A stretch of DNA of 64,000 nucleotides, taken from positions 7,440,001 to 7,504,000 of the forward strand of contig JAQFVV010000007.1 in the NCBI GenBank assembly GCA_028023455.1, read 5' to 3'. A program made the position numbers and the translations under genes. Within the stretch, counting starts at the first letter, position 1, and each line of letters begins with the position of its first letter. The stretch comes from Epiperipatus broadwayi (lineage: Eukaryota > Animalia > Onychophora). The notes beneath the pieces are model-generated. The model was not told the origin of the DNA. It ran no database searches and saw nothing but the letters and a program-made list of their open reading frames with translations. Of the stretch, positions 1 to 64,000 are shown piece by piece.

Positions 1-1667
1 TATTGGTAGGAAATTTATATCTGCAATAAGAAAAAAAGATGGAATTATTACTAAAAAGAGAGATGACATCATGAAATGTGTAGAAGACTTCTATCAAGAA
101 TTATATAATAATAAAGAACAAGTACCTCCTATACCTATTATATCTGCTGAATTGCCCAGAATTTTGAATGAGGAAGTGAGACATACAATTAAATTTATGA
201 AGAAAAAGAAGGCTCCAGGTAATGATGGAAGTATCATTGATATATTAAAAGAAGCAGGTGAAGAAATATACATTTTTTTAGCAAAGTTATATTCCCCATG
301 TCTAAATGATAATGATGTACCAGGTGATTGGAAGAATGCAGTATTAATAATAATATTTAAAAAAGGTGATAAAGAAGATATTAGAAATTACAGATCTATC
401 AGTCTTTTATCAGTTTTATACAAAATTTTTACTAAGCTAATTACAACTCGTATACTGAGAACACTGGACTTCCACCAGCCAAGAGAACAAGCTGGATTTA
501 AAAGTGGTTTTAGTACAGTAGATCATATCCAGGTATTGAGAGAAGTTATAGAAAAAACAAATGAATATGAGTTGCCATTATGCTTAGGATTTGTAGACTA
601 TGAAAAGGCATTTGATTTTATAAACATTTCTTTGGTGATTAAAGCATTGGATCATCAAGGTATAGATTCAGGATATTGTCATATTTTAAAGAATATTTAT
701 AAAAATGCAACAGCAACAAGTAGATTACATAATGATAGTAGGAAAGTCAATATTGAGAAGGGTGTAAGACAGGGTGACTCCATATCTCCAAAACTTTTTA
801 CAGCAGTGCTGCAAGAAATATTTTGTGGAATAAAATGGGAAGCTAAAGGAGTGAAAGTAAATGGAGATTATTTAAGTCATTTAGATTTTGCAGATGATGT
901 AGCTGTTTTTTGCAAGTAATGCTTTAGAGTCACAGGAAATGTTGCAGGAGTTATCAGATAAAAGTAAGAAAGTAAGACTAAAGATAAATGTTAAAAAGAC
1001 TAAAGTAATGTTTAATACATTTTCTCAAGATATGAAAATAAAGATTGATTATGATGAATTAGAAGAAGTTAACAGTTTTCAAATACCTTGGTCAGATTAT
1101 TAATACAGGTGGAAACATAATGGATGAAATTAATCATAGAATTAAACTTGGTTGGAATGCTTTTGATAGAAATAACTTGATACTAAAAGGAAATATGCCT
1201 ATGTGTTTGAAAGAGGTTTTTAATAAATGTGTTTTGCCATTTCTTACTTATGGATCTGAGACTTACACACTTAATAGAAGAGCAATACAAAGACTTCAGA
1301 CCACTCAAAGAAGTATGGAGAGATGCATATCAGGAGTAACAAGAAGAGATCAAAAATGCAATGTATGGGTAAGAGAACAAACAGGTCTTACTGATCTCCT
1401 TGAAAAAATTAAAAGACTGAAGTGGAGTTGGGCTGGACATATTTCTAGAAGAGATGATAATAGATGGACAATTGAAATTTTAAACTGGATTCCAAGAGAT
1501 TGTAAAAGACCCAGAAAGTGACCACATGTGAGATGGATGGATGAAATAAGAAAGTGTGCTGGGGTGATGTGGAGAAGAGAAGCTAAAGATCAGAAAAGAT
1601 GTACTGAACTTGGAGAAACCTTCATCCTGCAGTGGATTGATAATGGTTGATGATGATGATGATGATT
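1..1667 (+). mobile_element. RTE-clade LINE, 3' part (RT domain), disrupted by two frameshifts and a stop
   Basis: ORF 71-919 has RT motifs (KKAPGNDG, NYRSISLLSVLYKIFTK, QAGF, FVDYEKAFD, GVRQGDSISPKLF, LDFADD). The frame continues via frameshifts near 910 and 1080 to KYLGQ and ORF 1120-1521 (KWSWAGH), then FILQW-stop and a (GAT)n tail at 1646-1667. The 5' part lies outside the window. Confidence 0.93.
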
Positions 1668-1729
1668 AGATAGATTAGAAATTTATACACATAAAAAAAT
1701 TCTAAACAGCAATTAAATACATGAAGTCT

Positions 1730-1951
<222 letters not shown>

Positions 1952-2053
1952 TATGTGCTTAAAACAAAATACAAATAATAGGCAATTCTAAAAAAAATAA
2001 CTATTTATATTACCACCAGGAGTTGCTAAAAAATTATCCATAAACTAATAATA

Positions 2054-2298
2054 AATAATACCTGAAAACTTGAGATATTCAAGTTGATACAAAAAAATAT
2101 AAGAAATTTTTTTTTTTATTTATTTAATAGTACTAAGCCAGCTTTTGGTGAATTCTCACCAGCATCATGGTACAGATTGGAAACTATGATTCTGGTGAGA
2201 TTTCGTTGAAAACTGGCTTAGTGCTATTAAATAAATAAAATTTATGTTTTTTTATACTTTTGCATATCAACTTGCATATATCAAGTTTTCAAGTATTA
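2054..2298. mobile_element. Palindromic MITE-like hairpin
   Basis: Imperfect inverted arms of about 110 bp (gaaaacttgag...tagtactaagccagc versus actggcttagtgcta...tcaagttttc) around a loop of about 17 nt. Confidence 0.65.
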
Positions 2299-2446
2299 CA
2301 TAACTAAATAAAAAGAGATTAATGTTTGATATTTAAATATTTAGTAAAGTAAATTTGGATAAACAGTTTAAGTGCTTTTTTCTTTTAGTTCTAGCTCACA
2401 TACATCATCCTACCCCCAACAAAAACAACTCATTATATACTAGTTT

Positions 2447-2700
2447 ATCACATGATCACCATTTCTTATGCTTGCTCATAACTGAAAATATTATAATTAA
2501 AAATATTGTGTTTTCAATTTTATTCTCATAGTTTTGTAGTTAAGTAGAGATAAAAGATGGCTGCTGGAGGGTTGCATTAGATCCTAAGATCTAGGTGCAG
2601 TGCTCTCAGATCTAAGGCTCCTCACTGATAAAGCCTACAAGACAGAAACTAGTCTGGGAATATGGATTACTCTGGCTTGCACTGAGTGGCACTACTGTAT
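2447..2700 (+). mobile_element. Family C HHR-bearing repeat, copy 1
   Basis: Homologous to 40985-41212, 46640-46860, 52540-52680 and 60625-60880 (cagtgctctc...gcactactgta). Confidence 0.75.
2619..2660 (+). ncRNA. Degenerate minimal type I hammerhead ribozyme (family C)
   Basis: tcctca CTGATAA agcctacaagaca GAAA ctag TC tgggaa; core G8 is mutated to A. Confidence 0.55.
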
Positions 2701-3253
2701 GAAGAATTTTGCCTGTTTTTATATTCTAGTTTCATTTATAAGTGGTAATGCCATCTCTCCATCTAATTATAGAACTATTTTCTTTTCTTTCATTTGATGC
2801 TTTCAATACTAATATTCACAATAATAGATCACTCAATCCTTAGCTTATACAATGCATGATAAAACAAAAGTTTTTACTCCAGTGCAATCTATAATAAACT
2901 TGATTCTTCAGAAATTACAATGTAGTTGTTTTTGAAAGAACTTTAAGAAAACATTAAAATAACTTTTGGCAAAAACAAAAAAGTAGGATAAAAAGTTAAA
3001 TGCTAAAAGGACTAAATATTGCTTAGTGGCTTTTCTACAAAAGAGGAAAATAGAAAGAGAGAGTAAGAAAACCTGCAATAATGAATTACAAGACAATAGA
3101 GATGAAAACATAAATGGAATTTATCGTACAACTGAACTTGGATGGAGTGTATTTGTAGAAATAATTTAATACTAAAAGAAAGTAGCACTTGAAAAAAATA
3201 ACTTTCAATGAAGGTATTTTATCAATACTTATTTATAAATTTGAAAATTGGAT

Positions 3254-3356
3254 GTTTTTTTTTATGTGTCATAGCATCGGCCAGGAAGCAAATCCACTAA
3301 CCTCGGACAACTGCTTGTAAGGCAGTTTTGCTGACCACACAACCATTAACACTTGA
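3254..3356 (-). mobile_element. Short tRNA-derived SINE with A tail
   Basis: Flanked by a 12-bp TSD tgaaaattggat (3242-3253, 3357-3368). Anticodon-like arm actgc-cttacaa-gcagt; 3' end ccgatgctatgacac+An is shared with the copy at 33165. Confidence 0.75.
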
Positions 3357-3399
3357 TGAAAATTGGATAATTGATAGAAAAATACAACATTTTTGAATC

Positions 3400-3705
3400 A
3401 CATAATAAAGTAAAGAGTGATGAATATTGAGATTAGTAAGAATAATAACAAAAATGAAGAACATGAGTGAAAAAATGAAAATAAATAAAGGGCATCATTT
3501 AAAGAATTCAAACATGAAAATGGAATTGGCCTGTATATCTGACTAGAGAAAATAACAATAAACAAACAATTTATATTCTAAAATAAATCCTAAGATTTAA
3601 GTTTACATACAAAATGAATGGATGAAATTGGAAGATTTTTGAAGATTAAACTGAGAAAAATATTCAATCTGCAGTGGATTGTTAAAGGTTAAGATGATGA
3701 AAATG
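3400..3705 (+). mobile_element. Old decayed 3' fragment of an RTE LINE
   Basis: 3' end atctgcagtggattgttaaaggttaagatgatga resembles 1625-1660; a KW..A..S-like remnant lies near 3515. Confidence 0.55.
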
Positions 3706-3792
3706 ATACACAAATAAAAGTCAGCAAAAAAGTTATAAAATGAAATCAAAATTATTATAATAGAAGTAAAAAATACTTTGCATATACAATAT

Positions 3793-4180
3793 ATGTAAAT
3801 GGGAAAATATGGGTGATTTATTTTGTAAATTGTCTAAGGAAGGAATAGAAAATATTAGACATTTGTTAATTGAATGTAAATGTTTGAAAAGAGAAAAGGT
3901 ACATATAATAAAGTTGTGGAAAAATAAATATGAAAAGAGTGATTATACAGAAAGTGAATTATTGGTTTTTATGCTGGGTTTGGGAAAAGATAAGGGGGAT
4001 TTAGATATAAAGGTTATAGAGTTGACAAAGATTATGTTGTGGAAATGGGATAGAGCAGAATATGGGTAAATTTAGAGTGTGGAATGTAAAATAAAATGGC
4101 TAACAGGTTTATCTAGGCATAATTGCTGAGATATTCTTGACTTCATTTAAGGAAAAGCCATAATACATCACATCACATCA
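3793..4180 (+). mobile_element. 3' end of a non-LTR retrotransposon with C-terminal CCHC knuckle (family E)
   Basis: ORF 3809-4069 contains CKLSKEGIENIRHLLIEC (C-x2-C...H-x4-C remnant), followed by an (ACATC)n tail; homologous to 41428-41700 and 48170-48950. Confidence 0.75.
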
Positions 4181-4188
4181 ATCTAAAT

Positions 4189-4373
4189 CAGTGGTTTTCA
4201 AACTTCCTAATGCTGTGATCCTTTAATACATGTCCTTATATTGTGGTGATCCCCAACCTGTAATTTTGTTACTGTTATGAATCGAAAATATGTGTTTTCC
4301 AATGGTTATGTGACCACTGTGAAAGGGTTAATTGACCTCAAACAAATCATGAACCACAGGTTGAGAACGGCTG
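4189..4373. mobile_element. hAT MITE, SPIN/URR1-like
   Basis: TIRs cagtggttttcaaac...ggttgagaacggctg; perfect 8-bp TSD atctaaat (4181-4188, 4374-4381). The internal sequence matches my recollection of the URR1/SPIN non-autonomous consensus. Confidence 0.85.
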
Positions 4374-5585
4374 ATCTAAATAAAGCAATGCAGATATAAT
4401 TGCCATATTTAAATAGAACTGAACAGCAAAATACTGATACAGATTTGGCATAGTTGTGAAAAAATCTTTTGTAGAGGATTTTAAAAATTCTATTTACTGC
4501 CAAAATTATTTGACTTCACTATTTATAACTTGGGTATTATTTTATAATGAAAAAAAGAAAGTAAGTAAAATAGCCGAGATAATAAAACAAAAGATTATAC
4601 ACTGTTTATTTGACCAATTTGTAATATGCTGGAACAAGTATAATAGCATAAGCAAAAATTATGTCAAGTTTTTATTTTATTTTAATGTTCATACCATACC
4701 TGTTTTTTTAATTATATAAACATCTATTCCTTGTACAGTTGAACAGAGTGGTCATGTGGCCGAGTCAAGAGCTAAAAATTCTTGTTTCTAACCTTATTGG
4801 AATGAAGTAAAAAAAAAAGATCAATTGAACTAAACTATTAAGCTCAACTAACTTTTTGGATGCTCAAATGTCATGTGACCTCTAAAGTAATTACTTTATT
4901 AGAATGATTTACATTGCATTTACTAACTTTAAATATGTGCGGCCACTTTATTGTAAATGTTACTATCATTAGCTACTATGTTGCTTTTTTAATACTTTCT
5001 AGTCTTTACATTAGAATGGAACATTAAGCTTAGAGCAGTCATAAGATAGGCAACTCTGGAACCCAAGGACTATGAATCATGATCCAATTCTACCACTTCC
5101 TGTGCTCCAACTGCTTATGACCTCCTGAATGTAAGGTACTTGATTAGTTTGCCCTGAATGGTTTAGTATACAGATAGAATGGAATCTGAAATTTAAATTC
5201 CATGGATCATAAACTCAACTCTGCCATTTTTGATCTTCAATTTCTAAAAAAATAAGCCATGCAATTATTTTTGAACTGGTTGGTTTAATAATGGGGTGAA
5301 GTGATGGAATCTAAACCTTAACATTCATGAGTCAAGGATACACTTATATTCATTCTAGGACTTAAAACTTCTTAGGAATTCCCAACCAATAATTTATTTG
5401 ATTACTTTAGATGTGCATACTTTATGCAGTGGCAGAAACTAGAACTTAAGAACTCTGCAACACAGCTCAAATTATGTCAGTTTTGGTACTCAAATTTCTT
5501 GTGACCTCCTAAGGAATTATGTCACTAAATAATTTTGCACATATACACACTCACAGTCAAATTAACTCCACTACTTATTAAAAGT

Positions 5586-5654
5586 TGCCCTAGCACAGTG
5601 GTAGAATATGAAACTCAGGAATGTGGAGTCCTGGGATCGATTGCGGCGCTGGCA
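5586..5654 (+). pseudogene. Decayed tRNA-like / SINE head
   Basis: A-box-like TAGCACAGTGG (5591-5601) and B-box-like GGGATCGATT (5633-5642); no convincing cloverleaf. Confidence 0.35.
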
Positions 5655-6734
5655 TTGCCAGAGATGGAACTTTTTATGAACTCTCGAACAATTATAATGT
5701 GATTAAAAAAATGAATTTAAGTGTTTCTAGCTATAAATAGCTCTACTATATGGTTAACAGATATGGATAGGGGTGGAACCAAACAATAAAATGTGGAAAA
5801 ATTAAGACAAGACTTGATCTATATTAATGTTACAGAATCAATCTTTATATTAATATTTCATTTGTTGTTTATTATTTAAAAACAAAAATCAGTGTTGTTG
5901 TTCTAGAAATCAATACATATATATTACTAAAATAATATGAAGTTTATAAATAAAAAAAGGCAAAATGTTTTTCTTGTTCAAAATACTGCTTAATGGCTCT
6001 AATTCTTAGAAAATCTTTTCTTTTTTTTTTCTTCTTGTTTTTATAATTGGCTGTCTACAAACATAAAAACACCATTAGTTACATTAAAATTAAGTCAAAG
6101 ATGGAATTATATTACAACATAAAGATTTGTTTTCTCTTTAGACGCAATAAATGGTTTTCTTAAACGGCCACGCATCATCTCTACCAGTGATTCTTCTCCA
6201 ATCCAATATATTAATGTCTTTAAGTCATGCAAATACATGCAAAAACATCCATGCGAGTCATTATTAAAATCATTAGACCAGTAGCAAACATTTTTTTTCC
6301 ATTTTTTATTTTCAAAAATAATAACATTTCTCTCCGTCATAAACTTGACATTTATGAGGATTTCTACTGTTGTAAATTAAAACTTTGTTAAAGTAAAGTT
6401 TTTATGATTTGTAAATTAATAATGAATGCTGAAATCCGATTACAAATTTTTCATACTAAACACATACATAGAGACATATATTACGATAAATCAATTACAC
6501 AGGTCATCTCATATATTGTTAAAGTGTGTGCAGAAAGATGGAGATTTTAAAAGTATATACATAAATGGACAAAAACTAGTCACAACCTTGGTGAGACTGG
6601 TACAGTAAAAAATACTGAGAAGTCAATATGGGTATGCAGAAAGAGGTATTTGATGCTTCTGATTAACTTGATGTGTGAAGATTACTAGTAACATGCATCC
6701 ATGATGAAAAGTAATAGTTCTTTGCAATATGTCT

Positions 6735-7020
6735 ATTTTCCTTTATTCCCTTATCTACTCTTTCCTATTTCTATTTCTCTATAAAATATAATTTCACCCA
6801 TCTTTTTTCTCCTTTATTCCCTTTGCTATTCTCTCCAATTTCTATATGCTATAGAATTTAATTTTCTTCATCTTTTCCCCCTTATTCTCTTAGCTATGTT
6901 CTCCTATTTCTATCCTCTATAAAATTTAATTTCACCCATCTTTTTCCTTTATTTTCTTAGCTACTCTCTCCTATTTCTATCCTCTATAGAATTTAATTTC
7001 CTCCATCTTCTTTATGCTAT
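6735..7020. repeat. Degenerate tandem repeat, about 4 units of about 73 bp
   Basis: Recurring ctcctatttctatcctctata...aatttaatttc...catcttttt units. Confidence 0.75.
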
Positions 7021-7790
7021 TACTTTATTTATCATATAATTGCTCATCCAAACTTTTTTCTTATATATATTTTATAACTGAATAAAATTTATTTTGTGAA
7101 TAATTTATGCATATTTTCTTATCCAACAACTCCAATATTCTCTATTAATTTTTCAATTATTCATTTCATTCTTATTTGACTTTTCCATATTTTTTAAAAG
7201 GTAACCTTCTACCTCATCCAAATATACACACTCTAATTCTATTTCTAATCCAAGTTTAAATCAAAATATAACATAAATAAAATGTTATTCTCATCACCTG
7301 GAGTTCTAAATGTAAATAATTCAGTTGAGATTTTTTCAACGATGTGATCATCATTAATGAAATACTATCTGCACCAATCATTCACTTTAATCATTTCTTA
7401 CCCCCAACCTATAATTCTTAAAATTTTTATTATTATTTCTATTTTAATGCAATATTCCAATTCATCATTAACCTTATCCAACTATTTTTATAATATTTTA
7501 GCACTTTTTCATTTATTCAGACATGATTTTTATTTCATCACCTTTTCCATAACTAGTCAATTTAATACCTAAAATATAACCAGATCTTTTGGAAATGTTT
7601 TCAGACTTACCACTGGTCTATCATTTCAATATATTCAAATCCCCTTTCACTTTTATTTCATTGCTTGCATTAAACATGAAAAACCACACTACTTTTAATG
7701 CACTTTCTACAATGCTTAGTTTCAATCACCTAGAAGACATCATCAGAATTTTTACCAAACATCTTTTCCAGTATATAATCAATTAAAAAA
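7020..7790 (-). mobile_element. Decayed LINE ORF2 C-terminal fragment (family E-like)
   Basis: Minus-strand remnants LKLSI...KVVWF...ILGIKL (RT thumb) and EQLYD, the latter matching ELIYDNS in the 48.6-kb copy. Confidence 0.5.
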
Positions 7791-8329
7791 GTTTTGTTAT
7801 GAAATCTGATAAAGACTGCAAGGCATTTAAAACTGTCTTAAATAAGACATTGTGGAAATGCTTTGAAAGAGTGGATTTTAAATAATTTACAAGAGTGATA
7901 GATATTAATCTTTTTTCTTTGTAATAATATTTTAAACATTTAAGTCATTATAACTACTTTTGCAACTGGTTGGTTTGATCTTCATTTTCTTATAATCAAT
8001 CCACTTTATCATGCTGAGATGTATAATATCTAGTCTTTTCCTTTCAATGACAAATTTACATATTTTAGCTTGACCATTTTTATAACATTCTATGTGCAGA
8101 TTCTTATGTTAACTTCTAACTATAGTAATTATAAATGGATGAATATAATCAATCCCAAAATTCAATAGTTCTGCTGAAGTAGTTTTCCCATTTGCCTTCT
8201 CCAGCCAACCCTACTTATACTTCTACATTGAAACACATAAAACAAAAATCCAATGTGTTATATATATTGAAGAACAGATTTTCATTGATAAATATGTTAA
8301 ATTGAAAGTTTTCATGGGTAAGAAGATTT

Positions 8330-9075
8330 CAAGTGTTTGATACCTTTCATCATAAATAGTATTCTGTTTCATGAACAGGTCCAGAGAGTATTCACATCAT
8401 CAATTCATTCATTTTTCCATTCTTTTCATTATCCAGCTCAATTCCATATAACTCTTCACATCTCTTATATTGTCCAACAATATCAATATTTTACATTCTT
8501 TCTTCTTGATTCCATTTATTACTCCCTGCAAAACATCTTTCATTAAACTATCCTTTCTTTTTTAATATATGTTCAATCCAGTTTCCTTTCTCTTTCTGAT
8601 TTCCTCAATTGATCTTCTTTTTTCATTTACTTTTTCCAAAACTTCATTTGTTATTTTATTCATTCAATTAATGTTTTTCATTCATCTCCCTGTCCACATC
8701 TCAAAGACTTCCAACCTGCTTCTAATTTTATTACTTACTGACCACATTTCATAACCATGCAATAGTACATTCTACACATAGCATTTAATTAATCTTTTTT
8801 TAAATTCTCTCTTCAAACATTTCCAAAATATTTTCTTTCTCTTAATAAAGGTCTTTTTTGCCACTGCTATTCTTGTTTTAGCTTCATCTTCTCTTCTTCC
8901 ATTCTCACTCAACCAGCTACCCAAATATCTAAATCCCTTTACCTACTGAACTATATTATCATAAATGCATTCTTTCCTATCCATAAACACATAGTTTCCT
9001 CAACATTAATCTTCATTCCATATTCCATATATCCTTATTCCATTTCAACATATTCTGAAGACATTTTTCATCCTA
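8330..9075 (-). mobile_element. RTE-clade LINE 3' fragment (second RTE family)
   Basis: Minus-strand translation gives YGMKINVEET...FRYLGSWLSENG...RIAVAKKTF...LLHGYEMW...RLEVFEMW with stops; 3' end gacctgttcatgaaacagaatactatttatgatga. Confidence 0.85.
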
Positions 9076-11057
9076 AGCTATAATAGCTTTTAACTCATGT
9101 AACAATAGAAGGTTCATCATAGAATGCATATATAAGGAGTGGTTTGGGAACCTGTTCCAGTGAATGGTCGCAAAACAGTGAAGATAAAATGATGGATGAA
9201 CTGATAAAAAAAAACTTGAATTTGACAGGAAAACATTTTTCTCTCATGTTAATATCTGCCATAATAATTGAAGTTTCATCATTATTAAAGTGATAATTTA
9301 TATTTTTGTTTTCAATTCTAGGTTTGTAATTTACACATACACAAATATTCAACATGTTTTAATGTCCTGCAAAGTATAGTGTGGAAATAAAGTGGCAGAC
9401 TTTGAAACTGAAGACTCACAGATGAATGCCATCTTTTATTACTTCCAATACTCAAATTTCTTGTAAACTAGCAATAAAGCCATATGATTGTATTACTATG
9501 TTATTTTGTTGTTATATTTATAACAAAACTGATATATTAAGTGTATATGCTGAAACAAACTATTTGTAAAATGCATATATATATATATATATTTCTTTTT
9601 AAAATGCATATATATATATATATATTTCTTTTTGTCAAAACCTAAACTGAAATAAATTCACTAAAATAAAAATTCAGAGCAGAGAGTTAATAATGAAATA
9701 CTCCAGTAGAGAGTCCAAAATCTATTCTTTTCAATTGTAGTCTCAAAGTTATGATTTTTCATAATTATGATATAGATTCCAAACTCTAAAGCAGAACTTT
9801 CTTCTAAACATGATCCATTCACAGGTCACATGGGATCTGCAGTAAGAGTTTCCACAGCTGGCCCAGAGGTTTTGAGAGACAATTTCAATTGAATGCATAT
9901 TAAGTATTTTAATTCTATTACTAATTAATAACCATGATGTTGATTTTATTGCCTGGTGTTTTTATTTCATTGTACATTTAAATAATTTTCAAATATAACC
10001 TGATCCAATACATAGGCTATGAGCATTCATGTTGAATGTACATGTGATTAGCATATAATTAATTCTATATTTGTTTTGGGTGCAGTCCTAGAATAAACAT
10101 TTTTTTAATGCAGTTCATGGGACACATAAGAATGAATAGCCTTGCTCTTAAAGACTGAATTGCATATATAATAAATGGAGATTCAAAAAATAAAGCAGTT
10201 TGTTATCAGATTGCTTATTGGTTGCATTTATCTCTTAACCCCGTTTTTTTCTTTATTCATAGATAACAGCATTATTACTTTCTGCATTTGACTCATAGTT
10301 CAAACTCCAGTAGTATCTTTAGAACTAAAGAAAATGAAGCCATTAATTAAAAGCTTTGTATTCTGAAAAGCCAAAAGTACATTTTTTTTTTTTTACAGTC
10401 CTCGTCCATTACACGCGCGCGCATACACACTATCTCGATTACCTTGTTTAACTATTATTATATTTTAGATCTAATTGCCATATATTAATTATCTATTTAT
10501 GTCATTAGATAACTGGGATAATATTAATTTTAATAAAATTACTATTTAGTACGATATGTCTGTTTTCATGAGATATATATAAAGACTATAAATGCTTTTA
10601 ATTTCTAAATTTGGATAAAATCTAGGTCAGTGGTTTATTCATCTATGAAAAGAAATAAAATGAGAAATTAAAAAAAAGGAAAAACATTTGACATAAATCA
10701 AAAATTTAAATACTGCATCAATGAATTAAAAAATAGCAAACGGATTGAATTTAGCAATATCCCCACCCCTAATAATCAAAAATAATGTAAATTCGAAATA
10801 TTTATAAAATAAATTTCAAATTTAATTATTAGTTTTCTGCAAAAGAATGGGGAAGAGATTACAGAGGGGGAAGGGGATACTTAACATCAAATTTTCATAT
10901 ATAATTTTTTTTTAAAAAAGTTAACATCTAGTGAACAACTTTAATAATAGTTTTTTTTAAATCAATTACTTCTGCTTACTTTAGCTTGTGCTGCATTAGC
11001 CCTATCTCCACTGCACTTTGATTATGCTAAAGAATCAACTTCAAGGGATTTGGACTT

Positions 11058-11400
11058 TTCATCATCAGATTTTCAGTGGTATGGATGGCTGAAGAGTTGG
11101 AGATTGGAGTAGATTGAAGCCTATTCATTAAAGTATGAAGATTTGCTATCTTAATATAACTGAACAGTGATTATATATATATGTGTAGAGATGATAATCT
11201 GGACCATCTGATTAGTGCTGGCTTAGCACAAAATACACTATTGTTGATTATTTATCTTTTCTACATGTGTGTGGTCATGGGTATCAGTGGCCTGAGATAG
11301 TGTAAATAGTTGATGGGTACTTGAAAGACTGAGTTCAAATCCCCTACATTTATAAATTACTATACATGCTTCAGAATGTCTTTTTACAATGTTATTTAAT
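11058..11400 (+). mobile_element. Family A HHR repeat, single degenerate copy
   Basis: HHR at 11188-11256 with the core mutated to CTGATTA/AAAA and stem II GTGCT-GGCTT-AGCAC intact. Confidence 0.85.
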
Positions 11401-11574
11401 ATTTTCCAATGCAATCCTGAACAGGAACACATTATTGTTAAAGTTATATTTATTGGATTTACTAATAAAGTAGTCAAACATAGAGTTTTTGTACTGAAGA
11501 GCTATAATTTATGTGTTGTGATTGTAAAATGTTTATTTTTTTTTTAAATGTTATAAATTTAATCTTTTTCAATA

Positions 11575-12334
11575 TACACCAGTCTAAATGTGTTTTTCAT
11601 TTTTCAAAGTAGTTTGAAAATACTTGCAATGTGATGCCTTTTAAGGTCTCTGTCATTTTTTCCCCATCACTTCATTCGAGAGATTGAAAAAAAAATCACA
11701 CGAAGTAAGATCGAGCAAATATGGGTAATAAATAAGATGGATCATGCTGAATTTATTTAAAAAGTGTTTCACATTCAAGCATTGCAAGATCACATTTTGT
11801 GGGGTGAAGTTTGCACTCTTTTCTTCATCAAAAAACAGGATGTTTGCATTTTATCACATCATGTAAATGTTTTGAACATGCAGATGAAATGCCTAACTGT
11901 TACCAACTAAATATGAGAGAAAAATGCTATTTGCATAAAAAAATCAGCATTGTTTTGACTTTGGACGTCACTTACAACACTTTTTAGGGTCATGGTAAAT
12001 TTAACATTTCAATTAAACCACTCATAAACTTGTGTTTTTGAAAGATCAGCATTTTTGGAATCTGTTTCAAGCAATACAACTTTTTTCCTTGTTGTTTTCT
12101 GTAAATAAAAACAGAATTTTACATTGTCAAACTTTTCAGCTATTATAAAAAAATTGACAAAAATGCAAAATGAACTTTTCAAAACAATGTGTTACATGGT
12201 CCCATGATTTCACATGGTTGTCATTTGACTGATTGATGCAGAGGGGTTCTTGTAAGAAGTATGTAACAGTTGAAGCTTATACTAAAATAGGCACACAAAC
12301 CAGAGAATGATTTGTTCTTTTTGGATCCCCCTCA
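11575..12334 (-). mobile_element. Decayed, internally deleted mariner element
   Basis: TIR-like TA|tgagggggatccaaaaag at 12317-12336; minus-strand PYLLDLTSCDFFF at about 11690-11725 resembles the mariner PYSPDLAPCDFFLF motif. Confidence 0.7.
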
Positions 12335-12690
12335 TATGTGCAGACATTCTTAACCTCAGGATAAATATTTCTTTTAACTAAAAGCTATTTATACAATTGT
12401 AATTTATTGATTTCTTATTATCTGTTATTCATTTCCAATTCAGAATCATCAAATCATTTTCAGGAGCTCCACTATATATTTTTTCTCCTTCCATCTTATA
12501 TTAGTAAATGCTCTTTTCATTACTTCAAAATCCTATCCTCCCATTTCCTGATTATCAGAGAATTGAAGTGCCATCTAAAGAGTCTTACTTGAAATATGAT
12601 AATTAATATATTTCTCATGTAAATCAGAAAAGATCATTCAACAGTGATTCAAAAAATTAAGTGAATATAAAAAAAAACTTTCCACAGCAT

Positions 12691-12798
12691 ACATAAATAT
12701 AGGGGATTTGAACACAGACTTTCAAGTCACTACAACCATACACACTATCTCACACTATTGATACACATGATCACACACATGCAGAAAAGACAAATAAT
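12691..12798 (-). mobile_element. Family A 3' fragment (no HHR core)
   Basis: Reverse complement of 11250-11350. Confidence 0.75.
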
Positions 12799-14439
12799 AC
12801 ATAACAAAATAAAATGTTATTTTTGAAAATGTTATTGTTATTATTTTCATTACATAAGATCCAAGTAGTAAAGATGTAGAATTCATTCTACTAATCATGA
12901 TGGCTTTTCTCTATTGGTTTTATCACAAAACCACTGTTATTTCTGCACTTATTGTTGGTTCAGAACAATATACATTAAGTTTCACAATATGCCTAAATAT
13001 GATTAAATAAATTGGGTAGTAGAAAGCAATGCTACAATAAAATAGTATTGTCTGCCATAATACTTTGTTGATTAAATTTTAAAAGTCAATTGTAAAATTA
13101 AATTATTATAGTTATTAAACCTAAGATTTAATATTTAAGCATTTTATTTGATTTCATGATAGAATGTACCCATCTCTGATTAGGTTTGAGGCACTATTAC
13201 TTTAAAAACAAATCTTATAAAGCATACACCTGATAAAAATCACCTCATTGTGATAAATATCAGAATTAAATGCTACCATATACTTCATAAGGATATTTTG
13301 AAGAAATTAACAGCTGTTGTTTCTATTACATAAATAAAGCAGTATTAAATGTTATAAAATGTTAATTATGAAATACTTCATTAAAAATAAAAACAGGTCA
13401 TCAAAATTGATCATTTTAATGAAATGCTAATAAGTTGAAATAAATATATATTTCATATGGTGTCTATCTTCACAACAGAACATGTTGTGGGATTTTCAGA
13501 AGAATATAAAAAAGATTTTGAACTATAAATTATTTTTGTGTGTTGACATAAAATGTAAAATTTTGTTGTACATAATATTCTTTTATTGGAGTTACAACAT
13601 GATAGGCATTCCTTGTGTATAGAAAAGAAAAGTTTACCAGATAATATATATATATTATAAATACTTTATGTTTTAAGAACACATGTGTTTGTTTAGTATA
13701 CAATAAAATATATCATTGCCAAAAAGAAAAAGTTAAAGTAAACAGTAAACAAAACAAAAAGAATATATTTACAAATGATAATCTTAGTTTGTATATTTAT
13801 TTGTTTCTTAATTCATATTAAAAAAGGTCTTTATGTATAAATATTTAAATATTTATGGGTGATGTTTTGCAAAATACGTATTTATTTAGCAATATTTGTG
13901 CTATTATAATCGCTTTTGGGGGATTTTCCATTATCATTAGTAATTAAATTATTACATTCATTTATTTATTGTTCATTTACATTTTTATATACATTGCAAC
14001 TGGAAATGAAATCTGTAAGAAAGTTCCTACAAAGTTAAATAATATAAATTAATAAGATACTTGTGGAATAAATACTTTTAATAATGTAGAAAAGTTCAAA
14101 TATTTATTACCTAATTAAAAACATGGTTTAAATTCAAATAAAATCTCTTTATAATTTAAGCTATATATTAATAAACCAAAGGATTTCGTTATTATATATT
14201 TCATTCCAAACTAAATGGCATCTTGAATCTCTCTATATTTTTTATTCAAGTATTATGATTTTAGCTAGCATTAAGTCACATAATGTATGACTTGATTTCC
14301 TTATTATTACTACTATATTAGATAAGCATTCTATATGTTTCATTTATTTAAATACTATTGCATTTTTCAATTAATATTACCTTTGATGACCATAAGTCTT
14401 TTTACCTATGCTAATTTTTATTTACTATTTCAATGTATA

Positions 14440-14562
14440 TAGAAACCAGTCAAAACATAGACAATCGCAATATAGATAATAATCAAGAATTTCAAACTGT
14501 TGTCAAGGAAACCTCCTTTTAGCAATAGAGGTGGAATATTGTCTATACTAAATTTAATGTAA
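14440..14562. repeat. Family D dispersed repeat fragment
   Basis: gaaaccagtcaaaacatagacaatc...aagaatttcaaactgttgtcaagg matches 15923-16000, and the reverse complement of 16670-16735 and 32570-32620. Confidence 0.75.
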
Positions 14563-14600
14563 TATAACTAAAATAGTTACAGTTTGAAATATATGTTAAT

Positions 14601-15500
14601 ATAAAAAAAGAACCCCAAAATAACAGATTTTGTATTTAAAAAATTTTACTTTTATTTTTAGGTATTACAAATTGAATCCCTTTCAAAGTATAGTCCACTG
14701 AATGCAATGCTCTGATCTAAGTGTGTTTTTAACTTTTTGAAGGAGTCCAAAAACTTTTGCAAAGTGATGTCTTTTAATGCCTGTGCTAGTTTTTTTTTCC
14801 ACCACATATAAGTTCACAAAAAAAAAAGAGAGAGACATTTTTTCATTCAGGAGAATACAAAATAACCACACAACATAAAATTCAGATAATATGGCTGATA
14901 GTTAAGCTGGGTCATGCTGAATTTAATTTATAATTATTTCACACTTATGGCTTTATGCACTGATACACTGTTGTAGTAATGTTTGCATTCCTTACTTTGT
15001 CAAAAAATAAGATATTTACATTTTACCACAATGCACAAACTTTTCAGAACTTGTAGGTTTTAAATGCCTGGTTGTTATAGACAAATTCTGAGTGAACAAT
15101 GCCAGTTGTATCCCCCTAAAAATAATCACCATTGCTTTTACGTTGAAATTCACTCACCATGCTTTTTGGGGTGTGGTAAATTTGATACCTTTGATTAAAC
15201 CACTTATAAACATGGGTTTTTCCTAGAGCAGCTTGCTTTTAATCTGTTTCATGCATTACAACTATTTTCCCTACAAAAAAACAGAATTTCATATTGTTCC
15301 AGCTATTAACCATTACAAAAATTGAAAAATACAAGAAATGCACCTAACAAAAAAAAAGTGCTACATGGTACCATAATTTCACATAGAGGTGTCTTTTGGC
15401 ACATTGATGCAAAAAGATCCCTGCAAGAGGTATCTAATGTCAAAAACATGTACATATCTACCAAAGAACAATTTGAGTTATTTTAGGGTCCCCCTCACAT
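14601..15500 (-). mobile_element. Second decayed mariner copy
   Basis: Colinear with 11630-12334; TIR remnants at both ends (tgaggggaccctaaaataac and aaaagaaccccaaaataac). Confidence 0.65.
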
Positions 15501-15917
15501 ACTGAGAATGGATTTCTCCAACTACAGTATAAGTAGCATTAACATCTCACCAAAAACTCATGGTCTAACAACTAAACAATCAAAGTGAATCCATTTTGTC
15601 TGAAATGGAAGAATTTACAGAAAAGATAAGTTTATACAACAACAACTGTGAGCAAAAAAACAACTGTGAGAAAGAAATTTAAAACAGTGCAAATGTGAAA
15701 CAGTGACACCCATATAATGACTAAATTGCAATCAAAAAGAACTTGCTGGACTATTTGGCAGTTAAACAAAAGATTTATGTATATGTTAATGTTATATACA
15801 CAGTTGTTGGAGAGATAATCACTCTTAATAATAGATTAATACACACATATATATATATTACATATATTGTGAAACGAATACAGATATCAATCTTTATTTA
15901 TTACATATATATATAAT

Positions 15918-16740
15918 CATTAGAAACCGGTCAACACTTAGACAATCCATATGTAGATAATAATTAAGAATTTCAAACTGTTGTCAAGGCAACCTTCTTT
16001 TAGCAATAAAATGGAATCCCATGTCTATTAATGGTCCTACATATTTATATAGATTGCAACTTGACCACAGAGATTGAAATTATTGATAGAAAGAAGTTTA
16101 AATAACCCTTCTTAAACAGGTAAATATAACCTATTCTAAATGCAGACTAATAAATAGTCAATTGTAACTTTACAAATTGCAATTACAATTTTCAAATTGC
16201 TCCTGTTAAAGCGTAAGGATTTGCTATCTTAATATAAACTGAGCACTGATTATATATATGTATGAGACATGGTAATCTGGACCAAGTGATAAGTGCTGAT
16301 TTAGCACGAAATACATATATTGGTGATTATTTATCTTTTTTGCATGTGTGTGGTTATGTGTGTCAGTAGTATGAGATAATGTGAATAGTGAAGGGGCTTG
16401 AAAGCCTGAGTTCGAATCCCTTATATTTACAATTAGGCTCCGAGTATAAGAATGCCTGGTATTTCAAATATTATTTAAATAATAACTGTAATAAAGCTCA
16501 AGACTAAATGGGTTTATTAGTCTGCATTCAGAACAGTTATATTTATCTGTTTAAGGAAGTTTATTTAAACTTCTTTCTATCAATAATTTCAATCCTTGTG
16601 ATCAAATTGCAATCTTTGGTGTCTATATAAACATATGGAACCATTAATTGCTAAAAAGTGTTTTGCCTTGATAACAGTTTGAAATTCTTGATTGTTACCT
16701 ATATTGGAATTGTCCAAGTATTGACTGGTTTCTAATGGTT
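15918..16740. repeat. Family D inverted repeat (arms about 240 bp) enclosing a family A copy
   Basis: 15918-16160 is the reverse complement of about 16512-16740. Confidence 0.8.
16208..16480 (+). mobile_element. Family A HHR repeat copy
   Basis: HHR at 16265-16336: accaa GTGATAA GTGCT-GATTT-AGCAC GAAA tacata TA ttggt; B-box-like GAGTTCGAATCCC at 16408-16420. Confidence 0.88.
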
Positions 16741-19519
16741 ACTTACAAACCATTTAGCTTTGAGTATTATTATAGTTATTATATAAATATATATACATTA
16801 ATTTTAGCTAAAATTATTTCTATTTTGTGCAGTAAATAGTATTTTTTTATAAAAATCAAAACTATCAATATTATTTTATCCTAAACCATCTACTTTGCTT
16901 ATAATAGTTGATTATCACTAATTTTATAATGCAATCTGATATATGATTTCTTTTTTAAAAATAGAATTTTTGTATTTTTCATAATCTTAAATTTATTAGT
17001 TCAAAATGTGAACTGTTATTCATATTTTTTATCTGTTTGAATACAGGTAAAAATAGCTAGGAAAAATGGTAAATATGATCAAGAAATAATAATTGATTAG
17101 TTAGTGATGATTTATTATTGCTTAATACAACCTTAAAATGATTTAGTCTAAAATTTTAGTATTTAGAACCATAACACAAACTTTTAATGAGTTATATACA
17201 ATATTTAGATGGATTAATTAAAAATTGATTGGTTAATTAAGTTGTTAATACACCTAGACCTCACTTAGCACTTGGCTACTTAGTGATATTTTGCAATAGT
17301 GATCATCATCAATTTGTATCCAGTACTTTGATTTACAATCGATTATTCACTATAACGATTGGGAAAATTTTTTTAAAAAATTTTTTGGGGCAGCCATCTT
17401 GAATTTTGCATCACTGATGACATCAGAGAATAGGTATTTTGAATTCAATTTACCCAAAAGTACATTACTGTAATACGTATATAGGTAATGACTTTGCTGA
17501 AATTGTATAGCATATACAATATTTTATTCATAAAACACAATGTTAGTGCTACATTCAGTATTTCGATTATAGAATGTATAAACTTAAAATATAAATAATT
17601 TTGCAAATAATAATATTTTAGTATTTAAAGTCTTCGGGATGAACACGTGATGTGTGTACATTGTATTGACTGATTACTAAATTGCTGAAAAGCAAAAGAC
17701 AGAAAACAGACTTGAGATTCATTAATGAAAGAAAAACTTCAAACTATTTTTCTAATAAATATTTCTTAATGATAGAAACGAAAATCATCAAGATTATTAT
17801 CAACTACCTATTCTTAATCTTTTTTTCAAATTAAATATGATAGATGACATTGGATATGATAGTGAAATTAAAAAATTTAAGAGTGCAAAGAACTTTAAAA
17901 AGATTAGTGAACTCTATCATAAGAAGGTTTTTTAAACATATACTTAAACTTTTAACTCCACGACACATTATTGAAACATTAGTGAAGAAGATAAATGACT
18001 GTCAAGGTGCAATTCATGCTGAGCCAACAATTGCCAGATGGTCAAGGCCACAATCACTCTTATGATTACACAATATTTATTAATACATAGTAATTGCAAT
18101 TTGATGAACAATTGCCAAACTTTTTTCACTCACATGGCATTGATAATACTTGACAAGTAATGAAGAGAGATATATAAATTTGTAACCCATGTGCCAAATA
18201 AAGAGTGCTGGTTCAACATAAAATGCATCTTGGAATCATTTATCTGGTTCAGATGCCATTTATTCATGTTTTAAAAATATATGATGGATTGGAAAATTTA
18301 AATATATTTAAAAAAGATGTTACATGAAAAGACAGATGAAATTGAATTATTCCACATGTTTATGATTAATTAAAAGCAAACATTAATCTTTAATGTGAGT
18401 TTTAAAGCTTATATCTGGACTAAAAATGATATAATAATCTATAATCAAATAAACGATTGGTAATACTCATTAATGATCTATCTGACATAGACAATGTCAA
18501 AGTTATGAGTGCCAGCAGACTAACTGTAGTAATGATGATAGTTTAAATTATAAATATGGTTCAGGAATAATGTGATAATTTCTAGATTAATACATTATTG
18601 ATAATAATCATTGCTGTATTTAACTAGAATGGATGTTATCAAAGTTTTGAGTACAGTAAGTTTGGAACTTTTTATTAATTGCAATAAGAATTAAGTATAA
18701 TGGTTATATCAAAATTGAGCCACTGATTCAAAAAGCATTATTTCAAATAAAATATTATTTTTTAGCATTCTTTTTATTCTATAAAAAATAAAATTATTTC
18801 ACACCAGTTTTGCATAAAGAAATATACTTTAACACCACCAGAGAAGTGAAATCATGAATTATTAGGTTAATAGGACCAACTGATGATGTAACTATTGTAT
18901 GCAGTTGTCATATTATCTCAACTTTTATAGCAATCCCATGGAATCATTAAGAACAAAGAAAAAATATTTAAATAAATAAATAAAATGGTAATGAAGTTGT
19001 TATAAATAAGTAATCATATGAGTAGTCACATAATAGATACTATGATGTTCTAGCATTAATGTAAGCACTACAGTTCCATTCAAGTGATATAAATGATATG
19101 CTTTTCCCCCTTCCTTTGAGATAGACTCAGAAACCTTCCACTTATGAGCTCACAACTCTATCATGGTAGTAACAACACCAAAAAAAAAATATTATTAGCT
19201 ATTTTAATGAAAGTAAAAATAAGACAGAAAAAAAAATTACATTGGTTTCTCAGTTCATAAAAAAATTTGAACATCATAAAAGACAGAACTGGTCACAATC
19301 TAAGATTCTTGATTTCTTGGGTCTATCTCTACATAACAGGACAAACCATGCAGAGAAAAATAACTGACTGGTTTATTGTTTGAAGGTTTATAAAAAATTC
19401 AAGCCCCCAAAATGATAGCATTGGATCATGATTGGGGATCTTGATCTCTAGTGAAGGTGACTACAACTCCACCAAGTCTTACCAAAAAAAAATTCAAATT
19501 AGTTTTAACTCCAGAAAGA

Positions 19520-19719
19520 GCAGTTACTGAGTGGGCTATGACCATAGATCTTTAGCTCCAGAGTCTGCTACTCTACCCCAATTAGCAGTGCCTGATCTGA
19601 AACATGAGCCAAGAGATCTTTAGTTCCAAATTCTGCCACTCTCCCCCAACCAGCAGTGACTGAACTGGACCATGACCCACAGACCTTTAGATTCACAGTC
19701 TGCCATTCTATCCCAATCA
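19520..19719 (-). repeat. Three tandem units of 65-68 bp, tRNA-like on the minus strand
   Basis: Units start gcagt(t/g) at 19520, 19585 and 19653 and share ctttag...tctgc(c/t)a(c/t)tct...cccaa. Confidence 0.7.
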
Positions 19720-19767
19720 GCAATGTGATGAGTGATGACGATAACAAACTTTATATCATTACTTTGA

Positions 19768-20095
19768 ACGTTCCATCATCAGATTTTCAATGAAATGGAA
19801 GGCAAAAGAATTGCGAATTGGAATAGTTTGAAGCCTGTCCATTAAAGTATAAAGATTGGCTATCTTAATATAAAGCTGAGTACTGATTATATATATATAT
19901 GTGAGGATAGTAATCTAGACCAACTGATGATTGCTGGTTTAGCATGAAATATGTATATTGGTGATTATTTACCATTTCAACGTGTGTGATCAGGTAGGTC
20001 AGCAATATGAGATGGCACTGGGAGTGATGGGTTGTGTGAAGGTCTGAGTTCGAACCCTACATATATAAATGCAAGTTTAGGCCTGTACAATGTGT
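19768..20095 (+). mobile_element. Family A HHR repeat copy
   Basis: Homologous to the other family A copies over about 330 bp. Confidence 0.88.
19903..19972 (+). ncRNA. Type I hammerhead ribozyme (family A)
   Basis: Stem I accaa/ttggt plus taatc/gatta; CTGATGA 19924-19930; stem II tgct-ggttt-agca; GAAA 19946-19949; stem III ATATGTAT; AUA cleavage triplet 19955-19957. Confidence 0.8.
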
Positions 20096-23000
20096 TATAT
20101 AATTACTTTTAAGAATTTTTTATATTCTCTTTTCAGAATGAAGATGCAAACAAACGTCGGATTTGGAGGGGGGGAAAGAAGGAAAGAAACTAAGAAAAAA
20201 AATTCTAAACAGCTAATTTCCAGCAGGACAAAATAAGGAAACAGAATATTAGCATTTTCTTCATAATATAATTTAAATATTTTGTTAGTATTTAAATACC
20301 TAATAGTGCTCTAATGCTTATTTAGTGTGCAATTATCACATCCACTTAATTTGATTTCTGGTTATAAAAGAGAAACCTAAAACTTACTTTCGAATACTAA
20401 TACCAAAGAGCAACGACAAGAAGCGAATAATTTCAATTAAATCCACAACACAGTTTTTAAAAATATAATTTTAAAGAAACAGGAAAACTCATTATTGCTC
20501 ATCAACTAAATTATCATGATATTTAACGATGTGTGTTTTTTTTTTAAATAATTCCATCATTACGCATTTTTAGCATAACATTTATTCAAATTTAATTTTC
20601 AACTGAAAATAGATCAAATTATCAATTATTTGCGAATTAATTATTTCATTGAAAAAACAATAAATCATTATAGATTTAAGGCAATTAAAATATTTGTGCA
20701 TTATAGTAAAAATCTTTATACACATGTAATGGGTTGGGCATCTCCCTGCCATACACACGACAATTCAAACTCAGACTGGTCAAGACAAAACTTTTTTAAT
20801 TTTAAAGCAGGATCTGGATTTAAGCTCAAGTGGTCTGCTGATTAATAAGTATCTAGCTATTCTTAAGTAGGAATTCAATCAAGAATGGGAAACAATTCAA
20901 ATGCTCACTTCTTGGCAGATCCCTCCTGAGGTTGTTGAAGAAATTTTTCCTATAATAGATTAATTAAAAGCTGTTTTTACTTATTAATTTCATGTAATTG
21001 CACATATATCTAAGATTAAAAATACATAATCTCTTACCTGTTGAAAGATCATTAATTAACAATCATTTATATAATGTGTAATAAGTGATTGATATAAAAT
21101 AAGTGTTTGCTAAAAGTATACTACTGATAAGTGCAAATTTAAGAAATATATTTCAAATAAGTTACAGAATAATAGGATTTGATGACTTATATTTGCTTTG
21201 ACCTACTCAAGACACCTTATTAAAGTGAAATACGCATTAAGGTTCATTAGGATATATTTTCCAATGGCTACAGTGAAAGTTTGAAATGTAAGAAAATGTT
21301 AATCTGTACTTATTAAAAATATCATATAGCCATGAATTAAATAATTAATACAAAAGAGATTGTGAAACACACTTATAATAAATATAACAAAAAATGAGTA
21401 TTATTTATAGTTTTTTTTCCAAATTCCATGACAATCTTGCTTGTAAATTGTTTTAGTAATGTATTTGGGCAGATTTGTTAGGTGAAATATGCTCAAATTC
21501 TTAGTATTACATATTTCGTAATTAAAATTATTTTCTGAGCAAATGTAATATCTGGTAATTAATAAATGTACTCACTGAAAAGATAATTTTTTTAATATTT
21601 AATTTTATTACTGCCTAGTAGGCTTTCAATATCATTACACGCTAGGCAGGAATAAAAATAAATATTAAAATATGACCTTTTTTGTGAACATACTAATTAT
21701 CACACATTAAATATTTTAAAAGCTGTAAACTCTTAAGTTAATTGAATATTGATAGGATTAGTCCTTCTTTCTTGCTTATGACTACTAGCAAATAAGTGAA
21801 TGTCTAGCTGTATGAGAAGTGAGATAACTACCTAAAATAGAAATTGTACATTTGTCTGAAAACTAAATAAAAAAAGTTTAGCACATGTTCCAACTCTACA
21901 TCCTAAGCATGTAAAACTGGTATATACATTAATCAATGTATCACAATACCCTTCTAATACAGTATATATAGGAGTTAAATGTGATTGTAAATATCCACAT
22001 GCGAATAAATATTATAATCCAATGTTCAAATTACATTCATGTAGGGAAATAAACGGGTTGAAATTGTGCATTTTAATGTGAAGTGAGTTTAGGACTGGTT
22101 ATACACTGTAATGTCAGATTCCTCTATCTTGCTAACACTGTAGAATTTAAACCCAGCTTTCCGGAAATCCTAAGTTCAAATCCAAAGTCTAATCCACACA
22201 GTGTCCCCTACATGATAACACATCTGATGCTATTAATAATATAACCTTTTTATCAGTGTCGGTGGTCAGGAAGAAACAAAAGACTCTATACTACAATATA
22301 AATTTAGGTTTGCTAACTAACATCTATGGATGGTATAAAATATATATATAAAAGTGATGTAGACTGAGATAGTGGTGTGGATCAAGAAAGTAAATAATTT
22401 GAATCAAAATAAACAGTAAAATTCAAAAGGTTTATTGATTTAATAAATATATATGTGCAATGACTGTGTATATAAGACAGCGACGTTGAATAATTAAAAA
22501 TGTTTGTTGAAACAAAATATCAGTCAAATTTACATAATGGCTGGTTAATTAATTCTCTATACCTCGGGTTAATGCAATAACATTACGATAATGTGCCTAA
22601 GTAAAATTTATAAAGAGAGTTTGCAAAGATATGAGAGGTGCTTTGAGTAAATATAATAAATTATTGAATTAAAAAATTTGAGATAGTAAAGATTTCAATA
22701 AAACATTTATTGAATTCAAGAATAGAATGGACTGATACTCATTAAGCCATAACATAAGGGATGTGAGTAAGATGCGCAAATCAATGAAAATAACTAAATT
22801 TATATTAAGAGATCGGTGGTGCTAGTGAGGATTTAATGTAAAGGATGGACGGTGTGGTACATTGAAACCACGGAGCTTTGCAAAATAAAATAACTAATCA
22901 ATAAATAAGAAAAATAATATATGGGATGTCTTGCCATAAATTCATTGGAAGTTGTGTCACATGGCAGCCCAAGTCTGAACTCATCCAAGTACTTAGTGAC

Positions 23001-26000
23001 TGCTTGACAACTGCATAGAATTCCCAGGTGTAAAGATTCTAGTACACACTCTAACTGGGAACCACAGGAACAAAAAAAAGGGGGAAACAGTCTTAGCCAT
23101 TTAAAGCCCTTGAAGAAACGAAGCGGTCTCAAACATCAGATACACCTACCAGCAACACTCGAACAAAATACATAAAATCTTTTAAAAGGACTCATTTTAG
23201 TTTAATAAGGTGCCTAATCAATTCCCAAATATTTATTTTAAGAAAGTCTGTACATTCTCGATCTCAAAATTATAAGTTTTGGAAATTAATCAAAAGACAA
23301 TAAAACATATTTAAAATGGGAAAATGCATAATTACGAGGTTTTATAATAAGACAGGAATTAATATGCAATCACACATTTGTATACTATTTACTCATTAAC
23401 CTTGCACATATACTCACATTATGTTAAAACAAATAGATATGTGGATTTTTAAATGCAAAATTATTTAATGATTAAAAGATATTAAGATAGCCCTCGAATG
23501 AGTGATTTAATGAGATATTAAAATAGGACCAATTTATAATTAAAACATGCTAATCAGCAACATATTAATTTAACACAAAGAGAAGGAGTAATTTGCTCGA
23601 TCGATGGCTATACTGGTACACCATCATAATAAAAGAAAACTGATTAATAAATACAAAATATTAACCCAAGTATAGAGACAGAGCACAGTAAGTTATAGAA
23701 ATTTTACAAAAAAAAAACATTTTAGGATAGAAAACAAATTAAATTAGCTATAGCATATGTGAAGGAATATAATTTCACAAGAACTCTTGGGTTAATTAGG
23801 TTACCTCATCAGAATTAGGGCATTTAAATGCATTTTCATATGGAGACTTTTCTAGTTTGATGGCAGAAGCATTGACAAGAATTTGGCAGTAACTTTTGAT
23901 TCAAAGTTCACAGATTCAATAGTGGTGGCTGTTTTTAGGGTTTCTTACATGAAGGCATCAGATGGCATGATATGCAGCAGATTGCCATTTCTGAAAGGAA
24001 AATAGCCTTCTTGCTGGCTCTACTTTGACATTTTCAATTTTTCGTTAAAGGCTGGGGTGTGCAGTTCTCCGAATACAACTGGCTTGAGTTTCTTATAGTG
24101 GAATAAATTCTTAATTCTCAGCAAATTTAACTTTTACAAAATAGCTTTTTAACTCACAAATATAATTGAATACTTTAAAATTTACTTGGCAACTAATTTC
24201 TGACTTTAATAACAATTTGCTTGAAGACTAATTGTCCATTCTCACAACTTAGTTGTTCACACTGCTTGTTAAAATAAAACCAGCCTTATATATATGAGAG
24301 CTGTACAATAATACTGCCCTGCAGCATAACACATACCCCCCAAAAAATTTGTTATCTAATCGATGCTGTAATTAAACTTATCCAAACATCCAAAGAATTT
24401 AACAAATGTCATAATTAATTTTACTATTGTTAATTACCTTGTAGATATTCCGATTAAAACTTTAATTTCATTTTAGAAAAAGCTTCGCTAATTAAAAATA
24501 CCTTAAATGGGTGGACATCTGCTGTATTTCTTGATAAACCACTAGAATATATTAATTAAAACTATTGTTTTCTGACCAACCCTCATTTACTTTTTACATA
24601 AACTTGATGGCGTGATTTTAAAATCTAAAATAACAACTTATTTACTTTTTTTAGTTTTTAATGTTTAAATCTACTTATGAGATGAATATAATTTTATTTT
24701 AAACTAAAACAAATATTACGAATGTAATATTTTTTTTTATGAATAGATTTAAACAGAAATAATTTTAAATAACAAAATATTATTTTAACTTAAGTTTTAA
24801 AATGAATATACAGCAGTAAATACGACCTATATAACCTACTTTTTAAACGAATATCTTTACGTGTACATACATATAATTTATATTAGTTATTTCTGCTGGG
24901 AATTAGAAATATATATATAACACGAGCGCTTTACTCGTGGTTTAAAATTAGGCGGGATTTTCGGCATATAAGCGTATTACAGACACACTACTATACATTG
25001 GGGCTTAAACTAAGGTATGAGGGCAGGAAAGATGTGAGAAAAGGTGAAACGAAGATCTGCAAAGCAAATCTGACTGTTTCAACACTAACGACGGTAAATT
25101 AAAATGAATGCATATTTTATTTTCTATATAAAATAAATGTTAACAATATTCCAAAATTTAATAATATATAAAATTTAAGATAAATAAATTTCTCAGGGTA
25201 TTCTTGTAAATGTACGATAATAGTCTTACTGAATTTTTAAACATATATATTCTGTTGATTTTTCTAGTGTAAATAAGTACTTTGATGCAAAATAATATCT
25301 ATTTTAAATAAAGTTAGCAATTTAATTAACCGTTTCTCATTCCTAACTCAAATGTAATATTCAATTAATTATTTATAAAAAAAATTTATTTTAATAAAAA
25401 AATAAAAATTTTTATATTTATATTTTTTTTTTTTATTTTTTAATTTTTTTTAATTTAAAATTTTGATGAAGAAAAAAAAATGAAAAAATGGGGGTTTTTT
25501 GTTTATTAATGTATATATATTTTTATTTTGGTAAAAAAAAAAAATTTTTGAAAAGAAAAAAGAGAAAGGAATTTTTTTTTTTTTGATAATATTGAAAAAC
25601 ATATTTTTTAAAAAAAAAAGGGGGGGACCTTTGTTGTGTTATTATATTTTATTAATTATTTATCTCAGGGTTATTAAATAAATCAATCTTAATCATTTCA
25701 TTAAAAACATTTTTTTAAAAAAAATATAGATTTAAATTTAATAAGTTATTCTAGATATAACGAATGTAAAAAGGGAATTTTATTGCACATCGCTCTACCC
25801 TACTAATTTGTATTTGAGAAAGCAATAGTAATAATAAATGGCGTATAAATTTTAATAAATGAATATAATAACTGAAATACAGGCTTATTATATACCTGTA
25901 TCAAAATATGTAATATATAGGGTATGTAAGCACAGACTTTCACACGACCCACCACTCTCCATTCTATCTCATAATACTGATACACTTGAACACATATATG

Positions 26001-26006
26001 TCGAAA

Positions 26007-26077
26007 AGATAAATAATCACCAATATACGTATTTCATGCTAAATCAGAAATCATCAGTTGATCCAGATTATCATCTC
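26007..26077 (-). ncRNA. Type I hammerhead ribozyme (family A), stem II weakened
   Basis: Reverse complement: atcaa CTGATGA tttct-gattt-agcat GAAA tacgta TA ttggt gattat. Confidence 0.7.
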
Positions 26078-26353
26078 TACACATATATGCAATAAGTGCT
26101 CAGATATATATTAAGATAGTCAATCTTCATACTTTAATGGGCAGACTTCAATCCACTCCACCCTCCAACTCTTCAACCGTCCATCCAATTGAAAATCTGA
26201 TGATGGAATGCTCAAAGGCCACCCTCATCAGCAGATTTTCAATTGGATGGACGATTGAAGAGTTGAAGGGTGGAGTGGATTGAAGCCGGTCCATTAAAGT
26301 ATGAGGATTGGCTATCTTAATATATATCTGAGTACCTATTGCATATATGTATA

Positions 26354-26425
26354 GAGATGATAATCTGGACCAACTGATGACTGCTTGTTTAGCATGATAT
26401 ATATATATATTGGTAATTATTTATC
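26354..26425 (+). ncRNA. Degenerate hammerhead ribozyme (family A)
   Basis: CTGATGA at 26374-26380 is intact; GAAA is replaced by GATA within an expanded AT run. Confidence 0.55.
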
Positions 26426-29400
26426 TTTTCAACATACATGTATTCAAGTGTATCAGTGTTATGAGATAGAGAGGAGAGTGGTGGGTCGTATGAAAGTATG
26501 TGCTCATATACTCTATATAATAAATGAATATGCAATTTAATAGATTAAAAGTATGACCTTTTATTTCAATATAAACAGAGACTGATGATTTCAGTAGTGA
26601 CATACATATGTATTTCAATATAACAATTGCTTTATTACAAATAACAAGTATATAAACAAAATAATAAAATTACAAACAAACAATACCAAACTAATTTAAT
26701 AACAAAATTCTATAACAATAATCAATAAATATTAATGTTTGTTCTTCTAGAATAAGCTGAGCTTGGGTTATGATTATGTGTGCAAATGTTGCAAAGAAAT
26801 AAAACAAAACCTATTTTTACATACAGGAGGATAAATATATTTTATAATGTACTTAATTATCTTGGTAATAATAAACATTAGACTATCAACTTCATTCTAT
26901 AAAAACCTGGCTAATTCTTTCACTCTTTCAGAGTAAGTAAAATTATTGACATAAGACTCCTAAATGATATACAAAATATATAGCTTTACTTATTATATAT
27001 TCATATCCTTTACAAGAACAACTTGTTATGCTTCTTATATTACTCAAAGTTTAAATAATTAGTTAGGAGTGACTAACAAAGACAATTTATTTTATTTATA
27101 TTTTCTGAATGCCTTATTGTATAGTGTAGCATTTTAAAATTATACAACTATCATAGAGCTGTACAAATAAATATCTCTTAGTAATTTAATCACTTGCACA
27201 AAGATTATTAGCTACTTATAAATCAGAGGCTGAAATTAACATCTAATAAAACCTAAAGTAAGTTAAACATAAATAGATTTACATAAGTTTATATGTTAGT
27301 TTAACTAAATGCAATCTGACACCAATATACAATGTAAATAACATATAATACATTCATACCCAATAGCATTAATAAAATATATAAAGTTGTTAGCTGTACT
27401 TTCAATGATTATAAACTAAATAATTCAACAATTATAAACAATGTTTATTTAAGTAATTCTTCAAACTGTAATCCTACAGGTTGTGAACAGATGAAAATTA
27501 TCCTATGAAAATATTTTCACTTTGCAGAGTATTCCGATGTTTATTATTTACTGTCAATACTTGAACATAAGTGTTAGATATTAAATTAGATGCACAAGGT
27601 TATTTCTTTTGTACGTTTAATCTTCAGTGACATTTAATATAATGATTTTTCAAAAAAACAACAACACACATTTAGTAATCCTATTCTGATTGTATAGTTA
27701 GCACATTAATCCATTTTAGAATATCCACTGATCAATTTATGACATTCATCATATTCACATATTGTGGTATTTAGAACCTTAAATTCATTATTAAAAAAAA
27801 ATGATGTTGAATTGTGGTTTTTAAGTAAAAAGAGCAGTTTAATTCTTTAGAGAACACTTGTAAACTAATATCCCTATGGTTGGTGTTTATCACATACTTT
27901 GAAAGTAGTAAATTATTAATCCTTTGGTTTAAATATATTTAATTTATTTTGCTATGTATAGTTCAGGCTATTTTAACAATTAATAAGACCTAGCAAATAA
28001 ATAAATAACTCATAGATAAATTAACTATGTTGATTCTCATTAATAATTAAGCATTTTATCCTAAAGTGAGATTCAATATATAGATTTAGATTTATTGTAT
28101 AAAGTATTACTTTTCAGTAATCTGTAATAAGGTAATCCATAGTTTCCAAATGTGTTCATTCACAATTATTTTGAAGGTTTGATGATAAATATCCTGCAAG
28201 AAATATTCCAAAATTTTCATTAGTAGTTGAAAGTAGTAAATTGAATTTTGATGAAAATGGTATTTAGTGATAATCCCTGATAACATTGTTTATCCATTTT
28301 AGTTTGAGGAGATGATATTTTAACAGCTGTCAAAATGTCTTGAATAAGATTGTTTACTCTGACACCATGAAAAAGGTGGTCAAAATGGTTATTTTAAAAT
28401 GTAATTTGATCATATCTTGAATGCACTGTAATTTTACAAAGACTGCCTGAATTTTCCCAAGCACTTATTTATATATATATATATAGTCTCTGGTCAGCTG
28501 GTATCTCAATTAGTCATCATTTCACACACAAAGCTTTTAGTCTTTGTTGGGAAAATTTTTCCCTGCTATGGTGATATGGAAAAGCAGATAATCAAAACTT
28601 GTCTGGTTTTATTTGAAATGTTTAAATTTTCCAGACATTGAAAGAAAATAAATTAAAAAAATATAAAATTTTTCAATCATTTCACCTGTGCAAATTTTTC
28701 AATCATATCACATTGATTTGACTGAAAATACATTTTACCATTATTTATTTAACAAATAAGTTATAAAAGCCCCATAAAGTTCTCAGATATTTGTTTATAT
28801 AAATTTATTTTAATAAATACTTCCTAATCGAAGTGCAATACTAAACTTAATTGACTAGTTTTATAATTTTTAAATTGATGAAGTTTTAAACACTTTAATT
28901 TTCATGCACGCACACATATTTATTTTAAGTGAACTGTTAATGTTACTATTTTAGCTAAATACAATCTCATTTGTAATTATTATTTTACAGTTATTGTAGA
29001 ACTGTTTTGTAATGTTGGATTTATTATATCCTATTCTGTATATCTTTCTACAATATCAATTTTATGCCTGTGTGCTTTTTATTTGTATGTAAAAATTCAA
29101 CTATGGTTTTCAAATAAATAATAATAATACAGATACACATATTTTACATTTGCATTGATTAATAAAATCTGCTCAGAAGACATCTTTAAATACTTTCTCA
29201 AAATTTATATTCTTATAGGCAGTAATGTAAGAGACTTTTGAATTTTACTTTGACTATATTTTCTGATGGCTGATCAATAATAATGGGGGATTTACTTGGC
29301 TTAACCAGAAAATAAAGCCAATATTTTTTTTTAGTTTTTAGCTATATTTGTTAATTATGATAATAAATATAAGGTTACAATATATATATATACAAATATT

Positions 29401-29744
29401 TTGCTAAAAAAATAGTCAACCACAGCATAAAAAAAATTGCAGCCACTTTTCAATTATTGCTGGGATTTTAAATACACAGTAATTTATACCAATCAAAACA
29501 ATAGGAATGAGTCTAAGCAAACTACAGTTATGAATAAACATTCAACTTTACATTTAAAAGGTAGAATTAATTACTATACCCTTTAAATAAAATGTCTATT
29601 TCGTTCTTCCTAATTTAGAATCAATAAGTTATCTTTTATCATCTCTTCTTTTAAAATGAGTGGGTAATAAAAATATCCTAAAAAAAATATACCATTTTCC
29701 TTTTCTACTTTTGTGAAACTTTTTCTTTCCTGAACAAAGATGAT

Positions 29745-30850
29745 TATCAGGGTCTTCAATTCGAATTTTCAAGCATCTTACATTTATCCAATCTATCTTG
29801 TAGAACTCATACATATAACCACATATGTGTGAAAAAGATCAATGATCTCCAATATACATAATTTAGCTGAATTAGCACTCATCAGCTGGTCCAGATCACC
29901 ATATCCCACACATATATACAATAAAAATGCTCAGTTTATATTAAGATAGCACAACTTTAAACTTTCATGGACAAGCTTCAATCTTATATACTCTTCAACA
30001 CTACAGCCATTTATTTCATTGATAAATCTGAGAATGGAATGCTCAAAGCCCTTTTGGATGCCAATATTATTTCCATACCTATGTTGACCTTAAATCAATC
30101 TGATTCCTCACATATAAGACCTTAATATGTCCATTTAATTACACAGAAAAAGGATGGGCAGAATACAGGCTAAATATGTAATATTTAAATATATGTATAA
30201 TGTCTATACTAAATTTAATGTAAGTATAAGGCTCTTGAACGTTCAAGTACCATACATTTATCCAATTTATCTTATACAACTGATACACATAACCACATAC
30301 ATGTAAAAAAATCAATGATCTCCAATATACATATTCCATGCTGAACCAGCATTTAGCAGTTGATCCAGATCATCATCTTCCACACTTATATACAATCAAT
30401 TCTCAGTTAAATTAAGATAGCAAATCCTTAAACTTTAATGGACAAGTTTTAATCTTCTGCACTCTCCAACTCTTCAGCCATCCATTTCATTGAAAATCTG
30501 AGAATGAAAGGCTCAAAGCCCTTGTTAAGGTCAACATGAGTATGCCAATAATATCAGCATCAACAAGAGCTTAGAGCATTCCATCCTCATATTTTCTATG
30601 AAATGGATAGCCGAAGAGTTGGAGAGTGTAGAAGATTGAAGCCTGTTCATTAAAGTTTAAGGATTTACTATCTTAATATAAACTGAGCACTGATTGGTTC
30701 AGCACAAAATATGTATATTGGAGATCATTGATCTTTTTCACATTATGTGGTTATATGTATCAGTTGAATAAAATAAATTGGATAAATGTAGGGTACTTGA
30801 AGATTTGAGTTCAAGACCCTTATAATGACATTAATACATATATTTAAATA
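29745..30850. mobile_element. Family A subfamily: head-to-tail dimer (minus) plus inverted copy (plus)
   Basis: HHR remnants at 29837-29905 and 30311-30379 (minus) are 474 bp apart; the inverted arm at about 30575-30850 has a partly deleted HHR at 30690-30733. Confidence 0.85.
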
Positions 30851-32559
30851 TTGAACAAATATAACAAACATTTCTAATAAAACTGTGAAGCATTTGACAA
30901 TATTATAGGTTACGTTGTAGACTGGAATGCAAATGGTATTAATGAAAGTCCTATGCTCAACACATAATAGGTATTGATAAATCAAATAGAAAAAAAAAAC
31001 ATATGTGACAGATTTATATTGGTCTTGATACATTTCCATATATATTATGAACAAAATGTGCACTTTGAAGACTTCAGGTGAACTATGACCTTTTGAAAGC
31101 TTGTGTATTGAACTTTTGCCTAGGCATTATTGAGTACATGAGTTTGATTTTTAATATTATGTAGTTAATGTGTGGTTCCTTAATTTTATATGCACTAACT
31201 GCTGATTAACTATTATTTTTTCTTTTCTAATCAATAAATAAATTATATATTTCCTAATTTTCTTTTCACCTATAACTTAATCCATGATTCCATCAGAAGT
31301 CTGAAAGCCCTGGGAACATCAGTGTCTACTCTTAATGGCACAAATCCATTTTGAACTTTTAAAAGTAGAATTTTTAATTAAAAATATTATTTTATAAAAT
31401 ATTAGTTCTAAATACAATACCTAAATATCAGAAACATGGGGATCCTTTCATAATTAGAAACAAGAAATGAGGATTCATTTGTATAGTGCAGAAATAAAGG
31501 AATGTTAATACACTTGAGTTGTATTTTATTTTCGTTCCATTATGAAACTAAAAAAAAAGTCTTGTATATATCTACTTATGTATTTATTTTATAAAATTAT
31601 TAAAACTTCATTTTTAAATAAATGAATAATATACATATTTAAATTTTATTAGAATATAGTAACTTTTTAACAGCGAATTGGTTAAATAAAACTTTATTGA
31701 TGTCGACAGAAAACAAAGTATAAATCACATTAAATTATTTATAAAATAATTTGATTTTATGTAAGTTTGGTTTAAAAATTTTAAAGAACGTTTTCATTAT
31801 TTGAAGTTATGCTTTATTAAAAGATCTACGAATAACATTAATTTTTAGAAGAATCATTCTTTATTCATTCAAAACCATTTTTATAGCCTATAGGATAATA
31901 TGAAGCCTTTTTGTATTTGACTATTTATATTTCTATTTATTTATCAAGTTAATATTTTAAATTGCAAAATAATTTCTTTTATTAAATTCATATTTTCACG
32001 AAATGATACGAAATCAAAAAATGAGAATAGAAAATAAGATTTCATTTATTATAAAAAATAGAAACAAGCAATGTATTGATATTAAAATGAATTGCCTTAA
32101 AAATTACGTTGAAAAATAAAATAATTTGTTCTATAGATAATAACTATAAATTTTGAATAAAATCATACATAATATTGAATAATATCGTTAAAATAATCAA
32201 ATATTTAAATTATTATCATCACAATGATACAAATTACATGAAATGAGCAATATTCTTTCTTTATCAAATATTATTTTGAATGACTCTAATACTGTATTTA
32301 TTTCCGCCTAATTCTCTACTTAAATGTGACACACACTGAATGCACATGTGACACACTCAGATCCATTAAACATAAATTTTTGGAAAATAATAAAGGACAA
32401 ATATCATTTAATAATTTCTAATATATTTGAAAATAGAAAATATGTTTATTTTTCTACGATAAAATTAGAAAATATGTTTATTTTGTTTCAAATTTAAATA
32501 TTACCAATACTACATTTTCATCTGTATACACGTACATATATACACACACACGCACATAT

Positions 32560-32690
32560 ATATAATCATTGTTGATTGTTATCTATATTGGGATTGTCTA
32601 AGTGTTGACTGGTTTCTAATGGTTACTTATAAACCAATATAGGCTGGAAGATTATTACACTTATTATTTAAGTAATAGATATATACATAC
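32560..32690. repeat. Family D fragment
   Basis: ggattgtctaagtgttgactggtttctaatggttacttataaacc matches 16705-16750. Confidence 0.75.
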
Positions 32691-33164
32691 AAACACATTT
32701 CCCTTGAGCATGAATTTCTTAAAATGTTAATAGAAAATGTTATATGAAAATATAATTATCGAAAAAGTCTTTTAAAAATAAAACAATATTTGAATGTGAT
32801 AGGACTTTATAGTTATATCATATTATCATCAACATAAATAAGAAATAGACAAAATCTTATTTTATTCATATTTATTTCTATTTCATACCAAAAATCATTC
32901 CACATCTTGCTGAAGGTGACAATATAGGTTAGTTTAGTATTTTTCTTGTTATGACGTATTACACTTAACATGTTTTTTGCCGGTAAGATTTTATCGAAGA
33001 TTAGATAAACAATGCCATGTCAACAAAAACACTGGCATGACTAATCCATGGGAATGGTGATTTTTTGATCGTGATGACCCATGAGATTTAAAAAGTCGAG
33101 AGACCAATGGAAAATTTTGTCTTTTCTCTGTCATTTGCGGTTTTGATATCGGCGTGAGCATAGT

Positions 33165-33279
33165 ATTTTTTTTTATATTAAGTGTCATAGCATCGGCCGG
33201 GACGCGAAGCTGCAACCCGAGCAACTGTCTGCAAGTGCAAGGTAGTCGCGCTGACCTCTCTCGACCACCAATGCAAGAC
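33165..33279 (-). mobile_element. Short tRNA-derived SINE inserted in the foldback arm
   Basis: 9-bp TSD gagcatagt (33156-33164, 33280-33288); empty site in the opposite arm near 37500; acceptor-like stem GCATTGG/CCGATGC (33190-33274); A tail. Confidence 0.85.
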
Positions 33280-33766
33280 GAGCATAGTGTTTTTTTTTTT
33301 TATCATATTGAGAATATTTTTGTATATTTCATATTTAATATGGACATTATATTACCATATAGAGTGAATTTTTAACTGTCAATTGGATGATATTATAATT
33401 TTCCACCGCTGTTATTTGTAAGTATTTTCATTTTGTTTCTTAATAATTAAATACAGTAGCTTTTAAGATGTTTTTATATGTCACCTTTACAGTTATTTTT
33501 TTATTTTGTAGTGATAATTGTAATATTATTTTAAACATAGATGTATGTATTATTATTTTAAACATAGTTGTACGTATTTCTATATATATATTTAACGCTT
33601 GCTTCTTTTACATTTTCCTTAGAAATTATTAACTGAAACACAGGCTTATTATATACCTGTGTCTATATATGTAATATAGGGTATATGAGCACAGACTTTC
33701 ACATGACCCACAACTCTCCATTCTATCTAATAACACTGATACACTCAAGCACATATATGCTGAAAA

Positions 33767-33836
33767 GATAAATAATCACCAATATACGTATTTCATGCTA
33801 AACCAGCAATCATCAGTTGGTCCAGATTATCATCTC
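33767..33836 (-). ncRNA. Type I hammerhead ribozyme (family A)
   Basis: Reverse complement: gagatgataatc tgg accaa CTGATGA ttgct-ggttt-agcat GAAA tacgta TA ttggt gattatttatc. All core nucleotides are present; the 10.1-11.1 pair is U-U. Confidence 0.85.
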
Positions 33837-34527
33837 CCACACATATATACTATAAGTGCTCAGATATATATTAAGATAGACAATCTTCATACTTTAATGG
33901 ACAGGCTCCAATCTACTACACACTCCAACTCTTCAACCGTCCATCCAATTGAAAATCTGATGATGGAATGCCCGAAGACCACCCTGAGGCCGAGATTCTT
34001 GTCACACCCATGTTGACCTAAAGTCAATCTGAACCCCACATGTACAGGACATAATCCATTAAATACATATGCAAGGATGGGCAGACATCTCTATAATGTA
34101 ATAACTGAAACACAGGCTTATTATATACCTGTGTCTATATATGTAATATAGGGTATATGAGCACAGACTTTCACATGACCCACAACTCTCCATTCACAAC
34201 TCTCCATTCTATCTATATTACATATATAGACACAGGTATATAATAAGCCTGTGTTTCAGTTATTACATTATAGAGATGTCTGCCCATCCTTGCATATGTA
34301 TTTAATGGATTATGTCCTGTACATGTGGGGTTCAGATTGACTTTAGGTCAACATGGGTGTGACAAGAATCTCGGCCTCAGGGTGGTCTTCGGGCATTCCA
34401 TCATCAGATTTTCAATTGGATGGATGGTTGAAGAGTTGGAGTGTGTAGTAGATTGGAGCCTGTCCATTAAAGTATGAAGATTGTCTATCTTAATATATAT
34501 CTGAGCACTTATAGTATATATGTGTGG

Positions 34528-34597
34528 GAGATGATAATCTGGACCAACTGATAATTGCTGGTTTAGCATGAAATACGTATATTGGTGATTATTTATC
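34528..34597 (+). ncRNA. Hammerhead ribozyme (family A), G8 mutated to A
   Basis: Identical to 33767-33836 except CTGATAA at 34548-34554. Confidence 0.75.
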
Positions 34598-35139
34598 TTT
34601 TCAGCATATATGTGCTTGAGTGTATCAGTGTTATTAGATAGAATGGAGAGTTGTGGGTCATGTGAAAGTCTGTGCTCATATACCTTAGAAATTATTCTAA
34701 TTTTCATTAAAAAAAACATTTCATAATTGTATGTACTACCTTTTAGGTTATTTTTTATTTTGCTTCTTTTAATTCGTTGTCTTCTTTTCCATTTTTCTTA
34801 TAAATTATCCTTATTTTCATTAAAAAAAGACTACACTTTTAATTTCATAATTTTATATAATACCTTTTAATTAAGATGTTTTTTATGACCATCATTTTCA
34901 CCGTATGACAAATTTGTATTATTTATGGAAAAGTGTTTTTTATTGTCCGTTATTACAAATATTTTTTATAAATTTTTCTGCAATTATTTTGTAGTCAATT
35001 TGAATTTACAATAATTTTAGTAAATTACTATTAATTTATGTATTTTTTTGTCACATGTACATTTTTTTTTATTTTTCAAGGAACAACAAACATGGTGCCA
35101 TCCGATATTCCTTTTCCTATGAGATGGATTCTTTAGTAT

Positions 35140-35760
35140 TATTCTTGCTATATCTGCTGGATGTCTTCTTTCATATTTTTCTTGCTATTAGGTGTTTTCT
35201 TTCATATTTTTCTACCTATTAGAGGTCTTCTTTCATATTATTCTTGCTATTAGATGTCTTCTTTTGTATTATTCTTGCTATAAGATGTCTTCTTTCAAAT
35301 TTTTCTCACTATTAGATGCCTTCTTTCATATTTTTCTTGCTATTAGATATCTTCTTTGATATTATTATTGCTATTAGATGTCTCCTTTCATATTTTTCTT
35401 GCTATTAGATGTCTTCTTTCATATTATTATTGCTATTAGATGTCTTCTTTCACATTTTTCTTCCTATTAGATGTTTTCTTTTGTATTATTCTTGCTATTA
35501 GATGTCTTCTTTCATATTATTCTTGCCATTATGACTTCTTTCATATTATTCTTGCTATCAGATATCTTCTTTTGTATTTTTCTTGCTATTAGATGTCTTC
35601 GTTCGTATTATTCTTGTTATTAGATGTCTTCTTTCACATTTTTTTTGCTATTAGATGTCTTTCTTTCATATTATTCTTGCTATTAGATGTCTTCTTTAGT
35701 ATTATTCTTGCTATGTCTGCTGGCATCTTTAGTATTATTTTTTAATTATTCTTGTTATTG
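35140..35760. repeat. Minisatellite of about 30 bp inside the foldback left copy
   Basis: Roughly 20 units of ttattcttgctattagatgtcttctttcata. Confidence 0.92.
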
Positions 35761-36129
35761 TACGTCTTATACTAATTATTTATTATAGTAATTTTTTTTT
35801 CAGAAAACAGAAACATGGCATCCAATATCTACTAGATGAATGGCTTTTTTATTATTTTTTTTGCTATGACATATTATCTTGAAGACATACTATTCTAATC
35901 TTTCGATCTTTAATGTAATGCCTCCATGTGATCTTTGGACAAATTTTAGTGATTAACATTGTCCAGAAATTGCTAGAAGACATTATCTTAAAGATTGAAA
36001 AACTCTTTGCAGTATCATAGCAAGAAAAATACTAAAGTACCTATGGTACTTTACTTTTCCGAAAAAAAAATACTATAATAAATAATTAGTATAAGACATG
36101 TAATAGCAAAAATAATTAAAAAATAATAC

Positions 36130-36480
36130 TAAAGATTTTGGCAGACATATTGAAAATAATACTAAAGAAAACATCTAATAGCAAGAATAATATGAAAGAA
36201 GACATCTAATAGCAAGAATAATATTGAAAGAAGACATCTAATAGCAAGAAAAATATGAAAGAAAACATCTAATAGCAAGAATAATATGAACGAAGACATC
36301 TAATAGCAAGAAAAATAAAAAAAAACATCTAATAGCAATAATAATATGAAAGAAGACATCTAATAGCAAGAAAAATATAAAAGAAAACATCTAATAGCAA
36401 GAAAAATATGAAAAAAGACATCTAATAGCAAGAAAAATATGAAAAAAACCATCCAGTAGATATAGCAAGAATAATACTAA
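36130..36480. repeat. Same 30-bp minisatellite, inverted, in the right copy
   Basis: Roughly 11 units of tatgaaagaagacatctaatagcaagaataa. Confidence 0.92.
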
Positions 36481-39400
36481 AGAAGCCATGTCATAGGAAA
36501 AAAAATATCGGACAGCACCATGTTTGTCAATCTTCAAAAGAAAAAAAAATTACATGCGCCAAAAAATATATAAATTAATCATAATTTACTAAAATTATTG
36601 TAAATTCAAATTGACTACAAAATAATTGCAGAAAAATTTATAAAAAATATTTGTAATTTTAAAATTAAACAGACAATAAAAAACACTTCCTGATATAGTG
36701 GGAATCTGTCATACAGTGGAAATGGCAAATGTAAAAAAAAGCCATATCATAGGGTAAAAAATATCAGATGGCACCATGTTTGTCGTTCCTTGAAAAATAA
36801 AAAAAAATTTATATGCAATAAAAAATACACAAATTAATAGTAATTTACTAAAAATATTGTAAATTCAAACTGACTACAAAATAATTGCAGAAAAATTTTT
36901 AAAAAATATTTGTAATTTTAAAATTAAAGACAATAAAAAAAACACTTTCCCGATATGGTGCGAATCTGTCATATGGTGAAAATGGTGGATGTAAAAAACT
37001 TCTTAATTAAAAGATATTATATAAAATTATGAAATTAAAAGTGTAGTCTTTTTTAAATGAAAATAAGGATAATTTATAAGAAAAATGGAAAAGAAGATAA
37101 TGAATCAAAAGAAGCAAAAAAACAAAAAAACAACCTATAAGGTAGTACATAAAATTATGAAATGTTTTTTTTAATGAAAATTAGAATAATTTCTAAAGAA
37201 AATGTAAAAGAAGGAAGCATTAAACATATATGGAAATATGTACAACTATGTTTAAAATAATACCACAATTATCACTACAAAATAAAAAAAATAACTGTAA
37301 TGGCAACATATAAAAACATCTTAAAAGCTACTATCTTTAATTATTAAAAAACAAAATGAAAATTTCTTACAAATAACAGCAGTGGAAAATTACTATAATA
37401 TCATCCAATCGACAGTTAAAAATTCACTCTATATAGTAATATAATGTCCATATTAAATATGAAATATATAAAAATATTCTTAATATGATCAAAAATATCA
37501 CTATGCTCATGCCAATATCAAAACCGCAAAAGACAGAGAAATAACAAAATTTCCTGTTGGTCTCTCAATGTTTTAAATCTCGTGGGTCATGATGATCAAA
37601 AAATCACCACACCCATGGATTAGTCATGCCAGTGTTTTTGTTGCCATGACATCGTTTATCTAATCTTCGATGAAATCTTATCAGCAAAAAAACATGTTAA
37701 GCGTAATACGTCATAGCAAGAAAAATACTAAACTACCCATAAGAGAGAAAGACAAAGAAATATAGTTAAAAGTACATTTAAAAAATATATAATTTTGTTT
37801 TTAGAATAAAGCTGTTTATTAAAAACAGGTGGTAAAAAGAATTAGAAGAAATAATTTAAATTCACTCTCTCCTCTTTTTCTAAATTAAAATAATTAAAAA
37901 AATAAAATGTCTAAAAATAAATAAATGTAAAATATTAAAATAAAATTAGTTATAAAAGAAACATTTGTGAAAATATCTCATCAGCAGAAAAGCAATTAAT
38001 TTGGAAAGATTCCTGGGGGATAAGATATTAGATTAATGTAATAAACATTAGATAAAATGAAATGTAAAAAAAAAAAACTAATTAAAAATAGATTTAAGTT
38101 GTGATAAAAATTAAAACTATGATAAGAAAATAAAAATGGGAGATTTAGATACAAAAGTGAGACTTAGCTATTGTTATATTTATTCCTGATTCATATTCAA
38201 ATTAAAAATCATTCACATTCTGAAATTCTAGAGATTCATTCAGACATCTGGAGATTCAGATATTCAGAAATTTAAGTGCAATAGAGAACCAATCATTACT
38301 GATGCAGACAACATTAATGCAGAAACTGCAGGATTAGCAACATGTGTTGCAAGAAAGCCATAGAATGTTCAACTAAGCTTCATGCCCAAACCATCAGCAA
38401 AATTAACTGTCCTAACCTGGAACCAATGCCTAAACTGGAAAAAGATGCTGCTGCATACTCTCTCTCTCTCTCTCTCCCATTGTTGAACCTAAGAATGGAA
38501 AATAAGCACTGAAACCATCAATGGAGACCAAAAGGGCAACCAGTTGGAAAGTAACACTAATAAAAATCTAGGTAAATATATTATCAATAAACTGTCTAGA
38601 CATATTACTTATTTTAAAGTGACAAGAACTTTAATGAAGGACTATCAGAAAATTTAGCCTTAATGTATTTGTTTATAATTACTTTACATAAAATTTTATT
38701 GTATTATATTACATATGTGTGTGAGTAAATAAACAATAATATTTGCTTAATTGTTAGTTGGCTTCGTCTCTCTCTTGTAACTGTGTCATCATTAATTTAA
38801 AGGTAAAAATATTGGTATATCTGAAATAAAATGTGCCGAACACCCTAATTATGAGTAGGTGCTATTTTGGAATATTTTAAGTGCTGAATTCATGTGCCTG
38901 AGTTTTATTCTCAAAACAAATAAAATACTTTGGATGGCAGTTTTTGTGATAGCAGTTGAGGAGTGCTATGATCAGGAAATATGGTTGGGCTGTGCATTTG
39001 TATAATCTTGACATGGCCATAAGTATGATTGATGGTTCCTTGATCAATGGCATTTTACCCCTCTGGTTGAAGGATCATTCCATTTCAGCAGGTATTAAAG
39101 ATATAATTAAATAATTGCATAAAGTAAAATGATAATAAAAAGATCCTATAAATAAATAATAAATAAAATAATAAAAAGGTATTATTAAATAAAGAATGTC
39201 TGGATATAATAATAATGTATCAAGAATAAATATTAATATTAAGCCAATAAGCTGTTAAAGTTAACATGAAAAATAAGGTATTGCAGGTGGATCCAGGGTT
39301 CAATATAAAGTACCCAGTTATATTTTCTGCTCACCACACATCAAAGCACCTCCCACTGAGTCTCAATTAACAGTAAGGCATAAGTGTTTGTTTAAATATA

Positions 39401-40984
39401 TAGAACCTGAACTCCACTAACTTCAATTTGGAGTGCCACTTGGTCCTAAGGAAAAGCACCTATGGATATACAACTCTTAGGCATCATCTTAAGTTTCCTT
39501 TAGTAACATATCAGCTTTACTTCACCTGAGAACATGAATTCTTAGAACTGATAAAGACTTGTTGTATATGCATTCAAAATAGAATTAAGAAGAGAAGATT
39601 GGCACAGACAACTAATATCAATAATGACATTTATTTTATTGAAATTACATATAAATATGATTACTTTATGAACTAATAAACATAGAAGAAAAATAATACT
39701 AAAGATTAAATATAAATAAAAAAATTAAATATATATATATGTTTATATAAAGATTCAAATTGAAAAAACATAACACTATTGGAAATATTAATAACTATCC
39801 ACACCAAAAATTATAAACATCAAAATATTCTAGTAAAATTTTTACAAATAATTGAGACCTCTTATTTCTCTAAATATTAATTTTAAAAGATCTGACTGTA
39901 GTCATTTTTGTAAATAATCCAGTAAGCTCACTAGATAAATGTATCAATTTGTTTTTCCACTGACATATAAAATTATTTCATACTGATTGGTTAAGTCAAG
40001 TGAGAATCTTCTTAAAGTAAACACACTTCTGCTGGAATGTGCAGGCTACACAATTGCAGATAATAAAAATGTTCTTCCAAAAGCAAATAAGCTATACTTT
40101 ACCTATTCATTATCTCTGGAGTCCGTATAGGTGTTTTTTGAAAGTCGATAAAATTACTTTGTTCAAGTTCCAGCTGACACACAACAGTTAGCTTAACAGA
40201 TCATTTTTGATTTTTTCTTTATGCAAAACTTCACCATTCTAGCTGTATTTGAATCAATACTAAAATTACTTTAACATAGGAATTCTTAGTAAAAATGCTC
40301 ATAAACCTAGAACTGGAATCTTTCCATATTTTGACAACTCCTTAATTGTATAAGCTATAAGATGCTGGTGAGTGACCTTTGACTTTTCACAAATGTTTTT
40401 ATTTTCTTTCTCCTTACATAGCCTTTGTCTGAAGAACAATTCTTGTCATAAACTTTAGCTTATTTCCTTTATTTTAAGTTCTTGTTTTTTACATTTTTGT
40501 TTGTTTTCTTCATTTATTCTTGTTGATCCTTTTTCTAGTAATTTACTACTAATCAGTTGCTTTTTCTTTCTTTATACTGTAATTAATACTGATTAGTTAT
40601 TTTTTCTTTGGTAGAATTTAACTTCAATTAAATCTTATACTCATCTTTGATTAATTCTTATTCCACAAGAACATTCATTTTAGACTTTTGAAATTATGTC
40701 TAAATTATATAATCATTTAAATATAAGCATCAAGAGAGAGTAATTTTTCTATATTATTTTTGTTTTCTTATATTTTAAAATATTTGGCTGAGTTCTCGAT
40801 TTAAGGTTGTTTAATTGAGGAGATTTATAATATATGATAGTATCAGAGGTATCCAAGTTTGTATTATTATAATATAACACATTTAACAGTTTTGAATAAT
40901 AACAATGATAAATCATGAAAACATCACCTGATCACTATTTGATATGCTTACAAAGACTGTTAAACAGTAGCAATTTTCTCAATG

Positions 40985-41212
40985 CAGTAGTGCCCCAATA
41001 CAAGCCATAATCATCAATGCATGCTAGAAAGTTTGTGCATCAAAATCCCTATCCAGTGCTTACTCATACAAGATCCCCAGACTAGTTTTAAATATGTGGC
41101 CTTTATCAATGAGAAGCCTTGGAACTAAAAACACTACATCTAGATGTTTTGGATATAATGCAGCCCTCCAGCAGCCACCTTTTATCTTTTTAGTTAACTG
41201 TAAAGCTATGAG
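40985..41212 (-). mobile_element. Family C copy with degenerate minimal HHR (41074-41116)
   Basis: Reverse complement: ttctca TTGATAA aggccacatattt AAAA ctag TC tgggga. Confidence 0.75.
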
Positions 41213-41427
41213 TCCAAAACAAAAACACAAAAATAATTTTTAATCCCAGCTCATCTCCTAATATAATCATATAGCTCTGAAATTAGTGCAATATCAATAT
41301 ATTTTAGTGCCTTTAGTTTTTTTAATAATGATAGGCACTATCATCCATTGAACCAGGATTAGTATAACCCATTAAAACATCACACAATTATCATTTTTTA
41401 TATTTACATAAATTGTTAAAACCGTAG

Positions 41428-41700
41428 TGATGTGATGTATTATGGCTTCTCTTTAAATGAAGTCAAGAATATCTCAGCAATTATGCCCAGATAAACCTGT
41501 TAGCCACTTTATTTCACATTCCCCACTCTAAATTTACCCATAATCTGCTCTATCCAATTTCCACAACATAATCTTTGTCAACTCTATACCCTTTATATCT
41601 AAACCCCCCTTATCTTTTTCCAAACCCAGCATAAAAACCAATAATTCACTTTCTGTATAATCACTCTTTTCATATTTATTTTTCAACAACTTCATTATAT
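41428..41700 (-). mobile_element. Family E LINE 3' end
   Basis: Reverse complement of 3915-4180, including the (ACATC)n tail. Confidence 0.8.
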
Positions 41701-42383
41701 ATACAGTAGTGCCACCTAGTGCAAGCCATATTAGTCAATAAAAATAATAAACACCAATAATATATTTCTTTAAATACAAGAACTTTTGATTATATTGTTG
41801 TAATCAGTACCAACAGAATTTACACAGGCTAAAAGCAGTTAAGTGATTTTCCAAGAATTTAGACCAATATTAGCAGATTGTCTGTTTATTATACTAATTT
41901 GAATTACTTTATAAGAATTGCCTCTTTAATTTTTCTATAATATCTTTCTTACTGTAATATTAAACAATTGTATAATAAATAGACAATCCATTAATATTGA
42001 TCTACATAGTTCTTGGAAAGTCACATGATGTTTTTTTGCCAATGAAATTCAGTTGATAATGAGTACAATGTAATTGAAAGTACTTCTGCTTAAATTTTTG
42101 TATTCTTATTATTAATTTCTATATTATTACATTTTATGATTGGATAAATCATAGATTAGCATGCTCCAAAATTAAAATGGTAGTGAGATTAAAAAAAATT
42201 GATATTATTCCAATCATATGCACAAAAAAAAAGATGTTGAGACTTTAGAAGTATTTACTATACACTCTAAATTTCAATCACTACTAGATACTAAAATTGC
42301 TTATTTCAATCTTTAGGACTTTCATATTACTGAAGCATGAAATCCTCTTAAGGAGAATACTATTTTCAGGTCCACTAAAAAGA

Positions 42384-42420
<37 letters not shown>

Positions 42421-42486
42421 CTATTAAATAAAAAATAATTAAATTTATTTTGCTTCCTTTCTCAAACAGAGTCACAGTCACTTATA

Positions 42487-42879
42487 ATAAATATATATGG
42501 GATTTGAACTCAGACTTTCAATCTCTTTCTTTCACTCTCCACACTATCTCATACTCCTGATACACTTGCAGAAAGTATAAATAATCACCAATATACATAT
42601 TTTGTGCTAAACCAGCATTCATCAGTTGGTCCAGATTACCATCTCTCATACATATATATATATAATCAGTGCTCAGTCTATATTGAGATAGCAAATCCTT
42701 ACACTTTAACGGACAGACTTCAACTTACTCCAACCTCCAACTCTTCATTCTGAATGTGTGTGGTCATGTGTATCAGTAGTATGAGATAGTGTGAATATTA
42801 AAAGGGCTTGAAAGTCTGAGTTCAAATCCCCTATATTTACAATTAGACTCTAGGTTTAAGAGTACCTAGTATTTCAAAT
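42487..42879. mobile_element. Family A inverted-arm insertion with 10-bp TSD
   Basis: TSD gtcacttata at 42477-42486 and 42880-42889; minus arm 42487-42747 with HHR at 42577-42646; plus arm 42753-42879 with tail hairpin. Confidence 0.85.
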
Positions 42880-43494
42880 GTCACTTATAGAGTTGAAAAT
42901 TTCAAGTACTGGAAATGAAAAAGAAGAGTTATGATTCATGAAGTTCTGAGTTTTAAAATCTGCTACCATAACACCACACCAAACAACCCAAGGACACACT
43001 TTACCTTTAATTATGATAACATGAAATATTGCAGAAGAATAGTAACAGCATTCAAGTTTACTGATTACAAATAAAATTAAACATTTAACAAAATCTGCAT
43101 CCAAATGATTCATTCAATTCATATAAATAATTTTCCATTCTCATCTTAAACACAAAATGAGATTGATATGGTTTTTTTAGATATCAAATAAATTATCTCT
43201 ATTATTATAAGTAGTTTTAAAATAAGATTGCACTGTTTGATGATGAATAAACATTTCTACTTTACATCCTAACTAAAAAGTGAAAAACAATCAGCAGTCA
43301 AATCAGCTGTAAATGCTAAGATAAAAAAAAATTGATATTGATATTACAAGCAGTTATTTATATAAATAGTAAACAATTATCATTAATATTACTACAACCA
43401 TTAGGAAGCCATCCCATATTCCCACAGTTGATGCTAGAAAAACTAATTAAAAATGAAATTCTAATACTGTACTAGAATTCTCTCACTCCCAACC

Positions 43495-43712
43495 CCTCCC
43501 TCCTTCTCTCTCTCTTGCCCTCTCTCACTCTCTTCCTCTCTCCCCTCTCCCTATATATCTACCTATCCATCTATATACCCATCTATCTATATATCCATCT
43601 ATCTATCTATCTGTCTGTCTAGTCCATATAGCTATCTATTTATTTATCTATCCATCCATATAGCTATCCATTTATCTATCTATTTATCTATCTATCTATC
43701 TGTCTATCTATA
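43495..43712. repeat. CT-rich tract followed by degenerate (CTAT)n
   Basis: Directly visible. Confidence 0.9.
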
Positions 43713-46639
43713 TTATAACCTTATAGTCAGTTCAGAGAGGGATAAACATGTAATATAGTGCTTTAAATTTTTTTAATTAGCTTAAAGATAATTCTTTTGG
43801 TAAAATAAATCTTACTATTATGAACTGTATAAAATCTTTATTTAAAATTGTATTATTAAAATATGTGATAAAATGTATTTAAACGCTAATTGATAAGACA
43901 TTAATTAATTTATTTGAAAGTTAGTTAAAGTTTGATGAATTAAACTTAAATAAAACTAGTTTAAAATGTATTATATTTTGAGTAAATTTCAATAGAGAAA
44001 GTTTTTGTTATCTTTTAGAAAGGCATTATTAAAGTATTAATTATTAGTTTATAATAAGCTCCATAATATTAATCACTTGCTTGTATGCTTGGTGTATGTA
44101 TGTGTATGTGGGTAATTATAAAAGATAAAAGTTTGAAATAAATTATTTTTAAAGTTGTCAATTATCTTAAAAGTAATATATTTCATGTAATAAATATTAT
44201 CGTAATATTAAAGTGATTTATTCATAATTTTTTGAGAACATTTAAATAAAATAATTTTAGTTAGTGGTTAAATAAAGTTAATTATGTTTTATTTGTTTTA
44301 AAAATGTCTAGGTAGATTTCAAGATTAAATTTTAATTTTAGATGACCTGATTAAAAAAGATTAAGGTCATATAAATTAATTTAAAACCCTACCCCAGTAT
44401 TAAATGCAGATTGATTAATTGAAATCAATGGTCAATTACATCATGATTCAAACAAGCACATAACTATTTAAAGAGAAAAATAGAAAATAAATTATGAGTC
44501 TAACTCTTACATCAAATATAATTCTAACTTCTCTAAAAAAGCAACTTTAATTAAATATTTTTATTTTAATAATGCATTGCTAAATTTTAATGTCATTTAA
44601 GCAATCTGCATTAAGGATCATGCATGCTTTTGCTATGTATGAACATTATATTTTGTATGAAAAGTACTACAAGCTTTATTGTTATGGAAAAAAGTCCAAA
44701 CCACTGTAATATGAAAATATACTATAACAGAATACAAAGCTGGAGAATCATTATGTATGGTGTTTAATGTTCTATGAACTGTTAATTAATTCTAGTTACT
44801 AGTTTATTAATATGTCATTTCAAAGATTTAAGAGTTATACAACTTAATTATAGACTAATGTCACTTTCTATGCTCTATTAATTTGCAATATTTTTAAAAG
44901 AAATTATTGATACAATATTTGATCATTAATTATTAAAGCATTTTTATTATATAAAACTGTCTCAAAGCTGAAGTAAGCACTAAGATAAATTATTTTAAAA
45001 TTATTATGAAATAAAAAGAGGAAATGATGGGTGTTCATTTCAAAAGTCATCATTTATTTAAATAAATGGCAATATCATTTATGCTTATATTTGTACTGCC
45101 TTAAAGAATATCTTATATTATTGTGTTTCATATTGTGCAAATAAACATTATTTGGGAATTTTATTAATTTATCCAGTTTAAGTATTATATTGTTCTGCAA
45201 AAGAAATAGTTTTAAAATTTGCATGGTCATGTTAATCCTGCTAAGCTGCTGTATAAACATTTATTATGGAAACTTCATTCTCATCTATTTCAAAATTTGC
45301 CTGTACTTGTTCCACTATTCATTTTTTAAAATTAAAAGGCTAACACTTCAAGAAACAACCACTCTGATTTATTCATTTACTTTTTATGCATTTAATAAAA
45401 CCATGCAATGTTTAACTTTCATAAAGAATTGGCAGACTCATATGCCCAAATAATTTTGTTTTTATTTAAAATGAAAGAACTAATAAACTCTTGGACTTTA
45501 TTACAATGGGGTAATACAAAGTGTAGTGTGTTTAAAATATTGGTGTTATTATTAGTATTATTATTCTTTTTATAATAATTACTAGTGTATTATTAATTTA
45601 TTGTTTTATATTATATTAGGTATATTAATGATATTATTCATTTTAAAATTGCAATAAATAAATATCCAGGTGGTATAGTTCCAAATATGAAATTTTAAAA
45701 GTTCTCAGATTTATATGTCAGTAGTATTTGAGTGTGTTAAGTGTGGACACATGGTAAACAGTTGTTTTATACTTTGAATGTGAATAAATGTATCATTTGA
45801 GTTCAGTGTATGAATGAACATAATTTTAATTCATATTTTATGGTATTGCTTTGCAATTTCTTGTATTGGTTTTCATATTTCTTTAGTCAGAATATGTGTG
45901 TTTATATCTATATAGCATGTAAATGAAAGCTAAACTATGTATGCATTATGTATTAACAATGCCTTATTTTTCACTTATTAGTATTCTTCCCATTGCCAGG
46001 TATCAACTGTGGCAATCATGTTGGTGTTTTCCATTATTTTAAATTTTATTAAACTCCTCCAGAATAGAGATTGAGGCTCATGTGGTACTTTCTGTTCATG
46101 TAGTCAGGTATCAACTTATTCTATTGCCTTTAAATTCATTAGTATTTTTTATTTAAGCACATTTAAAACATATACATGTTTAACAGGCTACAACTCTACT
46201 TCAAGTTATTTTAAGGTATATTGAGTCATTGAGAGTACAGCTTCATTAATATTCTGCCTATGTATGCATATCAGATAAAACTTTATGAATTATATGTGTT
46301 TTTGTATTCTATTCTGTTAGCAGTATTATAGGAATAAATTCTGCACTTATTTTAAATTTTGTTTTTATTAACTTTTAGTGGCCTATGCAAATGCAAATGC
46401 TTGCTACTCTGTATGCATATATACTAGTTAGTTTATTTTTTTTTAATAAAAAGGATAACTGCTTAAATGTAGTTAAATATAAATATTATTTTCAAGTGTT
46501 TACTCACATGATAGTTTAAATTAGATTATTTAAATGCTTAAGTCATCAGTAATTAATACTGTAATGTCTGTTTATTACTTTATTTTATTGTAATATCAAA
46601 GATATAAGGTAAAACATATTTTTTTATTCTTTAAATACA

Positions 46640-46860
46640 TCACATTATCACCATTTCTTATGCTTGCTCTTAACTGTTATTAAAACAGGTAAAACTCTCT
46701 ATACTCAGGCGCCTTGCTCTCAGATCCAAGGATCCTTACTGACGAAGACCACAAGCTAGAAACTAGTCTGGGGATATTGGATGAATAGGCACTAGATTGG
46801 GATTTTATGCACAAGCCTTCTGGCATCCATTGATTACTCTGGCTTGCACTAAGTGACAAT
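46640..46860 (+). mobile_element. Family C copy
   Basis: Shares caccatttcttatgcttgctc with 2457-2478, and the HHR-containing body. Confidence 0.78.
46733..46774 (+). ncRNA. Minimal type I hammerhead ribozyme (family C)
   Basis: tcctta CTGACGA agaccacaagcta GAAA ctag TC tgggga; core intact, stem II weak. Confidence 0.65.
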
Positions 46861-48169
46861 ACATATAGATAGGTTTGCTTGTTTTAATTCTTTAAACATG
46901 TTTATGTTTTCATTGTCATCATCATCACAGCAATTTACCCAGAAAATCTAATTAATAAAACAATATTAAATAATGTTAAACATAAGAATACATTTCAAGT
47001 CAACTTAAAGTTATTTATTCAATCTATTTTCCAAATACCTGCACTATTTAAAATACTGCTATATTATTTTGCTTTTTATCACAAGTATATTTAATGGCTA
47101 GTGAGTAGCACAAAGTAGCTGCCCACTGCATTATTTTACATTGTTTATTGCAAGATTAAATATTATATTTTAATAAAATGTACCCACTTATTTTTAACAT
47201 AAGAACATTAAATATTTTAAAGTGTTTTCTATTGCTAACTAAATGTTATTAAAGATATTCTGATATTTGAATACCTATAATTTCACTTCATTATTCATTT
47301 TTAAATGAGATATGTTTCTAAAAGTATGAGAAGAAAATAAGATTATCGTGTGTATAAAGAACCTAATTTGTTATCTCCTTTGAGTAGAATTTGAGTCTAA
47401 GCAAATTAATTATTTATTATATTGAATAAGAATAAGAATATGAGATTTGGATAAAATGAGAATTTGATATTTTTATTGTTTATATTTTCGTTATTGTATG
47501 TTTTGTCTATAAGAGGACTCATTCTCATAAACAAATCCATAGTTATTATGGTAACCACCTTGTTATATATCTCTTTGTCAATCTACTATTGATTAGGTTA
47601 GACTTTCAAATGTTACAATATATTAAATCATAAATCATTATAATTAATTGATTATTATATGTAGCTCACTTCACATAATTGAAGTCAATGCTCAAAATTA
47701 CCCAATAGAATATGAGCAATCTGTTGAAAGGCACTATTCAGATAAATGGATTTCCATTTACCACTCAAGTTTTGTTTTGAAAAAAAAAGTCTGATATTCT
47801 ATTAGTTAATTTCCATTTATTAATTGAGTATTGGTTGCTTAACAAGTATTTTTTTGGTTAATTTGAAATCATCTGGGATGGGTGTGGGGGGGGGGGGTAA
47901 AATCAATAAATATATTTTTCAACTTGCCAGTTGTGATATTATAGAGTTCATTAATGTAAGCTCATACCTTTATTAGGTAAACCTTGAGAAACAAATGAAC
48001 AATACAAGATTTCCTAAAAAAATATTCTACCATAAATAAAGCATGATCTTTATGGGTGAGGTAGATTCTGTTTATCTTATAATGATTATCTCAATGAAAA
48101 ATTGTAAAAAGTATATAATGTTAATTGTTTTTATTAGAATAACATTGGAAGCTAAAAATAGATAGGAAG

Positions 48170-48950
48170 TGATGTGATGCACTGTGACTTCTCCTTATAC
48201 GGAGTCAGGAATCTCTCAGCAACTATGCCCAGAAAAACCTGTTAGCCACTTTATTTTTCCTTTCCATCCCCCCTCCCCATGTTTTCCCATAATCTGTTCC
48301 ATCCCATTTCCACAACATAATCTTTGTCAACTCCATGGCCTTCATATCTAAATTCCCCTTATCTTTTCCCAAACCCAGCATAATAAAGAATAACCCACTT
48401 TCTGTATAATCACTTTGTTCATATTTATTCTTCCATAACTTCATTAATTGTACTTTTCTGCTTTCAGGCATTTACATTCAATTAACAGATGCCTAATATT
48501 TTCTATGGCTTCCTTACACAACTTGCAGAATAAATCACCCATAATTTTCCATTTACAAGTATAGTCCTTTGTTGCTAAAGATCCCATTTGAGCTTAAACA
48601 ATAAACTACTTTCCTTGCTATTATCATAAATTAACTCGCACTCAATGTTCTGTTTCCTTCTATATATATTTAAACTCTTTTTACTAGCTCTCCATCTCTC
48701 CAAATCCCTATTCTTTATTAGTGCATTTATTCTTCTATTCCATTCCTTACCACTATAACACTCAACAATCCCCCCAAGACAATCATCTCACCTTTTGTAC
48801 AAGTATACTGATATAAATTCTTTATCCAAATCTTCTGCATACCACATTACCTTTCTGATTTATCTTGTTGCCTTCTCTTTAATCATAACCCAATTAAATA
48901 CTATTTTGGCTATTCTTTTATTATCCATAAATTGCAATCTGCCAAACTCT
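48170..48950 (-). mobile_element. Family E LINE, longest 3' fragment
   Basis: Minus strand FGRLQFMDNKRIAKIVFNW...ELIYDNS...CKLCKEAIENIRHLLIEC (intact CCHC), then (ACATC)n tail. Confidence 0.82.
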
Positions 48951-48952
48951 CA

Positions 48953-49070
48953 TACAGTAGTGCCATCAAGTGCAAGCTTTCATAATCAATGAATGCGCTA
49001 CTGCATGGAGAATTTGATACTCTTATTAACAGCACGTGTAAGCGTATGAAATGATAATCATGTGATATTG
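48953..49070. mobile_element. Family C 3' ends in inverted arrangement
   Basis: 48953-48997 is the reverse complement of 60778-60818; 48997-49070 matches 60810-60880 forward. Confidence 0.65.
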
Positions 49071-52000
49071 TGATGGTTAGATAGAAAGGAGAAGTCTTTT
49101 GAAAAGTTTACTGCAGGGAAAAATAAAAATAGCCACACTGCAAAAGATGAAAGAAATAGAAAGAGTCTCTATATATGTGGTTCATCGATTTGTTTATATA
49201 AATAATGCAAAAATAAACTCTAGCATATACTTTATCTTTTTCTATTTCTCTTGGAGTTGGAATGGCTATACTTGTTTGTGCATTGCTACTACTAATAATA
49301 ATATTGATTAAAAGAGAATCCCATGTTATAATGGTTAGTACATACATCTTTAGGATAATCTGGGGATTGACATGGCTAAAACTTAATGTTTTAGTTCAGC
49401 TGTACAGAATTTCCAAGCTCACTCAAATTATTACTTGATAAATTCTTAGTTAGGGATTAAATCAGGAGTATGGGATTATAAAAACTATCAGCCAATTAAT
49501 TGTCCTTGCAAGTAATATCATCTTTACTGTCCTCTTGTGGTAGAATGCAGGAGAGGTCAGATGATGTTTTAGATTGTTTTACTCACAACCCAATTGATAT
49601 TTTAATTTCCAATAAGAAATACTTATCAATTTGATTTCTACTTTATTTACTTCCAAAAAAATGAAATTTTTATTTATTAAAACTAATATATTGTAATTGC
49701 TTTTTAAATAATAACAAAAGATAGCATTTAAAAATTGTAAAAAGAAGCAAATCCATCGGTTCTCATTTGAAGTAAGTTTAGCATAAAGATTCCTGACAGC
49801 CGAGTTTTGTGATTCAACAAATAATTAGAATTGTAAGCAAGAGCTTAAAATAATTGAATTTTAAATTTCTTTCCTGGAGGAAAAATCATGTCGTAATTCA
49901 ATCATTCAACCAACTGATTAGGCCTGGATGCATATATATAAATCCCCGATCAGAGAGCCCAGATGACATTAATTGTTACAAATTTCATTTTTAGTCTCCT
50001 CACCCCAAGCATCAAGTGGCACTGTAAAGTCAACTAGCGTCAGATAGTAATGGACTTGACTAGTCCTTTCTTTCGCAGAAATTGCTCCAAGCCTAACATT
50101 TTAACACGTGTACTCAAACTCCATTAATTTCCCTCTTTCCCCCAAAAATGCATAAAGAGAGAGAGAATAACAAAACTATTTAGAAGGATTTAAAAAAATT
50201 ATTTAAGAAAAGCCAGAAAAAAAAAAAAGGGAAGACAAGAAAGATAAAATTACATTATTTGATTTTTTTTTTTAAATAAGTGGATTATTCATTTTTAAAT
50301 ACAAGACAATAAAAATGTGCGTGCGCGCGCGTGTATAACATATACATTATCATTAGATGCAAAAAGTTATATTGGTTTTTATATTTTAATTTTGTTTAAT
50401 GTGAAACTTAATTTTCACTTCAACTATTTTAACGCTGTAGAATGTCTTCTATTTAGGTTAGATAATATAAAAAGTTCTGCTACAACATTAGGAGGGAACA
50501 AAAAGGTTTCTTTATTACGTCTACTATAATCTTTGTTAAATAATTGCAAATAAATTCTATATACTTTAATATAAAACATAAACTTATTTGGTTAACTAAT
50601 AATCATTATCTTTCTCATTTTACATTTTAAATTAGTTTAATAATCTCTAGGAATTTGAAATAATATAAATTCATCATCATCAGTATTATCAATCACTCAT
50701 AAATAAATATGGGCATTCCAACTCGAATGAAAATATATCAATAGTATACTAAAGATGTGGACTACACAAATCAATTTGTGAATTACAAACACATCCAAAT
50801 ATCGATCATATTAATAAATCCTTTTTTAAAAATTTGATATTTATTTTGTCATGCTAGCTTTTATCTTCAGCAGAAAACTTTTTATTTGCAAAGTACCTCA
50901 ATATTCTGTCTATAATATCATTTATGTTCTTTATTACTTTTACAATGCTGTTTACAAGCCATTATTGATGGTTTCGATTGCTCCAGCAAACTTCTTCAAA
51001 ACTATAACAAACACAGAAATACAAATATACACTAACAGATAATTTTACATTTCATGTATATTTGTATTCATGTATTAGTATTGTGTTTGTTTATAGTTCT
51101 GAAAAAGATTTTCAGGTCAATTAAAACTGTCAATAATGGTTTGTAAAAAGCATTGTAAAAGTAATAAAGAAAATAAAATGATATTAATATTATATGAATT
51201 TGGCAATGCAATAAGAAAGATAAAGTTATAACACTTCATAAAGGATATTTTTAGCTCTCCAATATATTCTAATCTCTTCCATATCTTCTTAATAAAAATA
51301 ATCAACATTGTACTTCTTTAGAATATCTTTATAATAAAGTGTGATTGCCTTTCTCATGAAAACAATGCTCAAGTTCACAATACAGCACTCTTTTAAGGAA
51401 GTGTTGTACTGCTCATTCATGCTCAATACAATAAGAATATGACTTTACAAAAATAGATTTTATAATATCACACAGAACATATCCAATGGTTTTATGATCT
51501 TCCATTGTGTTTTAAATATTTTACAAACACCACATAAGATATATTAATAAATTGATATGTGGATTGTATTTTATGTTCAAATTTTTTATTTTTTTCTGGA
51601 TTGTATTGTTGAAAGGAAGAATAAAATTTCTATTTTCAGTCTCCAATTTTTACATTTTTCATTCTAAACATGAGTTCAATAGATTAAATTAGTTTATGAA
51701 ATAAAGTATTAATTTGCCAACAAATAAAAATGATACAAGTAAATATTAATAAATACAAACAAAATTTTGATAATAAAAAATATAAAATGTTCAAAAATGA
51801 AAAAATAATGACTATTGTCAAATTTAGTATTTGTCATATGTATATTGCTAAAATATAATTTCAACCAATCAAAACTCATTAAAAGATTAAAATTGAAGTT
51901 ATAAATAAAATCATTGCAATTTGGGCAACTTTTGATAAGAGGTAGCTATATTTTCTTTAGCCTCTGATGTTCTTTCAACTCTGCTCCATAGCTGAAATTA

Positions 52001-52539
52001 CTTTTTTTTCTTTGAAAATCCTAGTAGCTCCTGACATTATAGTTAGAATAATTACATCATAAAAACTCATTTCCTAATTAAAATTGTTACTATTAAAAAT
52101 TGAAAATGAATTCTAGCCATTAGTATCAGATATTGTAACAACCATGCATGGTACAGTAACCATGCATGGAACAGTATGTAAAAAATATTAGTGAAAAGTT
52201 TCTGCAAAATTTTGACAATAATTTTATTTCAACAAGAATATTTAAATCTTATTTTCACACAATAAATAAGGTAAAATAAAATTTCTATATACAGCTAATT
52301 TAGATGCAACAGTTTCTTGACTGTGATGAAATACCTTACTTTCTATTATCTGAAATAATGTTAAAAGTTTAATAAAGTTAGTGACAAAAAAAATTTTTTT
52401 AAGACATATGAAGAGTAAGAATTTTAGGACAACTGTAATCCAATAAAATTGTATGTAATTAAAATAGTAATATCTAAGCAGCAGTTTAAAATAGAAATGA
52501 TAGATAAACTAGCAATTACAATAGCAAACTCTCCATACA

Positions 52540-52680
52540 GCAGTGCTCTCAAATCCAAGGATACTCATGGATAAGAATGCTGAATGAGTAAGGCACTAGA
52601 TAGAGATTTTATGCACAAACATTCTTGCATCTATTGATTATTAAGACTTGCACTGGGTGACACTATTGTATAAAAATTTT
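52540..52680 (+). mobile_element. Family C copy lacking the HHR core
   Basis: cagtgctctcaaatccaagg...gacactattgta; the segment carrying GAAACTAGTC is deleted. Confidence 0.7.
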
Positions 52681-53175
52681 GCTACTGTATTAGCAGCTTA
52701 TGGTGATCATATGATGTTTAAAGTTGAGAAGTGATCGAAGTAGTGAAGACAATCTTGAAAAGTATATAAAAAGAAAGGAAAAAGTTAATATTCCACAATT
52801 TTAATAAATAACTGACAGAATGAAGTAAGTCATCTAATAGGTCATTTAAAGAATTTAACACAGATAGGGCAATTAGAATGCAGATTGTTTATAAAATGTA
52901 AGCATAGTGAGAAAGGCTGGTTTGAGTAACTTTGCTGATAGATGGTTATGATATTGAAGAGTTGAGATGAGTACTATACTGATAAACAACAACAAAAACA
53001 ACATGAAAATATATATTTAGTAGAATGATTATTCATTCTTCTAAAAAGTGTACATAAACCAACAGTATAGTGAAAAATATCAAGCTGTCAGCATGGTTCA
53101 AAGATTCAGGAGTTTGATGTTTCTAACTCAAGTGATAAGTATAGTTTTATTAATAATTTTTATCAGTCATTCATT

Positions 53176-53835
53176 AGACTAAAGATTATTCATTTAATGA
53201 ATAATATTTATGTAATGTAATTTTCACTACAACATAAGGTAGAGACTGTTTTCCATCTGCTTTTCATGTCTTGTGGAGGGATGTAACCATAAACATATGA
53301 CAAGTGATAAATGCTGGTTTAGCATAAAATGTCCATCTTGAAAATTATATATCTTTTTCACATGTCTTTGGTTATATGTTTATGATTATACCACTGCACA
53401 AGATGTTAAAAGCAGATGGAAAACAGTCTCTATTTGCATGAGAGTGGTGTAGTAAAATTTACAATGCACAAATATTATTCATTAAGTACATAATCTCTGG
53501 TCTAAATTATTTATATACTTCCATCAAATGGTTTGTGTCAATGTTGTGAGGGTGGTAAGTTTGACACTTATCAATTGAATAGTAGTAACTGGCTGTCTAT
53601 ATATACTGAACAGTAATAAAGATATGTGCAAGAGATTGGAATCTGGAGCATCTGATCAATGTTGGTTCAGCAAGAAATGTGCATCCTTGGAATAACATAT
53701 CTCTTTCACATGTCTTTGACTATATGTTTATGATTATACCCCTCCACAAGTTGTTAAAATCAGCTAGAAACTGAACTCTACATTGCATGATAGTGGTGCA
53801 GTAAAAATGATACTACAGAAATGTTATTCAATAAA
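53176..53835. mobile_element. Older family A-related repeat: hairpin plus direct repeat with two degenerate HHRs
   Basis: Inverted arms 53176-53300 / 53370-53503; direct repeat about 53640-53835; HHR remnants at 53296-53345 and 53645-53692. Confidence 0.65.
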
Positions 53836-55804
53836 TGAAGATTTCATGTAAAATGCATTCATATTGGGAAATGATCATATGAGTTTTTGCACTGGTGTAT
53901 GGTTGCGAATTGAAACGGTATAAAAATAAAAACAAACAAATCATTGTATAATTCTCGACAAGTTTTAATTAGGAAAACTAAAGAAAAAAATCACCTGAAT
54001 AGATAAAGCGGAGGAAAACTTGATAAGTGAATGTTTCCAGGTAACTACCCCTGGTTGCTATTTGTTAATGCTATATATAGATATTGCAACAATTTTAAAT
54101 AATGACATAAAATAAAACCTTTGAATATTTTAAGTAATTACTTATTTAATAAAATATCAAATTAAACTACATAACGTACAAACTTACATTTTCTTTTATT
54201 AAGTAAAATAAAAAAAGAACAAGTCATTCTCAAAACTACTTCGACTATTAAAGAAAAAAACCAAGAACATTAAATTACATCTGTTTCAAGTAATATTGTT
54301 ATAATGTACTTGGGAAGAGAAAAAAAAGGATCACGTGATATAAAAACAAATCATCATTCATTAAAATGATTTTTTCATTTTCCTACTTTTTACAAATTTC
54401 ACTTTTATAACTCCGTGACTTGAGTCACTGTCAAGATGATATATGATAAGAGGAAAGCTTTCAACATGAAAAAGATCATACAATCGCAGCAGATAATGCG
54501 CTCGATAAAAAATGTCTATATATATACACGATGCGATGATCCTAGTTTCAATAAAAATTACAATAATGTCTTTTTTAATTTTTTAACTCTGAAAAACATA
54601 CTCAATTGTAGTTTAAAAAAGTAATAAAAAAGAAAAAAATGATTTATTACTATTAAAAAAATTGAAAGTGTGACACGAATAGTTTTTTTTTTCTTTACAT
54701 ACCTTGAACATATGTTTTGCAACCTCCTTCTCCCCTACTTCATCCCTAGCCAGTCACACGCATACGATTCATGTGTTAATCCGATGTTTAATACTGAAGC
54801 ATTTTATCTGAACTTCCAAGTCTACAGTGAGTGCAGTAGTAGACAGTTATCAATCCTCGGTTTTCCTATCTTTTCCAATGCTGGCATCTCCGGCTCTAGT
54901 ACAACTGTCAAACAATAAACCCATTCGATTATTTATTTATTTAATTTGTAGGTATCTATGTTCAGCTATATACATCAAATAAAGTAATATGGACTGTGTT
55001 TGAACTAGAGTTACAGCTGGTCATCACTGATCGTAGAGTATTATTCCTTTAGCATAACTTTATAATCTAGCAATTAATATTTTAAACTACATCTCACAAT
55101 TAAAAAAAATAAGCGAATGGCTTTACTGCTCAGGAATTCATATTAAGTTCGAGAACCGGAAATAATAGAACTGAAATCAATCCAAGATCTTACGCTCCAG
55201 TTGAATACTTTCCAACTCAATAAATAATGCATGGTATCTCACCATTCGTGAGCTTTGATAGCTAGTCCTTCACTTTACAACATTCATGTTTTTGATCGGC
55301 ACTATAATTCATAAACCATTCATTCATATTGTCTTATGTTTTTTTTTTTTTTTTAAATAGATAAATAGTCATTAATGTGCTTCCAAAAGACATTATGTAA
55401 TATTTGCAGAACTAAATGGTAGGCTAAGCATAACTGTTCTACCGACATGATACATTTTTTTCACAATTATTCAATTAACAATTAATCTAGAAATAGTGAG
55501 AGTTAACTCTGTCTATTTACCAGTGGGCTAAACGGCGAAGAAAATTGTTAAAATTATAAAATATGTATCTGAGTAAATAGTTTTAAGCAGTAATAAGAAA
55601 AATGATACAATTTTTACAATAAGTTTTAAATAAAATCATTACAATAAAAAAACAAACATTGCCTATAAGAAATGAATATATTTCTTCATATGATGTTTTA
55701 CCTGCAATTTCTAATTATGAATATACAAATGTATTAATTTCTGTTAATTTTTCCCCCAATAATTTAGTAATTATAAATAACAAATCTATTTCACCTATTC
55801 CAGA

Positions 55805-56055
55805 TTCTGCCATCTATTGTAAGCTTGAGTAATTAATACATGCCAGATGATAATGCTTCATTAATTCCTATTTAGTGCAACCACAATTATATCTCCAGAG
55901 TTTGTATGACGTTCATCAAATAAAAGATGTTGGACTTGCTGAAAGTCATAAGCTGGAAACAGGTTTGGTGATATAGATGGAACAGAAGTGTTAAAGAATT
56001 TATTAGAAACTACCATCTCACATCTATTGATTATTCAAGCTTACACAAGGTGGAA
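55805..56055. mobile_element. Imperfect MITE-like hairpin
   Basis: ccatctattgtaagcttgagtaattaata pairs with tattgattattcaagcttacacaaggtgg; the same end sequence recurs at 62929-62958. Confidence 0.55.
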
Positions 56056-57479
56056 ATAATGTGGTGGAGGAAATAGCTTTCCTATTTAAAAGTAATATAT
56101 AGGCAGAGATCATATGGCTTTGTTATTGTTGTATAACAATCTAGGGATGTGGATGGTACAACAGTGTAAAATGATTTCTTGAGTAATTACTGAAGCTTTC
56201 AAAAGACATTAGAATTGGTTAGAAGTAGATTTGCTATTTAAAAGTGATGTGAACACAAATGCCATATTTATGTTTTGTTGATGTATAGGTAATTTTATCT
56301 AGAATTATAGGTAATTCTATTTAGAATTATAAGTTTACCAAGATTTTTTAAAAATAACATTTTAAAATAAAAACCAGTTATTAATACAGTTAATGATGAA
56401 TTTTAATTTAGTGGTAAAATAAAGATGTTTTATTCAAAACAAACTATTTTCAATAGATAAAAAAAACATCCTAAATAAAATATATATATATATTTAGGGA
56501 TTCATTGATTTCTTAGATAGCTTTCATGGTTATCATTTAACAGATATGTTAATAATGTTTAGTCAAGTCTCTCTATTTCTGACAGAATTCATATTTTATT
56601 AACATAAATGGCATGCTTTGTTAATTTAATATATAAATAAATGTTTGATGAATTAGATGTTTCAGCACAAAACAACAACTAATAACAAAACAATACATCT
56701 ATAGAAACATTAAAGCAGACTACTACACCATTACATCACTAAAACAAAGTATCCAAACTAAATATTTTGCAAGCATAAAAATATCCCTTTATATAATAAT
56801 GGCAATTTGGTTGGTGAGATGCAACAAAATCTCCAACCACCCACATCAAAACAATTTTTTTTTTATTAGTAACAAATTAAAGGAATTCAGGAGAGATCTA
56901 AATCTGGCACCTATGATTAAACACAAAGATACATGGAGCCTCATAAATGAAGATTGACTTAGAAGATTAAAGAACTAACAAATAGCACACTGACATAGTA
57001 TAGACATCAAGATCCAATAGACCGGTCAATAAACATTAATGTATATATAAAGCCTTAATAAATATATTGAGAAATAAAAAAAACAACAATTGATCTGTCA
57101 AAGTGCGCAGACCAGACATGAAATTTCATAAATGGCATAGTATTCTAAAGAAATTTTATTTTGGAACTTAAATATATTTCTAAATTCTAAGAATATTTTT
57201 TTTTAGAATGTCATGACACTTATCAATTAATAATAAAATTAACCATCATAAAAGACATATTTTTGCTGATAACAAAAATCTTAAATTGCCAATCATTTAT
57301 TTTCATATATAAATATGATGTAAATTTTAATAAAATATGAATTCCATCAAAAATTTACTGATATAACCAGATTATTAAAATTGCAAAAAAAATTAAAAGA
57401 CTCTATAACATGAATTAAAAGCCTGAATTAAATAATATCAATCATATTTGGAAAAAAAAAAACCATAAAGGCAAAAAAC

Positions 57480-57850
57480 ATTAGTTAGAAGTGAAATACC
57501 AATGATATTTAAAACTGAGAAAAAAATTAAAAAGTTTCTCATATGATGACTATGAAGAATTATCTAGAAGTGATGACATATGCTTTAAGATTTGGAAATG
57601 GAGTGCTTTGAAATGGTAAAAAAAATCAGAATTTTTTATATAGAATTTGAAAATAAATATTTAGATATGCATGGGAATGTGAGCTGTGGATACAAAATGA
57701 AACTATTCATGGTAAAATGGCATAGACTTCTGTTTTAATGAGGAAAATTAAATTTAAAATATTTGGAAGATTACAACATGTAAATAAAAATAGATTGGTA
57801 AAAATAGTGTTTGATTGGATTATGTAGACAGAGTAAGAAAAACCTTGCAA
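57480..57850 (+). mobile_element. Decayed family E-like LINE fragment
   Basis: VMTYALRFGNGVL and IFGRLQHVNKNRLVKIVFDW, the latter homologous to the 48.9-kb fragment. Confidence 0.6.
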
Positions 57851-60624
57851 TGTACAAAATTAATAGACAATTTATTACCACTTATCTATATAAGAAAAAA
57901 AAAACAGATCCATCTGAAATGACTATCTATATTGTAACTAATGGTAGTTAAAGTTTTACATATAGTCCATACACCAATTTTTATGCATTATTTCAGATTT
58001 GCATACAATTTTCATGTTATTATTCAACTATCTTATAAAAGATGTTAATGTAGATAAATAATAATTGATATTTTATATTAAATGCTTTTATTTAACTTAC
58101 AAATTCTGATTTAGTTGTTTGGTTAAAATCTTGTATTTGTTTTTTACCATACTTATATTGAGTAGATTTTCTTCAAGTGTTAGTAATCAGTGTCAGTGCA
58201 ATATTTTAGAGTTGTTCCAGTTACTTGTCTAGTATAACAGGATTGTCAAGCTTAATTTCAAACTGTGTTGATATGTTTTCAACAATGTGCAACAAATGCC
58301 ACTGTATTTTTCAAGTAGAAATAAAATAAAATGAAGGATAAAATCTTAATTTCTCTTGATTGTTGGAGTAAACTTTTTTTTTACAATACTGTCTTTATAA
58401 AGACAAAATTTTAGTAAACAATTTTTAAGATGTGCAAATTTAATTCCAAATACTGGAAATACAATGGCATTGTTTTGATTGTCAGTTTCTAAATTTGAAT
58501 ACAAAACATCTGATGCAAAATATTCATATATTAAAAAATAAAAATAATATATATATAGAAAATTTATAAAGAAACACTTTTATTTAATTTGATCAGTAAT
58601 GCACTAAAAATCAAAAAAACAATTTTTTCATCAACCACAATTTTGTTCAACTATAAGAATTAAATTATGATTGAAGACAAAAAAATAGTTTTTAGATTTA
58701 AATTGAATTAAATAAAAGTATTTTTTTTATAAAATATTTTCTATATATACATATATTATTTCATCACCTACATTTTCATACTAACTCAATTATAATGAGT
58801 TTACAAAAATTATATTCTATTCTATAAATATCTCTCTATAAACTACAACATCTAAACATGCACCCCGAAAATATCCATTGTAGGCATAAGCTCTGAAATG
58901 AAAATGAAGATGTCTAAAACGAATAAAATTTAAGATATAGCTTGCTTTTAACTTTTGTGAATTGCTATTGCTTCTTAATTTGTAAAATATGAACTATGGA
59001 AATAAAATGGATAAACATTTTTCTATTTCATATTAATTCAAAACTTTAGTTAATTATCTCTGCCATAACAGTTTGATTAAACCCTGTAATGTTTTTGGAT
59101 AGATTTTGACATTTTAGGCATTACAATGATACTGCAATTGGTATATGCTCTACATTGTTTAAGCCTATCTATAATCTTATAATTAGCGGTGATTTGCAGC
59201 TTCCTTTTTTCCTGCAGTGGAAATTTTAATATATTAGCTGAAAAATGTGAAAATGTCAGCATTATATGGACTTTTTACATTATTGATACTATTCTATTAA
59301 CAAGATAAAACCATGAGAGAGGTAACATAAAAGTCAACAGAAATGAGAATCTATGATTGGCTGTGTGTTTTAACCCAAGGTGAAATGACTGACTTGTAAA
59401 GAGAAATTGTAACTTTCAGTAATTTGTTTATAAATTAAAGGTTATGCTACAATATTTTTGTAAAAGACTTAGTTTTAAACCAAAAACTACATCAGTAATA
59501 AAAGATGGTCTTAAAAACATTTATTTTTAAAAAGACAACTATTAAAAAGTTTGTTACAGCATAACCAAGCAGTTTTCTACTTTCCGAATATAGAATTGTC
59601 TCTGTCAAATAGTAGTCATTAAAAAATTTTTTAATAATAAATAATATTTTTAGTTTTAATTTTCTTTTAATTGATGATAACTAACCCTAAATTTATTTTA
59701 GTTTTAAATAACACAGAATTAAAATATCTAATATTTTGTTTTATTAATATTTTGAATAGGAAAATTTGTCCAATGACTATCTAATAATTTATTTTAGTAA
59801 CTTTTTGAATAAATAAATATATCCAATGATGCCAGTCTCCATTGTTGTGGATAAAAACTCTTTAAAAATGTATTTTGAATTTTTTAAAATGTCAAATATT
59901 AACTTTTAAAATGTATATCACTTGAAAGCATACATTTGTAATAGATAATGTTAAGATTATCAATATAAAAAAAGATTTAATTGTAAAAATAAAATGTTCA
60001 AATATAGAGGAACATTACACACATTAGGTCTTATCGAAAATAGACAGGCGGAGAAATTGTTATAGTCATGTTCCTTTAAATTACACTTCTACAGTCACTT
60101 ACTGAGATATTTCATAATTTTTTAAAAACAAAAATAGCAAAATGGTGTGCTTCCAAATACTGATTAGCCAGAATAACTGAATAGGCACAAGATCAGTATA
60201 TTTCAGTCATGCCTCCACAGCTTTAAAGGATTTAGTCCTTAATAACTCATTTTGAGACCAATTGCACAATTTGCAAAATTACTTTGAAAAAATAATTATT
60301 AAAAATCAAAAGTATACATGCTCACATTTTTATTTTATATGAATATGTTTTATTTTTAAAATTAGAAAGTAATAACTTCTAGTGTAACATTAACAATCAC
60401 CATACTCTGTGAAACTAATTGCTAATATATCATTACTAACACTGTGTTAGGATCTTTTGAGATATTCTAAAAATTATAAAGCACAAATTTTAATCAAAAA
60501 CGATTTTTGTTCCTTTTTTCTGAAGTCACTATACTCAATCTGTTCAATAACGAAACCATAATAAGAGTACCATATTCTCTATACAGTAATGCCCCCAAGT
60601 GCAAACTATATAGTTAACCAAATA

Positions 60625-60880
60625 AGTAAAAGGTGGCTGTTGCATTGGATCCTAAGATATAGGTACAGTGCTCTCCGATCCAAGGCTCCTCACTGATGAA
60701 AACCACAAACTAGAAACTAGTCTGGTAATGTTGAATGAGTTGACACTAGATAGGGATTTTTTGCACAAACACCTTCCTGCATTCATTGATTACAAAGGCT
60801 TTTGGTGGCACTACTGTATGAAGAGACTGGTACAATTATTAACAGCATGTGTAAGCATATAAAATGGTAATCATGTGATA
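60625..60880 (+). mobile_element. Family C copy with 3' extension
   Basis: Homologous to 2555-2700 and 48997-49070. Confidence 0.78.
60687..60728 (+). ncRNA. Minimal type I hammerhead ribozyme (family C)
   Basis: tcctca CTGATGA aaaccacaaacta GAAA ctag TC tggtaa; core intact, stems I and II eroded. Confidence 0.55.
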
Positions 60881-63800
60881 ATGGAAACATTATTTGTTTT
60901 CATTACAAATACATTTTTTAATATTTGCAAAGTCCAAATATAACTTTTTAGATGTTTTTTATTATTTGTAAACATATATTTCTACCAAATCAAGTCCAAA
61001 GTGACACCAGGGAAAGAATAAACTTGTTGCAATATGATAAGAATTAATAAAACAAATGGAATATATATATATATCAATGTTATTTACCAATCTGAAAATA
61101 GATGCTAAGATTATGCTGGATTAATATTTAATTTAAAGTTTTCAAAAATATTTCTATCATCACAAACTAAATAATAAAAAAATTATCACAAACAATCATG
61201 TATCATGATTTTTTTAGGAATACTAATATAAATAAATTTTGAATTAAAACAAATTTATCACAGATTCACTGACGAATAATCTCATTGTTCATACAACTGC
61301 TTAAATGTTGGCTGATACATTTTATCATTTGAATTTAATATATTTCTGGGTCCCACCTCAAAATCTAATATAAATTCTAAACATAATATAACACATTAAG
61401 TTGCAACCAGCACACATATATTGAGAGAAAGGGTGACAAATATAGCAAATTAATCTTCAGTATATATACATTCATATCCAATTACATTTAATAATTTTAT
61501 CCTTAAATTTATGAATACTATTGCAACTTTAGCTTGAAGCACTACTAGACATGTTCAAATTTTGGTAATATTATACGATGTAATTCAAACAGAAAAATAA
61601 TGATTGGAAAGATTAACATGGAGAAGATATAGAGCATGACCAGCAATGAGATGAAAAAACTTCATGCTCACAATAATAAATGTGCTATTGATAATTCTGA
61701 TAAACTCAAAAAATCAAAGAGATTCTGAAAAAATACCATTCATAAGACGGAGTCGACATCGACTTAACCCTTCTATAATGACATCATCATACACTAGATT
61801 TACTTCTGGATAGTTTTATGTTCACTTTATTTCGCTCGTCATTATACATTTTTATGGTTTTTAAAATCTGCTTCTCTTGATAAATGAACTTTCGCTGTCT
61901 TATAAAAATTTTATACTTTCAACTTAAACATAAATTGTGAAGTCATTTTTACGAATATATTTTCCAAAAAAAAACAACAACTTAATGATATATATTCGCA
62001 AATAAGCAAAATAAAAATGCTAAATCTTTAAAAAAATGCATTTCAGAGTCAACGTAAAATTTTTTTTATACATAAAATGTTAAATACTTTTTGATTTAGA
62101 TTTTAAAAATTAAAAAAATTCTCATCTTCTAAAGCAATCTTTATTAGAGATATATTGTGTGAACGCATATAAAATTTCCTTTCTTTAGTGTGAGACTAAA
62201 TGCTCTCTTCCAAAGATTAATTTCAACAATCTATCAGATCTTTGTTGCTCAAAATCTTAATAATGCAATAACTTTTTTAAATATCCGTAAAAACTCTATT
62301 ACTAATGAGCCATAAATGTAAAATGAATTGCTTCATTACTTAAAATCTGAATTATGAAGCTCTGACGAGCAAAACAACAACTTCCAACTTTTCTTTCATT
62401 CTTAGCATGAAAAAAAAAGACTGATAACTACACCCCTCCCTCTCTGACTTTAACTTCAGCACTGAGATGAAGCACTCTAGTGTCACAGCTGAACTACAGT
62501 AAGACATTTCCTGAAAGTGAAACAGGAAACTAGACCAGAGTTCTGAGTCCAGCGACTAACAAAAAGCATTAGGCAGGAGCTGCCTCAGGAAATAACAAAT
62601 CAGATCAGAACTAATCAACCAATCAGGTAGCTTTATTCAAAATTCCTCAACATAAATTCTTTACCAAATGATTTTAAATCAAACTATCTATTTATTTATT
62701 CTATACAGAAAAGTTTCATCAATCATATTGTTCTGAAAAAAAAAAAATGTAAATTTCTTTACCAATTAAAAAATTTCATTTTAATTAAATAAGTATATCT
62801 TTTTATATAAATGACCTTAGGGTTTACTTCATAAATTTATTAAAGCAATCAAAAACAAAAAAAAAAATATCATGGTCAAATATCTTTTTTTAATCATATA
62901 ATTAATGATTAAAACTTAAATTCTATCACCATCTAGTATAAGCTTGAGTAATTAATAATTTACTAGGTGTTAATTTAAGTCTCCATCTTCAGATCAGTTC
63001 CTGGATTTTCCCTTATCAATGAGACATCCTGGTATTCAAACTTGGAAGCAATGTCATTACACACCAACCAAATATCCTTAATCCTATTTTACTATTCAAG
63101 TGAAGAGCTGATTACTGACACATTATTACATGTAAATTCCTATCTTCAAATGAGTTGCTGATTTTGCCTTTGTCAATCAGATCTTGGAAATCACAGTTGG
63201 AAGCAATGCAGTTAAGCATCCAGAAACCACTGCCAATTCTCTTTCCAGTCAAAGATTTGAAATTCAAACTGATGCCACTAGGGGAGTTGCTCTTGTTAAA
63301 GGTACTCTGCAAGCTGAAGAACTATTTTTTTTTTGTTTTTATTGAATAATGTTTCTGATATTTCTTAAAGCTTTACATTAAATAAAAACTAATGTAAGTA
63401 CTTTAATAAGTCTATAATGATTAATGTTACAATATCAAAATGAAGCAAAGTGTCCTTATGTTTGCTGGCCTTTCATAATAACCTATGTGAGATTATTTTA
63501 AGCTGTTAACAGTTTGTGTTTTTTCTGAATTTTATAGAATATAATATATGATAAAATTTTTCTATTATTATTAATTGTATATTTCCCTCTTAAATACTTG
63601 TAACTATATTGACTTTATTTTATTTTAGTCATGTGCTCTTTTTCTCAGTGACAGATAGAAAAAATAAATGTGTCTATAGTGTAAGGATAGTATGATTCAG
63701 TCTTTGTGGTTGGTTATGATATCAATATCATAATGAAAAAATAAGTAAACAAATTAATAATAAGGAGATGAAAGAAAGCAGATGTTTTCCTTTTAATATT

Positions 63801-64000
63801 CATAAACTTCCAAGTTATTTATTAGTAAAAGATAATGGATATCTTTATCAGTTGAATATATATCTTCCCCATAGAGTTAATTATCTAATATACATTGCAA
63901 TATCTTTTAGGATAGTAGTAGAAAATATTTCCAATTTTTTTAGTAATATTTTCCCTCAATTTTGTTTCACTTTTATTATTATTATTATTATTTTTCTTGT

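Follow-up and report, generated by a model that had tools for sequence, protein, structure and literature searches.

The segment at 33631-34684 of the window (the whole stretch of 64,000 nucleotides that was analysed) is, with high probability, a single, young insertion of a non-coding, non-autonomous animal non-LTR retrozyme of 472 nt, most likely copied by the reverse transcriptase (RT) and GIY-YIG endonuclease of a resident Penelope-like element (PLE). This kind of element has already been published (PMC7229834; bioRxiv 10.64898/2026.07.22.740005), and the 472-bp family, which is a clear new example of it, leaves the known kinds of elements unchanged. The first-pass annotation had proposed a non-coding, non-autonomous retro-element mobilised in trans, under the labels retrozyme / Penelope-like. 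This proposal fits the target-site duplications, the pattern of the ends, the template strand and the abundance of intact PLE open reading frames (ORFs), and the insertion scars point specifically, of the two labels, to Penelope-type machinery.

The insertion at 33631-34684 and its copies

Two copies of a 12-bp target-site duplication, TTAGAAATTATT, enclosed the insertion, appearing at 33619-33630 on the left and, with the identical 12 nt, at 34685-34696 on the right. Between them, arm 1 (33631-34195, minus strand) started at AACTGAAACACAGG and covered unit positions 1-472 and then 1-93 (1.2 units), and the inverted arm 2 (34213-34684, plus strand) ran from unit position 49 to 1 and then from 472 to about 50 (approximately 1.0 unit). 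The outer end of arm 1 carried a 'tail' located between the two putative reverse-transcription start sites (33631-33676, minus strand) and holding the hairpin ACACAGG...CCTGTGT at 33638-33662, and no such tail was found on the outer end of arm 2. In arm 1 the plus strand would correspond to the cDNA and the minus strand to the RNA sense, and in arm 2 the RNA sense was the plus strand. Both arms met at an inner head-to-head junction of 17 nt (34196-34212), where a 14-nt slipped duplication was detected, with CACAACTCTCCATT being read twice at 34181-34208. Moreover, the sequence starting arm 1 was also found at 13 other loci on the same side and at 11 in the opposite orientation.

A repeat period of about 472 bp, noticed in the first-pass annotation, was confirmed (472 bp); the tandem spacing was 472-473 for a unit of 472 bp with a G+C content of 0.38 (38%). 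The locus had also been described as young, bearing a target-site duplication and having its empty site in the sister foldback arm, and all of this was borne out. In particular, 33677-34151 and 34213-34687 were 99% complementary over 475 nt, with two real differences between the arms (33811/34553 and 33939/34425), and the divergence amounted to 0.4% between the arms and 1.1% from the family majority (sample median of 2.8%). Furthermore, an inverted paralogue of the flanks, located 2.5 kb downstream and 83-87% identical to them, presented the 12-nt target site once and uninterrupted (37185-37196, minus strand), and therefore the insertion postdates the duplication of the flanks. Judging from the youth of this one copy, the family may be actively inserting. 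The earlier statement that the element has no ORF was nearly true: a 73-aa antisense frame was found opposite the ribozyme (33795-34016, plus strand), which was intact in 30 of 44 copies and found no support as a gene. No tRNA / Pol III module was detected by ARAGORN.

Within the window, the 11 hammerhead-bearing copies previously listed (at 11.2, 16.3, 19.9, 26.0, 26.4, 29.9, 30.3, 30.7, 33.8, 34.5 and 42.6 kb) were all present, together with four more diverged ones (at 18.0, 18.2, 53.3 and 53.6 kb), and the hammerhead core pattern was matched seven times, compared to 0.21 matches expected by chance. An older twin-arm insertion of the same family (25870-26518), whose arm 1 comprised unit positions 1-355 and whose inverted arm ended at position 44, was flanked by a 13-bp duplication, AATAAATGAATAT, and repeated the common anatomy. 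An older multi-arm copy (29787-30782) belonged to a related subfamily, being 74-78% identical, and further old copies appeared at 11049-11350, 16206-16427, 19771-20046 and 42493-42837.

Across the 5.6-Gb genome assembly, the exact 59-nt hammerhead of the young subfamily had 3,849 copies, while its backwards-pattern control had none. A looser half-motif, which fixes only TCTGG, CTGATGA and GAAA, gave 75,641 matches, compared to three for the corresponding control. At least 1,792 candidate locations of the 472-bp unit were found; the best 40 matches, which were scored, were 94-98% identical and arranged in tandem or inverted. When the first 100 half-motif matches listed were counted by hand, about half belonged to the young UUGCU...AGCAU type, and the remainder mostly had G-C, G-U or A-U at the base of helix II. 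The median identity was higher among units within one insertion (96.7%) than between insertions (94.6%). Moreover, the variation within the young family was lowest in the ribozyme region (0.6-1.2% vs. 2-6% elsewhere).

Recurrent insertion anatomy and the candidate mobiliser

A recurrent anatomy was found across 26 independent loci, in which one arm began exactly at unit position 1 (AACTG, AACTGAAACACAGG). This arm directly followed target bases ending mostly in AAT or TAT, and extended from one to more than four units with a variable stopping point. Twin inverted arms appeared in 22 of the 26 loci and a single arm in the other four. In 16 of the 22 twin-arm loci the outer end of the inverted arm was located at unit positions 33-47, and a hairpin (7 bp, unit positions 8-32) lay just outside it, while the inner ends were scattered from unit position 45 to 390. 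Target-site duplications, mostly of 10-16 bp, were present in about 24 of the 26 loci. Well-defined outer ends combined with ragged inner ends and duplications of variable length characterise target-primed reverse transcription that is initiated at both 3′ ends of a staggered break. In this geometry, the cDNA is the strand that continues from the 3′ end of the flank, and therefore the RNA template is its complement, the hammerhead-bearing strand. This was a test that might have failed, and the hammerhead motif was found on the expected template strand. A microhomology of 2-3 nt is possible between the primer ends (AAT/TAT) and the RNA, in contrast to published PLE initiation, which is described as having 'no homology'.

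The anatomy described above also bears on whether the element spreads at the DNA level, as a foldback/MITE transposon, a Helitron-like rolling-circle element or a satellite propagated by recombination. The near-perfect inverted repeat, the hairpin near one end and the tandem units would agree with such a mode, but the termini were asymmetric, with a tail of 33-47 nt on only one of them, and the inner junctions differed at every locus. Likewise, the duplications were variable in length, whereas a transposase produces a duplication of fixed length and a Helitron produces none. The copies were scattered over many contigs and each had a separate duplication, and an unoccupied site was found in a paralogue. 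A DNA-level element is contradicted by this insertion anatomy, its probability being regarded as negligible.

PLEs were abundant in the same genome. A total of 10,243 GIY-YIG candidates were found, and all of the 150 that were scored exceeded the Pfam cut-off. PLE open frames of 875-901 aa carried RT and GIY-YIG motifs, and relatives of the PLE ORF presented RVT_1 together with a C-terminal GIY-YIG domain. The PLE ORFs themselves gave zero Pfam families, which is probably due to their extreme K/N/I (AT) bias. Moreover, one PLE unit of 3,135 bp was arranged in tandem, was accompanied by a truncated copy in inverted orientation and had a duplication of its own (about 10-12 bp). Using BLASTN and a hammerhead descriptor, no sequence common to the 472-bp unit and the PLEs was found in 38 PLE loci, which represented several lineages from more than 10,000 candidates. 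The only matches of the unit within these 38 loci were chance insertions of the 472-bp family. The pLTR/5′ regions of the resident PLEs likewise showed no homology to the unit among the 38 loci. Instead of CUGAUGA, the sampled PLE lineages had, downstream of the ORF, the non-canonical motif TTGAAAA...GAAACGTT.

The lack of a PLE partner with sequence similarity among the 38 loci would suit a different machinery, namely a LINE (non-LTR, with an APE- or REL-type endonuclease) mobilising the element as a SINE-like passenger, with the inverted arms arising by ordinary twin priming. LINE-mediated insertion is known to produce duplications of 10-16 bp and 5′ truncation, to use AT-rich nick sites and to involve twin priming. 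Twin priming in LINE insertion was reportedly described by Ostertag and Kazazian in 2001, and is said to concern a minority of L1 insertions. However, twin arms were here the rule (22 of 26 loci) and not the exception, and no poly(A) or simple-repeat 3′ tail was found at any of the 26 loci. Two discrete starts about 40 nt apart flanked the hairpin, which is a hallmark of PLEs, as are multi-unit arms and a type I hammerhead. Furthermore, extension on both strands has been reported for a PLE, and not for R2 or L1 (PMC11167929). Mobilisation by a LINE was considered quite improbable, and we infer that a PLE is the mobiliser of the 472-nt element.

The hammerhead motif and its role

Hammerhead copy 1, located in arm 1 (33772-33830, minus strand), had a type I topology and an intact core (CUGAUGA, GAAA, A15.1-U16.1 and A17), presenting the whole set of conserved positions (C3 U4 G5 A6 N7 G8 A9, G12 A13 A14, A15.1-U16.1 and H17, which is not G). 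Its predicted cleavage lies between 33783 and 33782 of the minus strand, reproducing the position given in the first-pass annotation. Helix I was open with a UGG bulge, helix II comprised 4 bp and a U.U at its base (10.1-11.1), and helix III consisted of two pairs capped by ACGU, the resulting AUACGUAU being self-complementary. The type I fold with a UGG bulge and a palindromic stem III, as read by eye before, was therefore recovered. The consensus stem II proposed with it, GUGCU/AGCAC, applied to the older copies, while both copies at 33631-34684 and the whole young subfamily had UUGCU/AGCAU. Hammerhead copy 2 (34534-34592, plus strand) had a G8-to-A change in the core at 34553 (CUGAUAA). Such a change is expected from hammerhead mutagenesis to abolish activity, and copy 2 should be inactive. 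Self-cleavage of the intact motif is a prediction from its core and fold.

The three helices covaried among 22 diverged copies. In these, 81.6% of the cells were paired, compared to 27-47% with slid partners, nine pairs were changed on both sides and the covariation score was surpassed by only one of 500 shuffles, although these counts come from related, decaying genomic copies and thus represent few independent events. Changes on both sides involved stem I (A-U in 10 and G-C in 8), stem III (A-U in 13 and G-C in 4) and the 10.1-11.1 pair (G-C, G-U or A-U). In helix III, the switch from AUAC/GUAU to AUGU/GCAU maintained the self-complementarity (−6.5 and −6.0 kcal/mol, respectively).

Rfam, to which the first-pass annotation had turned for its hammerhead models, gave no match for the copy at 33631-34684, either at the gathering thresholds (whole window) or at E ≤ 10 (2.3 kb and 101 nt). 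An older relative (L020:2968-3013) was aligned to the full Hammerhead_1 model (RF00163) with 23.9 bits and an E-value of 4.5e−4, a score below the gathering threshold of 34 bits. This model shares the loop-less helix III, and the older relative was aligned end to end including it. Because of this full alignment, the missing match of the young copy was not read as absence of the motif. Among the sequencing runs found to contain the stretch, none was recorded as RNA. Moreover, contigs of four other organisms matched mainly 33751-33830, with the similarity breaking at 33762-64 and 33827-34, which are the ribozyme edges; the depths of this cross-species profile are contig word depths, and the match ends rather than the depth were relied upon. 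As the similarity ends at these edges, the ribozyme block is a module common to families and species.

The insertion ends did not match the ribozyme cut site and the arms ran through it. Inner junctions showed no clear excess there either, with 7 out of about 45 falling at unit positions 150-190 compared to about four expected. The template was therefore an uncleaved multimer or a circle, and ribozyme cleavage is not required for making the DNA copies. This disregard of the cut site is consistent with the hammerhead being a conserved passenger or a protein-binding module rather than a self-cleaver, the element spreading from uncleaved multimers with no circular RNA. The most successful subfamily has the U.U at 10.1-11.1 and no Rfam score, which agrees with that possibility. 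In the Anolis PLE Poseidon PAc, elements with a dead ribozyme insert equally well in vitro, the ribozyme depends on protein and RNA ends were not observed at the cut site (PMC11167929). Furthermore, Naiad PLEs thrive without hammerheads (PMC8557442). On the other hand, the core and all three helices have been kept in more than 75,000 copies and across species, and the self-complementarity of stem III has been preserved by compensatory change. In addition, the combination of a U.U and a short helix III cleaves in the axolotl, especially in dimers, where the RNAs are circular in vivo (PMC7229834). Overall, a passenger without self-cleavage was deemed possible though rather unlikely. Because a dead ribozyme does not impair the insertion of PAc, the role of the ribozyme in the PLE-mobilised retrozyme may lie in RNA processing or protein binding rather than in integration.

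Between the two templates, a circle is favoured here over an uncleaved multimer. The ends of the tail arms clustered at −3 to +13 nt of one full turn in 5 of 24 cases, in addition to the right arm of 33631-34684, which is a weak hint of a circular template, the cluster being weakly significant and the loci having been selected by full-length match. A more specific proposal is that a circular retrozyme RNA of 472 nt was reverse-transcribed by a rolling-circle mechanism, of which the insertions are the record, and in which the unusual capacity of the PLE enzyme for internal starts allows a template lacking a 3′ end to be copied. This proposal is put forward tentatively, and its probability is low. 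If it were true, the twin arms, those arms that exceed one unit in length and the stops near a full turn would be direct genomic footprints of the process, and would constitute the first anatomical, rather than correlative, proof of animal retrozymes being parasites of PLEs.

Proposed cycle and comparison with known systems

The following cycle would account for the insertions. The hammerhead-sense strand would be transcribed as a multimer, in which the 2-bp helix III and its palindromic ACGU could pair with the same motif in the neighbouring unit. Cleavage after AUA would then release 472-nt monomers, which a host ligase could circularise. The PLE protein would cut AT-rich DNA in a staggered manner, most primer ends being AAT or TAT, and both 3′ ends would prime cDNA synthesis, starting inside the RNA at unit position 1 or at about 33-47, on either side of the hairpin. 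The two cDNAs would extend over 0.5 to more than 4 units, across unit boundaries and the ribozyme site, and would be joined head to head, with repair producing the duplication, mostly of 10-16 bp. The family, with at least 75,000 motifs and near-identical copies, offers a natural system for addressing the need for the hammerhead in mobilisation and the circularity of the template, and the right arm of 33631-34684, with its change at 34553, provides a natural G8-to-A control.

Plant LTR retrozymes (PMC4918200) are also non-autonomous and hammerhead-bearing, with circular RNA intermediates that are likewise envisaged here. They differ in their type III hammerheads within LTRs, PBS/PPT, 4-bp duplications and mobilisation by Gypsy elements, none of which was found in the 472-bp family. 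The metazoan non-LTR retrozymes (Cervera and de la Pena 2020, PMC7229834) are closer, being non-coding, low in G+C and a few hundred bp long. Each of their units holds a single type I hammerhead, the units occur in tandem, the duplications exceed 4 bp, the copy number is very high and PLEs are present in the same genome. However, the unit of 472 nt exceeds the reported RNA range of 170-400 nt, and the long arrays of those elements contrast with the mostly short head-to-head twin arms found here. In the axolotl, HHR_Amex2, with about 60,000 copies, has a U.U at the base of helix II and a 2-bp helix III, and shows weak cleavage as a monomer and efficient cleavage as a dimer, the axolotl retrozyme RNAs being circular in vivo (PMC7229834). 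The design of a U.U and a short helix III is the same in the 472-bp family. The host is different, the tetraloop and stem form here an 8-nt palindrome (AUACGUAU) and, unlike in HHR_Amex2, stem I is prolonged into a long rod.

Regarding PLEs, PAc differs from R2 and L1 in that both target strands are cleaved and extended, and it has a preference for ATT. Its reverse transcription begins inside the RNA, at two neighbouring sites on either side of an AC-rich stem-loop, and the sequence between them is the 30-40-bp 'tail' appearing at one end only of the genomic copies (PMC11167929). PLE copies are typically partial tandems with an inverted 5′-truncated copy (PMC8557442). The retrozyme insertions were similar in that both target strands would prime synthesis, the cleavage sites were AT-rich, the tail was located between two internal starts at a stem-loop, and a partial tandem with an adjacent inverted 5′-truncated copy was found in 22 of 26 loci and at 33631-34684. 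The spacing from the cut to the starts was also comparable, with the starts lying about 105-152 nt downstream of the hammerhead cut, compared to about 85-125 nt in PAc. Unlike PLEs, the 472-bp unit had no RT/GIY-YIG ORF and no similarity to the sampled PLE lineages.

The link between retrozymes and PLEs was proposed in 2020 (PMC7229834), and homology was put forward in its favour in a 2026 preprint (bioRxiv 10.64898/2026.07.22.740005), which shares with the present analysis the dependence of retrozymes on PLEs. A text search of that preprint found no discussion of the tail, inverted insertions or target-site duplications of non-LTR retrozymes. Its basis is co-occurrence and pLTR homology, mainly in vertebrates, while the evidence presented here is insertion anatomy, pLTR homology not having been found in the 38 loci. 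The animal retrozyme-PLE link has so far been supported mainly by co-occurrence and pLTR similarity, to which the insertion ends add evidence of a different kind: dozens of young, cleanly bounded insertions reproduce the two internal starts measured biochemically for a PLE, its one-sided tail and its priming on both strands.

Insertion surroundings and arm lengths

The flanks of the young insertion were found to be repeated in inverted orientation, forming a large diverged foldback (window 33000-35300 vs. 37664-36164) with an identity of 83-87%, and arrays of a 31-bp tandem repeat appeared between its arms (35117-35739 and ~36141-36508). Moreover, 5 of the 24 arms bearing the tail, the stretch between the two inferred reverse-transcription start sites, ended at -3 to +13 nt from one full unit when measured from the start (L005, L020, L021, L022 and L027, sampled elsewhere in the genome), although this statistic is weak because the loci in the count were picked by full-length match. 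The right arm of the window insertion (34213-34687) also ended within this range. Such ends close to one unit length are possibly the footprint of a circular template.

Antisense reading frame and B-box-like motif

An ORF of 73 aa runs antisense to the ribozyme (33795-34016, plus strand; 34348-34719, minus strand, in the other arm), its start falling within the complement of helix II. It was intact in 30 of the 44 full-length young copies, a proportion that is probably no higher than a divergence of 3% predicts. Furthermore, copies of the older subfamily matched the motif GAGTTCGAATCCC (11331-11343, 16408-16420, 20046-20058, 42499-42511 on the minus strand and 42818-42830), located on the ribozyme-sense strand and separated by ~20 nt from the inner reverse-transcription start site that follows it; seven matches were counted vs. 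0.19 expected. In sequence, it resembles a tRNA T-arm or a Pol III B box, and its altered form in the young subfamily is GTGCTCATATACCC. ARAGORN reported no tRNA.

Hammerhead-like motifs beyond the family

Hammerhead-like copies whose cores have decayed, more distant and sharing only the ribozyme block with the 472-bp family, were found at 17984-18059 (minus strand), 18176-18250, 53282-53359 and 53630-53707. Elsewhere in the genome, two Penelope-like lineages with a protein identity of 43% presented intact-looking ORFs of 875-878 aa (L061:3373-6006; L064:4586-7222, minus strand), in which C was nearly absent from the sense strand and the protein was very rich in K, N and I. No Pfam family was retrieved from either ORF by hmmscan (E<=1), despite visible RT (YVDD) and GIY-YIG motifs. 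Both lineages had in common a motif ~300-420 nt past the stop codon (L061:6300-6350; L064:4150-4200, minus strand), ordered as TTGAAAA, a short hairpin and GAAACGTT, and the inverted arm of L061 ended ~17 nt beyond it. Judging from its sequence, this motif reads like a minimal hammerhead, with U3-A8 in place of the C3-G8 pair.
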